Shown here: piece by piece, positions 1-64,000 of the stretch
Position numbering within the stretch: position 1 is the first letter of the stretch
How the letters are laid out: each line of letters opens with the position of its first letter
Assembly: GCA_016699615.1 (NCBI GenBank)
Contig: CP064984.1
Coordinates: 1,806,185 to 1,870,184, forward strand
Source: Sphingobacteriales bacterium
Lineage (GTDB): Bacteria > Bacteroidota > Bacteroidia > Chitinophagales > JADIYW01
Direction of reading: 5' to 3'
DNA length: 64,000 nucleotides
Program-made: the position numbers and the translations under genes
The notes under the pieces: generated by a model
Told to the model about the DNA's origin: nothing
What the model saw: only the letters and a program-made list of their open reading frames with translations
Database searches by the model: none

Positions 1-2093
1 TTAATTCTTGAACCTGCCATTTGTTGCATTTGTTTTTGGTATGCACCAAGTTCTTCTACTTTTAAGTTTGGAGATTCTTTTTGTATAGTTGATGGTTGTA
101 CTAAATACACACCTTCATTTCCTTTAATTACTTTTGATACTGAATTTTCTTTAGTACCAAACACTGCACCAGCAAGCTTTGGCTCGCTTCCAAATTTTGT
201 ATATCCTGATGTGAATGTAACTCTGATTGAATCATCTATTGTTGCGTCTTTTAAGCTAGATGCAATACTTGCTAAGTTTGTTTTTCCTGCTTTAGCTTTT
301 TCTAATTGTTTTGCTAATTCTTCTGCTTTTTTCTCTTTGATTAAGATTAAAGATACTTCTGCTCTTACATCATCAACTTGTGCTAAACCTTTTTCTGAGA
401 TTTTATTCAATTTTACTACTGCAAATTTTTCTGATAAATCGAAGAACTTAATCTCATTGATTTTATCTGTTTCAAATGCCCATCTTACAACTTCTCTTGC
501 TGCACCTACATTTTGTATGTTATTTGCATTTGATGTAACAATGATGTTTTTAAATGCTTTTTCTGTTTTTAATGCTTTGTTGAATTTGTCTACTGTATTG
601 TTGTTTTGGAAGAATGCAGTAGCATCAGCATAAACATCTTTATCCGTGTTTTTGCTTGGTCTGATTGGCTCAATAATATCTGCAAATTTTGTAAGTACTT
701 GCGGATTTCTTGTGTCTAATAATAAGATAATGTGTAGACCAAATTGTGATTCAACTTTTGCAATTTGTCCTGGCGCCATTCCTTTAAAGAATACTTCATC
801 ATTAAATTCTTTAACCATTGTATTTTTTGTAAAATAGCCTAAATCACCACCTTTAATTTTTGAATTATCATCTATTGAGTTTTGGTTTGCTAAGTCACCA
901 AATCTAGCTTTTCCAGAAGAAGCTAATGCTATTAAGCTATCTGCTTTTTTATTTGCAGCTGCTATTTCAGCATCTGTTCTGTTGCCTAATGATAATAAGA
1001 TATGAGCTGCACGTACACTATCTGGTGCTACTTTTCTGTCAATTATTTTTGTAAAAACATAGCTACCATTTGTAACATAGATATCAGTAAGTGTACCAAC
1101 TGGTAATGTAAATAAATTTTCTACATCTCTTCCTGTATTTGCTAAATCTTTTTTAGAGAAGAATGTAATTTGCTCACCTTGGATAGAATTTCTTTCTAAG
1201 AAAGCTGTATCTTTTGATTTGTCTGTGATTGTAAGATATTCAGCTCTTAGTTTTTCTAATTTAGATTTTCTTTCTAATGAATCTTCAGCAGTTGGAATAA
1301 TGTCAAATACTACGATATCTAAAGTTCTGCTTGCTTCTTGATTGAATTTAGCTGGATTGTCGTTGATATATTTAGTAATATCTGCATCAGAAATTTTGTA
1401 TTTGTCATCAGCTAAGCTAGTAAAAGGTATTGATAAAACACTAGTTACTGCTTCTCTTGAAGAATTAACTACTTCTTTTGTAAAGAAAGCAGGCATGTAA
1501 TATGATTTAGAGATTAAATCAGTATATTTTGTTTTTATTGTTTCTTCTTTTATTAATTTTTCAATTTGCTCAATTGTAGCTCTTAGATTATTTTCACCTT
1601 TTGGGTCATTTTTATCTATGTTTTTAATAAAATCTCTAGCTTTTGTTTCATCAATTTGTCCTGTTTGTGCATTGATTGCACCAACTTGTTGCCAAAAATT
1701 TCTTGCTAATGGATGTGCATTTTGTCCCCACATTAATTCACCAACTTCTTTAGTTGTAATTCCAATGCCTAGTTGTTTTAAGTGCTTGTCTAACAATGCT
1801 TCTTTTGCAACATTATTCCATACTTCATCATTGATTTGGGCACGAAGCTCATCATTCAATTGGATATTTGGATTGATAAGTTTTAATCCTTCTTCATATT
1901 CTGTAATTTTTTCAGAAAATTCTGATGCAGAAACATTGTTTCCATCTATTTTACCAACGCTATCTTTTTTGCCACCAGAAAATATATTTGACGGTGTTTC
2001 TAAAGCTGATTGTATAATAAAAATAAATAATGCTATTGCAAGGAATGAAAATAACATCCATGAACGTTGTCTGATTTTGCCTATAACTGCCAT
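1..2093 (-). CDS. PpiD/SurA-N-like periplasmic peptidyl-prolyl isomerase/chaperone, C-terminus cut by the window edge
   Basis: Hand translation of the minus strand from the ATG at 2093-2091 gives MAVIGKIRQRSWMLFSFLAIALFIFIIQSALE..., a membrane anchor followed by a long soluble region. I translated about 800 nt without meeting a stop. No complete minus ORF is listed here, consistent with the frame running off the edge. The plus-strand ORFs in this span are antisense artefacts. Confidence 0.6.
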   Translation of the reverse strand, partial: MAVIGKIRQRSWMLFSFLAIALFIFIIQSALETPSNIFSGGKKDSVGKIDGNNVSASEFSEKITEYEEGLKLINPNIQLNDELRAQINDEVWNNVAKEALLDKHLKQLGIGITTKEVGELMWGQNAHPLARNFWQQVGAINAQTGQIDETKARDFIKNIDKNDPKGENNLRATIEQIEKLIKEETIKTKYTDLISKSYYMPAFFTKEVVNSSREAVTSVLSIPFTSLADDKYKISDADITKYINDNPAKFNQEASRTLDIVVFDIIPTAEDSLERKSKLEKLRAEYLTITDKSKDTAFLERNSIQGEQITFFSKKDLANTGRDVENLFTLPVGTLTDIYVTNGSYVFTKIIDRKVAPDSVRAAHILLSLGNRTDAEIAAANKKADSLIALASSGKARFGDLANQNSIDDNSKIKGGDLGYFTKNTMVKEFNDEVFFKGMAPGQIAKVESQFGLHIILLLDTRNPQVLTKFADIIEPIRPSKNTDKDVYADATAFFQNNNTVDKFNKALKTEKAFKNIIVTSNANNIQNVGAAREVVRWAFETDKINEIKFFDLSEKFAVVKLNKISEKGLAQVDDVRAEVSLILIKEKKAEELAKQLEKAKAGKTNLASIASSLKDATIDDSIRVTFTSGYTKFGSEPKLAGAVFGTKENSVSKVIKGNEGVYLVQPSTIQKESPNLKVEELGAYQKQMQQMAGSRI

Positions 2094-2320
2094 TCTATTG
2101 TTTTTTAAAGAGTTGCAAAAATAATAGAAATTTGGGAATTTTAATAATAAGTATGTGTAAAAATTATATTTTCCTATACAAAAATATTTTTATGAAACTT
2201 ATTCAAGCTGTTAAAAATCAATAGGATATGGATTTTGTGTAAAAATAAAATACTTAATAGCATACATTCTGTAAAATGTGTACAGTATCTGATGTGTGAA
2301 CTACTGTCGTTTGTAAAATC

Positions 2321-3082
2321 TTACCAATCTTTGGCAACTTTGGTTTTTTTGCCATTGCCTTGCTGTTGTTGCAGTTTTTGTTGTGTTTTGCCTTCTTCAT
2401 TTTCCAAGGCTTCCAGCAGACGTTGTGCCTCTTCGTTGCTCATTTTTCCTTGTTGCTCTTGTTCTTTTTGTTGCTGAGCTTTATTTTTGTCTTGAGCTGA
2501 TTGCTGATTTTGTTGCTGATTCTGCTTGTTTTCTTGTTGTTTTTTCTGGTCTTGCTTTTGTTGTTGCTGTTGGTCGTCTTTCAGTTTTGCCATTGCCATC
2601 ATCAAATTATATTTGGTGTCTTTGTCAGATGGATTTATTTTTAGTGCTTCTTTGTAGGCTTGTACACTTTTTTCAAACTGAGATTGTTTGTAGAATGTAT
2701 TACCAAGATTGTGATATGCTTTTGATTTTACATCTAAGTTTTTAGTTTGTTTGCTTATTGCATCAAAATAAGATGCAGCTTTTTCATATTCGCCTAGTTG
2801 GTACATTGCATTTGCTTGGTTGAAAATTGCTTTCTCATTATTTGGCTCTTTGCTCAATGCTGCTGTGTACTTATCTGTTGCTTGGTTGTATTTTTGTTGG
2901 TCATAAGATTTATTGCCACTTCTTATTAATGAATTGGTACTTTGTGCAGCTGAGTCTTTAGGTCTTAAAAAAATTACTAATAATATTCCAATTTTAATGA
3001 TAGTCTTTAATACAAAAACTACGATTAAAAGTGTTTTATTCTTTTTGGCAAATGTTCTTATTTTGTCAAAATACTTCCTCAT
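2321..3082 (-). CDS. batC: BatC-like TPR protein with Q/K-rich C-terminal tail
   Basis: TPR-like segments are present (AMYQLGEYEKAASYFD, NLGNTFYKQSQFEKSVQAYKEAL) plus a glutamine-rich tail. It overlaps the upstream VWA gene by 4 nt. Gene order matches the Bacteroides Bat operon. Confidence 0.6.
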   Translation of the reverse strand: MRKYFDKIRTFAKKNKTLLIVVFVLKTIIKIGILLVIFLRPKDSAAQSTNSLIRSGNKSYDQQKYNQATDKYTAALSKEPNNEKAIFNQANAMYQLGEYEKAASYFDAISKQTKNLDVKSKAYHNLGNTFYKQSQFEKSVQAYKEALKINPSDKDTKYNLMMAMAKLKDDQQQQQKQDQKKQQENKQNQQQNQQSAQDKNKAQQQKEQEQQGKMSNEEAQRLLEALENEEGKTQQKLQQQQGNGKKTKVAKDW

Positions 3083-4077
3083 CTTTTTTTGTATGGTATA
3101 AATATATTAATAAAAAGTACCAATAAACCTAAAACCAAAAAATATTGATATTGTTCAACGAAATTAGTAAATACTTTATCATTAATGGTTTTAGTTTCTA
3201 TTTTGGCAATATCTTTTGATAAAAGTTTAGCCACCAATTTTGAGTTGTCTAAATTGTAATAATTTCCATTTCCAGCTTTTGCCAAAGCTTGCAAAATATC
3301 TTCGTTTAGTTTAGTTACAATATCATTGCCTTCTGCATCTTTTTTGTATGTAACAGTATTTTGCTGATTGGAAATTGGGATTTTTGCACCAGTTTTAGTT
3401 CCTGCGCCAATTGTGAAAATTCTCACACCATCAGTAGCTAAGTTTTGCGCAGCATCTATTGCATCTTCTTGATGGTCTTCTCCATCTGTGATTAAAATAA
3501 TTGCTTTGTATTTTCTTTGTTTTTCATCAAACAATGCAGCAGATTGGTTGAATGCCTCAGCTATTGCTGTACCTTGTGTAGGTACGCTATTTGTATTTAA
3601 CGATTTTAAATACAACAACATAGATGAGTAATCAACTGTCAATGGCATTTGTGTGTATGCAGCACCAGCAAATATGACAAGTCCAACTCTGTCTCCATCT
3701 AAATTTTTTAATAATTCTTGAATTAGTAATTTTGATTTTTGTAGACGATTGGGCGCAATATCTTGAGCTAACATACTTCTTGATAAATCCAATGCAATAA
3801 CTATATCAATACCTTTGCGTTTTATTTTTTCTTCTTTTGTGCCTAATTGAGGTTGCGCCAATGCTAGAATAAAACATAATAATGTAATTAGATATAATGC
3901 AAATTTTAGGTGTGTACGTTGCACACTTCTTTCTGGCAACAACGTATTTATTATTCTTTTATCTGCTAAGTTTTTTAGTAGTTTTTCTTTTTTGGAATGC
4001 CAATAGAAATATATTGCAAAGCTTATTGGAATTAAGCAAAGTAGATATAGAAATTTTATTTGGGCAAACTGTAGCAT
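3079..4077 (-). CDS. batB: BatB-like von Willebrand factor A (VWA) membrane protein
   Basis: It has N- and C-terminal hydrophobic segments and a MIDAS-type motif (IVIALDLSRSM). A second motif is ILITDGEDH. Its start overlaps the stop of the upstream gene by 1 nt. Confidence 0.65.
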   Translation of the reverse strand: MLQFAQIKFLYLLCLIPISFAIYFYWHSKKEKLLKNLADKRIINTLLPERSVQRTHLKFALYLITLLCFILALAQPQLGTKEEKIKRKGIDIVIALDLSRSMLAQDIAPNRLQKSKLLIQELLKNLDGDRVGLVIFAGAAYTQMPLTVDYSSMLLYLKSLNTNSVPTQGTAIAEAFNQSAALFDEKQRKYKAIILITDGEDHQEDAIDAAQNLATDGVRIFTIGAGTKTGAKIPISNQQNTVTYKKDAEGNDIVTKLNEDILQALAKAGNGNYYNLDNSKLVAKLLSKDIAKIETKTINDKVFTNFVEQYQYFLVLGLLVLFINIFIPYKKR

Positions 4078-5084
4078 TAATTTACAATGGTTTTTAGATA
4101 AGTGTTTCTCAATATAAATTCAAGTGCTAGGCAAAACAATGCTATGAATAAAAAGAAATGAAATCTTTCTGCTTTCATATTGTAGTTGGCAATTTTTATT
4201 TTAGATTTTTCTAATTTATTAATTGCATCATATACATCTCTAAGTTTGTTGTTGTTTGTTGCTCTATAATATACACCACCAGTTTGCTGTGCTATTTTTT
4301 TGAGCAATACTTCATCTATTTCCACAGGAAAATTTTGATAGAAAGTATTTCCTTTTTGGTCTTTTACTGGATATGGAGCAGTACCATTTTTGCCAACGCC
4401 AATTGTATATACTCTAATGCCATAACTTTGTGCAATTTTTATGGCACTTTCTGGATCTATGTAACCCATGTTGTTGATGCCATCAGTCATTAAAATAATA
4501 ACTTTTGATTTTGATTGACTATCTTTTAGTCGTGCAACTGCTGTAGCTAAGCCCATGCCTATTGCTGTGCCATCTTCTACCATGCCACTTTTTATATTTT
4601 TAAATAAATTGAGCAATATTTGATGGTCAATCGTTATTGGACATTGCGTAAAACTTTCTCCTGAGAATACAACCAAACCTATTCTGTCATTTTTTCTTTC
4701 TTGAATAAATTGCATAGAGATTTTTTTGGCTGCTTCCAATCTATCAGGCTTAAAATCTCTCGCAAGCATACTTCCTGATATGTCTAATGACAATACAATA
4801 TCAATACCTTCAGAATTTATTTCTTTGTCTGATAAGCTACTTTGTGGTCTTGCTAAAGCAATAATGGCAAATATTACAGACAATATTTTTAGAATTGGTA
4901 AAAAATAATTGAGTTTAGTTTTTAATGATTGTTGATGGAATAATTTTGCATCAATATTGGGTACATAAAAACTTGCAAAATGGTTCTTTTTTCTAAAGAA
5001 ATACCAATATATCATAAATGGAACAAGCAACAGTAAAATAAAATACTGTGGTTGCGCAAATTGATATGTTAGTAAATTACCCAT
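4077..5084 (-). CDS. batA: BatA-like VWA membrane protein
   Basis: It carries the MIDAS motif IVLSLDISGSM and the motif ILMTDGINN, with TM segments at both ends. It is a paralog of the next gene. Confidence 0.65.
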   Translation of the reverse strand: MGNLLTYQFAQPQYFILLLLVPFMIYWYFFRKKNHFASFYVPNIDAKLFHQQSLKTKLNYFLPILKILSVIFAIIALARPQSSLSDKEINSEGIDIVLSLDISGSMLARDFKPDRLEAAKKISMQFIQERKNDRIGLVVFSGESFTQCPITIDHQILLNLFKNIKSGMVEDGTAIGMGLATAVARLKDSQSKSKVIILMTDGINNMGYIDPESAIKIAQSYGIRVYTIGVGKNGTAPYPVKDQKGNTFYQNFPVEIDEVLLKKIAQQTGGVYYRATNNNKLRDVYDAINKLEKSKIKIANYNMKAERFHFFLFIALFCLALEFILRNTYLKTIVN

Positions 5085-5097
5085 TTTAATCTTGTTG

Positions 5098-6081
5098 TTA
5101 TTTTGGTTTCTCTGTTTGTTCTTTTTCTAATGGTTTGGTTTGATTGATAAAATCTTGGATAATATGTATTGCATTCTCATTGTCATTTAAGTCAGGTTGT
5201 GCTTTTGCAAATTTTACAAAATCACTCATTGATAAAAATTGGTGTAATGGTTCTTTTAGTTTTTGTTTAACTACACCTTTGTGCAATGATGTCATTATTT
5301 CTTCGGTTGTTTGTTCCATTGCAGGAAGTTTAAACCTAAGTTCTATGTAACTTCTAAGCACATCTGATAGTTGCGAATAATACAATTTTACATTACCATT
5401 TTGCCAAAGTTTTTGTTGCTTTATCTTATCAAGCTCTTGCAATGCCCAAATATGTGGTGGCAAAATATATTTTAAATCTTTAGGCATTTTATCTCTCTGT
5501 ATTTTTCTATAAAATAGAAATGCAGCAATAGCAATAATGATGATAGCAAAAAGTAATAATAGGTAAGGTGCAATTTCTTTAAAAGTATATGGAACTTTTA
5601 AAGGTGGTTTTATTGCTTTGATATCTTTTGTAGTATCAATAGCTACGCCAGCAACATGAACAAGCACTGCGTCTGTGTAGATTGTGTCTGTTTTGTCTTT
5701 TTGTATTACAAGAATTGGAATTGGTTCAAATAATATTTTTCCAGTATCAAAACAAATAAAATTTACTAATTGATGATATCTATAATTTGTACCTTCTTTT
5801 ATTGTATCAATACTTGATGCATTAACAACTTCAATGTTTGTACTTTTGGTAGAATCTTTTTTATTAAAATCAGGAAAAAATATACGTGTATCTTTTTCAA
5901 CAGAAACTGTAATATCAATAGGTACCCAATCTCCAATTAAGTAATTTTTCTTTTTAGCAAATGCTGATGCTTGTTGTGCAACAATATTGTTGAAAGTAAA
6001 AAGTAATAGTATCAAACTAAAGATTCTAATGCTGTAGTTTTTGGTTTTTTTTAATTGTAGTATGTGTATAGTTTTATTCAA
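5098..6081 (-). CDS. Bat-operon membrane protein (BatD-like N-terminus, DUF4381-like C-terminus)
   Basis: It has a signal/anchor N-terminus and a central TM helix (APYLLLLFAIIIIAIAAFLFY). The helical C-terminal part has the pattern I recall for DUF4381 (..SDFVKFAKAQP..). It sits between the DUF58 gene and batA. Confidence 0.5.
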   Translation of the reverse strand: MNKTIHILQLKKTKNYSIRIFSLILLLFTFNNIVAQQASAFAKKKNYLIGDWVPIDITVSVEKDTRIFFPDFNKKDSTKSTNIEVVNASSIDTIKEGTNYRYHQLVNFICFDTGKILFEPIPILVIQKDKTDTIYTDAVLVHVAGVAIDTTKDIKAIKPPLKVPYTFKEIAPYLLLLFAIIIIAIAAFLFYRKIQRDKMPKDLKYILPPHIWALQELDKIKQQKLWQNGNVKLYYSQLSDVLRSYIELRFKLPAMEQTTEEIMTSLHKGVVKQKLKEPLHQFLSMSDFVKFAKAQPDLNDNENAIHIIQDFINQTKPLEKEQTEKPK

Positions 6082-6086
6082 GCGAT

Positions 6087-6950
6087 TTATCTTTTTTTAA
6101 AGAAATTCATTAATGCACTAACATATGGTTGATTGCTTTTAAGTATTAGTTTATCTGCGCCAGCTCTTCCAAAACTTTGCTCAAAATATTTTTGTAAATC
6201 TTGATAAGATTGTTGGTATGTGGCTGCCCAAGATTTGTCATTACTATCTATCCAAATATGTGTTTGTTTTTCTACATCATAGATTTGAATTAGACCAACA
6301 TTTGGTATTTGCTCATCTAGTGTGTCATTTATTTTTATTCCAATCACATCATGTTTTTTTGCCAAATGCGATAGTTGTTCAAAATATCCATCATTTAAGA
6401 AATCTGAAAGCACAAATACTATTGCCTTTTTCTTCATCTTATTATTAAATCCTTCTAATGTATTTGCAATGTCTGTGGTTTTGTTTTCAGAAGAATATTG
6501 CAATAATTCTCTAATAATTCTTAGTATTTGTTGCTTGCCTTTTTTTGGTGGAAGAAATAATTCTGTTTTATTGGTGAAGAATGCTAATCCAACCTTATCA
6601 TTGTTATTGATAGCCGAAAATGCGATAATGGCACACAATTCAGCAATCATCTCTCTTTTTGTTTGATTGAGTGTGCCTATAAAAGTTGATTGACTTACGT
6701 CAACCAAAAGCATTACAGTAAGTTCTCTTTCTTCTTCAAATACTTTCACATATGGTGTTTGGAATCTTGCAGTCACATTCCAATCAATATTTCTAATATC
6801 ATCACCATATTGATATTCTCTAACTTCTGAAAAAGACATTCCTCTGCCTTTGAATTTACTATGATACTCACCAGAAAAAATATGATTGCTCAAACCTTTT
6901 GTTTTGATTTCAATTTTTCTAACTTTCTTTAGTAATTCAGATGTTTCCAA
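6087..6950 (-). CDS. DUF58 family protein (MoxR partner)
   Basis: The motif REYQYGDDIRNIDWNVTAR is typical of DUF58. It lies immediately downstream of the MoxR ATPase gene. Confidence 0.7.
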   Translation of the reverse strand: METSELLKKVRKIEIKTKGLSNHIFSGEYHSKFKGRGMSFSEVREYQYGDDIRNIDWNVTARFQTPYVKVFEEERELTVMLLVDVSQSTFIGTLNQTKREMIAELCAIIAFSAINNNDKVGLAFFTNKTELFLPPKKGKQQILRIIRELLQYSSENKTTDIANTLEGFNNKMKKKAIVFVLSDFLNDGYFEQLSHLAKKHDVIGIKINDTLDEQIPNVGLIQIYDVEKQTHIWIDSNDKSWAATYQQSYQDLQKYFEQSFGRAGADKLILKSNQPYVSALMNFFKKR

Positions 6951-7012
6951 AAAATAGAATTTTTAGTTATTAATTTTATAGATGTTCCTTGTTTTGTTGT
7001 TGTAAAACACTG

Positions 7013-8026
7013 TTAAGGCACTTCTACTTTGTTGATAATTGTTTGTATAATATCTTCTTGGAAAATATTTTCAGCTTCTGCTTCATAGGTAATGCCTATT
7101 CTGTGTCTTAGTACATCAGTGCAAATAGCACGAATGTCTTCTGGAATTACATAACCACGTTTTTTTATGAATGCGTATGCTTTTGCAGCCATAGCCATAC
7201 TTATACTTGCACGTGGCGAAGCACCATAGCTGATAAGATTTTGTAGATTGTCTAATTTATAGTTTGCCGGATTTCTTGTTGCAAAAACAATATCTAAAAT
7301 ATATTTTTCTATTTTTTCGTCCATGTACACAGCACGCACAGTTTCTCTAGCTCTTAGTATTTCTTCTGGTTTTATTACTGGCATTATCTTAGGTGAGCTG
7401 CCTTGTACATTTTGTCTAATGATTTGTCTTTCTTCCTCAAATTCTGGATAGCCAATTTTTACTTTTAGCATAAATCTGTCTACTTGTGCTTCAGGCAAAT
7501 TGTAAGTACCTTCTTGTTCAATTGGATTTTGTGTTGCCATTACTAAAAATGGTTCTTCAAGTTTATATACATGATCGCCAATTGTTACAGATTTTTCTTG
7601 CATTGCTTGCAGTAAAGCACTTTGTACTTTTGCTGGTGCTCTATTGATTTCGTCAGCTAAGATGAAGTTTGAAAAAATTGGGCCTTTTCTTACTTCAAAA
7701 TTTCCTTTTGCTTGGTTGTAAATCATGGTGCCTAAAATGTCTGCTGGCAACAAATCTGGTGTAAATTGTATACGACTAAATTGTGTGCTAATTGCATCAG
7801 ACAATGATTTTATAGCTAAGGTTTTTGCAAGTCCAGGTACGCCTTCTAGCAAAATATGCCCTTGTGTTAGCAATCCAATCAGTAATCTTTCTATCATATA
7901 TTTTTGTCCTATGATAGATTTGGATACTTCAGAATTTAGCAAATCAAGGAAAATGCTGTCTTGCTGAATTTTTTCATTTAATGCTTTAATGTCGATAGAT
8001 TCCATAATATATATTGAGAAACACAA
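7013..8026 (-). CDS. MoxR-family AAA+ ATPase
   Basis: Walker A is GVPGLAKT and Walker B is ILADEINRA. The size is about 330 aa. The true start may be the internal MESIDIK methionine. Confidence 0.85.
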   Translation of the reverse strand: MCFSIYIMESIDIKALNEKIQQDSIFLDLLNSEVSKSIIGQKYMIERLLIGLLTQGHILLEGVPGLAKTLAIKSLSDAISTQFSRIQFTPDLLPADILGTMIYNQAKGNFEVRKGPIFSNFILADEINRAPAKVQSALLQAMQEKSVTIGDHVYKLEEPFLVMATQNPIEQEGTYNLPEAQVDRFMLKVKIGYPEFEEERQIIRQNVQGSSPKIMPVIKPEEILRARETVRAVYMDEKIEKYILDIVFATRNPANYKLDNLQNLISYGASPRASISMAMAAKAYAFIKKRGYVIPEDIRAICTDVLRHRIGITYEAEAENIFQEDIIQTIINKVEVP

Positions 8027-8105
8027 AAATAAAATTGTATGTTGTATATCTGTCTTAGTTTATAGTTAAAAAAAGTTAGCTAATTATGTTATATATATTG
8101 AAATA

Positions 8106-8136
8106 ATAAAAAAAGTTGGCTACTAGGAACCAACTT
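8106..8136 (-). terminator. Rho-independent terminator after trxA
   Basis: On the minus strand the sequence reads AAGTTGG-ttcctagtag-CCAACTT followed by a T-run. It lies just downstream of the trxA stop. Confidence 0.6.
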
Positions 8137-8160
8137 TATTCTAAATATTTACATTGAAAA

Positions 8161-8481
8161 TTAAGCTATTAAGCTATCTAATTTCTTTTTTAGGTCTGAT
8201 TTTGATGCTAAACCAACATGTTTGTCTACTAACTCACCACCTTTAAAAAATAATAAAGTTGGGATACTCATGATGCCATATTGAGCTGCAACATCTCTGT
8301 TGTCATCCACGTTCAATTTTCCTATGGTTGCCTTTCCATCATATTCTGTTGATAATTCTTCGATTACTGGTCCAATTAGTTTACATGGTCCACACCATTC
8401 AGCCCAAAAATCTACCAATGCTACACCACTATTTTCTATAATTGATGCGTTAAAGTTCTCGTTTGTTAATTCTTTTGCCAT
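8161..8481 (-). CDS. trxA: Thioredoxin
   Basis: The WCGPCK active site is present. Size is 106 aa. Confidence 0.9.
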   Translation of the reverse strand: MAKELTNENFNASIIENSGVALVDFWAEWCGPCKLIGPVIEELSTEYDGKATIGKLNVDDNRDVAAQYGIMSIPTLLFFKGGELVDKHVGLASKSDLKKKLDSLIA

Positions 8482-8540
8482 AACTTAGTATTTTATATTT
8501 TTAAACAAATTCTATCAAATAAAGTTCCAAAGTTAAGAAA

Positions 8541-8831
8541 TTAGTTAATAATTACTTCTTCAATTATTTTTTCGCCCATTTTGTCATTGATTATCTGACA
8601 TATTTTCTCTCTTGCCATAAATAACTCTTGTTTTATGACTGCTGAGTCAATTTGTACATATAATTTTCTGTTGCTTAAAACAATTCTTTTGGTGTGTTTG
8701 GCTATGATGCCTTGCATTTGTTCGTACCAAATTTTTTTCACTTTTATCTCATTGAGCTTGCTTCCAATTCTCATCTCTTGGATCATGTCATCCAAAATAT
8801 CTTTCAATGTGCTAAAATTTCCTGTTTTCAA
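8541..8831 (-). CDS. DUF721-like small protein downstream of recF
   Basis: A 96-aa ORF lies 4 nt after recF, the usual position of DUF721 proteins. The call rests on position and size. Confidence 0.45.
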   Translation of the reverse strand: MKTGNFSTLKDILDDMIQEMRIGSKLNEIKVKKIWYEQMQGIIAKHTKRIVLSNRKLYVQIDSAVIKQELFMAREKICQIINDKMGEKIIEEVIIN

Positions 8832-8835
8832 TTTG

Positions 8836-9933
8836 TTATAGTACTATATGTTTGTAATCATTTATTTTCAGTTGCTCTAAGATACTCAATATTCTGTTCG
8901 CATCAGTGTAGGTAATAAATATTTGTCCAAAATTATCTTGATAAACCAAGCTTAATAATGATTTTATTCTTTCCATATCTAATTTGTCAAAGATATCATC
9001 TAAAAATAGAATTGGTTTTTTTTGTGTTTTTAGCTTAATGTATTCGTATTGTGCAAGTTTTGTTGCAAGCACAATGGTTTTTTGCTGTCCTTGCGAAGCA
9101 ATTTTTTTAGCAGGATAATCGTTTAGATTGAATGTAATATCATCAGTATGAATGCCATATAATGTTTTCTGAGCATTTATCTCTTCTTGTTTCTTTCCAA
9201 TTAAAAATGCTTTAATATCTTGATTGATAAACTTTGATTCATATTGTATAAACACATTTTCTTCACCATCAAAAATATTTTTATGGTATTGCTTAAAAAT
9301 GGTATTAAATTGTTCTAAAAAATGACTTCTATTTTCAAAAATATAAGTATTGAGTGTAATAAGTTGTTGATTATAAATATCTAATAAAGCTTCGTCAATA
9401 CGTGTTTGCGTTTGTAATAATTTTAATAATGAGTTCTTTTGTTTTATAATTCTTTGGTATTCAGTTGATTTTGTAAGATGTGCTGGATTACTCAAAGAAA
9501 GTGTTGCATCTATTAATTTACGTCTTATTTCTGCAGTGCCTAATATTATTTCTTGGTCGTTTGGCTCAATAAAAATAATTGGATACCTACTTGCAATTTC
9601 TGTTTGTCTATCAATCTGAATGTCATTTAATGAAATTTGCTTTTTTTGATCTTTTAGATTATTGATTTTAATTCTATCAATTTTTTCATCTATATTAATA
9701 TATGTATTTAGCTGGATAGCCTGATGTGAAAAATGATAAACCAACAAATCTGATGAGCTAAAATTACTTTTTAAAAAACAAGAATAATAGATGGCATCTA
9801 GTAAATTAGTCTTTCCAACACCATTTTTCCCAGTAATGATATTTAGTTTCTGATGCAAGTCAAAAGCACATTGGTGGTACTGTTTGAAATTCTCAATTAC
9901 TATTTTAGAAATATGTTGTGTGAAGGAGAGCAT
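8836..9933 (-). CDS. recF: DNA replication and repair protein RecF
   Basis: The Walker A motif is GKNGVGKTNLLDAIYY. An ABC-like signature (SQGQQKT) and Walker B (LFLDDIFDKLD) are also present. Confidence 0.9.
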   Translation of the reverse strand: MLSFTQHISKIVIENFKQYHQCAFDLHQKLNIITGKNGVGKTNLLDAIYYSCFLKSNFSSSDLLVYHFSHQAIQLNTYINIDEKIDRIKINNLKDQKKQISLNDIQIDRQTEIASRYPIIFIEPNDQEIILGTAEIRRKLIDATLSLSNPAHLTKSTEYQRIIKQKNSLLKLLQTQTRIDEALLDIYNQQLITLNTYIFENRSHFLEQFNTIFKQYHKNIFDGEENVFIQYESKFINQDIKAFLIGKKQEEINAQKTLYGIHTDDITFNLNDYPAKKIASQGQQKTIVLATKLAQYEYIKLKTQKKPILFLDDIFDKLDMERIKSLLSLVYQDNFGQIFITYTDANRILSILEQLKINDYKHIVL

Positions 9934-9986
9934 ATTAAATTTGCGACAAAATAATTAAAAATATATTGGATTTAGTAAATAAATTG

Positions 9987-9994
9987 TACTTTTG
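9987..9994 (+). promoter_or_regulatory. Bacteroidota -7 box (TAnnTTTG) for the TPR/ribH operon
   Basis: TACTTTTG lies 24 nt upstream of the ATG at 10018. A TTG at 9966-9968 sits 18 nt upstream of the box. Confidence 0.4.
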
Positions 9995-10017
9995 CGGTTC
10001 TAAAATGTTATAATACA

Positions 10018-10698
10018 ATGTCTACGCAAAAAAGTCATAAAGAACCTACAGAACAAATCAATGATTTTTTGGATAATCTAAATCATTACTTTGAGCAATA
10101 TAAACATATAATATTAGGAAGTTCAGCTGCAATTGTTATACTATTTGCTGGTGCTTTTATCTATAAAAATTATATTAAAGGACCAAAAGAAGAAAAAGCA
10201 AAAGATGCTATCTATATGGCACAATACTTATTTGCACAAGATTCTTTTGCATTAGCACTAAAAGGTTCTGGCAATGTAAAAGGTTTTGAAAGCATAGTAA
10301 AAGATTTTGGTGGCACAGCTGCAGGAAATTCAGCAAGATTTTATGCAGGCGTTTGTAATTTAAATTTAGGAAAATTTGCAGAAGCTGAGAAATATCTTGA
10401 AGATTTTAAAACAGATGATCCAATATTAAGCGCAAGAAAATATGGTTGCTTAGGTGATGCTTATGCAGAGCAAAAACAAATGGAAAAAGCAATTGACAAT
10501 TATAAAAAAGCAATTGAAATTGATAATGAATTAACAGCACCTACATATATGTATCGTGCAGCATTAGCATTAGATATTACAGGAAAAAAAGACGAAGCAC
10601 TTGCTTTGTACCAAAAATTGAATAAAGATTATCCAAATTCTCAAGAAGGACAAGCAGCTGAATTAGCTATTGGAAAATTAGAGCAAGAAGTAAAATAA
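10018..10698 (+). CDS. TPR-repeat membrane-anchored protein (YfgM-like)
   Basis: It has one N-terminal TM helix followed by TPR-like repeats (LGDAYAEQKQMEKAIDNYKKAIEI). Confidence 0.6.
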   Translation: MSTQKSHKEPTEQINDFLDNLNHYFEQYKHIILGSSAAIVILFAGAFIYKNYIKGPKEEKAKDAIYMAQYLFAQDSFALALKGSGNVKGFESIVKDFGGTAAGNSARFYAGVCNLNLGKFAEAEKYLEDFKTDDPILSARKYGCLGDAYAEQKQMEKAIDNYKKAIEIDNELTAPTYMYRAALALDITGKKDEALALYQKLNKDYPNSQEGQAAELAIGKLEQEVK

Positions 10699-10726
10699 TC
10701 TTAATAGTAGTATTAAATAGTGTTTA

Positions 10727-11197
10727 ATGGCATCAGCATTACAAAATTTATCCAACTATGATGTAGAAAAAGTTCCTTCAGGAAAAGGAAAAAAAGTTGG
10801 CATTGCTGTGTCTGAGTGGAACAAACAAATTACTTTCAGCTTATTAAAAGCATGTGTAGAAACTTTATTGGAATTTGAAGTTGATATACAAGATATTGAT
10901 ATTCGTTTTGTGCCTGGAACATTTGAGTTGCCTTATGCAGCAAAACAGTTGGCAACAAAAGGACAAGATGCTGTAATATGTATAGGTTGCGTTATCAAAG
11001 GAGAAACTGACCATGATGTATATATTAATAGCTCAGTAGCACATGCACTACAACAATTAAATTTGCAATATAATATGCCATTTATTTTTGGCGTACTTAC
11101 ACCAAATACAGAAGTTCAAGCATTAGACAGAGCTGGTGGCAAACATGGAAATAAAGGAACAGAAGCTGCCATCACAGCATTAAAAATGATGAATTAA
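10727..11197 (+). CDS. ribH: 6,7-dimethyl-8-ribityllumazine synthase
   Basis: Size is 156 aa. Motifs VPGTFELP and NKGTEAA are typical of RibH. Confidence 0.85.
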   Translation: MASALQNLSNYDVEKVPSGKGKKVGIAVSEWNKQITFSLLKACVETLLEFEVDIQDIDIRFVPGTFELPYAAKQLATKGQDAVICIGCVIKGETDHDVYINSSVAHALQQLNLQYNMPFIFGVLTPNTEVQALDRAGGKHGNKGTEAAITALKMMN

Positions 11198-11211
11198 AAT
11201 AGGTTTCTTAA

Positions 11212-12564
11212 GGTAGTATTTCACGAACTGTGTAAGTTGAAAATTTATTCTAAAAATTTTGACCACCTCAAAATGGTCATAATATTTTTAGAAATAATAT
11301 TTTCAAACCAATAAATTTACATAGTTATGATTGACAAAGAAAAATTATTAAACGACAAGGAATTTTACAAATCCTTTAAGAATGGAACAGAACTAAGTTC
11401 ATTCTTTAAAACAATGCACAAACGAGCTGTAGAACATATGCTCGAAGCAGAATTAGATGAGCATTTGGATAATGAGAAACATCAAACAAGCACATCTGGA
11501 AATTACCGCAACGGTCATGGAACAAAGAAGATAAAAACTTCTTTTGGAGAAGATATTATCAAAGTTCCTAGAGATAGAGAAGGTAGCTTTGATCCAATTC
11601 TAGTACCCAAACGGCATAATATCATTGATGGATTAGAAAATATAATTATCTCTTTTTATGCCAAAGGAATGAGTGTTAGTGATATTGAAGAACAAATTAA
11701 GGAAATGTATGATTTTGACATTTCAACATCTACCATATCACGTATAACCAATGCTATATCGTCAGAAGTAGTGAATTGGCAAAACCGACCATTGGATAGT
11801 TTATATCTTATTGTTTGGATGGATGGTATTGTATTTAAAGTCAGAGAGAACTCCAAAGTAATCAATAAAACCATCTATTTAGCAGTAGGATTGAACCGAG
11901 AAGGTAAGAAAGAAGTGCTTGGTATGTGGCTGGGTAAGAGTGAGAGTAGTAGCTTTTGGATGAGTGTATTGACAGACCTAAAAGCTCGTGGTGTAGATGA
12001 TATCTTAATTACAGCCACAGATAATCTTAATGGATTTACGCAAACTATACGCAGTGTTTTCCCACAGTCACAAACCCAAATATGTGTGGTGCATCAGATT
12101 AGAAATGCTTGTAAATATGTTGTTTGGAAAGATAGAAAGGAGTTTACTGCCGATATGAAGCATATTTATACAGCACCCAATAAACAAGCTGCACAGCAAG
12201 CACTAAATGATTTTGCCCAGAAATGGGAAAGTAAATATGCCTATGCTATCAAATCATGGAAAGATAACTGGGATGAATTAACTGTATTTTTTGATTTTCC
12301 TTTAGAAATCCGTAAAATCATTTATACCACGAATTTAATTGAAAACCTGAATGGGAAAATCAGAAAATATACCAATAATAAGATGTCCTTTCCAACAGAT
12401 GATGCAGTATTAAAATCTGTATTTTTAGCCCTAAGAGAAGCAACGAAAAAGTGGTCAATGCCAATTCAAAACTGGGGACTTATTTTAAACCAATTTATCA
12501 TTATATTTGAACACAGAATTAAAATCTAAACTCTTTCAATTTACACACTTTGTGAGATAGTGTC
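11212..12564 (+). mobile_element. IS256-family insertion sequence, apparently intact (1353 bp)
   Basis: It has imperfect terminal inverted repeats, GGTAGTATTTCACGAACTGTGTAAGTTGAAAA versus the reverse complement of the right end GACACTATCTCACAAAGTGTGTAAATTGAAAG (24/32 matches). It is flanked by the 8-bp direct repeat TTTCTTAA at 11204-11211 and 12565-12572. It contains a single 400-aa transposase ORF. Confidence 0.8.
11327..12529 (+). CDS. IS256-family (mutator-type) transposase
   Basis: Size is 400 aa. The N-terminus (..LDEHL..RNGHG.K..) and the segments [10 protein letters not shown] and [14 protein letters not shown] are typical of IS256 transposases. Confidence 0.85.
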
Positions 12565-12642
12565 TTTCTTAATTCATAAAAAATAGTGCTTATACACTTA
12601 ATCTCAAATAGACTAAGTGTATAAGGCTTAAATAAATAATAA

Positions 12643-14115
12643 TTAGTATCCAAAAGCATAATATTGAATGCCATTGCTGTTTTCGTATCTACCTTGCAAT
12701 AACACACCACCACCTTTGCTTTCTTTTATAATTTGTTCAAAATCATCTTTGCTCTTAATGTATTTATTGTTGATAGCAAACACAATAAAACCTTCCTTCA
12801 AATTAGTATTTTGTTTTACAATACCATCAGTAACTTTATTAATTATGACACCACCACCAATGCCTAACTTCTTAGCTTGCAATGAAGTTAATTCAGTTAT
12901 TTCAATACCTAAGTCATTCAAAATATTTCCACTAGATTTCTCTACATCACTTTTTGACAATAATGATGTTTTATTGTCTTTAGATTTTAATACAACATCT
13001 TTTTGTAATGTTTCACCTTTTCTTATAAAATCTACAACAATTTTGTCTCCAGGTCTATATCTTGCTACATGTTCAGTAAGGTCTGCAGTGTTTTTAATTT
13101 CTAAATTCTCAATTTTAGTAATTACATCACCACTCTTCAATCCAGCATCTTCTGCGGCACTTCCTTTTACAATATCTGTGATGTACGCACCTTTAATTTG
13201 TTTTAAATTCAAATCTTTTGCTAGTTCATCATCTACTTCTCTAATATTTACACCCAAAAATCCACGCTGAACAATGCCAAAATCTAAGATATCTTTAACT
13301 ACTTTTTTTGCAAGATTTGATGGAATTGCAAAAGAATATCCAGCATAACTTCCAGTTGGCGTAGCAATGGCTGAATTAATTCCTATTAAATTTCCACTCA
13401 AATCAACTAATGCACCACCGCTATTTCCTGGATTTACAGCAGCATCAGTTTGAATAAAAGATTCTATGGCTAAATTGCCAGCTTTTTCTCTTAAAATATT
13501 GATGTTACGTGCCTTTGCGCTCACAATACCTGCTGTAACTGTTGATGCTAAATTGAATGGATTACCAACAGCTAATACCCATTGTCCAACTTCAACATTA
13601 TCTGAGTTTGCAAAAGATAGAAAACTTAAATTGTTTGCTTCAATTTTTATCACTGCCAAATCTGTAGATGGGTCAGTACCAATTAGCCTCGCAGTAAATG
13701 TTCTGTTGTCATCTAAGTTTACAGTTATCTTATCAGCATTCTCAATTACGTGATTGTTGGTTACAATATATCCATCGTTTGAGATAATTACACCAGAGCC
13801 AGCGCCTTGTTGTAATTGGTCAGGCATTTGTCCTTGGTCAAATGGCATTCCAAAAAATTGCCAAAATGGATCCATTTGTTGTTGGTTCTTTCTACTAACC
13901 TTCACTTCTGTGTTGATGTGAACTACCGCAGGCGTACTTATTTTTGCTGCCTGTACAAAAGCATCTTGTGGGCCATTAATACTAGCAAATTTAAAATTAC
14001 CGTTTTGGTTGTTTTCTCTGATTATAGTTGTCTTTCCAAGAAACTTGTTGTTAATAGCTAATGTCAATATAGAAACTATTAATGCGATTAAAAAAAATGG
14101 GATATACTTTTTCAT
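12643..14115 (-). CDS. htrA: HtrA/DegP/DegQ-family periplasmic serine protease with two PDZ domains
   Basis: It has a signal anchor, a catalytic GNSGGAL motif, TNNHV and TDLAVIK motifs, and C-terminal PDZ-like repeats. Confidence 0.85.
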   Translation of the reverse strand: MKKYIPFFLIALIVSILTLAINNKFLGKTTIIRENNQNGNFKFASINGPQDAFVQAAKISTPAVVHINTEVKVSRKNQQQMDPFWQFFGMPFDQGQMPDQLQQGAGSGVIISNDGYIVTNNHVIENADKITVNLDDNRTFTARLIGTDPSTDLAVIKIEANNLSFLSFANSDNVEVGQWVLAVGNPFNLASTVTAGIVSAKARNINILREKAGNLAIESFIQTDAAVNPGNSGGALVDLSGNLIGINSAIATPTGSYAGYSFAIPSNLAKKVVKDILDFGIVQRGFLGVNIREVDDELAKDLNLKQIKGAYITDIVKGSAAEDAGLKSGDVITKIENLEIKNTADLTEHVARYRPGDKIVVDFIRKGETLQKDVVLKSKDNKTSLLSKSDVEKSSGNILNDLGIEITELTSLQAKKLGIGGGVIINKVTDGIVKQNTNLKEGFIVFAINNKYIKSKDDFEQIIKESKGGGVLLQGRYENSNGIQYYAFGY

Positions 14116-14263
14116 ATCAAAAATTTACTTTGTTATATAATAGAATACAAAATAAATATAGTTAAGTTCTATATAGATATTAAAAAGTGTAAAATGCGGG
14201 TTAAAAAAAGTTAATCGGCTAGTTGTATAATTTTAATTATTTTTTTTAGTTACTTTTGATTCA

Positions 14264-15043
14264 ATGTATTTTAAATTTTATAAATATCAAGGTACTGGAA
14301 ACGACTTTGTATTAATTGATAATAGGAATAAGCTTTTTCCAAAAGATGATGTGAAGCTAGTTGCACAACTATGCGATAGAAAATTTGGAATAGGCGCAGA
14401 TGGATTGATGTTGCTTGAGCATGCTGATGATTACGCATTCCGAATGGTGTATTATAATGCAGATGGCAAAGAAGGTAGTATGTGTGGCAATGGTGGAAGA
14501 TGTATTGCAAAATTTTCTTTAGATATTGGTGTAGTGCAAGAGCAAAATGCCAAATTTATTGCTATTGATGGCGAACACGATTTTGAATATAAAAACAATC
14601 TAATAAAACTTAAAATGATTGATGTTCAAAAGATAGATAGTTATAATGGTGATTTTGTATTAAATACTGGTTCGCCACATTATGTAAAATTTGTAAATAC
14701 AGTAGAGTTGGATGATTTTGTAGATGTAGCAAAAGCTATTAGATACAATAATGATTTTAAAGAAAAAGGAATCAATGTCAATTTTATTTCTGATGATGGC
14801 AATACTATAAAAATTAGAACTTATGAAAGAGGCGTAGAAGACGAAACACTATCCTGTGGAACAGGAAATGTGGCTGCAGCTTTGTGTATTGCACAACAAA
14901 AAAATATCAATGCAGGCTCCGTTGCTTTAGAAACAAGAGGTGGAACTTTAAATGTTTATTTTTCAAAGATAGATAATCAGTACACAGATATCTGGTTGGA
15001 AGGAAAGGCAACAAAAGTATTTGAAGGAGAAATAGAAATATAA
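14264..15043 (+). CDS. dapF: Diaminopimelate epimerase
   Basis: The N-terminus is YQGTGNDFVLID. Both catalytic cysteine contexts are present (SMCGNGGRC and LSCGTG). Confidence 0.85.
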   Translation: MYFKFYKYQGTGNDFVLIDNRNKLFPKDDVKLVAQLCDRKFGIGADGLMLLEHADDYAFRMVYYNADGKEGSMCGNGGRCIAKFSLDIGVVQEQNAKFIAIDGEHDFEYKNNLIKLKMIDVQKIDSYNGDFVLNTGSPHYVKFVNTVELDDFVDVAKAIRYNNDFKEKGINVNFISDDGNTIKIRTYERGVEDETLSCGTGNVAAALCIAQQKNINAGSVALETRGGTLNVYFSKIDNQYTDIWLEGKATKVFEGEIEI

Positions 15044-15046
15044 TTC

Positions 15047-15994
15047 ATGTTTGAATATTATAACATTACTACCAATACAGTAGAAGTAGTGGCAAGCTTA
15101 GAGCAATCAAATTGGGTAAACTTAGTTGCACCATTCAATTTTGAAATTTTAGAGCAATTTGCTATAGAACAGAAAATTCCATTTTCATTCTTTACAGATT
15201 GTATTGATATGTATGAGAAATCTAGATATGAAGAAGATGAAAGCTGTAAATTAATCATCATTAATACACCAATAGAGAACAATGATATAGACATGGAAGA
15301 TGAAGCAGAATATGTAACATTGCCAGTTGGTATTATAAAAAAAGATGATTTAATAATTACAATTTGTGCCGTAAAAAATCCAATGCTCAATTTGTGCACC
15401 ACACAAAGTTCAGTATTGGTAAAAGACAATATTTTAGATAATTTAATTCTCAATTTGTTTGATAGAAATGTGTATTACTATTTATTCTACCTAAGAGAAA
15501 TTAATAAAAAAATATCTGCCATAGAAAAAGATTTAAAATTTTCAAGTAGCAATATTGGTTTGAATAAACTACTTAAAATTCAAAAGGCTCTTATCTATTT
15601 TGTAAATGACTTAAGAGCAAATGAGTTGGTTCTTGTTAAGTTGCGTCGAAATAATTTCTTTCATTTGGATAATTCTAAAATAAAATATGAAGTGCAAGAT
15701 ATTATGGTTGAATACAGCCAAGCCATAGAAATGTCAAATGTGTATTCTAATATTTTAGGAAATATGATGAGTGCGTTCGGTTCAATAATTTCTAATAACT
15801 TGGGCAATGTAGTCAATAGGCTAACAAGTGTTACCATCATACTAATGGTACCAACATTAATAGCTGGAATCTATGGTATGAATATTCCATTGCCATTTCA
15901 AGAACGTCCACATTCGTTTACGATTATAATGCTATTGACGATAGCAATTACATTAGCTTTCATTCTCGTATTCAGACGAAAAAAATGGTTGTAA
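15047..15994 (+). CDS. CorA-like magnesium/cobalt transporter
   Basis: A GMN motif (GIYGMNI) is followed by the final TM helix. Size is 315 aa. Confidence 0.75.
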   Translation: MFEYYNITTNTVEVVASLEQSNWVNLVAPFNFEILEQFAIEQKIPFSFFTDCIDMYEKSRYEEDESCKLIIINTPIENNDIDMEDEAEYVTLPVGIIKKDDLIITICAVKNPMLNLCTTQSSVLVKDNILDNLILNLFDRNVYYYLFYLREINKKISAIEKDLKFSSSNIGLNKLLKIQKALIYFVNDLRANELVLVKLRRNNFFHLDNSKIKYEVQDIMVEYSQAIEMSNVYSNILGNMMSAFGSIISNNLGNVVNRLTSVTIILMVPTLIAGIYGMNIPLPFQERPHSFTIIMLLTIAITLAFILVFRRKKWL

Positions 15995-16053
15995 ATTTCT
16001 TTATAGCATTCTAGAATATTAAAGATTATTTATCATAATATATTATATAAGAA

Positions 16054-17129
16054 TTAAGGTAAATACAATGCACCACCAATTACATTTTTAGATGCGCCTG
16101 TTACACTACTCAAACAATTAGGAATTTCTAAAACTCTCAATAATCCAAAAAATGCAATAGCTAATGCTTCTTTGTATTGAATTGTTTTGTGGTCAGTATC
16201 AATAATTGTACACTTAGAATAGTGCTTGATTCTAATTGCCAAAAATGAATTAAATGCACCACCACCAGTTATCAATAATTGCTGTTCTTCTGTTGTGTGC
16301 TTTTTTATTTCAGTAGCAATTTGCATAGCAATATGTTCTACGCAAGTTGCCATTTTATCTTCAACAGATATATTATATTCTTCAGTTTTATTTATCCAAA
16401 ACTCAATTACATGTTCAGTGCCTAATGATTTTGGAGCATTTTGTTTACAGAACTCTATATTATTTAGCTCATCCAAAAGCGCTTGATGAACTTGTCCTTT
16501 ACTTGCTATGTTGCCATTATCATCATAAGCAAATCCTTTTTTTGCAGCAAGATAATTGAGTAATGTATTTCCTGCACATATATCATAGGCTATTATTTGC
16601 TCAGATATTGTATCATGAAATGAGATATTGCAAATGCCACCAATGTTTAAAAAGATATTTACATTAGGGAAAAGATATTTCTCTGCAATAGGCACAATAG
16701 GCGCACCTTGTCCACCTTGAGCAACATCAGCAGTACGCAAATCTGATATTGTAGTAATGCCACTAAGCTGTGCAATTGTAGCACCACAACCTATTTGAGT
16801 TGTAAATCGTTTTTTAGGTTGATGAAAAATAGTTTGACCATGTGAGCAAATAAAATCAATATTACTTATTTTATTTGTTTCAATAAATGCTACAACTTCT
16901 TTAGCAAAATAACGACCTAATGATGCTGCAAGCGTGCCAAATCAATAGCAGAAAGTTGTGTAGCTTCTTTTTAGTTCAGTCCGAAAATTAGCATCATATT
17001 CTATCATGTAGAATGTAGAATATGATATTGGAAACTTTTTTCTGTTTTAATGAATTGCACACAGCAAATATCTAAACCATCTAAAGAACTACCACTCATT
17101 AAGCCTATTGCTGTATAAGTGTGTTGCAT
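16054..17129 (-). pseudogene. anmK: Anhydro-N-acetylmuramic acid kinase (AnmK), disrupted by at least three frame changes
   Basis: The N-terminus MQHTYTAIGLMSGSSLDGLDI starts at 17129. The conserved C-terminal part (..CSHGQTIFHQP..TTQIG..DLRTADVAQGGQGAPIVP..) lies in ORF 16054..16740. Hand translation of 16741-17010 needs alternating frames (..ILHST / IEYDANFRTELK / KEATQLSAIDLARLQHH / LGRYFAKEVV..). Confidence 0.75.
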
Positions 17130-18545
17130 TATTTTTATTTTTTGATGATAAAGTTGTGTTGCAATAATGCTTGCAATTTTAAGCTCGTTGGTATTTATTT
17201 TCTTTGGATGATAATATTTCTCTACAAATTTAGTATCAAAATTTCCTGAAATAAAAGCTGGATGTTGCAACACAAATTTCCCAAAATCTAAAGTAGTTTT
17301 TACACCATCAATTATATAATTATCTATTGCTTTTATTGTTTTTTCTATTGCAGCATTTCTATCGGCTGCATGTACAACAAGCTTTGCAATCATTGGGTCA
17401 TAGTAGATAGGAATTTCCATGCCTTCATCAAAACCATCATCTACTCTTATACCATCGCCTTCTGGAATTTTATAAGCTGATAAAGTGCCAATGTCTGGCA
17501 AAAAATCATTTTTTGGATCTTCGGCGTACACACGAACTTCAATTGCATGTCCATTTATTGTCAAATCATCTTGAGCAAAACTCAGTGGTTTACCTTGTGC
17601 TATTAAAATTTGTTCTTTTACTAAGTCTTTTCCTGTAATCATTTCAGTTACTGGATGTTCTACTTGCAAGCGTGTATTCATTTCTAAGAAATAGAAATCT
17701 TGATTGTTGTTGGCAATAAACTCTACAGTGCCTGCTCCAGTTTAATTTACAGCTTTTGCCACATTTACAGCAGCTTCGCCCATTTTTTTTCTTACTTCTG
17801 CACTCAACAATGCTGATGGTGCTTCTTCAATTACTTTTTGATGTCTTCGTTGAACAGAGCATTCACGTTCAAACAAATACACAACATTTCCAAGGTTGTC
17901 ACCCAAAACTTGAATTTCTATATGTCTTGGTGAGTCTATAAATTTTTCTATAAATACAGAGCCATCACCAAACGCTGATATTGCTTCGGATACAGCCAAA
18001 TTCATTTGTTCTTCAAATTCAGATGCATGATTGACAATACGCATGCCTTTTCCGCCACCACCAGCACTTGCTTTAATGAGTATTGGGAATCCAATTTCAG
18101 TAGCAAGTTTTTTAGCTTTTTCTATATCTGTAATTGCTTCGTCTGTGCCAGGAACCAATGGCACATTGTATTTGCCTACTGCTTGTTTGGCAGCCAATTT
18201 ACTGCCCATTACTTCTATAGCTTCAGTAGTTGGGCCAATAAAAATAATTCCATTTTCGCTACAAGCTTTTGCAAAATTGGCATTTTCAGATAAAAAGCCA
18301 TAACCTGGATGCACAGCATCTACTTGTAGCTTTTTGCATACATCTATTATTTTTTCAATAGATAAATAAGATTGTTTCGATGCTGGTTCGCCAATACAAA
18401 CAGCTTCATCTGCAAAACGCACATGTGGTGATTTTCTGTCTGCTGTAGAATAAACAGCAACAGTGCTAATGCCCATTTTTTTGCATGTTCGCATTATTCT
18501 TAAGGCAATTTCTCCACGATTGGCAACTAATATTTTTTTCATCAT
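17130..18545 (-). pseudogene. accC: Biotin carboxylase (AccC-type) with an in-frame TAA and no stop before anmK
   Basis: ORF 17742..18545 ends ..AKAVN, followed by TAA at 17742-17744. The same frame continues TGAGTVEFIANNNQDFYFLEMNTRLQVEHPVTE. The stop sits where biotin carboxylases have a conserved Tyr. The reading frame then runs directly into the anmK start codon. Confidence 0.8.
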
Positions 18546-18587
18546 TGCTAATTTATAAAAATTATAGAATTATCTTTGTAGTCTTCA

Positions 18588-19244
18588 ATGAAATTAAGCA
18601 CAATTTATATTTTATTAAAAAAAGAAATGTTGTTTGAGTGGCGATTTAAATCATCAATTGGTAGCTTGATAGTGAACTTGTTAGCAACAACTTTTTTTAT
18701 TTATCTAATTTTCAATGGTGAAATTACTTTTAGAGTATGGATGGCAATTTTTTGGATTATAAGTTTGTTTTCTGTCATTCAATCCTCATATAGAATTTTT
18801 ATAAAAGATGGGAACGAACATTTTTATTATTTGAAAAATATAGCTTCAGCTAATGAGATTATTGTGTCTAAAATAGTGTACAACACAATATTTAATTTTA
18901 TTATATCAATTCTGACGCTAATTATCATGCAGTTGTTCTTTGGACAAGAAATTGGTTATATTGGCATTTTTATAAGTACTGTTCTTTTGGCTTCTTTTGG
19001 CTTTGCTAGTATTTTTACCTTGCTTTCTGGAATTACAGCAAAAACTCAGAATGTAGTATTGTTAGGTGTTTTAGGATTGCCTATTGTACTTCCGTTGGTG
19101 TTGGTAATTTCTAAACTCAGTATGTTGGCAGATTTTTATACAGCAATAAATGATATTTATATATTTTCTGGTGCTGCACTTTTATTAGATTGTTCAATAT
19201 TTATATTATCAATTATCTTATTTCCGTATCTTTGGAAAGAATAA
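18588..19244 (+). CDS. ccmB: Heme exporter protein B (CcmB)
   Basis: It is a 218-aa polytopic membrane protein directly upstream of ccmC. Confidence 0.6.
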   Translation: MKLSTIYILLKKEMLFEWRFKSSIGSLIVNLLATTFFIYLIFNGEITFRVWMAIFWIISLFSVIQSSYRIFIKDGNEHFYYLKNIASANEIIVSKIVYNTIFNFIISILTLIIMQLFFGQEIGYIGIFISTVLLASFGFASIFTLLSGITAKTQNVVLLGVLGLPIVLPLVLVISKLSMLADFYTAINDIYIFSGAALLLDCSIFILSIILFPYLWKE

Positions 19245-19255
19245 ATACTAAATAG

Positions 19256-19933
19256 ATGAAAAATTATTGGTGGAAATTGGTTTGTGTAATATTGCTAATG
19301 TATACTTTTTGTGCAGGTTTCTTTTTCAGTATTCCCAAGTTAAACATTCTAGAAGAATCTATTAGGAATTTATTTTTTCATGTGCCAATGTGGTTTGCCA
19401 TGATGTTTTTAATGTTTGCATCATTATTTTACAGTTTAAAATATCTAAATACATTTGATTCTGAATTTGACTTAAAAGCAAGTTCTTTTGCCACAGTTGG
19501 TTTTTTATTTGGCATATTAGGTATTACAACTGGCTCCGTTTGGGCAAAAGCAACTTGGGGCGCATGGTGGGTATTTTCTGAACCAAAATTGAATGGTTCT
19601 GCGGCTGCATTATTAATATATGCGGCATATTTTATTTTGAGAAGTTCCTTTGAAGATAAAGACAAATCTGCAAGATTTAGTGCTGTGTACAATATCTTTG
19701 CATTTGTGATGTTTATTGCATTTATTATGATAATTCCTAGAATTACAGATTCTTTACATCCGGGAAATGGCGGCAATCCAGGTTTTAATGCATATGATTT
19801 AGATAATAGATTGAGATTGGTTTTTTATCCAGCATGCATTGCATGGATTTTATTATCATATTGGATTTATACTTTAGTAATTCGAACTAAAAAAATACAA
19901 AATAGATTAGAAGATATAGATGTGCTTCAATAA
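19256..19933 (+). CDS. ccmC: Heme exporter protein C (CcmC)
   Basis: It is a polytopic membrane protein with the Trp-rich segment ATWGAWWVFSEPKLNGS and conserved histidines. Confidence 0.65.
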   Translation: MKNYWWKLVCVILLMYTFCAGFFFSIPKLNILEESIRNLFFHVPMWFAMMFLMFASLFYSLKYLNTFDSEFDLKASSFATVGFLFGILGITTGSVWAKATWGAWWVFSEPKLNGSAAALLIYAAYFILRSSFEDKDKSARFSAVYNIFAFVMFIAFIMIIPRITDSLHPGNGGNPGFNAYDLDNRLRLVFYPACIAWILLSYWIYTLVIRTKKIQNRLEDIDVLQ

Positions 19934-19935
19934 TT

Positions 19936-21342
19936 ATGAAGAAAAGAATTATATATATATTGTTTTTTACTATTACATGTAATTTATTTGCTGGAAATAG
20001 TTATTCATTGTTGAAAAAAAGCAAATGCGTTGTTTTTAGAAAAAAATACAAAGAAGCTATAGATGTTTACAAGGAAATTAATCAGAAGTACGATATAACA
20101 GAAGCACAAGTGAATTTGGCAAGATGTAATTATTTTTTACAAAATTATAGTGTAGCAGAAGATCAGTATAAAAAAATTATTGATTTCCCAAATATAAACT
20201 TGGATGTGTACAAGGAATATGCAATTATATTAGAGAAAAAAGATAAGAAAGCAGAAGCACAAATTTGGAATATCAAATACCAAGATGAAATAAAAAAACA
20301 GAAGAATTTTTATGCTAGTATTCCAAGTAAAGAAGTTGTACTTACTAAAGACCTTGCATTGATTGAAAGTAAAAAAGATACTTTGGTAGAAAATAAAGTA
20401 AAAACACCAAAGCCACCGAAAGTTGACAGCGTAAAAATTAAAAACCAAACAATAGTAGTAGATAAAAAGCCATCGAAAGAAGTTTTGGTAGAAAATAAAG
20501 TAAAAACACCAAAGCCACCGAAAGTTGATAGCGTAAAGATTAAAAACCAAACAGCACAAGTAGATAAAAAACCATCGAAAGAAGTTTTGGTGGAAAATAA
20601 AGTAAAAGCACCAAAGCCACCGAAAGTTGATAGCGTAAAAATCAAAAATCAAACAGTAATAGTAGATAAAAAGCCATCGAAAGAAGTTTTGGTAGAAAAC
20701 AAAGTAAAAGCACCAAAGCCACCGAAAGTTGACAGCTTAAAAATTAAAAATCAAACAGTAGCAGTAGATAAAAATCCATCGAAAGATGTTTTGGTGGAGA
20801 ACAAAGTAAAAGCACCAAAGCCACCGAAAGTTGATAGCGTAAAAATTAAAAATCAAACAGTAGCAGTAGACAAAAAACCATCGAAGGAAGTTTTGGTAGA
20901 GAATAAAGTAAAAGCACCAAAGCCGCCGAAAGTTGATAGCTTAAAAAATAAAAATCAAACAGTAACAGTAGATAAAAAACCATCGAAAGAAGTTTTGGTA
21001 GAGAACAAAGTAAAAGCTCCAAAGCCACCGAAAGATACATCAGTAGTAAAAAGTAAAAAAAGCAAGGTAAATGACTTAGTTTTTAAAATTAATCTAGCAA
21101 CTTTCTTAAAAGATCCGGGATTAAAATATTTTAAAGATATTTCTGGTTATGGACAAATTACTTTTATTAAGGTAGATAAAACAACAATTTATTATCTTGG
21201 CGATTTCAAAACCTACGATGAAGCGAATAAAATGATTAAAAAACTGGATGAAACTTTTTATGAGGAATCTTTCGTAGTGCCATTCTACAAAGGCAATATT
21301 ATAAGTATTGAAGAAGCAATCAATATCCAAACAAAACCATAG
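19936..21342 (+). CDS. Repeat-rich envelope protein: N-terminal TPR-like region, six to seven 34-aa repeats, C-terminal SPOR-like domain
   Basis: It has a signal peptide. The unit VLVENKVK[TA]PKPPKVDS[VL]KIKNQT..VDKKPSKE is repeated. The C-terminus (FKINLATF...YYLGDFKTYDEANKMIKKL) resembles a SPOR peptidoglycan-binding fold. Confidence 0.6.
   Translation: MKKRIIYILFFTITCNLFAGNSYSLLKKSKCVVFRKKYKEAIDVYKEINQKYDITEAQVNLARCNYFLQNYSVAEDQYKKIIDFPNINLDVYKEYAIILEKKDKKAEAQIWNIKYQDEIKKQKNFYASIPSKEVVLTKDLALIESKKDTLVENKVKTPKPPKVDSVKIKNQTIVVDKKPSKEVLVENKVKTPKPPKVDSVKIKNQTAQVDKKPSKEVLVENKVKAPKPPKVDSVKIKNQTVIVDKKPSKEVLVENKVKAPKPPKVDSLKIKNQTVAVDKNPSKDVLVENKVKAPKPPKVDSVKIKNQTVAVDKKPSKEVLVENKVKAPKPPKVDSLKNKNQTVTVDKKPSKEVLVENKVKAPKPPKDTSVVKSKKSKVNDLVFKINLATFLKDPGLKYFKDISGYGQITFIKVDKTTIYYLGDFKTYDEANKMIKKLDETFYEESFVVPFYKGNIISIEEAINIQTKP
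20383..21035 (+). repeat. 102-bp tandem repeat, about 6.4 copies, in frame inside the SPOR-protein gene
   Basis: Unit starts (TTGGTAGA...) fall at 20383, 20485, 20587, 20689, 20791, 20893 and 20995, with a few substitutions per copy. Confidence 0.9.
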
Positions 21343-21400
21343 TACGGTTAAAAATAGTTAATTTATTAATTTATTCTGATAGATAATTTATTTTTGCTTT

Positions 21401-22861
21401 GTGAACAAGAAGCTAATTACTATAACAACAATCATGTTATTCATTGGAATGATAGGTATTGCTGTGGTGCAATTTATTTGGTTACAGAAAGCAATAAAGT
21501 CAAAAGAACAAGATTTTGATAAGAATGTCTATCAAACAATGTTTGATGTATCCAAACATATAGAAGATATTCACATAGAACCATTCATGCATAGTATGTT
21601 CGGAGATGAAGATTTAGATAGACTGAGTGTCTCTAAGGAATTGATGGTAAAAAACTATGACGAAGAAGGCAATCCAATTCAGTTAGCATTATCAGATTCA
21701 TTTTCAGCAGAAAAGTTTGCCGCAATTAAAGAAAAAATAAAAGAAGCAATGCCATTGCAAATAGACAATATTCAACAAATAATGGCATCACAATTTATTA
21801 GTATTGTCCCAATTCAAAATTACTTGGATACACAAAAGTTGAGAGAGATTATCCAATTAGCGCTTTTACATCATGGCATAAAAACAGATTTTAGATTTGG
21901 ATTAACTGATATTGCACCAAATAATTTTGTACTAATTTCTAAAAACACACCATTTGTAGAACTATATAAAACAAAATATAGTATAGATTTATTTCCTCAA
22001 AGTATTGTGAAACAAAACAAAACACTAAGACTATATTTTCCAGATAAAGATAAATATATTTTCAAATCAATTTGGGTTGTAATAGCAAGTTCTATATTCT
22101 TTTTCTTTATAACAATCATTGCATTCATGTTAGCATTCAAGATTATTTTTAATCAAAAAAGATTATCAGATATGAAGAATGATTTTATAAATAATATGAC
22201 ACATGAGTTAAAAACACCAATTGCTACAATTTCCATTGCCAGCGAAATGTTGCGAGATAATAGTATATCATCATTGTCAGAAAATAGAAACAAATACGCC
22301 AATATTATTTTTGATGAAAATAAAAGACTAGCCAACCATGTTGAAAAAGTATTGCAAATAGCAAGACTAGAAAAAGGCGAACTAGAACTTAATAAAGATT
22401 ACAGAAGTGTACATGAAATAATAGACGCCGCAAGCAAACGTTTTCAATTGCAATTAAACGAATTAGAAGGAGAGATTGAACTTAGTCTAAATGCCAAAAA
22501 TGACATATTAGAAGTAGATGAATTGCATTTCTCCAATATGATAAATAATTTGATTGATAATGCCATTAAATACAACGACAAAAAGCCATTAATAAAAATT
22601 AACACTTCAAACTACAATTCAGGCATACAAATTGAAGTAACAGATAATGGAATAGGACTTAGTAAAGAAAATCAAAATAAAATATTTGATAAATTTTACA
22701 GAGTTGCCAAAGGAAATGTACACGATGTCAAAGGATTTGGATTAGGCTTAAGCTACGTACTATCAATTGTAAAAGCACATCATGGAAAAATTTCCGTAGA
22801 AAGTAAATTAAAAGAAGGAACAAAATTTATTATACAAATACCAACAAATCAAACAGAATAA
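21401..22861 (+). CDS. Sensor histidine kinase (HisKA + HATPase_c)
   Basis: The H-box is NMTHELKTPIATI. The N box is NLIDNAIKY and the G boxes are DNGIGL and GFGLGLS. There are two TM segments. Confidence 0.85.
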   Translation: MNKKLITITTIMLFIGMIGIAVVQFIWLQKAIKSKEQDFDKNVYQTMFDVSKHIEDIHIEPFMHSMFGDEDLDRLSVSKELMVKNYDEEGNPIQLALSDSFSAEKFAAIKEKIKEAMPLQIDNIQQIMASQFISIVPIQNYLDTQKLREIIQLALLHHGIKTDFRFGLTDIAPNNFVLISKNTPFVELYKTKYSIDLFPQSIVKQNKTLRLYFPDKDKYIFKSIWVVIASSIFFFFITIIAFMLAFKIIFNQKRLSDMKNDFINNMTHELKTPIATISIASEMLRDNSISSLSENRNKYANIIFDENKRLANHVEKVLQIARLEKGELELNKDYRSVHEIIDAASKRFQLQLNELEGEIELSLNAKNDILEVDELHFSNMINNLIDNAIKYNDKKPLIKINTSNYNSGIQIEVTDNGIGLSKENQNKIFDKFYRVAKGNVHDVKGFGLGLSYVLSIVKAHHGKISVESKLKEGTKFIIQIPTNQTE

Positions 22862-22862
22862 T

Positions 22863-23552
22863 ATGCAAAAGAAAGTTTTATTAGTAGAAGATGACCCAAA
22901 TTTAGGCGCATTACTACAAGAATACCTTAAACACAAAGACTTTTTAGTAGAGCTAAAGAGAGATGGCGCAGAAGGCTTATTAGCCTACAGAAAAGGCAAA
23001 TTCGATATTATATTATTAGATGTAATGATGCCAAAAAAAGACGGCTTTGAAGTAGCTGAAGAAATTAGAAAAGACAATCAAGAAGTTCCAATTATATTTC
23101 TTACAGCAAAATCTTTAAAAGAAGATAAAATTAAAGGACTAACAATTGGCGCTGATGACTATATCACCAAACCATTTTCTATGGAAGTTTTAGAATTAAA
23201 AATGAATGCAATTCTAAGAAGAACAGAGAAAAAAGAAATTAAGCCAACACAAGACACTTATGAAGTAGGCAAAACAACACTTGATTATAAAAACCACAAA
23301 TTAATAATCAATAATAAAGAAACTAAGCTTACAACAAAAGAAGCTGAACTTTTAAGATTATTCTTTGAAAGAAAAAACGAATTGTTAGAAAGAGAATTAG
23401 CATTAAGACACGTATGGCAAGATGATAGCTACTTCACAGCAAGAAGCATGGATGTATTTATCTCAAAAATTAGAAAATATCTAAAAGAAGATGAATCATT
23501 GCAAATTCTAAACATTCACGGTCAAGGATACAAGCTATTAGAAAATAATTAA
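22863..23552 (+). CDS. OmpR/PhoB-family response regulator
   Basis: The receiver domain has VLLVEDD and ILLDVMMPKKDG motifs. A winged-helix C-terminus is present (..RSMDVFISKIRKYL..). Confidence 0.85.
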   Translation: MQKKVLLVEDDPNLGALLQEYLKHKDFLVELKRDGAEGLLAYRKGKFDIILLDVMMPKKDGFEVAEEIRKDNQEVPIIFLTAKSLKEDKIKGLTIGADDYITKPFSMEVLELKMNAILRRTEKKEIKPTQDTYEVGKTTLDYKNHKLIINNKETKLTTKEAELLRLFFERKNELLERELALRHVWQDDSYFTARSMDVFISKIRKYLKEDESLQILNIHGQGYKLLENN

Positions 23553-23577
23553 TTATTCATATAAAAAGTTTTTACAT

Positions 23578-23606
23578 AGCCTGTTGTTATTCAACAGGCT
23601 TTTTTA
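23578..23606 (+). terminator. Rho-independent terminator after the response regulator gene
   Basis: The structure is AGCCTGTTG-ttatt-CAACAGGCT followed by TTTTT. Confidence 0.7.
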
Positions 23607-23670
23607 TTCTAGTGCAATATACTTAAACATAATATATTGATTACGAATTAAACATATCTAAGTTTTTTCG

Positions 23671-23678
23671 TATTTTTG
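23671..23678 (+). promoter_or_regulatory. Candidate -7 box (TATTTTTG) for ileS
   Basis: It matches TAnnTTTG and lies 35 nt upstream of the ileS ATG. Confidence 0.35.
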
Positions 23679-23712
23679 CACCAAATTTTTCAAACACAAC
23701 CAAGCTGAAACC

Positions 23713-26700
23713 ATGGCAACATCGACGCAAAACACATACAAAGAATACAAGCAATTTAATCTAACTGAAATTGAAAAAGAAGTTGCAGAATTTTGGAAAT
23801 CAAAAGATATTTTTAAAAAAAGTATAGAGCAAAGAGTAGATTGCCCAAATTATGTCTTTTACGAAGGACCACCAAGCGCAAACGGAATGCCAGGCATACA
23901 CCATGTTATGGCACGTACAATTAAAGATATCTTTTGTAGATTCAAAACAATTCAAGGATACAAAGTTGAGCGAAAAGCAGGCTGGGACACACACGGACTA
24001 CCAATAGAATTACAAGTAGAAAAAACTCTAGGTATAACAAAAAAAGATATAGGCACTAAAATATCAGTTGAAGACTACAACAAAGAATGCCGAAGAGAAG
24101 TCATGAAGTTCAAAGATAAATGGGATGAACTGACTGAAAAAGTAGGCTATTGGGTAGATTTAGAACATCCATACATCACATACGAAAACAATTATATTCA
24201 ATCAGTTTGGTGGTTGTTATCAGAGTTGTATAAAAAAAATCTATTATACAAAGGCTTAAAAATCCAACCATATTCACCAGCAGCAGGCACAGGATTAAGC
24301 TCACACGAACTCAACCAACCAGGATGTTATAGAGAAGTAAAAGACATTACAGTTATTGCTCAATTCAATATCATTCAAAATGAGCAATCAATGTTTCTGT
24401 TTGAGACCAATAATAATAATACATATTTCTTAGCATGGACAACCACACCTTGGACATTGCCATCAAATACAGCATTAGCCGTAGGAAAAAATATAGATTA
24501 TGTGTTAATAAAAACAATTAATCCATACACACACCTAGAAGTCAATCTAATATTGGCAAAAAATCTACTGAATAAATATTTTTCAAAAGATGATGAGAAT
24601 AAGGCATTTTCAGAATATCAAAATGATGGGAAAAATTTGCCATTTCAAGTTGTAAAAGAATTCAAAGGAGAACAATTAGCAGGAATTAGCTACAACCAAC
24701 TATTACCATTCGAAGCAAATAGTAAAGACAAAATCAGTGGCGATGCATTTAAAGTAATAACAGGCGATTTTGTTACCACAGAAGACGGAACAGGCATCGT
24801 ACACATTGCACCAAGCTTTGGAGCAGATGACATGAAAGTTGCCAACGAAAATGGAATTGGTGGATTGACATTAGTAGATAAAGAAGGAAAATTTGTAGCT
24901 GGTGTTGGCGAATTTTCTGGCAGATATGTAAAAGACTATAAAGATGAGCCAAATTACGTATCAGTAGATATTGATATAAGCATAAAACTAAAAAAAGAAA
25001 ACAAAGCATTCAAAGTAGAAAAATACGAGCACAGCTATCCACATTGCTGGCGTACAGACAAGCCAGTTATCTATTATCCATTAGATTCTTGGTTTATCAA
25101 AGTTACAGCAGTAAAAGAAAGATTAGTAGAACTAAATAAAACAATCAATTGGAAACCAGAAAGCACAGGAACAGGTAGATTCGGGCAATGGTTAGAAAAT
25201 TTAGTAGATTGGAATTTATCTAGAACAAGATTTTGGGGCACACCATTAAATATTTGGAGAACAGAAGATGGCACAGAAGAATTATGTATATCAAGCATTG
25301 ATGAATTAAAATCAGCAATCAATACATCAATTGAAAAAGGATATTTAGATAAATCATTTTTAGACAAAGAAATAGATTTACATAAGCCATATGTAGATGA
25401 AATTATTTTAGTAGCACCATCAGGACAAAAAATGTTTAGAGAACCAGATTTAATAGATGTTTGGTTCGATTCTGGCGCTATGCCTTACGCACAATTGGGT
25501 TATCCATTCAACAACAAAGAGCAATTAAAAGATAATTTTCCAGCAGATTTTATAGCAGAAGGTGTAGATCAAACACGTGGTTGGTTTTATACATTACACG
25601 CAATAGCAACAATGTTGTTTGATAGTGTTGCATTCAAAAATGTAGTTTCCAATGGTTTGGTTTTAGACAAAAATGGAAACAAAATGTCTAAGCGTTTAGG
25701 CAATGCAATTGATCCATTTGAAACTATCGCAAAACATGGAGCAGATGCAGTTCGTTGGTACATGGTAAGCAATGGACAACCGTGGGATAATCTAAAATTT
25801 GATATGGATGGTGTAGTAGAAACGCAACGTAAATTATTTTCTACACTATATAATACCTATAATTTCTTCGCTATCTATGCAAATATTGATCAGTTTTCAT
25901 ACAATCCATCACAACAAATTCAAGTTTCTGAAAGAGCAGAAATAGACAAATGGATAATTTCAAAACTAAATTCATTAGTAAGCAGCACTACAGCATCATT
26001 AAATGATTATGAGCCAGCAAAAGCAGCAAGAGCAATAGAAGAATTTGTTATTGATGATTTGTCAAATTGGTATGTGCGTTTGTGTAGAAGAAGATTTTGG
26101 GATACAGAAGAATCCTTAGACAAGAAAGCAGCGTTCCAAACACTATTTGAGTGCTTAGAAAAAATATCCATATTGATGTCGCCAATTGCACCATTTTTTG
26201 CAGATTGGTTGTATGCCAACTTAAATCAAGACAAGCAAAAAGAATCTGTGCATTTAGAATTTATTTCAGCTGTTGATACAAAAAACATAAACGCAGATTT
26301 AGAACAAAGAATGGAATATGCTAAAAATATTTCATCATTAATTTTGTCACTTAGAAAAAAGACAAAAATAAAAGTAAGACAACCACTTCAAAAAATACTG
26401 ATACCAATAATTGATAAACAATTAATTGAGCAAATTAATCTAGTAAAAGATTTGATTTTGTCTGAGGTTAATGTGAAAGAAATTGAATACATAAGCGATA
26501 CTTCAGGAATTATATCTAAAAAAGCAAAGCCAAATTTCAAATTATTAGGTAAAAAATTAGGTGGAAATATGAAGTTTGCTACTGATGTAATTCAACAATT
26601 TAATGCTGAACAAATAAAAGAATTAGAAGAGAACGGACGCATAGCAATACAAGTACAAGGCACAGAATATGAAATTTTGGCAGATGAAGTAGAAATAATT

Positions 26701-27045
26701 TCTGATGATATACAAGGTTGGTTGGTTGCCAGCGAAAAAAATATCACAGTAGCATTAGATATTCATATTTCAGAGGAACTAAAATCAGAAGGATTTGCTA
26801 GAGAAATCATCAATAAAGTACAAAATGAGCGAAAAGAACAGAATTTCAACGTTGCAGATAAAATAACCATAAATGTGCAAAACCATTTGGTTCTCAACGA
26901 TGTATTTCATCAGTTTAAAGATTATATTTGCAACGAAACTTTATGTAATGGCATCTATTTTGTAGAAGATATTAATAAAGGCAAAATATTTGATATTAAC
27001 GGTGAGGAATTATTTATGGAAATTCAAAAAGTAACAAATGGCTAA
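23713..27045 (+). CDS. ileS: Isoleucine--tRNA ligase (long, type 2 form)
   Basis: Size is 1110 aa. The HIGH-type motif is PSANGMPGIHH and the KMSKS motif is NKMSKRLGN. Confidence 0.95.
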   Translation: MATSTQNTYKEYKQFNLTEIEKEVAEFWKSKDIFKKSIEQRVDCPNYVFYEGPPSANGMPGIHHVMARTIKDIFCRFKTIQGYKVERKAGWDTHGLPIELQVEKTLGITKKDIGTKISVEDYNKECRREVMKFKDKWDELTEKVGYWVDLEHPYITYENNYIQSVWWLLSELYKKNLLYKGLKIQPYSPAAGTGLSSHELNQPGCYREVKDITVIAQFNIIQNEQSMFLFETNNNNTYFLAWTTTPWTLPSNTALAVGKNIDYVLIKTINPYTHLEVNLILAKNLLNKYFSKDDENKAFSEYQNDGKNLPFQVVKEFKGEQLAGISYNQLLPFEANSKDKISGDAFKVITGDFVTTEDGTGIVHIAPSFGADDMKVANENGIGGLTLVDKEGKFVAGVGEFSGRYVKDYKDEPNYVSVDIDISIKLKKENKAFKVEKYEHSYPHCWRTDKPVIYYPLDSWFIKVTAVKERLVELNKTINWKPESTGTGRFGQWLENLVDWNLSRTRFWGTPLNIWRTEDGTEELCISSIDELKSAINTSIEKGYLDKSFLDKEIDLHKPYVDEIILVAPSGQKMFREPDLIDVWFDSGAMPYAQLGYPFNNKEQLKDNFPADFIAEGVDQTRGWFYTLHAIATMLFDSVAFKNVVSNGLVLDKNGNKMSKRLGNAIDPFETIAKHGADAVRWYMVSNGQPWDNLKFDMDGVVETQRKLFSTLYNTYNFFAIYANIDQFSYNPSQQIQVSERAEIDKWIISKLNSLVSSTTASLNDYEPAKAARAIEEFVIDDLSNWYVRLCRRRFWDTEESLDKKAAFQTLFECLEKISILMSPIAPFFADWLYANLNQDKQKESVHLEFISAVDTKNINADLEQRMEYAKNISSLILSLRKKTKIKVRQPLQKILIPIIDKQLIEQINLVKDLILSEVNVKEIEYISDTSGIISKKAKPNFKLLGKKLGGNMKFATDVIQQFNAEQIKELEENGRIAIQVQGTEYEILADEVEIISDDIQGWLVASEKNITVALDIHISEELKSEGFAREIINKVQNERKEQNFNVADKITINVQNHLVLNDVFHQFKDYICNETLCNGIYFVEDINKGKIFDINGEELFMEIQKVTNG

Positions 27046-28039
27046 AACTATAAAAACAAATAAAAAAGTAGTTGCAACAAAAAAAACAGCAACGAAAACT
27101 GCTCCTGCTAAAAAATCGGCTACTAAAACTGTAGCTAAAGTAATGCCAGCAAAGAAAGCAGCTACAAAAGCTGTAGCTAAAACAACGCCAGCTAAAAAAG
27201 TAGCAACAAAAACTATAGCAAAAGCAACACCAGCTAAAAAGGCAGCTACAAAAACTATAGCAAAAGCGACGCCAGCTAAAAAGGCAGCTACAAAAACTAT
27301 AGCAAAAGCAACGCCAGCGAAGAAAGTAGCTACAAAAACTGTAGCAAAAGCAACGCCAACCAAAAAAGCAGCAACAAAAACTGTAGCAAAAGCAACGCCA
27401 GCTAAAAAAGTAGCAGCAAAAACTGTAGCAAAAGCAACGCCAACTAAAAAAGCAGCAGCAAAAACTGTAGTAAAAGCAACGCCAACCAAAAATGCAGCAA
27501 CAAAAACTGTAGCAAAAGCAACGCCAGCTAAAAAAACAAATACAGGAAAGAAAGGACAACAGAAATTGAGTGTGAAGGAGATTTCTAAAACAAAATTGCA
27601 TGTTGGTACGCAACATCTTCCAAGCTATACAAACGAAACATATACACACAAAGAGTTAAAACCATTAACCAAAGAACAAAAAACAATTGTTAGATATAGT
27701 GATGCTGAGCTTGAAGAGTTTAAAACATTAATTAATGAAAAACTAAGAAAAGCAAAAGAAGAAGTTGATTACTATATAGCACAAATAAGAAGCTCAGCAG
27801 AAAGCGAAACTAAATTTTCAAGTATGGATGATGGTTCGTACACAACAGAAAGAGAATCAATAAACCAAACAATTGGAAGACAACAAAAACTGATTGTGCA
27901 TCTAGAGAATGCCTTGGCTAGAATTGAAAATAAAACGTATGGTATTTGTAGAGAAACAGGATTGCTAATACCAAAAGATAGACTTAGAGCTGTGCCACAT
28001 GCTACACTAAGTGTAGAAGGAAAGAAAAGACAAAAATAA
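27038..28039 (+). CDS. DksA/TraR-family protein with a ~170-aa N-terminal K/A/T-rich histone-H1-like repeat extension
   Basis: The C-terminus ..IENKTYGICRETGLLIPKDRLRAVPHATLSVEGKK is DksA/TraR-like. The N-terminus is about 10 copies of a 14-aa unit (ATKT[IV]AKATPAKKA). The gene overlaps the ileS stop by 8 nt. Confidence 0.7.
   Translation: MAKTIKTNKKVVATKKTATKTAPAKKSATKTVAKVMPAKKAATKAVAKTTPAKKVATKTIAKATPAKKAATKTIAKATPAKKAATKTIAKATPAKKVATKTVAKATPTKKAATKTVAKATPAKKVAAKTVAKATPTKKAAAKTVVKATPTKNAATKTVAKATPAKKTNTGKKGQQKLSVKEISKTKLHVGTQHLPSYTNETYTHKELKPLTKEQKTIVRYSDAELEEFKTLINEKLRKAKEEVDYYIAQIRSSAESETKFSSMDDGSYTTERESINQTIGRQQKLIVHLENALARIENKTYGICRETGLLIPKDRLRAVPHATLSVEGKKRQK
27095..27540 (+). repeat. 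42-bp in-frame tandem repeat, about 10 copies, encoding the K/A-rich unit
   Basis: Units such as GCTACAAAAACTATAGCAAAAGCGACGCCAGCTAAAAAGGCA recur with few substitutions. Confidence 0.85.
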
Positions 28040-28151
28040 TATTGCATTATTTTATAAATAATTATCTTAGCGCACTTTTGTGTGAATTGTTTTCTATTTA
28101 ATTAAGTAATTCAATTCATATTATATTTCAGAACTAATATGCTCAAGGTAC

Positions 28152-30121
28152 ATGGCAAATAATAATAAATTACACTCATTATCTACAGCAGGTGTATTGA
28201 TTACACTTGGAATTGTATTCGGAGATATAGGTACTTCACCAATTTATGTGCTCAAAGCAATAATGGGAATGGCAATCTCAGGAAACCATAAAGTTACAGA
28301 AGATTTAGTACTAGGTGGCGTTTCATGTGTCTTTTGGACATTAACCATCGTTACCTCATTCAAATATGTATATCTAGCATTAAATGCAGATAACAAAGGT
28401 GAAGGTGGAGTTTTGCATTGTATGCATTGGTTAGAAGATATAAAGCAAAATGGACTATCATTCCAGCACTTGTTGGATGTGCAGCACTAATGGCAGACGG
28501 ATTTATTACACCACCAATTTCAATTTCATCAGCAGTAGAAGGTCTTACTATTTTATATCCAAAACTGACTACAAATGATATTGTTGGAATTGTATTAATC
28601 ATTATTACAATAATATTTTTATTACAACAATTTGGAACCAACTTAGTAGGTAAATTATTTGGACCAATTACACTTATTTGGTTTATTATGATTGGAATAT
28701 TAGGTGGTATGCAAATTATAGCAATGCCTTCAATCATTAAAGCGTTAAATCCAATGTACGCTTTCAATTTAATTTTTCATTACGATGGTGGATTTTGGTT
28801 TTTAGGCGCCGTATTTTTATGTACCACAGGAGCAGAAGCTTTATATTCAGATTTAGGTCATTGTGGTAAACAAAATATCAGAGTAAGTTGGGGCTTTGTA
28901 AAAGTTTGTTTAATATTAAATTATCTTGGTCAAGCTGCTTTCGTATTAGAACATAATAATGGTGGATATAATTGGGAAGAAACTGCTCCATTTTATGCAA
29001 TAATGCCACGTTCATTTTTACCAATAGGCATTGCAATTGCAACTGCAGCAACAATTATAGCATCGCAAGCATTAATTTCTGGCGCATTTACTCTAGTAAA
29101 TGAAGCTATGAAACTAAAATTGTGGCCAAATATGAAAGTAATTTATCCAACAGAGCAACAAGGACAAATATATATTCCATCTATCAATTGGTTATTGTTT
29201 TTTGGATGTATAGCAGTTGTACTTATTTTTAAAGAATCAGGAAAAATGGAAGCTGCATATGGTTTGGCAATTACACTAAATATGTTGATGACTACAGCTT
29301 TACTTACCTATTATTTGTATATAAAAAGAAAGCCAAGTGTACTTGTATGGAGCTTCCTTATTTTATTTCTTTTGATAGAAGGTTCTTTCTTTGCATCAAG
29401 TTTATTGAAATTTACACACGGTGGTTGGTTTACATTTATTATTGCAGTGTTTATTTTTATGGCAATGTATTTCTTTAATGAAGGCAAAAAATTAAGAAAA
29501 AAACATATAGAATTTGTTGAGATTAATGATTTCTTAGATGATATTAAAGATTTACAAGCAGATACTTCGATACCAAAAGAAGCAACTAACTTAGTTTATT
29601 TGGCGAATGCAAACGATAAAAAACACGTAGACTCAAATATCATTTATTCTATCTTTAGAAAAAAACCTAAACGCGCAGATACTTATTGGTTTGTGCATGT
29701 AGATATTACAAACGAACCTTATGGTGGAACTTATAGCGTAGATACCATTATTCCAAAAAAATGTTTCTTTGTAAGATTGAAGTTTGGTTTCAAAGTAGAA
29801 CACAAGGTGCATGTAATGTTTATGCAAATAGTGGAGGAAATGGGCAAACGTGGAGAAATTGATTTATTGAGTCATTATCCATCATTGCGTAAACATGGTT
29901 ATCCAGCAGATTTTAAATTTGTATTGATAAATTCAAGTATTTCTGCAGACAACGAACTAAAAGGATGGAATCAATTAGCTATTAAAGCATATACAACTAT
30001 CAAATCTTTAAGCTTACCAACAGAAGTAGATTTTGGTTTGGAAAGAACAAACGTAAGAGTTGAAAATGTGCCTATCAATATCTCAAACAAAGCAGCAATA
30101 CACTTAGATAGAATAGATTAA
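28152..30121 (+). pseudogene. kup: Kup/HAK/KT potassium uptake protein, split by a 1-nt frameshift
   Basis: Frame 1 reads ..GDIGTSPIYVLK...ADNKGEGG. The sequence then continues in another frame as ALYALVRRYKAKW...ITPPISISSAVEGL. The shift maps to the T-run at 28411-28414 (GGAGTTTTGCA, where one more T restores the frame). Confidence 0.8.
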
Positions 30122-30133
30122 TTGTAAATGCAA

Positions 30134-31252
30134 TTATGCATTTCTAAGTAGTTGGTTCATCTTTAGAGAAGCAGATGTAAGCAAAACTTTTGCATTTACA
30201 TTTCGTTCAACTTCGTAATATTTTTGATCAAGCAATTTTATTACTTCATGTATTTGATTGTAATGATGAAAATATTTTCTCAAAGCTTTAGCAATTTTCA
30301 ATTCTTCATCATTTAGCTTAGGTACATAGTTTGCTTGGTATTGTTGTAGCATGGTTTCTCTAAAAACATGCTCTGTGTATTCCAAAAATGCTTTGATTTT
30401 TTCTCTACCCATTTTGGCTTGTTCGTCTACCCATTTTAGTATCGCATTCACATCAAAACTTGTGGTGCATTTCATCCAACTGATGAGTGTGTAAGTAATA
30501 TCATCAATTTCTTTTTCTGAAATTTGATAAGCATGCATCAGATTTCCATTTGCTAAAAATGCAACTTGCTGTGCTTTGCTTTTAGTTATTCCTTTTTTTA
30601 TTAATGCAACTTCAATTTCATCATCAGACAACATATTCACTTTAAGAATTTGACATCTAGAAATGATGGTTGGTAATATTGCATCTTGATTTTCTGAAAT
30701 TAAAATTAGTATGGTATTTTCTGGTGGCTCTTCTAATAATTTTAATAAGATATTTCCTTCTTTGCCTAATGCTTCTGCCAGCCAAATAATATGTATTTTA
30801 TATTCAGATTCATAAGATTTTAAACTCAGATTTCTAATAATATTTCTTGCCTCATCAGCAGAAATATTTCCTTGTTTATTTTCTGCATCAATTAGTTGTA
30901 GCCAAGTTTCTACATCAATATAAGAATTGTCTAAAATTGCTTTGCGCCATTCTACAATATAGTCTGTACTCAAAGATGGTTTGCCAGATTTTTTAGGAAT
31001 AATTGGATAGGTATAATGTATATCTGGATGAATTAGTTTTTGTGATTTTACACATTCACTACAAGTGCCACAGCTATCTAGTGCTTGCTTGTTGGTGCAA
31101 ACTAAGTATTGTGCAAATGCTAATGCTAATGGCAATGCACCTGCACCAGCATTACTTAAAAATAATTGTGCATGTGGAATATTGCCTTGCTGCACAATTT
31201 CTAATAAATGACTTTTTAGTTCTTCTTGTCCAATTACATCACTAAATTTCAT
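30134..31252 (-). CDS. holB: DNA polymerase III subunit delta-prime
   Basis: The N-terminus is FSDVIGQE...IPHAQLF. A degenerate P-loop and a Cys cluster (CGTCSECVK) are present. Size is 372 aa. Confidence 0.75.
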   Translation of the reverse strand: MKFSDVIGQEELKSHLLEIVQQGNIPHAQLFLSNAGAGALPLALAFAQYLVCTNKQALDSCGTCSECVKSQKLIHPDIHYTYPIIPKKSGKPSLSTDYIVEWRKAILDNSYIDVETWLQLIDAENKQGNISADEARNIIRNLSLKSYESEYKIHIIWLAEALGKEGNILLKLLEEPPENTILILISENQDAILPTIISRCQILKVNMLSDDEIEVALIKKGITKSKAQQVAFLANGNLMHAYQISEKEIDDITYTLISWMKCTTSFDVNAILKWVDEQAKMGREKIKAFLEYTEHVFRETMLQQYQANYVPKLNDEELKIAKALRKYFHHYNQIHEVIKLLDQKYYEVERNVNAKVLLTSASLKMNQLLRNA

Positions 31253-31331
31253 ATAGCTAATGTATGAAAATACTTTAGTTTAGTTTGATAAAAATATAAA
31301 CACACAGTTTTGTGGTTGATGAAATGAGATC

Positions 31332-32168
31332 TTATTTAGTTTTAGTTAGTGTAATTTCTCTTTTTACACTATTGTATAATGATTCTACTACATTGTTATT
31401 TTTATCTAATAATGTTAATTCTATAGTGTTTTTGCCTAATGGCAAACCTTCCATAAAATAACCACTCCATTTTGTTAATATAAATGTTGTGCCATTGATA
31501 ACTGCTTTTACTTTGTAACCATCTTTAGATAAATCACAATTCATTAAATAAAAATCTAATAAAACAGCATCTGTTTCTGCATCTTTATATTCGCCTTTTG
31601 GTCTACTGTAAAACAACATAGGTTTTGATAAATCTTTGTTGGCATATCTAACAGCATATCTACTTTTTCCAGTAATAATATTATCAATAAAAAATGCTTT
31701 GCTATGTTTAATACTTTCATGGTATGAACGAGAAATAAAACACAATACTGTATGCATGCCATCTTTTTTTGCATCTACCACAAAATCGTTGGTGTATTGT
31801 GCAGAATATGGCTCGTTATTTATAATACAATGTATATGCTGACCTTGTGCAGAGTTTGCACAGTTTTTTGTGTTTGCCAAATCTGTTTGTTTGCCTAAAG
31901 TATAATTTTGTGTATTAACTTTTAATCTAATTTTGTTGTTGTCTAATTCTTCAGTTGTTGATGCAACTTCAAGCAACTCTAAGCTTGCATTGTCAAAGTT
32001 TTCTACTGAAACTAACTCAGTTAATGTGATGCCATTTTTTTGCATTTGTATGAGTGTTGATGTGTTGTTTTCTTGAGTTTTTACGATGCCTTTTTTAGTT
32101 TTTTTATTACACATGGCTAGTCCAAGAAATAAGACGCTTATTACTAGGATGATGCTTAATTTTCTCAT
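31332..32168 (-). CDS. Hypothetical lipoprotein
   Basis: The signal peptide has a lipobox-like LGLAMC. No recognisable motifs were found. It overlaps the upstream gene by 4 nt. Confidence 0.5.
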   Translation of the reverse strand: MRKLSIILVISVLFLGLAMCNKKTKKGIVKTQENNTSTLIQMQKNGITLTELVSVENFDNASLELLEVASTTEELDNNKIRLKVNTQNYTLGKQTDLANTKNCANSAQGQHIHCIINNEPYSAQYTNDFVVDAKKDGMHTVLCFISRSYHESIKHSKAFFIDNIITGKSRYAVRYANKDLSKPMLFYSRPKGEYKDAETDAVLLDFYLMNCDLSKDGYKVKAVINGTTFILTKWSGYFMEGLPLGKNTIELTLLDKNNNVVESLYNSVKREITLTKTK

Positions 32169-33562
32169 GATATATGTATTGATTTTAAAAAATAAATTGC
32201 GTGTATATTATTGAAATTTCTAAATTTATGTTGCTTCAATGTAGTATCAAATATAGTCATTTTTTTAGATATCAGATTCGCATTTATTGGGTCATTTTTA
32301 ATTGATGTTGAATTGTATTTCTGATAAGTTTGTAATATTTTTTTTGGCGTAATTTTTTTTAAATAATGCTTAATGTTTGCTGGCTTCGATTTCTTAAAAT
32401 CAACACAATGGTTTTTAAATAAGTTATTAAAAATTAAATCTTCATATTGACTAAATGTTGTGTCTTTTTGTTGTAAAAAAAAATAATTGATAAGTTGGAT
32501 ATCATACAATATCAACTGCCATTGATAGCCAAAATACTCAAAACTTCGTACAGCATTTACAATAAATTTTGATGCTCTATTGTTGAGATACCAAAATATA
32601 TAATCTTGATTTAATTCTTTTGAATAATATTTTATAGCATGCTCATCTTTAAACATACTTCCAGCATAATAATCACCAATAAAACCTGGAAAAAAAATTG
32701 ACTGATGTGGAACAATTTGTTGTTGTCTTAGATAGTGTAATGCAAAAAAATCTTGCTCATGTGGCAATGATGTAAAATGATGATTGTTCAATGCATAATC
32801 TTTCCAAACATCAGTAAAAAATAATTGTAATAAATTTTCATCATACTCAATAAATAACCATGGCACATCTAATTTTTTAGCAACTTCTTCAGCTATTTTT
32901 TTTTCTTCTGAGTTGATATTTCCATATGTGTAAGTAAATATGTTTTGTACGCCAGCATCTTTTAGCAAACAAAGTACAGCACGCGAATCATATCCACCAG
33001 AAAGTGGCACTACAAAAGTATAATCATAAAATTGTTGCTTAATTTTTTCTACTTTTTTTAATAGTAAATCATAGAAGTTTATGGATTTATTTTCAGAATA
33101 TTTATTTTTTATAATAGATAAATAGCTATCAATTTTGTACGTGTTTTCTTTTTTATTGTAATAAAAATATTCGCCAATTTGTAATCTTTTCCAATTGTCA
33201 ATCAATGTGTTTTCATTTTCTGTACAAAAATGCTGTTTAAAAAACTCAACTTGTTTTGTATTAATTGTGTCATTTTCATTTCTTAGAATATTGTTTGTTA
33301 TATTGATTTCGTGCGTATTTATTTTATAAAATAATGGGAATGCACTTATGGCATCTACACAAGCAAACAAAAAATCTTCATGATGTATAATTAAAGAAAA
33401 GCTTTGCTCGATAGAAGTTACATCATCTAAAATTTGTTCTAAACTATCAAATGCACAATGTTCAATATCCAAATGATTGTTACTGATATAATAACAACAA
33501 TTATTCTGTTTCCAAGAATAGAAATGCTTATCAATATTTTTTATTGCAAGCTTAATTTCCAT
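32165..33562 (-). CDS. Asparagine synthetase-like PP-loop ATP pyrophosphatase family protein
   Basis: The PP-loop motif VPLSGGYDSRAV is present. It sits in a surface-polysaccharide context next to a flippase. Confidence 0.55.
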   Translation of the reverse strand: MEIKLAIKNIDKHFYSWKQNNCCYYISNNHLDIEHCAFDSLEQILDDVTSIEQSFSLIIHHEDFLFACVDAISAFPLFYKINTHEINITNNILRNENDTINTKQVEFFKQHFCTENENTLIDNWKRLQIGEYFYYNKKENTYKIDSYLSIIKNKYSENKSINFYDLLLKKVEKIKQQFYDYTFVVPLSGGYDSRAVLCLLKDAGVQNIFTYTYGNINSEEKKIAEEVAKKLDVPWLFIEYDENLLQLFFTDVWKDYALNNHHFTSLPHEQDFFALHYLRQQQIVPHQSIFFPGFIGDYYAGSMFKDEHAIKYYSKELNQDYIFWYLNNRASKFIVNAVRSFEYFGYQWQLILYDIQLINYFFLQQKDTTFSQYEDLIFNNLFKNHCVDFKKSKPANIKHYLKKITPKKILQTYQKYNSTSIKNDPINANLISKKMTIFDTTLKQHKFRNFNNIHAIYFLKSIHIS

Positions 33563-34769
33563 TTGGCTTAGTTATTTTTAAGATATAAAAAAACAATGCC
33601 AAATTCATGACAATGCCAACCAATACTAAATACAAAATTGCTGTCCAAAAATCATTATAATAATAGCCAGCAAACAATGCAAATGCTCTGAAAACAAACA
33701 AAATAATATTCCAAATTAGCTCTTTGTGTAGCAAATGTTTTATATCTAATACCATAGAAATTGGAGAAATTACAGCACTAGCAAAATACCAAAATACCAA
33801 ATATTGCGATAGCTTTCCTGCTTCTATCCATTGGCTATCAAAAAGATAATAAAATATAGATTCTCCAAAAAATGCGACAATCAAAACAGGAATGCAACCT
33901 AAAATAATTCCAATCCAAAACGTTTGCCACACTTTTATTCTAAGTTTTTCATTTGTAATGTTGTTGGCTTCTTGCAGAAAAAACTGTGTCATTGCAGTTT
34001 GGTACAATGATGCTGGAGCCAGTAATAATCTAACACTCATGGTATAATAACCACAAAATATTTTGCCAAATAATAATTCAATGAGTGGTATAATTCCGTT
34101 TCTAGAAATAGTATTTACCATAGATGATAATACACCAAATGTAGGAAACTGAATGTAAGTTTGCAATAATTGCTTGAAATTAGATATGTCAATTTTTACA
34201 AAAAATAAATGACGCAATTTGTAAAACAAATACATTGTAGCTATTGCTTGCCCAATTGCAAATGCATAAATTAATCCAAAATTATTTTGCCAAACTTTTA
34301 TGAAAACGATAGAAAAAAATAATGTTGCAACAACCATTAATATTCTTGAAGTACTAATGTAATTTACTTTTTTTATAATATTCAAATATGCAATCATTGG
34401 CTGGTTGAGTGCATACAAAACAAGTATTACAGGAAATGTAAGCCAATAATTTTCTTTATAGATGAATAAAAATGGAATAGAGACAATGATAGAAATTGCA
34501 CTACCAATAATACAAGATAGATATAAAATTTGAGTTTGTTTTTCTTGATTATTTTCTACTTGCAAAGCAACATCTAATTTTAAATTAATTATTTCTATTA
34601 AAATAAATACAAAAGATGTGAATACACCAAAAGTAGCAAATGCTTGTGGCGAATATAGTTTAGGTAAAATCAGAAAGCCAATAGTATTAATACATTGAGC
34701 TAGAAACAGACCAAAGAATAACTTATAGAAATTAGTATGATAAAATATTTCTTTAAACCTTAAAAACAC
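33552..34769 (-). CDS. Wzx-like oligosaccharide/polysaccharide flippase
   Basis: It is a 405-aa polytopic membrane protein with roughly 12 hydrophobic segments. The gene context supports the call. Confidence 0.5.
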   Translation of the reverse strand: MFLRFKEIFYHTNFYKLFFGLFLAQCINTIGFLILPKLYSPQAFATFGVFTSFVFILIEIINLKLDVALQVENNQEKQTQILYLSCIIGSAISIIVSIPFLFIYKENYWLTFPVILVLYALNQPMIAYLNIIKKVNYISTSRILMVVATLFFSIVFIKVWQNNFGLIYAFAIGQAIATMYLFYKLRHLFFVKIDISNFKQLLQTYIQFPTFGVLSSMVNTISRNGIIPLIELLFGKIFCGYYTMSVRLLLAPASLYQTAMTQFFLQEANNITNEKLRIKVWQTFWIGIILGCIPVLIVAFFGESIFYYLFDSQWIEAGKLSQYLVFWYFASAVISPISMVLDIKHLLHKELIWNIILFVFRAFALFAGYYYNDFWTAILYLVLVGIVMNLALFFYILKITKPNGN

Positions 34770-34838
34770 TTCATTAAAAATACTGTTTTATTCCAAATCA
34801 ATGAAAAATATATTACCTTTATCAAACAACCATTCATT

Positions 34839-35417
34839 ATGTTCATTTGGATTTTCAAACTCATATTCAAGCTTAAAGGCTGGAAACTACAAACAGAAAT
34901 GATAAAAGATTACAAACAATCTATTACTATTGCTGCGCCACACACAAGCAACTGGGATTTAATAATTTCTCTAGCAGCTTTTGATTTAATGCAACTCAAA
35001 GTAAAATTCACACTAAAAAAAGAATGGTTCAGATTTCCATTTAAAAGAATAATGCGCAACTTTGGAGGCATTGCTATCGATAGGACACCAAAAGTAGCTG
35101 GCGAACAACGATTGAGTACCGTGGAAGCAATGGCAAATTTATTTAAAGAGAATGAAGAATTGCATATCATGGTTACGCCAGAAGGTACACGAAGCCTAAG
35201 AACAGAATGGAAAACTGGATTCTACCATACTGCAAAATTAGCAGGCGTACCAATTTTGTGTGGTTATCTAGATTATGAAAAGAAAATTGCAGGAATCGGA
35301 AAAATTATTTTCCCATCAGATAATATGGAAGCAGATTTAAGAGCAATTATGGCTTTTTACAAAGATATCAAAGGCAAATATCCAGAAAAATTTAGCACAG
35401 ACCTTAGATATTCATAA
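34839..35417 (+). CDS. PlsC-family lysophospholipid acyltransferase
   Basis: An HxxxxD-type motif (APHTSNWD) and a TPEGTR block are present. Confidence 0.65.
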   Translation: MFIWIFKLIFKLKGWKLQTEMIKDYKQSITIAAPHTSNWDLIISLAAFDLMQLKVKFTLKKEWFRFPFKRIMRNFGGIAIDRTPKVAGEQRLSTVEAMANLFKENEELHIMVTPEGTRSLRTEWKTGFYHTAKLAGVPILCGYLDYEKKIAGIGKIIFPSDNMEADLRAIMAFYKDIKGKYPEKFSTDLRYS

Positions 35418-35493
35418 TGCAAACCAAGTTTTTTAGTAGTTACTTTTGGGTATAAAATTATCCTTTTTGAAATGTATTTTTGCACGCAAATAA

Positions 35494-36087
35494 TTGAAAA
35501 TGTTAAAAATAATTTCAAGAATTATATTAATTGCAAAAGGCTGGACATACAATGTAGATTTGGCAAAACCAATAGATAAATGCGTACTCATTGTTGCGCC
35601 ACACACATCAGCATGGGATTTTGTACTTGGAAGAGCAATATTCACAATGGGTAAAATTCCTGCAAGATTCGCCATCAAAAAAGAAGCATTCTTTTTTCCA
35701 TTAAATTGGCTGTTAAGATATCTTGGTGGATTGCCAATCGATAGAACACCAAAATCAGCAAATACAAATCAAAGATTAAGTTTGGTAGATGCATTAGCAA
35801 ATCTTATCCAAAGAAATAAAAGAATATGTATGGTAATTACACCAGAAGCATCAAGAGGCAAACGCCATCAGTGGAAAACAGGCTTCTACTATGTTGCATT
35901 GCAAACAAAAGTACCTATTGCATTAGCACACTTAGATTATGACACCAAAGAAGGTGTTATCGGAAAAATATTCTATCCAACAGGAAATATAGATGAAGAT
36001 ATGCGTGTTATCATGGACTATTATAAAGATAAAATACATACAGGCAAATATCCAAATAGATGTGTGTTAGACGAAAGATGGTCGTAG
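35494..36087 (+). CDS. PlsC-family lysophospholipid acyltransferase (tandem paralog)
   Basis: It has APHTSAWD and TPEASRG motifs. It is colinear with the preceding ORF (..WKTGFY..LDY..). Confidence 0.65.
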   Translation: MKMLKIISRIILIAKGWTYNVDLAKPIDKCVLIVAPHTSAWDFVLGRAIFTMGKIPARFAIKKEAFFFPLNWLLRYLGGLPIDRTPKSANTNQRLSLVDALANLIQRNKRICMVITPEASRGKRHQWKTGFYYVALQTKVPIALAHLDYDTKEGVIGKIFYPTGNIDEDMRVIMDYYKDKIHTGKYPNRCVLDERWS

Positions 36088-36128
36088 CATATTTTTTTGT
36101 ATATTGAGTTGAAAATGCACATACACAA

Positions 36129-37037
36129 ATGATTCTTTTTGCTACAAGAAAATACGAATATCTCAAAGATGAAATTATTAAAATTGATTCTAGATTTGAA
36201 TTAGGTGAAGTAAAGACAAACACTTTTCCAGATGGCGAAATTTATCATCAAATATGTACCACAGTAGCACAACAACATGTTGTTATTATTGGTGGAACAA
36301 CAGACGATTCCTCTACATTAGAATTGTATGATATTGCAATTGCTTGCGAACAATTAGGTGCCAATAAATTAAGCATTGTAATTCCATATTTTGGATATGC
36401 AACAATGGAAAGAGCTGTAAAATCTGGCGAAATAGTAAAAGCAAAAACACGTGCATTATTATTTTCTTCCATTCCACAAACACCATTTGGTAATGATATT
36501 TTTCTATTCGATTTACACACCGAAGGTTTGCCATACTATTTTGAAAAAAATTGTAGAACGGTGCATGTATATTGCAAAAATATTATAAAAGAAGCTGCAG
36601 CAGAAATCGGAAATCAAAATTTTGTATTAGCATCTACAGATGCTGGTAGAGCAAAATGGGTTGAATCATTAGCAAATGATATGAATGTAAATGCGACTTT
36701 GTGTTTTAAAAGAAGAATATCTGGTAATGAAACACAAATCACATCTATTTCTGCTGATGTAAAAGATAAGCTAGTCATTATTTACGATGATATGATACGC
36801 ACTGGTGGTAGTTTGATACAAGCAGCAAAAGCCTATAAAGAAGCAGGCGCTAGCAATATTGCTGTAATTACCACACATGGACTTTTTATTCAAGATGCAT
36901 TGCAGAAATTAAAAAACGCAGGAATAATACAATGTGTGTATACAACAAACTCGCATCCAAATAGTATTGCAATACAAGATGATTTTTTAGTAGTAAAAAG
37001 TATAGCTAAATTAATTACAGAACAATTTAGTTTGTAA
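36129..37037 (+). CDS. Ribose-phosphate pyrophosphokinase family protein
   Basis: A PRPP-binding loop (VIIYDDMIRTGGSL) and FPDGEI and IPYFGYA motifs are present. Confidence 0.7.
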   Translation: MILFATRKYEYLKDEIIKIDSRFELGEVKTNTFPDGEIYHQICTTVAQQHVVIIGGTTDDSSTLELYDIAIACEQLGANKLSIVIPYFGYATMERAVKSGEIVKAKTRALLFSSIPQTPFGNDIFLFDLHTEGLPYYFEKNCRTVHVYCKNIIKEAAAEIGNQNFVLASTDAGRAKWVESLANDMNVNATLCFKRRISGNETQITSISADVKDKLVIIYDDMIRTGGSLIQAAKAYKEAGASNIAVITTHGLFIQDALQKLKNAGIIQCVYTTNSHPNSIAIQDDFLVVKSIAKLITEQFSL

Positions 37038-37156
37038 TTACACTTCGTTTTCAGATACATAATATCTAAATAAGAAATAAATAGCCAAGGCACACAATAT
37101 ATGCCAAACAGCATGCAACTGAAATAATGAATGTGGATTGCAAAAGCAACTTCCAT

Positions 37157-37831
37157 CTACGCCAAAATTCCAAATAATAAAAGCAACAACAAATGAAAGC
37201 ACACAATAAAATATGTATTTTCTTTTAATGTCGATATTGTATTTTTAATATTTAATACTTCAATCACTACACCTATAAAACACATAAAACCAAAAGCTAA
37301 ATTTCCAAGAAAGAAATTAATATCTATGAATTGATGAGCATATGGCGATAGATTGCCCAATATTAAACAACTTAAATAAATTAATACAAAATATTTATGG
37401 CTTAATTTAAAATACCTTACTGATGCATAGCTTACCATAAAGCCAGCAATTAAATACATACTGTTCATGTCAAACAAGCCACCTAAATCTGTTTCTGTAG
37501 CATGCATTGCCATAGAACATGGTCCTAATAACACCATCATACAACACAGAAATTTTGGAAAGAAACTAGAAACAGAAAATGCATTGTGGCACACAATTTT
37601 TTCTTTCTGATAGGTAATTTGCCACGCAGCAAATAAGCCAAAGAAAACAAAGCCAGCATTAGACCATGAGTTTGATGGTTGAAGAATTAATGCATTACGT
37701 GCAGCTTCACAAAATCTTCCGCCATTGCCATTTGCAACACCAAACATAGAAAAATTGAGCATTATAAATAAAAGTAAAATGGCAAATACTGCAAAAATTA
37801 AAGTAAAATAAAAAGTATTTAACTTAGGCAT
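37157..37831 (-). CDS. Integral membrane protein, possibly an alkaline-ceramidase-like hydrolase fold
   Basis: It has seven hydrophobic segments. The segments NSWSNAGF and HATETD loosely recall ceramidase-family motifs. The function is weakly supported. Confidence 0.35.
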   Translation of the reverse strand: MPKLNTFYFTLIFAVFAILLLFIMLNFSMFGVANGNGGRFCEAARNALILQPSNSWSNAGFVFFGLFAAWQITYQKEKIVCHNAFSVSSFFPKFLCCMMVLLGPCSMAMHATETDLGGLFDMNSMYLIAGFMVSYASVRYFKLSHKYFVLIYLSCLILGNLSPYAHQFIDINFFLGNLAFGFMCFIGVVIEVLNIKNTISTLKENTYFIVCFHLLLLLLFGILA

Positions 37832-38623
37832 TTTGTTTATTTCGATTGTTGTCTATTATACTAAATAATACATAACATAAAATAATGGTAGGCATACTTA
37901 GCCATTTAAAAATTATTATTTGTGGAATGCATAGTATTAAAAAAATGAATCTAATATTGTTCTCCTTGTAGTTAAATGGATTTCCTTTTAAACTAAATAA
38001 TGGCAATTCAGCAACCATTAAATAAGATAAAACAACAACAGTTGCTATCAATGTATATTGGTTGATAATTAGTGTATTGACTACACCATGATTGAAAGTA
38101 TAATAGCAATACAAACCCAATACAAACATGGCAAGATTGGCGTTGGTACACCAATAAAATTTACAGTTTGCCTTGTGTCTATGTTGAATTTTGCTAAACG
38201 CAAACAGGCAAATATGGCATAAAATATAGCTACAAATGATAATGCAGGAAATATTATTTCATGGTTTCCCATTGTTTTATTATATTGAAAATGCAATGGT
38301 GCATCTGATTGTATTGCATTGAGCATGGAGAATAACATCATGCTTGGCAAAACACCAAATGTAGTCATGTCTGCCAAAGAATCTAATTGCGCACCTAAGT
38401 CTGATTTTACTTTCAATGCTCTGGCAACAAATCCATCTAAAAAATCAGCCACCAACGAAATAAAAACCATTACAGGAACTAAATAGTAATGATTGTATAA
38501 GCACAATATAATGCCAGCCACTCCACAAAATAAATTGAGTAGGGTAAGTGAGTTTGGAATATGTTGTTTTATTGACATTGTATAAAAGTATATAAAATTC
38601 TTGAAAATATAGAATGCAAACAA
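37824..38623 (-). pseudogene. pssA: CDP-alcohol phosphatidyltransferase (PssA-like), split by a 1-nt frameshift
   Basis: The motif DFLDGFVARALKVKSDLGAQLDSLADM lies in ORF 38081..38623. The C-terminal TM part continues in ORF 37824..38129. The frame change maps near 38136-38141, where CCAATC would need to be CCAAATC. The likely true start is the MSIKQHIP methionine at 38578. Confidence 0.7.
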
Positions 38624-38644
38624 AATTGTTTAGTATCTTTGCGC

Positions 38645-39214
38645 ATGCAAAAAGTAATTATACTTTCTGGACCATCAGGTGTTGGCAAAAACACACTAGG
38701 AGACAAGCTAATGCAAGAATTTCCACAATTAGCATATTCAGTCTCAGCAACTACAAGACCTATCCGTGCTGGAGAAACCGAAGGTAAAGATTATTATTTT
38801 ATTAGTACTCAAGCTTTTGAAGAACAAATAAAAAATGATGCTTTGCTAGAATGGCAAGAAGTATATGAAGACACCTATTATGGCACACTAAAATCAGAAT
38901 TAGATAGAATTAATCAACTCAATCAATTTCCACTTTTAGTTATTGATGTCTTTGGTGCTATCAATATTATGAAGAATTTAAAGTTTAAACCTTTAACGAT
39001 TTTTATTGATCCAGTAAATCTTGAAGTATTAGAAGAAAGATTGAAAAATAGAGGCACAGATTCGCCAGAAAAAATTGCAAAGAGAATGGAAAAAGCAAGC
39101 GTGGAAATTCACGAGAAAAAACATTTTGATATTGCGATTGTGAATGACGATTTGGAAATTGCTTCGCAACAACTTGCGGCTATTGTAAAACATTTTCTAT
39201 TATATATTCAATAG
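38645..39214 (+). CDS. gmk: Guanylate kinase
   Basis: The P-loop is SGPSGVGKNT and the TTRPIRAGE motif is present. The track start at 38639 is a TTG, so the ATG at 38645 is more likely. Confidence 0.85.
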   Translation: MQKVIILSGPSGVGKNTLGDKLMQEFPQLAYSVSATTRPIRAGETEGKDYYFISTQAFEEQIKNDALLEWQEVYEDTYYGTLKSELDRINQLNQFPLLVIDVFGAINIMKNLKFKPLTIFIDPVNLEVLEERLKNRGTDSPEKIAKRMEKASVEIHEKKHFDIAIVNDDLEIASQQLAAIVKHFLLYIQ

Positions 39215-39225
39215 TAGCATAAAAA

Positions 39226-40455
39226 CTACTCAAACTTCATTGCTTTTATGGGCATTATTTTGGCAATTATTCTTGTAGGTAGGTACATTACAAGATAGCA
39301 TATGACAAACGTTAGAATATTTATGAGTAATATCATCGGAAGGTCAAAGAAAACAGGAACTTCTGAAAGATAATAGTTTTCTTCATTCAGCTTAAAGACG
39401 CCTGTGTATTTTTGTAAGAGACATACTGCAAATGCAATAAAATTGCCAATAAGTATTCCAAAAAATATGATGTATGATGCTTGATATAAAAATATTGTTT
39501 TAATTTTTTGGTTTGTGGCGCCTAGTGCTTTTAGAATACCAATCATCTGTGTTCTGTCTAATATTAATATGATTAAAGCAGAAATCATGTTGAGCATTGC
39601 AACAATTGCCATGATGAGCAGCACAATGTACTCGTTCATTTTTTGTAGATTAAGCCATTCAAATATATTTGGATATATTTCTTTTATAGTTTCGGCATAT
39701 TTTGTATTGTCGATAATGGTGTAGTAAATTTCATCTTTTACTTTATCCATTTTGTTTATATCATTTAGCCTAATTTCTAGTCCAGTTATTTCATCTTTAT
39801 TCCATTGATTTATTTGCTGTAACATTGCAACATCCCAAAGCACAAATTTTTCATCATATTCATACAATCCAGTTTTATAAATGCCAGCAATCTCAACTTT
39901 TCTACCAATAGGTTGTGGCGCGCCTTTTTTTAGAAAATATAAAATAAATTTATCGCCAACTTCAAGTTTTAATTTTTTTGCTTGAACAGACGAAACCAAA
40001 ACTTGTTTGCTAAAACCAGTGTCAGTGTATTGTATTTGTTGCCCGTTTGTGATATATTTTTGAATAAAGTTCCAATCAAAATTTTTATCAACGCCTTTTA
40101 CTACAACACCTTCAATGTCATTTTTTGTTTTTATTATTCCAGCTTTTGTAATGTATGGCGACACATATTTTACAGCATCAATTTTTTTTATTTTAGGAAT
40201 ATCTATCTCGTTGATATGAATTGAGCTAGCTTCAAATGAATTGCTGTTTTCTAATTTGTGAATATGTATTTCGCCCCAGAAGCCGAATATTTTTTCTTTT
40301 ATTTCTTTTGTAAAACCACCAACTAAGCATATGGCACTTATCATTATAGCCAAGCTAAGTGCTATAGCAATAATTGCAGTTTTAATTATAAAATTGGAGA
40401 ACGATTTTTTTTCGCCAAGTACAATTCGTTTTGCTATAAAAAATTCGAGATTCAG
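39226..40455 (-). CDS. LolC/LolE-like FtsX-family ABC transporter permease; N-terminus lacks a canonical start codon
   Basis: The frame extends upstream of the track ORF as TAA-ATA-CAT-CTG-AAT-CTC-GAA.., reading (L)NLEFFIAKRIVLGEKKSFSNFIIKTAIIAIALS. This is the usual N-terminus of this family, except that CTG stands where ATG is expected. Confidence 0.65.
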   Translation of the reverse strand: MNLEFFIAKRIVLGEKKSFSNFIIKTAIIAIALSLAIMISAICLVGGFTKEIKEKIFGFWGEIHIHKLENSNSFEASSIHINEIDIPKIKKIDAVKYVSPYITKAGIIKTKNDIEGVVVKGVDKNFDWNFIQKYITNGQQIQYTDTGFSKQVLVSSVQAKKLKLEVGDKFILYFLKKGAPQPIGRKVEIAGIYKTGLYEYDEKFVLWDVAMLQQINQWNKDEITGLEIRLNDINKMDKVKDEIYYTIIDNTKYAETIKEIYPNIFEWLNLQKMNEYIVLLIMAIVAMLNMISALIILILDRTQMIGILKALGATNQKIKTIFLYQASYIIFFGILIGNFIAFAVCLLQKYTGVFKLNEENYYLSEVPVFFDLPMILLINILTFVICYLVMYLPTRIIAKIMPIKAMKFE

Positions 40456-40623
40456 ATGTATTTATACATTAATGAGTGAAAAAACGTAACACACAAATAT
40501 AGACGATTTTCTTGAAATAATTTCTGTAGTATTTTATACTTATTATTATGTTTATTGAAAAAGGAGTAGCTAGTGCTGAAACTAAGCAAAACAAAATTAA
40601 TTCTTTTTTAGTATATTTGTATT

Positions 40624-40842
40624 ATGATGTTTCAATCAAATATTGTTTCTGAAATTAGCGAATACGTTGATAAATTGCCAAAGCAAGAACAGATAAAATT
40701 ATTGTCAAGATTGAAAAAGCAAATTCAACCTAAGGTTAAAAAAGTTTCAAATAAACAAATATTAGAATTATCTAAAGAAATTAATAAGAGTATTTTTAAA
40801 AACCACACAAAAAAACGTTTGGATGCTCTTGATATCCGATAG
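40624..40842 (+). CDS. Putative antitoxin of a PIN toxin-antitoxin pair
   Basis: A 72-aa ORF overlaps the PIN gene by 20 nt. A TATATTTG -7 box lies at 40612-40619. Confidence 0.5.
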   Translation: MMFQSNIVSEISEYVDKLPKQEQIKLLSRLKKQIQPKVKKVSNKQILELSKEINKSIFKNHTKKRLDALDIR

Positions 40843-41260
40843 TAATATAATTATTAGTGCTATTGTTTCGCCAAATGGTACTATTTCAAATATCATCCAT
40901 TCTAAAAGAAAATTCAAAATTATAGCACCTGAATTTCTGAAAGTAGAAATCAATAGGCACAAAGAAAAGATTTTAAAATTAACAGGATATTCAGTTAATG
41001 AATATGAATTAATTTATAAAGAATTAATTGCAAATATCCAATTTGTAGATACAAATGGTATTCCTAAATATTATACTCAAAAAGCATTTGATTTGGTAAA
41101 AGATATAGATTTGGATGACTTAGAATTTGTAGAATTGGCATTATACAAAAGATGCTTATTATGGACAGTTGATAGAAGTCTAGTAAATGGTCTGAAGAAA
41201 AAAGGATTTACAAAAATTATCACTACATCAGAGTTAAGAAAATTTCTCTATAAAAAGTAA
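40823..41260 (+). CDS. PIN-domain ribonuclease toxin
   Basis: The N-terminus LISDSNIIISAI carries the first acidic residue. DIDLDDLEFVELA and LWTVDRSL match PIN acidic positions. Confidence 0.65.
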   Translation: MLLISDSNIIISAIVSPNGTISNIIHSKRKFKIIAPEFLKVEINRHKEKILKLTGYSVNEYELIYKELIANIQFVDTNGIPKYYTQKAFDLVKDIDLDDLEFVELALYKRCLLWTVDRSLVNGLKKKGFTKIITTSELRKFLYKK

Positions 41261-41391
41261 TACAATAAGCTAACAAGAAGAGGTATAATAGCAAAAAATA
41301 GTTGGTAAAATGGCTTAAAGCGTCAATTTTTATTGGTGTTTAGGGTATGGTTATTGAAAATGATTTCAATTTAATTTATTTTACTTAAAAA

Positions 41392-42356
41392 ATGGCTAAA
41401 AAAAGTGCTGGTCGTGTGGTTCTAGCAATGTAATAAAATGGGGTTTTCAAAAAGGTAAACAACGTTTTAAATGTAAAGATTGTGGTCTATTATTTATCAG
41501 ACAAAATAAATCTGTTAGTTTATCTAACAAGTTTATTTAGTTTAAAAAATGGATTTTACAAAGACAAACAATTACTGATTTAGCAATAGAAAGTAATTAT
41601 AGTGTTCGGAGTTTAAAAAGCTTATTTGATACTTATCTGCAAAAAGCACCAACGCATAAATTCTATCCATCTGAACAACTTAATTTGCTTATTGATGGCA
41701 CTTATTTTTCTAATAATATTTGCTTAATAATTTACCGAGATGATACGATAAAACTCACACAACTGTATAGGATTACTGATGGTGAATATTTTGAAGAAAT
41801 TAAAGAAGATTTACAAAATATCTTATCGCTTGGTATTCGTATAGATAGTATTACATGTGACGGTCACAAATCGATACTAAAAGCAATCAAGGTAGTTTGT
41901 AAGCAGGTTTATTTACAACGCTGTACAGTTCATATACAGAGAGAATGCAGAGCTTGGCTAACTACTCAACCTAAACATATTGCAGGTGTAGAGCTACTAG
42001 CTATTGTGCATCAATTACACACCATTATTACACATGAGCAATCTCATGATTGGATAAAACAAGTGCTAGACTGGCATTTAAAATACAGCTCATTTATTAA
42101 TGAAAAATCATACAGCATTACCACAAATAGATATTGGTATAAACATAAAATGGTTCGTAAAGCATTTGTTCATATTAGAAACGCAATTCCTAACTTATTT
42201 ACGTATCTATTTAATCCAAGAATACCAAAATCAACTAATGGCTTAGAGGCATTCTTCGGGCATCTCAAAAGTCATGTTTTAATGCATCGTGGATTGACCA
42301 AGGAACATAGAACCAATTTCATTAAATGGTATTTATACTTTAAAAATCAGAAATGA
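41392..42356 (+). pseudogene. Degraded DDE transposase with N-terminal zinc ribbon (IS1/IS1595-like)
   Basis: The ATG at 41392 is out of frame with the CWSCGSSNVIKWGFQKGKQRFKCKDCG zinc ribbon. One extra A in the A7 run at 41398-41404 would restore the frame. An in-frame TAG lies at 41538-41540. The catalytic part is in ORF 41685..42356 (LLIDGTYF, ITCDGHKS, STNGLEAFFGHLK). Confidence 0.6.
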
Positions 42357-42618
42357 GTTTTTTTAGCCATAGAACAATTTGGTAATAAAAATAAGGCAGT
42401 CTTAAAGACTGCCCATTACCATATTTGTATCAACCATATTGCTGGTAGGTTGCTCTCCAGCAGAGCCTACTTCCTCTTTTGGTTGACAGTAGAATATTAA
42501 GCATTATTTTTAACAAAATCAACAACTATTTTTTGCACCATTACCCAAGATATTTTATCTGAGATAGTAAAGCAATTAGATGTAATGTTTATATAACAAC
42601 AAATAATGAGCTATTTTG

Positions 42619-42697
42619 TACCGAAGGTGGGACTCGAACCCACACACTTGCGTACACGAGTTTGAGTCGTGCGCGTCTACCATTCCGCCACTTCGGC
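42619..42697 (-). tRNA. tRNA-Leu (anticodon CAA), long variable arm
   Basis: The minus strand reads GCCGAAGTGGCGGAATGGTAGACGCGCACGACTCAAACTCGTGTACGCAAGTGTGTGGGTTCGAGTCCCACCTTCGGTA. It folds as a cloverleaf with a CTCAAAC anticodon loop and a GGTTCGAGTCC T-arm. No CCA is encoded. Confidence 0.85.
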
Positions 42698-42754
42698 AAT
42701 TTGTTTAAAGAACTTTTGTAAAAGTAATTATTTTATTTCAATTTCAAAATATTA

Positions 42755-44113
42755 TCAACCAAAAATTCCTCTTATAATATCCATTCCATTAGCAAACAAC
42801 ATTAATCCTAGTATTATTACTAATCCTATATTTTGTAACACATTTTGAACTTTTATAGGTAATGGTTTTCCTACTACCATTTCGTAAAATAAGAATACAA
42901 TATAACCACCATCTAACATAGGTATTGGCAATATATTCATGAATGCTAATATTACAGATATTAATGCTGTGATGCTCCAAAATGCTCTCCAATCCCAAGT
43001 TGCTGGCATTATTTTACCCATAGAATAAAATCCACCTAAGTTGTCTTTTAGTTCTACTTTTGGCAATGCCATTAGTTTCAAGCTCTTCCAATAGTCGCTA
43101 ATTTTTGTAAATGGCTCTTTAAAACCTCTAGCTATTGCAGCAAAGAAACCATATTCTATATGTTCTGTTGGATATAGATTTTCTAATTCAAATTTTGCAG
43201 CAATGCCAATTTTAGCTTCTTTATTTGGCGTTACTTGTATGTCTACAGTATCGTTATTTCTTAGCACTGTAACAGGAATACTTGTATTCGCATGTTTTGC
43301 AATTTCGTTATGTGCTTCTACATAGGTTGGTGTGCTTATAGAATCTACAGCTAGTAAAATATCATCTTTTTTAAATCCAGCTGCTGCCGCAGGATTGTCT
43401 TTTAATACACTATCAATAACAAATGGCATGATAGGCATTACTATTTGTGTTTTTTTCTTTTGTATTAATGTACCTAAAAATTCTTTTGAAATTTTTAATG
43501 TTTGCTCTTCGCCATTTCTATTTATAGTTAATGTAGATGCTTGGTTGAGTAGCATATCTTTTTGGAAATTATCAAATCTTTCAATTGGTTTTCCATCTAG
43601 AGCCACTAGTTTATCGCCCGTTTGTAAACCTAAGTCATAAGCAACAGAATCTACTATCATAATTCCGTTTTTTACATTTTTATTAGGCAAATAATCTTCG
43701 CCATATACGCCAAATAAGCCTGCGTATATAAACATTGCCAACACCAAGTTTACAGTAACGCCACCAACCATAATGATCAGTCGTTGCCAAGCTGGTTTAA
43801 ATCTAAATTGTTGTTCCTTTGGTGTGTCGTCTTTATCTAGTTCTTCTTCAGATGTAGTTTCGTCTACCATACCTGCAATATCTACATAGCCACCAAATGG
43901 AAACCAGCCTAAGCCATATTCTGTACCACCAATTTTCTTTTTAAATATTGAAAATGGCAATACTTTGGAGAAAGGGAAAAGGAAGTCAAAAAAGAGGTAA
44001 AATTTTTTAACACGTGTTCCAAAAAGTTTTGCAGGAATAAAGTGTCCCATTTCATGAAGAATAATTAGTAAGGACAATCCTAAAAACAAGTAAAATATTT
44101 GTATAAAATTCAT
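42755..44113 (-). CDS. rseP: RseP/site-2 (RIP) zinc metalloprotease with PDZ domains
   Basis: The HEMGHF zinc motif is in the first TM region. PDZ segments and a C-terminal LDGG motif are present. Confidence 0.85.
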   Translation of the reverse strand: MNFIQIFYLFLGLSLLIILHEMGHFIPAKLFGTRVKKFYLFFDFLFPFSKVLPFSIFKKKIGGTEYGLGWFPFGGYVDIAGMVDETTSEEELDKDDTPKEQQFRFKPAWQRLIIMVGGVTVNLVLAMFIYAGLFGVYGEDYLPNKNVKNGIMIVDSVAYDLGLQTGDKLVALDGKPIERFDNFQKDMLLNQASTLTINRNGEEQTLKISKEFLGTLIQKKKTQIVMPIMPFVIDSVLKDNPAAAAGFKKDDILLAVDSISTPTYVEAHNEIAKHANTSIPVTVLRNNDTVDIQVTPNKEAKIGIAAKFELENLYPTEHIEYGFFAAIARGFKEPFTKISDYWKSLKLMALPKVELKDNLGGFYSMGKIMPATWDWRAFWSITALISVILAFMNILPIPMLDGGYIVFLFYEMVVGKPLPIKVQNVLQNIGLVIILGLMLFANGMDIIRGIFG

Positions 44114-44207
44114 TGCTATATATTAATTTTTTTGGTTTTTAATAATTTTAAAAACAAGGTTGTAAAAATAAGAAACAAAAGCTAGATTATTCGTTAATAA
44201 TTGTTTA

Positions 44208-46142
44208 TCAATACGGATGTGTAACAGTGCCTATTTTTTTGGCTAGTTCGTTTCTAATGCTTAAGAGTTGTATTTTCTTTAAATAGGATGCAAAAGTAAG
44301 CTCTTCTTCTTTACTTTCTTCAGATTCTTTTATTTTTTCATCAATTTGCTGTATGGCTTCCATTATTTTAAGATACTGATATCTATTCATGACAGAAATG
44401 ACATCGGTTTTGTAAGTTCTATTGGCTTCTTTTACTATAATTTCATGCCTTTTCAACCAATTTGGACTCAGCTCATAGCTTGATGCTTGTATGTCTATCA
44501 AGGTTTTTTTTACTTCATCATCTTCAATATGCGTCAGTTGATTAATTTCTTCAAATGGTACATCTTGCTCATAAGCATTAATATAATATTTAATGACTTT
44601 GTCGAAAATTGAGTTTTTAAATGGCGTATCTATTAATTCTGAAAGTACAAAAACACCCACGTTTTCATCTTCATTCATTTCTTTGTCGGCGTGTTCCAAT
44701 AAAACCCGAATGATATCTTTTTCTTGGAAATAGAAAGTTGGTGTTGCTGTTTTTGTTTGCTGTTTTTCTAATTCAATTTGCTGTGTAGGATATTCTTCTG
44801 CTTCATTATCATTGTTCCAATCTTCTTGTTTTTTTAGCTGCTGAGATTTTATTTTATTGATTTCAATATTTAAAATCTTTTCATCAATATCTACAATTTT
44901 AGCACATTCTTTTATGTATAGTTGTCGTTTAATATTATCGCTAACCAATGCTATACTTCGTACAATGTCTTTTATAATCTCAGATTTCTTGATTGGGTCG
45001 TTAGCCACTTCTTCAATGCCTTGCGATGCTTTGAATAATATAAAATCTTTTTGATTGTTTTGAATATAATTTAATGCAACATCAGTGCCATTATTGCGTA
45101 CAAACGAGTCTGGATCTTCTGCATTGGGAAGCATTACAATTTTTACATTCAAGCCAATTTCCAAAACAATATCCAATCCACGTAGAGCTGCTTTTACACC
45201 AGCTGCATCACCATCATACAGTATAACTATATTTTGAGTAAACCTTTTGATGAGTAACACTTGCTCGCGTGTAAGTGCTGTACCAGAACTCGCTACTACA
45301 TTTTTTATGCCAGCTTGGTACAATGAAATAACATCTGTGTAACCTTCCACCAAAATACATTCATCTTGTTTCCTGATAAATTCTTTTGCATGGAAAATGC
45401 CATACAATAATTGACTTTTGTGATATACTTCTGTTTCTGCTGTATTAATATATTTTGGCTGATTTTCTGCTTTTCTTAATACTCTTCCGCCAAATGCTAC
45501 TGTTTTGCCAGATATATTATGTATTGGAAACATTAGTCTATCTCTAAAGAAATCATATTTCTTATTGTTTTTCTCTTTAATTAGTCCAGCATTCAACAAT
45601 ACATCTTCATTGTATGCATTGCTTTTAGCTTCGTTTAAGAATGCATCAAAGCTATCTGGTGCATACCCTATCTGAAATTTTTCAATCACTTCATGGCTCA
45701 AGCCTCTTTCTGTACAATAACTTAGAGCAATTGCTTGTCCATCTTCTGTTTCTAGCAATTGTTTGTGGTAAAATTTAGATGCAAAATTTAAAGCAATATA
45801 TAAGCTATCTACTTGTGCTTGCTCGGCTTTACTTTCTTCAGTTTGCGTATAAGTTTCTTCTACTTCAATATGATATTTGTTCGCCAAAAATTTTAGAGCT
45901 TCAGGATATGATAATTTTTCGTGCTCCATTATAAAATTGATGGAATCGCCGCCTTTGCCACAACCAAAACATTTGAATATATTTTTGTTCGGATTAACCA
46001 CAAACGAAGGTGTTTTTTCTTGATGGAAAGGACAATTACCTTTGTAGATACTGCCAGATTTTTTCAGATTCACATAATCGCCCACCACTTCAACAATCTG
46101 GGCTGTGTCTATAATTTTTCGTATGGTGTCTCTAGTAATCAA
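44208..46142 (-). CDS. dnaG: DNA primase
   Basis: The zinc finger is CPFHQEKTPSF..CFGCGKGGD. The Toprim motifs are EGYTDV and YDGDAAG. Confidence 0.9.
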   Translation of the reverse strand: MITRDTIRKIIDTAQIVEVVGDYVNLKKSGSIYKGNCPFHQEKTPSFVVNPNKNIFKCFGCGKGGDSINFIMEHEKLSYPEALKFLANKYHIEVEETYTQTEESKAEQAQVDSLYIALNFASKFYHKQLLETEDGQAIALSYCTERGLSHEVIEKFQIGYAPDSFDAFLNEAKSNAYNEDVLLNAGLIKEKNNKKYDFFRDRLMFPIHNISGKTVAFGGRVLRKAENQPKYINTAETEVYHKSQLLYGIFHAKEFIRKQDECILVEGYTDVISLYQAGIKNVVASSGTALTREQVLLIKRFTQNIVILYDGDAAGVKAALRGLDIVLEIGLNVKIVMLPNAEDPDSFVRNNGTDVALNYIQNNQKDFILFKASQGIEEVANDPIKKSEIIKDIVRSIALVSDNIKRQLYIKECAKIVDIDEKILNIEINKIKSQQLKKQEDWNNDNEAEEYPTQQIELEKQQTKTATPTFYFQEKDIIRVLLEHADKEMNEDENVGVFVLSELIDTPFKNSIFDKVIKYYINAYEQDVPFEEINQLTHIEDDEVKKTLIDIQASSYELSPNWLKRHEIIVKEANRTYKTDVISVMNRYQYLKIMEAIQQIDEKIKESEESKEEELTFASYLKKIQLLSIRNELAKKIGTVTHPY

Positions 46143-46312
46143 GTGTGTAAAGATAAGAACTCTCCATTAAAAAATTGAAGCAATACTATAATAATGCAAT
46201 TTGTTGAAGTAGCTGTAGGTTTAGCTGGCTAATGAATATACGCACTAAGGAAAAATACTAAAATGTTGAAATCTTTGTAGCAAAAATATAAATTTTAAAA
46301 TTAACAATCTAT

Positions 46313-46320
46313 TATATTTG
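46313..46320 (+). promoter_or_regulatory. Candidate -7 box (TATATTTG) for the accessory-cas13b operon
   Basis: It matches TAnnTTTG and lies 22 nt upstream of the ATG at 46342. No convincing -33 TTG was found. Confidence 0.3.
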
Positions 46321-46341
46321 ATATAGTAAAACTATACAATT

Positions 46342-46995
46342 ATGGAAAAACTTTCTTTTAAGTATTATACTATTTCTGCGGCAATAGCTATAGTCATTAG
46401 CTCATCTCTTGCTTTCTTAGGATTTAATAATTTAATTGCGCAAATAACTAAAAACTTTTGTTCAGAAGCAAAGCAAATTATTTCATTAATAATGAGTCTC
46501 TTTTCTGTAGCAACAATTGCCTACCTGCTGAACCATTATTGTTTTGGTATAATGCGTTATTTTTTAGGATTACCTGATTTGCGAGGAAACTATACAGGTA
46601 AGCTTGAAAGTAGTTATCATGTAGATGATGATGAAAGCAAACCACATATTACTAAATATGTAAAAATTAGTATTTCACAGAATGTAAATGGTTTTTATGT
46701 CGAAGCATTTTTTTATGAACATGAAGCATCTTTAAAACATAGTTCAGAATCGTATAGTGTTTCGCATGATATTGATAAGAAACCTAATAATGAGTATATT
46801 ATTACTTACAGATACAAAAATAAAGCAGATAAGCTACATGATGACCACGAGAAATATGGCTTAACTGACCACGATGGTATTACTATTTTAACTTTTAATG
46901 CTAAAAATAAAACCTTAAATGGAAAATATTTTAACGATAGCCAAAACCGACCAAGCTATGGAAATTTAAATTTAACTAAAAACAATAAATTATAG
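46342..46995 (+). CDS. Cas13b-associated membrane protein: two N-terminal TM helices plus a ~140-aa beta-strand-rich soluble domain (Cap15 / S-2TMbeta-like architecture)
   Basis: The hydrophobic helices are YTISAAIAIVISSSLAFLGFNNLI and QIISLIMSLFSVATIAYLLNHYCFGIM. These are followed by LRGNYTGKLESSY...VKISISQNVNGFYVEAFFYE...YIITYRYKN...GITILTFNAKNKTLNGKYFN...YGNLNLTK, with alternating patterns typical of beta strands. The stop lies 4 nt before the cas13b ATG on the same strand. Confidence 0.6.
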   Translation: MEKLSFKYYTISAAIAIVISSSLAFLGFNNLIAQITKNFCSEAKQIISLIMSLFSVATIAYLLNHYCFGIMRYFLGLPDLRGNYTGKLESSYHVDDDESKPHITKYVKISISQNVNGFYVEAFFYEHEASLKHSSESYSVSHDIDKKPNNEYIITYRYKNKADKLHDDHEKYGLTDHDGITILTFNAKNKTLNGKYFNDSQNRPSYGNLNLTKNNKL

Positions 46996-46999
46996 AACT

Positions 47000-49900
47000 A
47001 TGGAAACAAATAACAAAAGAGAAAAAAATTATTCTCAACCAACACTAGAGAAAAATGGAGAATTAGCTCTGTTTTATAACTTGGCTTATAATAGAATAAG
47101 CGAATATATTAAACTTCAAGAAAAAAATGCTAAAGATGAAATAAGAGACTATTTTGGTGATGTAGATATAAAACACGAAAAATTTTCTGAAGCTTTATTT
47201 AGTGAAAGTACCTACACCAATTTAAAAATATACTTGTGGAAAGAACAAAAAGGAGGAAAGATAAAATATATAAAACCATGGGAAATAGAGATGATAAATC
47301 ATATGTTGCACCTTTTATGGCGATTAAGAGACTTTCATTCACACTATTGGCATGATAATGCTGGTATTGTAATTTTTAAAGAAGATTTTAGAGCTTTTCT
47401 TATTGAAAAGTTTAATGAAGCATTAACTTCTTATGATGCTAGATATCCTTTTGCTCAAAAATATTACAGAAACCAAGTTCCTATTTTAATTAATGCAGAA
47501 ACAAATAAATTTAATACCGAAGGCATAAACTTTTATTTAAGTTTCTTTTTAACAAAGAGCCAAATGGAATTATTTATGAATAATCGTGAATATCTTAAAA
47601 TGAAAGGCGTAAAGAAAGAATCAAAGAATTCTGAAAATATAAGAGACTTTGATTTTATGAGAAAAGTAAATACACATTTTTGCCTGTCAGATGGGCACCA
47701 ACTAAATATTGCTTCATTGAAAAAAGAAGATACATTATTTGATGAATATTTAGCTGATCAAATCATTAATAACGAAGAAGGAATAACATTAGATAAACAA
47801 AGCCTTGAAATTCTAAAAATAGAAACAGAAAACTACCTTAACTCCATACCTGCATACTTATACAATGAATTAAATATTAACCAAAAGAAATATCAAGTAA
47901 AAAGATTGAACAATAATTATTTAGTGCTTTTATCACAATATATTGCCCTGCATACAACAAAATTTTTAAAAGATAATAACGACAAAAGACAAATAAACTG
48001 GAAAGTTACCGAATATACTATTGAAAAAAGAAATCCTATAAGAAAAGAAGAATTAAGAGAAGTATCTGAAAATGAAAATAAACAAATACCTAACAACTAT
48101 GATAAAATAGTCCATAAATTCAACACCAACTTTGGTATTCAGTTTAAAATTGACGATTCTGATAAATCTAAAGTAATTCAGTATTATAATAAACCATACA
48201 CAGATAAAAATCTTACTGCAATAGAGCTTGTCTTTACTGATAATTCAAGAATACGATTTAATATTGGGCTTAAAGCTCTTACTCATTGGGCAACAATGAT
48301 TATTGGCGGGCATATTGATAAAGTAGTGAATAATCTTTTTGTTTTTGCAGAAGAATACAAACAGCTTGTAGAATATATCAGATACAGAACCAACGATTTT
48401 GATTTAGACAAAACACAATATATAAAAATGTTTTGCCAAAAAGGAGTTTCTGGAGATAAAAACGCTATTGGCTTACAAATTCCACAACCTCTTTTAGATG
48501 CTTATTTTGCAATAAAAAATACAGATTTTGTAGAAATTCCTGTCGATGAACTGAGAACAAAAGTATTACAAAAAGCAAAAAGTAGAATTGGTGTTTTAGA
48601 AGAAATGAAATCTAAAGCAGTTGATACCAATTATCACGATTATAAAATGAGTGCAGAGCTAATTAAAGAGTTTAATAATTTAAAATCAGAATACAATTTA
48701 GATAAAAAAAACTTTGCTAATACTGAGCGATTAGATGAACTAGACACACTTTTAAAAGAAGATAAAAAAATACAAAAGAAGAATACAAAAATTCGTTTCA
48801 GTAAAATGAAAGAACTGCTTTTTGTAATGAAATGGATTTTAGAGAAATCTAAAAAATTTAACGACCCAAAACAAAAGAAAGCAGTATGCAAATACATTTA
48901 TTTATTAGATGACAAAACCTCTGCTGAAAAATTTCTTAAAAATGATAAAATAGAAAAATTAGATTCAGATTTAGCCTTGTATTCTGCTTCTGAATGGCTT
49001 ACAAGACTAGCCACAAAAGAAGAATACCAAACAGATGAAAACCCACAGCTAGTAGAAAGAAAAGCATTACACAATATTTTTTTTACAACAGCTACAAGTT
49101 TTGATGAAGCCTATCTACAAGTAATAGATTTAGCCATTAAAAAATACAATACTTTGCAAGAAACTATTAATAAACACATAGAAACAAACAGTAAAGAAAC
49201 ATCAACAAGCATACCACCATCAAAAGATAAAACAGATGGAAGATTAATGTGGCTATTACAAAGATGTAAAGAACTAGATTTAACTAATAAATCATATACG
49301 CTTTCTGCTAATAGCGATTTTAGAGAAGCTACAAAAAAAGAGGTAGATAGAATAAAAGAATTGGTAATGCCTTATGTTTTTAAATATGATTATATAGATG
49401 AAAATAATTTTAAGGAAGGCTATATTTTTGGATTATCCAACTGGTTTTTTGAAACAATAGATAATTTTAAAGAAAAATTTATAGCCACAAAAAACACTCA
49501 TATAGTTCAATTTGTTGAAGAAAAACGAAAACAATATCAGGAGTATTTCAAGAATAATCAAAATGCACAACCTTATTTGGTATCAAAAGATGCCTTTAGT
49601 AATAGGTTAGAAAAAGAAGATTTTAATAAGGCAAGAACCTTTTATCAAGATGTAGTACACGATGCCTTACTTGCTAAATTAAAAGACAATTATTTTAATT
49701 TACAATCACATAAATTTGATATTAAGCGAACTAGAAGCAAAGATATTAAAATAGAGCATATAATAAATGACATAAAACTACATACTTTTATACCTATAAA
49801 GCTATTGCAAAGAAATAATGGAGTAATCCATAAAAAACACATTATAAAAATGATGGAGCTACTGTATAAAAAAGAAATTCAAAAAGGTAGAGATAATCCA

Positions 49901-50242
49901 AAAACAACTTTCGAATATCAAACCATAGTTCAGCGATTACAAAGTTATTACCAACAAAGTATAAAGTATGTATCAGAAATTTTAAAGAACGAGAAAGAAT
50001 ATGGAGAAAGCCAAGATTGGGCGGCTATACAAAATAAAATAGACCTTATTAACAATCCTATTCCGCAAGAATTTGAGCATAAAAAATTTGAAGTATTTAG
50101 AAGTTATATTGAAAGTAAATATGTAAACGCTTTCGTGGATATTGAAAAACAACTACGAAATAAAATATTTCATTTAGATGTAGCAGAAAAAGGATTTGGA
50201 AATCTATTAAAACTAAAACAACAAAATAATACCAATATATAA
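47000..50242 (+). CDS. cas13b: Cas13b-like type VI-B CRISPR effector (dual-HEPN RNA-guided RNase)
   Basis: Size is 1080 aa. The N-terminal HEPN motif is LWRLRDFHSHYWH (R110..H115, nt 47327-47344). The C-terminal HEPN motif is EKQLRNKIFHLDV (R1053..H1058, nt 50156-50173). The segments INFYLSFFLTKSQMELF and YQDVVHDALLAKL resemble Cas13b blocks recalled from the Bergeyella and Prevotella proteins. It directly precedes a 36-bp-repeat array. Confidence 0.85.
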   Translation: METNNKREKNYSQPTLEKNGELALFYNLAYNRISEYIKLQEKNAKDEIRDYFGDVDIKHEKFSEALFSESTYTNLKIYLWKEQKGGKIKYIKPWEIEMINHMLHLLWRLRDFHSHYWHDNAGIVIFKEDFRAFLIEKFNEALTSYDARYPFAQKYYRNQVPILINAETNKFNTEGINFYLSFFLTKSQMELFMNNREYLKMKGVKKESKNSENIRDFDFMRKVNTHFCLSDGHQLNIASLKKEDTLFDEYLADQIINNEEGITLDKQSLEILKIETENYLNSIPAYLYNELNINQKKYQVKRLNNNYLVLLSQYIALHTTKFLKDNNDKRQINWKVTEYTIEKRNPIRKEELREVSENENKQIPNNYDKIVHKFNTNFGIQFKIDDSDKSKVIQYYNKPYTDKNLTAIELVFTDNSRIRFNIGLKALTHWATMIIGGHIDKVVNNLFVFAEEYKQLVEYIRYRTNDFDLDKTQYIKMFCQKGVSGDKNAIGLQIPQPLLDAYFAIKNTDFVEIPVDELRTKVLQKAKSRIGVLEEMKSKAVDTNYHDYKMSAELIKEFNNLKSEYNLDKKNFANTERLDELDTLLKEDKKIQKKNTKIRFSKMKELLFVMKWILEKSKKFNDPKQKKAVCKYIYLLDDKTSAEKFLKNDKIEKLDSDLALYSASEWLTRLATKEEYQTDENPQLVERKALHNIFFTTATSFDEAYLQVIDLAIKKYNTLQETINKHIETNSKETSTSIPPSKDKTDGRLMWLLQRCKELDLTNKSYTLSANSDFREATKKEVDRIKELVMPYVFKYDYIDENNFKEGYIFGLSNWFFETIDNFKEKFIATKNTHIVQFVEEKRKQYQEYFKNNQNAQPYLVSKDAFSNRLEKEDFNKARTFYQDVVHDALLAKLKDNYFNLQSHKFDIKRTRSKDIKIEHIINDIKLHTFIPIKLLQRNNGVIHKKHIIKMMELLYKKEIQKGRDNPKTTFEYQTIVQRLQSYYQQSIKYVSEILKNEKEYGESQDWAAIQNKIDLINNPIPQEFEHKKFEVFRSYIESKYVNAFVDIEKQLRNKIFHLDVAEKGFGNLLKLKQQNNTNI

Positions 50243-50286
50243 CCAAAACATGCATTTTTATAAAGCAGAAAACAAGCTAAATTATT

Positions 50287-50294
50287 TATATTTA
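50287..50294 (+). promoter_or_regulatory. Near-consensus -7 box (TATATTTA) in the 70-bp CRISPR leader
   Basis: It has one mismatch to TAnnTTTG and lies 18 nt upstream of the first repeat. Confidence 0.25.
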
Positions 50295-50312
50295 GCACTT
50301 TATAAACAAGCC

Positions 50313-59520: not shown

Positions 59521-59704
59521 TTATTAATCAAATTTAATTTATTAAAGCTAATAATTATATTGAGACACACGATATATAAAATTGTTTTCTATGCTTTATT
59601 TCCTAAAAATACTACATATCCGAGATTTTGTTACAATGTTCCTTAATTAGGTTACAGCTGCTGTGTATTTAGTGCGCAACTTTGTATCATAAAATACAAA
59701 CAAA

Positions 59705-60406
59705 ATGAATCTAATTAAAATCTTAATCATCGTAACAAACATTAGCCAATATGAAAGTGGAAATCTAGAAACTGGCTTATGGTTGAGTGAACTAACGCAT
59801 TTATACGCTGCTGCAGAAGCAAAAGGATATGACATTACAATTGCAAGTCCAAATGGTGGCAATGTACCATTGGATCCAGAAAGTTTAAAGAAAATGATGC
59901 TCGATAAAGTTTCAAAAGCATACTTAAATGATAGTGCTTTTATGAATCTTTTGAAAAATAGTAAAAGTTTAAAAGCTATAGAAAACGAAAAATTTGATGT
60001 GGTGTATTTAGCAGGTGGACATGGTACGATGTACGATTTCCCAAATGATACCACCATGCAAAACATTATTGCAAAACAATATGAGTCTGGAAAAATAGTT
60101 GCGGCTATTTGTCATGGTGTAGGTGGTTTGTTGAATGTAAAATTAACTAATGGAAACTATCTAATTCAAAATAAAAAAATGACTGGATTTTCTTGGTTTG
60201 AAGAAAAATTAGCTCGAAGAAAAAAAGAAGTACCATTCAATTTAGAAGCAGAACTAAAAACTAAAAATCCAAATTACAAAAAAGCATTTATTCCTATGAC
60301 TTCTAAAGTAGTTGTTGATGGAAACTTGATTACAGGACAAAATCCATTTAGTTCTAAAAAGATGGCAAAAGTAGTTATGCAACAATTACAAAATCAAATT
60401 AAATAA
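59705..60406 (+). CDS. DJ-1/PfpI (type 1 glutamine amidotransferase-like) family protein
   Basis: The nucleophile elbow AAICHG and the motif YLAGGHG are present. Confidence 0.7.
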   Translation: MNLIKILIIVTNISQYESGNLETGLWLSELTHLYAAAEAKGYDITIASPNGGNVPLDPESLKKMMLDKVSKAYLNDSAFMNLLKNSKSLKAIENEKFDVVYLAGGHGTMYDFPNDTTMQNIIAKQYESGKIVAAICHGVGGLLNVKLTNGNYLIQNKKMTGFSWFEEKLARRKKEVPFNLEAELKTKNPNYKKAFIPMTSKVVVDGNLITGQNPFSSKKMAKVVMQQLQNQIK

Positions 60407-60443
60407 TTAGGCTTATTATATTTATTTATAAATTACAGAAATC

Positions 60444-61358
60444 ATGAACACAATAAATAACAATCAAACAATCATAAATCTTGCTGGAAATGAAGTCTCT
60501 ATTTTAAAAGATGGTTTGTATGATAGATTTCATTCTAATCCACCACTTGCTATTATAGAAAATGAAAGTCCAGAAATTGATTTATCTTGGTTTAAAACCA
60601 TAAAAAAAGTAAAAAAGAATGTAGGATTTGAAACTTATTCGCCCAATTTTTATTATAAGAATAGTAGTATCACAGCTATTTATACTGCAGATTTAAAACA
60701 GTTAAAAGCATTAATGCCAGATAAAATAAAAAATATTGTTCAGCCTATTTCTATTTTTCCAAATAGAGGTCTAATTGCTATTACTGCTTATGCTTATCAT
60801 TATTGCGACAATGATGTATATAATGAACTCTCCATTTCTATTGCAACTACAAAACCTAACTCAACTAACTTTGGTGTATTTTCATTATTAGGTCAATTAA
60901 AAAATAAAAACCTTTGGGGTTATGTTTTGAAGTTACCAGTAAATACTGACTTAGCAAGAGTGCGTGGTGTAGTTGGTTATAATTTACCTAAATGGAAAAT
61001 TCCTATAGATTATAAAGAAAACAACAAAGAAATTACTTTTGATTTTTATGATGAACAAGGAAATTTAGACTTTACTATGATAGGAAAAAAATTAGAAATA
61101 GAAAATAATAAACCAACTCTAACTCGTTCTAATTTTATTAATCTAAATAAAGAAGATAAACTTACACATGGCTACAACGATACTCGTGCTATTCAAAAAG
61201 CGAGTAGTAGCAAACAAAACGATGTGCAATTAAATTTAAGTAATGGCGCTTTATCATCCTATATAAAATCATTAGATTTAGGAAGATTAATACGCTATGA
61301 TTATCAACCAGATTTTCAAGCAGCATTATATACACCAGAAATTATTGAATCAAAATAA
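60444..61358 (+). CDS. Hypothetical protein, possibly acetoacetate decarboxylase-like fold
   Basis: It is a 304-aa beta-rich protein. The pattern ..YTADLKQLKALMP...ITAYAYHYCDNDVYNELSISI recalls the ADC family. Support is weak. Confidence 0.35.
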   Translation: MNTINNNQTIINLAGNEVSILKDGLYDRFHSNPPLAIIENESPEIDLSWFKTIKKVKKNVGFETYSPNFYYKNSSITAIYTADLKQLKALMPDKIKNIVQPISIFPNRGLIAITAYAYHYCDNDVYNELSISIATTKPNSTNFGVFSLLGQLKNKNLWGYVLKLPVNTDLARVRGVVGYNLPKWKIPIDYKENNKEITFDFYDEQGNLDFTMIGKKLEIENNKPTLTRSNFINLNKEDKLTHGYNDTRAIQKASSSKQNDVQLNLSNGALSSYIKSLDLGRLIRYDYQPDFQAALYTPEIIESK

Positions 61359-61369
61359 AAAATACAGTC

Positions 61370-62731
61370 ATGGATTTTAACAGCATTTTTCACTCTCAAA
61401 AAGTATTTTTCAATACACATAAAACAAAAGATATTGCATTTAGAAAAAAAACATTAATTAAACTAAAAAGCATTCTAAAAAATAATGAACAAGAATTATT
61501 CGATGCAATCTATAAAGATTTTCGCAAAAGCAAATTCGATACCTTTTTAACAGAATTAAATCTTATCTATAATGAAATAGATTTCTTCTTAAAAAATTTA
61601 AACACAATTAGCAAACCTAAAAAAGTAAAAACAGCAATCAGTCTTCAACCAGGCAAGAGTTTTATATATTCAGAGCCATTAGGCGTTACGATGGTTATTG
61701 GTGCTTGGAATTATCCATATCAACTAACACTTTTACCTTTGGTAACTGCCATTGCAGCTGGCAACACTTGCATTGTAAAACCAAGCGAATTGCCAGTAAA
61801 TACTATGCATTTGATTGCTAAATTAATCAATACAAATTTCTCATCTAATTATTTATTTGTAGTAGAAGGCGGCGTTCCAGAAACAACTGAATTATTAAAA
61901 CTCAAATTTGATAAAATCTTTTTTACTGGAAGTCCAATGGTAGGTAAAATTGTATATGAAGCAGCTGCAAAAAATTTAGTGCCAGTTACTTTGGAGTTAG
62001 GTGGGAAATCTCCAGCAATAGTAACCAAAACAGCTGACTTAGAAGTTGCAGCTAAAAGATTAATTTGGGGGAAATTTTTAAATGGTGGACAAACTTGCAT
62101 TGCACCAGATTATTTGTTGGTAGAAGCATCTGTGAAACCAAAATTAATTGAAATCATTAAAAGCAAACTAGATAAAATTCAATATACTGATGGTGCAGAA
62201 CATTATGTAAGCATCATTAACAAAAGAAATTACGACAGAATTTTAAGATTAATAGATAATGATAAAATTGTTTATGGTGGCAAACACAATGATGAAACAT
62301 TATATATAGAACCAACCATTTTAGATAATGTTTCATGGGAAGATGCTGTAATGCAAGAAGAAATTTTTGGTCCAGTTTTACCAATTATATCTTATAATAA
62401 TTACGATGAAATATTGCAAAAAATTATTGATGGAGAAAAACCATTAGCTGCTTATTTGTTTACTAAAAATCAAGAAGAAAAAGATAAATTCTTAAACTAT
62501 GTTTCTTTTGGTGGAGGTTGTATTAATGATACATTGATGCAAATTACCAACGATTATTTACCTTTTGGTGGTATTGGAAATTCTGGTATTGGAAATTATC
62601 ATGGTGAATTTGGTTTTAATACTTTTTCACATCAAAAATCTATTATAGAGAAAGTAAATTGGGGAGAACCTGATTGGAAATATCCACCCTATTCAGATAA
62701 AAAAATGAGTTATTTAAAAAAAGTAATGTAA
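61370..62731 (+). CDS. Aldehyde dehydrogenase (class 3-like)
   Basis: The ELGGKSP motif, the catalytic Cys context GQTCIAPDY and the EEIFGPVLP motif are present. Confidence 0.85.
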   Translation: MDFNSIFHSQKVFFNTHKTKDIAFRKKTLIKLKSILKNNEQELFDAIYKDFRKSKFDTFLTELNLIYNEIDFFLKNLNTISKPKKVKTAISLQPGKSFIYSEPLGVTMVIGAWNYPYQLTLLPLVTAIAAGNTCIVKPSELPVNTMHLIAKLINTNFSSNYLFVVEGGVPETTELLKLKFDKIFFTGSPMVGKIVYEAAAKNLVPVTLELGGKSPAIVTKTADLEVAAKRLIWGKFLNGGQTCIAPDYLLVEASVKPKLIEIIKSKLDKIQYTDGAEHYVSIINKRNYDRILRLIDNDKIVYGGKHNDETLYIEPTILDNVSWEDAVMQEEIFGPVLPIISYNNYDEILQKIIDGEKPLAAYLFTKNQEEKDKFLNYVSFGGGCINDTLMQITNDYLPFGGIGNSGIGNYHGEFGFNTFSHQKSIIEKVNWGEPDWKYPPYSDKKMSYLKKVM

Positions 62732-62740
62732 TTTAATACG

Positions 62741-63664
62741 ATGCAAGTTATATTAGGTGCCAACGGACAAATTGGTTATGAGTTAGCCAAAGAATTAAAA
62801 CGAAATTTTACTTCAAATATTCGTATTGTAAGTAGAAAGCCAGAGAAAGTAAATGAAACGGATACTTTATTTGCTGCTGATTTAACGAATAAGGAACAAG
62901 CCATTGCTGCTGTAAAAGATTGCAAGATAGCTTATTTTACTTTAGGGTTACCAATAAGCACTGATTTATGGGAAGCACAATTTCAACTTATTTTACGCAA
63001 TGTAATAGATGCTTGTAAAATCAATGATACTAAATTGGTTTATTTTGATAATACTTATATGTATCCACAAAATGATAAAGTTTTAACAGAAGAAACAAAG
63101 TTTGCACCTGTTGGTAGAAAAGGAAAAGTAAGAGCTAAGATGACCGAAATGTTGTTGGCAGAAATGCAAGCAGGAAATATTGAAGCAGTAATTTGTAGAG
63201 CACCAGAATTTTATGGACCAGCCAAAACACAAAGCATAACCAACTCACTTATTTTTAATAATATTAAAGAAAATAAAAAATTACGAGTACCATTAAGTGA
63301 TTCAAAATTACGTAGTTTAATTTGGACACCAGATGCCAGTAGAGCTACAGCATTAATTGGTAATACACCTAGTGCTTATAATCAATCGTGGCATTTACCA
63401 ATAGATGATAAGCGATTAACCTACAAACAATTTATTGCTTTAATAGAAACTGTTTATAATCAAAAATTGAACTATACAGTTATACCAAAATTTGTTTTTA
63501 GGATTGGTGCATTGTTTAATGATAGAATAAAAGAATTACTAGAACTATTGCCAAGATATGAACACAACAATATTTTCGATGATTCAAAATTCAGAGAACA
63601 TTTTCCAAATTTTGTAGTTACCACTTATGAGCAAGGCATCACTCAAATTAAAAATGAACAATAA
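62741..63664 (+). CDS. NAD-dependent epimerase/dehydratase (atypical SDR) family protein
   Basis: It has an N-terminal GANGQIG Rossmann-like motif. Size is 307 aa. Confidence 0.6.
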   Translation: MQVILGANGQIGYELAKELKRNFTSNIRIVSRKPEKVNETDTLFAADLTNKEQAIAAVKDCKIAYFTLGLPISTDLWEAQFQLILRNVIDACKINDTKLVYFDNTYMYPQNDKVLTEETKFAPVGRKGKVRAKMTEMLLAEMQAGNIEAVICRAPEFYGPAKTQSITNSLIFNNIKENKKLRVPLSDSKLRSLIWTPDASRATALIGNTPSAYNQSWHLPIDDKRLTYKQFIALIETVYNQKLNYTVIPKFVFRIGALFNDRIKELLELLPRYEHNNIFDDSKFREHFPNFVVTTYEQGITQIKNEQ

Positions 63665-63692
63665 AACATTCGTGGCAATAAAAATATAAAAT

Positions 63693-64000
63693 ATGACAAC
63701 ACCTATAAAAGTTAATTCAATCAATAATTTGCATCAATTGTTAGGCATAGGAAAACCAAAACATCCATTAATAAGTGTGTTTGATTTTTCAAGCATAGCA
63801 TCTAATGTTGCAGAATTAACAATGCCAATTACATCTGATTTTTATGTTATTGCTATAAAACAAGAATGTACAGGTAAATTCAAATACGGACAACAATACT
63901 ACGATTATGATGATGGCGTAATGTATTTTACAGCACCACAACAAGTACTACAGTTTGAAGATATGTTGCTCGAAGTAATAAAAAGCAAAGTTTTAGTCAT
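63693..64000 (+). CDS. AraC-family transcriptional regulator, N-terminal part (cut by the window edge)
   Basis: The ATG at 63693 gives MTTPIKVNSINNLHQLLGIGKPKHPLISVFDFS..., the common N-terminus of Bacteroidota AraC-type regulators. The ORF is open to the window end. Confidence 0.5.
   Translation, partial: MTTPIKVNSINNLHQLLGIGKPKHPLISVFDFSSIASNVAELTMPITSDFYVIAIKQECTGKFKYGQQYYDYDDGVMYFTAPQQVLQFEDMLLEVIKSKVLV

Follow-up and report, generated by a model that had tools for sequence, protein, structure and literature searches.

A Cap15-family membrane protein as a dedicated accessory of a divergent type VI-B CRISPR-Cas13b system

The 217-aa gene that precedes the large effector gene in the window (the whole 64,000-nt stretch of DNA analysed here) is a dedicated accessory of a type VI-B CRISPR-Cas13b system. 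Judged from its sequence and predicted structure, its product is homologous to Cap15, with two membrane helices and an eight-stranded beta domain. A Cap15-family partner of Cas13b without a nearby signal-producing enzyme points to an undescribed route from RNA recognition to membrane damage. Its likeliest role, to which we give a probability of about 0.55, would be that of an effector that acts downstream of Cas13b and disrupts the membrane once the nuclease is activated, with small RNA cleavage products as a possible trigger. A pairing of Cas13b with a Cap15-family protein was not found in a search of literature text, including the supplements of the 2025 classification; an earlier mention in a figure panel (e.g. 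PMC12669027 Extended Data Fig. 3d) is conceivable. The features of the locus are collected in Table 1.

Table 1. Features of the accessory, cas13b and array locus, in window coordinates.
Feature	Position	Strand	Details and basis
Candidate -7 promoter box TATATTTG	46313..46320	+	21 nt upstream of start codon
Cap15-family S-2TMbeta accessory gene	46342..46995	+	217 aa; ATG start, TAG 46993-46995
Two TM helices and ~10-residue loop	46369..46542	+	Hydropathy, AlphaFold2
Cap15-type receptor domain, residues 77-213	46570..46980	+	Pfam, AlphaFold2, alignments
Divergent Cas13b	47000..50242	+	1080 aa; Foldseek, HEPN motifs, family HMM matches
HEPN1 motif R110-D-F-H-S-H115	47327..47344	+	Alignment of family members
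HEPN2 motif R1053-N-K-I-F-H1058	50156..50173	+	Alignment of family members
CRISPR array, 15 identical 36-nt repeats GTTGTGACACACCACATTTTGAAAGGTATTCACAAC	50313..51270	+	14 spacers, 29-30 nt
Degenerate repeat-like copy CTATTTTCAGTTCACATTTTATAGAGTAAACACAAC	51359..51394	+	88 nt past last repeat

The accessory protein and its family

The first-pass annotation of this DNA had placed a small gene 4 nt before the cas13b start on the same strand, and the ORF coordinates agree, with a gap of 4 nt to the next ORF (ATG at 47000, same strand); the two genes are probably co-transcribed. The candidate promoter box matches TAnnTTTG, the consensus of the Bacteroidota -7 promoter box, only weakly and by eye; the sigma-70 scan addresses another promoter type and, like the terminator scan, proved uninformative on the AT-rich, Bacteroidota-like DNA of the window. 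Two N-terminal TM helices had also been claimed, and both methods recover them: a Kyte-Doolittle plot (19-residue window) shows hydrophobic stretches near residues 10-33 and 44-67, and AlphaFold2 predicts helices at 11-35 and 41-75. With this topology, the beta domain would share one side of the membrane, presumably the cytoplasmic one, with the N-terminus. The beta-strand-rich soluble domain expected after these helices appears as eight predicted strands over residues 82-214 (AlphaFold2; pLDDT 77.5, pTM 0.69), in a model built on a shallow alignment of 7 sequences because the word-indexed protein search gave only 6-9 accessory relatives.

The resemblance to Cap15 that had been suspected from layout and motifs turned out to reflect homology. 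Pfam PF18153 (Cap15_CD_rec) matches the 217-aa protein with 50.1 bits, for a gathering cutoff of 31.2, over residues 77-213 and profile positions 3-122 of 122, and 12 PADLOC models of CBASS 2TM effectors match it as well (best E 2.3e-24). A profile of 11 Cas13b-linked accessories, searched against PDB sequences, retrieved Cap15 (7n34, E 5.2e-12), with which these accessories have the motifs Y-x-Y-x-N, H-x-G, G-x-Y-F-N and R-x-x-Y-G in common. All five other Cas13b-linked homologs scanned with Pfam pass PF18153 (37.9-50.3 bits); for the remaining ones, matches to this family were taken from precomputed annotation. The family motifs of the receptor domain are G82-x-Y84-x-G86, Q113, Y156-x-Y158, H177-x-G179, G194-x-Y196-x-N198 and R203-x-S205-x-G207, and a stretch L-x-S-S-[YF]-[HK] after G-x-Y-x-G is characteristic of the Cas13b-linked accessories. 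These accessories form a clade of their own in a small tree (100% bootstrap), whose nearest outgroup is the CBASS 2TM proteins of Cas13b loci. The Foldseek neighbours of the 217-aa model, which comes from the shallow alignment, are eight-stranded barrels; in the PDB nothing was found at E <= 1e-3, and Cap15 was absent from the top 50. No accessory relatives were found in IMG/VR viral contigs.

The accessory has in common with Cap15, a CBASS effector, two TM helices, a receptor domain predicted to be built of beta strands and homologous sequence, and by analogy it may be expected to multimerise and to disrupt the inner membrane. It differs in that no CD-NTase was found nearby and its partner is a Cas13b with a CRISPR array.

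It was also said to fit neither Csx27 nor Csx28, and this holds. The PADLOC models of Csx27 (PDLC01605/01604; Csx27/tm_4) and Csx28 (PDLC01606/01603; Csx28/tm_HEPN) gave no match to the 217-aa protein at E<=1, yet they recognise genuine accessories, at 1e-42 to 1e-71 for Csx27 of canonical VI-B loci and at 2e-72 and 6e-80 for Csx28 of S. buccae. BLASTP clustering likewise placed Csx27, Csx28 and the Cap15-like accessories in three separate groups with no link between them, and a regex search agreed that the 217-aa protein lacks an R-x4-6-H motif. Csx27 (VI-B1) resembles the accessory in its position, a short distance ahead of cas13b and in the same orientation; in contrast, it has four TM segments instead of two, no soluble beta domain and an unrelated sequence, and it is reported to repress interference. 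Csx28 (VI-B2), also a small membrane protein beside cas13b, depolarises the membrane when Cas13b recognises its target and is likely, by analogy, to be the functional analogue of the accessory. Unlike the accessory, it joins a HEPN-like, helical domain to a single TM helix, is encoded after cas13b, forms an octameric pore and is unrelated in sequence.

The proposal of a third membrane accessory class for Cas13b stands as far as no earlier description of the class with this effector was found; the count of three does not, since a CorA-like 2TM protein came before it (PMC11662929). This protein of VI-B/RT-Cas1 loci is likewise a membrane accessory that VI-B borrowed from a nucleotide-signalling context, CorA in type III-B responding to SAM-AMP (PMC11662929). 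It differs from the accessory in its fold and family and in lying downstream of cas13b, and it is reported to lower interference (PMC11662929).

The Cas13b partner and its CRISPR array

The 1080-aa protein is a divergent Cas13b, as its predicted fold, the HEPN motifs at its two ends, the type of repeat and the HMM matches of its family indicate. All six significant Foldseek matches in the PDB are Cas13b structures (8wf9 at 2.8e-10 and 7vti at 3.1e-10), and the first match after these six has an E of 0.2. Its R-x4-H motifs lie at the extreme N- and C-termini, as in type VI-B effectors. Among the 11 family members, R110, D111, S114 and H115 of HEPN1 are invariant, as are R1053 and H1058 of HEPN2, where N1054 is at least 90% conserved; the canonical Cas13b proteins compared here carry RN[FY]Y[ST]H at the HEPN1 position. 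The identification of the partner as Cas13b, made at first reading, was therefore upheld by fold, motifs and repeats, with the qualification that it belongs to a divergent clade missed by standard Cas13b HMMs. The 1080-aa protein had no match in Pfam, PADLOC or NCBIfam, nor any among PDB chain sequences, whether searched singly or as an 11-member profile. Two of the 11 family members do match PADLOC Cas13b (P0015 at 5e-12 and P0017 at 8e-15), and the family profile retrieves proteins of 1000-1250 aa, seven out of eight sampled matching Cas13b models. In a local search the family HMM did not reach BzCas13b-type proteins, so that it is fold, motifs, repeats and transitive HMM matches that carry the assignment. 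The family thereby marks out a clade of Cas13b that escapes present annotation profiles.

The array is in line with this assignment, with the 36-nt GTTG...ACAAC repeats and ~30-nt spacers of type VI-B. The repeat pattern GTTG...TTTTG.RRGG...ACAAC also retrieves the VI-B arrays of Segatella buccae and Bergeyella zoohelcum, and the repeat is predicted to fold into a terminal stem and an inner stem. No further repeat copies were found elsewhere in the window (best match 22/36). Matches of the array to 50,697 phage records were at chance level only (E >= 0.3), and no cas1- or cas2-like matches were present among the best 25 of the 70 PADLOC families matched by window ORFs.

Conservation of the pair and its CBASS-linked relatives

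Homologs beside other cas13b genes, for which the first-pass annotation had proposed a survey, are indeed present. In 11 distinct loci, which span two Cas13b clades, cas13b is preceded in the same orientation by a PF18153 gene (209-221 aa), at spacings from a 4 nt overlap to a 27 nt gap. Flanking genes are different and unrelated in all 11; upstream lie unrelated housekeeping genes, different in every locus, and the only conserved neighbour is cas13b. In L005, L007 and L140 the accessory gene is found between an array and cas13b. A metagenome scan with a narrower alignment returned two loci only. In L013, a 138-aa ORF after cas13b was rejected as an artefact, a translated array.

The two genes also show signs of a common history. 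Accessory identities follow Cas13b identities (r = 0.87), and in the close homologous pair L005 and L007 dS is alike for the accessory and the partner gene (0.28 vs 0.26), with dN/dS values of 0.14 and 0.20, respectively, which indicates purifying selection on the accessory. L003 and L001 have accessories that share 67% identity and pair with 100% bootstrap. BLASTP finds no similarity between the gene downstream of the L003 accessory and the Cas13b of the window, whose family includes the L001 partner.

Near the pair, no CD-NTase or cyclase was found in the window or in the flanking DNA of nine full-length and two fragmentary loci. There was no Cyclase model among the best 25 of the 70 PADLOC families matched by 51 window ORFs, and Pfam annotation of the DNA around L009-L014 contains no cyclase or SMODS match. 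The association that defines CBASS, an effector in an operon with a CD-NTase, was not found in the window by these searches and occurs only in the related loci L008, L135 and L036. Two full loci, L008 (Tenacibaculum-type) and L135, have a Cas13b of the same family directly behind a complete operon of Cap15, CD-NTase and E2; the partial, syntenic L036 has the same operon order, its Cas13b lying beyond the stretch examined. In these loci a complete Cap15-type CBASS lies between a mini-array and cas13b, and CBASS and Cas13b can be physically interleaved within one locus. The closest plasmid-borne relatives adjoin a gene annotated as 'nucleotidyltransferase'.

Panoptes offers another instance of an S-2TMbeta protein (OptE/2TMbeta) outside classical CBASS, with an ancestry link to CRISPR components (PMC12657218, PMC12657230). 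OptE is held inactive by a constitutive cyclic dinucleotide from the adjacent mCpol, a minimal CRISPR polymerase. No mCpol was found beside the accessory, judged by the gene content of the loci, so that under signalling of this inverse kind nothing would restrain the toxin.

Proposed signalling from Cas13b to the membrane

Target recognition guided by crRNA is well established to switch on the HEPN RNase of Cas13b, and in the proposed mechanism a phage transcript would be the RNA recognised. A signal, most likely a small RNA cleavage product with 5'-OH or 2',3'-cyclic phosphate ends, would then reach the beta domain of the accessory. The accessory would multimerise in the inner membrane and break the barrier as Cap15 does, and the infected cell would be arrested or killed after this loss. 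Of the steps in this scheme, the signal is the least secure. For Csx28, a membrane pore activated by Cas13b, cleavage products were one of the two routes left open by its authors, direct contact being the other (bioRxiv 10.1101/2021.11.02.466367). A 2026 preprint shows that 5'-OH CCA, which Cas13 releases from tRNA tails by collateral cleavage, serves an accessory kinase as its linear second messenger (10.64898/2026.08.25.746378). This system, CASK (Cas13 with the kinase Csx33 and Csx34), follows the signalling logic that we propose here, a Cas13 accessory triggered by a collateral product; it differs in its output, phosphorylation and transcription, and in its unrelated sensor. Against a linear messenger, the known ligands of S-2TMbeta proteins are cyclic di- and trinucleotides made by dedicated cyclases (PMC12657218, PMC12657230), and the operons of L008, L135 and L036 suggest that the ancestral logic may need a cyclase. 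Counted in its favour, the coupling appears generic rather than partner-specific, as nearly the same accessory (L003 and L001) stands beside partners between which BLASTP finds no similarity.

The same comparison bears on an alternative that keeps the effector role and replaces the nucleotide ligand with docking of target-bound Cas13b on the cytoplasmic beta domain. Such contact is the second option put forward for Csx28 (bioRxiv 10.1101/2021.11.02.466367), and it could account for the tight coupling of the genes, from 4 nt of overlap to 27 nt apart, and for the co-variation of their identities (r = 0.87). We nevertheless consider it unlikely, since 67%-identical accessories that serve two Cas13b clades without BLASTP similarity are hard to reconcile with a co-evolved interface, and since the receptor-domain motifs common with Cap15 are retained.

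It is distinctly improbable that the accessory senses a cyclic nucleotide supplied in trans, by a CD-NTase or cyclase from another part of the genome, and that the Cas13b locus simply carries or shares a CBASS-type effector. The gene order Cap15-like 2TM, CD-NTase, E2 ahead of Cas13b in L008 and L135, repeated in L036, speaks for this reading, as do the CBASS 2TM outgroup in the small tree and the 'nucleotidyltransferase' beside the closest plasmid-borne relatives; for loci on metagenomic contigs, a cyclase may lie in the rest of the genome. However, nine loci of the window family, and one from the other clade that is full-length, are without a cyclase in flanks of up to 8-10 kb, and an effector parted from its cyclase yet always beside cas13b, even where Cas13b identity falls to 25%, is unexpected for simple sharing.

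What counts against an effector role is that interference by Cas13b is reduced, not enhanced, by two further membrane accessories of VI-B, namely Csx27 and CorA. Both occupy accessory positions beside cas13b, Csx27 as a repressor of interference and CorA as a protein that reduces it in VI-B/RT loci (PMC11662929), and by their example the 217-aa protein could be a brake or modulator of Cas13b, or serve another membrane role such as nucleic-acid uptake, instead of killing. This we regard as more doubtful still, since all characterised S-2TMbeta members (Cap15, OptE/2TMbeta) are membrane-disrupting toxins (PMC12657218, PMC12657230) and the motifs of this family are conserved in the Cas13b-linked accessories. 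Finally, chance clustering without a functional link is hardly credible: defence genes do cluster generally, and in some cases the gene directly before cas13b is a type I R-M specificity gene, but the pair recurs in 11 distinct loci with differing neighbours, at spacings confined to -4 to 27 nt, with the accessory gene inside array-flanked loci and dS matched between accessory and cas13b.

Within the preferred reading, that of an effector triggered by activated Cas13b, a more tentative proposal concerns the origin of the system. Cas13b without a cyclase may use its own collateral products as a messenger, read by a receptor inherited from CBASS that switches on the membrane effector, and L008, L135 and L036 might then represent intermediates before cyclase loss. 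Since the sensor family of the accessory binds small nucleotides and its membrane output is easy to measure, the question of how Cas13b signals to an accessory becomes directly testable here, with the 140-residue domain and a Cas13b digest. For tool builders, the pair may offer a compact RNA-triggered membrane switch. In L053 and L104 we observed a PycTM-like protein as the VI-B accessory; alongside the Cap15-like proteins described here and the published CorA, it shows that VI-B draws accessories from the effectors of cyclic-nucleotide immunity.

Locus layout and identity of the Cas13b partner

The gene layout reported in the first-pass annotation, a 217-aa gene ending 4 nt before the cas13b start on the same strand, was recovered as described. 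None of the sequence tools applied to the 1080-aa protein (Pfam, PADLOC, NCBIfam, PDB sequences) gave a match identifying it. Its terminal HEPN motifs, structural matches, family PADLOC matches, family-profile retrievals and repeat type nevertheless establish it as a divergent Cas13b. HEPN motifs at both termini are the Cas13b arrangement, and in an alignment of 11 homologs both were invariant, the N-terminal one as R110-D-x-x-S-H115 and the C-terminal one as R1053-N-x-x-x-H1058. The canonical Cas13b proteins collected carry RN[FY]Y[ST]H and RNxxxH at positions matching the motifs of this clade, called here the A1 family (our provisional term, not one from the literature). The AlphaFold2 model (pLDDT 67) gave six significant Foldseek matches in the PDB, all six to Cas13b, led by PspCas13b (8wf9, 2.8e-10) and Cas13bt3 (7vti, 3.1e-10), the next match standing at E 0.2. 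PADLOC Cas13b models matched two A1-family members (5e-12 and 8e-15), and the family profile retrieved 1000-1250-aa proteins from a 1.84-billion-protein library, 7 of the 8 sampled being HMM-recognised Cas13b. The repeat belongs to the GTTG...TTTTG-RRRGG...ACAAC type; this pattern also brought up the arrays of Bergeyella zoohelcum and Segatella buccae, and the predicted folding of the repeat gives the expected terminal stem.

Coordinates of features in the window and in other loci (L numbers)
Feature	Locus	Position	Strand	Details
Accessory ORF, 217 aa	window	46342-46995	+	stop TAG, 4 nt before next ATG
Cas13b ORF, 1080 aa	window	47000-50242	+	starts ATG
CRISPR array	window	50313-51270		15 identical 36-nt repeats GTTGTGACACACCACATTTTGAAAGGTATTCACAAC, spacers 29-30 nt
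AT-rich tandem repeats directly 3' of array	window	51271-51700		94-nt period (x1.9), 104-nt copies 125 nt apart
AT-rich tandem repeats directly 3' of array	L009	12635-12844		42-nt units (x4-6)
AT-rich tandem repeats directly 3' of array	L008	15548-15883		42-nt units (x4-6)
Three overlapping ORFs	window	51742-53323	+	218, 162, 201 aa; GAGPAG-type dinucleotide-binding motif
Two adjoining ORFs	window	53687-54294	-	140, 58 aa
Overlapping ORF pair just upstream of locus	window	40624-42356		72, 145 aa; stretch also holds 223-aa transposase-like fragment
Stretch compared with window	L137	129-4052
CBASS within VI-B locus	L008	4917-16014
CBASS within VI-B locus	L135	5223-12281
CBASS within VI-B locus	L036	1-4606
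Interrupted array downstream of cas13b	L008	13200-16100		66-nt period; five to seven 100-300-nt repeat copies interrupting
PycTM-like gene	L053	5161-5700	-	Alloprevotella sp. OH1205
PycTM-like gene	L104	7543-7998	-
Type I R-M specificity gene	L040	5456-6685	-
Type I R-M specificity gene	L092	129-1184	+
Cas13b in two ORFs	L051	3901-7362	-	853, 299 aa

Around the locus, the three overlapping ORFs look like a single oxidoreductase gene split by frameshifts and the two adjoining ones like a broken membrane-protein gene; both could be pseudogenes or assembly errors. The upstream ORF pair is toxin-antitoxin-like by its layout.

The accessory and its linkage to cas13b

The 217-aa accessory belongs to the Cap15/S-2TMbeta family. 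It scored 50.1 bits against Pfam Cap15_CD_rec (PF18153; gathering score 31.2), residues 77-213 covering profile positions 3-122 of 122, and was matched by twelve PADLOC CBASS "2TM effector" models; the top match, at 2.3e-24, spans almost the whole protein. The Cap15 crystal structure 7n34 was reached at E 7e-4 with the single sequence and at E 5.2e-12 with a profile of eleven Cas13b-linked homologs, the aligned motifs being Y-x-Y-x-N, H-x-G, G-x-Y-F-N and R-x-x-Y-G. The two N-terminal TM helices and beta-rich soluble domain of the first-pass annotation were borne out by two hydrophobic segments (about residues 10-33 and 44-67) and by an AlphaFold2 model (7-sequence alignment, pLDDT 77.5, pTM 0.69) that predicts long helices at 11-35 and 41-75 and, after them, eight beta strands within 82-214. 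As it had also stated, a motif search found no R-x4-6-H in the accessory.

Assignment to Csx27 or Csx28 was rejected, no PADLOC profile of either matching the accessory at E<=1; with accessories from canonical VI-B loci as positive control, these profiles detect genuine members, including Segatella buccae ATCC 33574 Csx28, at E 1e-42 to 1e-80. BLASTP clustering of the accessories of about 40 loci gave three unconnected groups: Csx28-like (1 TM, about 178 aa, downstream of cas13b), Csx27-like (4 TM, 229-245 aa, upstream) and a separate 2TM-beta group containing the window accessory.

A1-family genes with readable upstream DNA have a same-strand PF18153 gene of 209-221 aa directly upstream, and the survey of related cas13b loci found such adjacent homologs in the loci tabulated below, in L003/L004, in L140 and in L001, a contig whose end encodes MSTRNDKNQKDYSQPTP, the A1 N-terminus, 4 nt past the accessory stop.

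Accessory-cas13b spacing and Cas13b identity to the window
Locus	Cas13b identity	Gap
L137/L138	70%	6 nt
L005/L006	55%	22 nt
L007	55%	27 nt
L009/L010 (Flavobacterium MAG)	27%	14 nt
L011	25%	3 nt
L012	28%	1 nt
L013/L014	28%	3 nt

The genes flanking the pair differ in every locus, and the array lies downstream of it (window, L009, L013), upstream (L005, L007) or on both sides (L140). Accessory and Cas13b identities are correlated across loci (r = 0.87). Purifying selection acts on both genes in the close pair L005/L007, where their dS values match. No SMODS or cyclase match was found in the flanking genes of the pair-carrying loci examined, nor any cyclase model among the best 25 of 70 PADLOC families matched by 51 window ORFs (to E 5.6e-9), where a real CD-NTase scores 1e-112. 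The linkage is dedicated and conserved, without a linked cyclase, and we put the probability that the accessory is a Cap15-family protein dedicated to Cas13b at about 0.95. The arrangement is rare, the A1 family forming about a dozen 50%-identity clusters among 1.84 billion representatives, yet deeply conserved. Between the window and L137, the accessory is the faster-diverging partner (46% amino-acid identity versus 70% for Cas13b; dN 0.41 versus 0.19).

The window locus belongs to the type VI-B CRISPR-Cas systems. Having no cyclase, it is not CBASS; its gene content includes no mCpol, so it is not Panoptes; and as it lacks both Csx27 and Csx28, it falls under neither VI-B1 nor VI-B2. The accessories described for VI-B in print are Csx27, Csx28, WYL proteins and CorA (CorA: PMC11662929). 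In literature searches over 8 million papers, apart from one relevant Cell 2025 article and the figures of the 2025 classification, we found no account of Cas13b with Cap15, SMODS, 2TM or CBASS. The earlier interpretation, a Cap15-like membrane accessory of Cas13b, is supported with two corrections: the accessory is distinct from Csx27 and Csx28 as claimed, but not the third membrane class, CorA already being a further one, and the partner is indeed Cas13b, but of a divergent clade.

Possible mode of action

Cap15, which binds a cyclic nucleotide in its beta barrel, forms multimers and breaches the inner membrane. The S-2TMbeta homolog of Panoptes, like Cap15, disrupts the membrane, once an inhibitory ligand is gone (PMC12657218, PMC12657230). 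Csx28 is a membrane pore that depends on Cas13b activated by its target; cleavage products and direct contact have both been put forward as its trigger (bioRxiv 10.1101/2021.11.02.466367). We lean towards the accessory being a membrane effector that would act downstream of Cas13b and be triggered by it. A small nucleotide would be the favoured trigger, because the receptor motifs are conserved, because the accessory seems to work with Cas13b proteins too unlike to share one interface, and because a 2026 preprint describes a precedent, 5'-OH CCA, a Cas13 collateral product serving as second messenger for another accessory (10.64898/2026.08.25.746378). RNA cut by Cas13 carries 5'-OH and 2',3'-cyclic phosphate ends (same preprint); that the trigger is itself a cleavage-product messenger is a tentative proposal.

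Direct contact with Cas13b, one of the triggers considered for Csx28, is a rival to a small nucleotide, against which stands the dissimilarity of the Cas13b partners. The signal might also come from a cyclase in trans, or the accessory might damp Cas13b, as Csx27 or CorA do. An inverse, Panoptes-like logic is unlikely, since no gene in the locus could hold the toxin off.

CBASS operons and exchange of accessories

In L008 (Tenacibaculum) and a metagenomic relative, L135, a complete CBASS stands ahead of an A1-family Cas13b, with gaps of 12 and 19 nt before the latter; it is made up of E2-like, CD-NTase (PADLOC 1.6e-112) and Cap15-like 2TM genes. TIR and peptidase-C14 genes lie upstream of these three, and Cas13b-type repeats precede them all, in L135 a mini-array of five repeats and in L008 lone copies. 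An 8-kb fragment, L036 (Flavobacteriaceae Hp32), shares this operon order and also has a mini-array of five repeats upstream, with TIR and Cap15 receptor domain fused in one 393-aa ORF; its Cas13b would lie beyond the fragment. In a small tree, the 2TM proteins of L008, L135 and L036 group in a clade apart, adjacent to that of the Cas13b-linked accessories. This fits an origin in a CBASS operon lodged beside cas13b, the cyclase then being lost, which is one of the polarities that the present sampling allows.

The accessory also moves between Cas13b clades. In L003/L004, an accessory (59% identical) is followed 4 nt on by part of a gene that shares no BLASTP similarity with the Cas13b of the window and that matches PADLOC Cas13b PDLC01469 at 6.6e-39. 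L140 is the complete version: array, 213-aa PF18153 protein, 1220-aa Cas13b (4-nt overlap with the accessory gene; RNINAH at 113, RNNAFH at 1129; PADLOC 1e-59) and second array. The L003 and L001 accessories are 67% identical, with Cas13b partners from different clades, and are joined at 100% bootstrap within a clade of ten Cas13b-linked accessories that itself has 100% support.

In relatives of the L140-type Cas13b, the upstream slot holds other genes, a PycTM-like protein or a type I R-M specificity gene. The former is a 179-aa membrane protein of 3-4 TM segments whose gene shares 4 nt with the start of a Cas13b that HMMs recognise (PADLOC 4.7e-87). It matches Pfam PycTM, a Pycsar effector (28.4 bits, gathering 27.2), and a PADLOC CBASS 2TM effector model (5.8e-16), so that the slot is occupied here by a second effector family drawn from cyclic-nucleotide systems. 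The R-M specificity genes lie 3-13 nt upstream of Cas13b of the L140-type clade, where the membrane accessory would be. The two-ORF Cas13b of L051, whose 299-aa piece matches PADLOC Cas13b at 3.9e-61, is probably a frameshifted gene.
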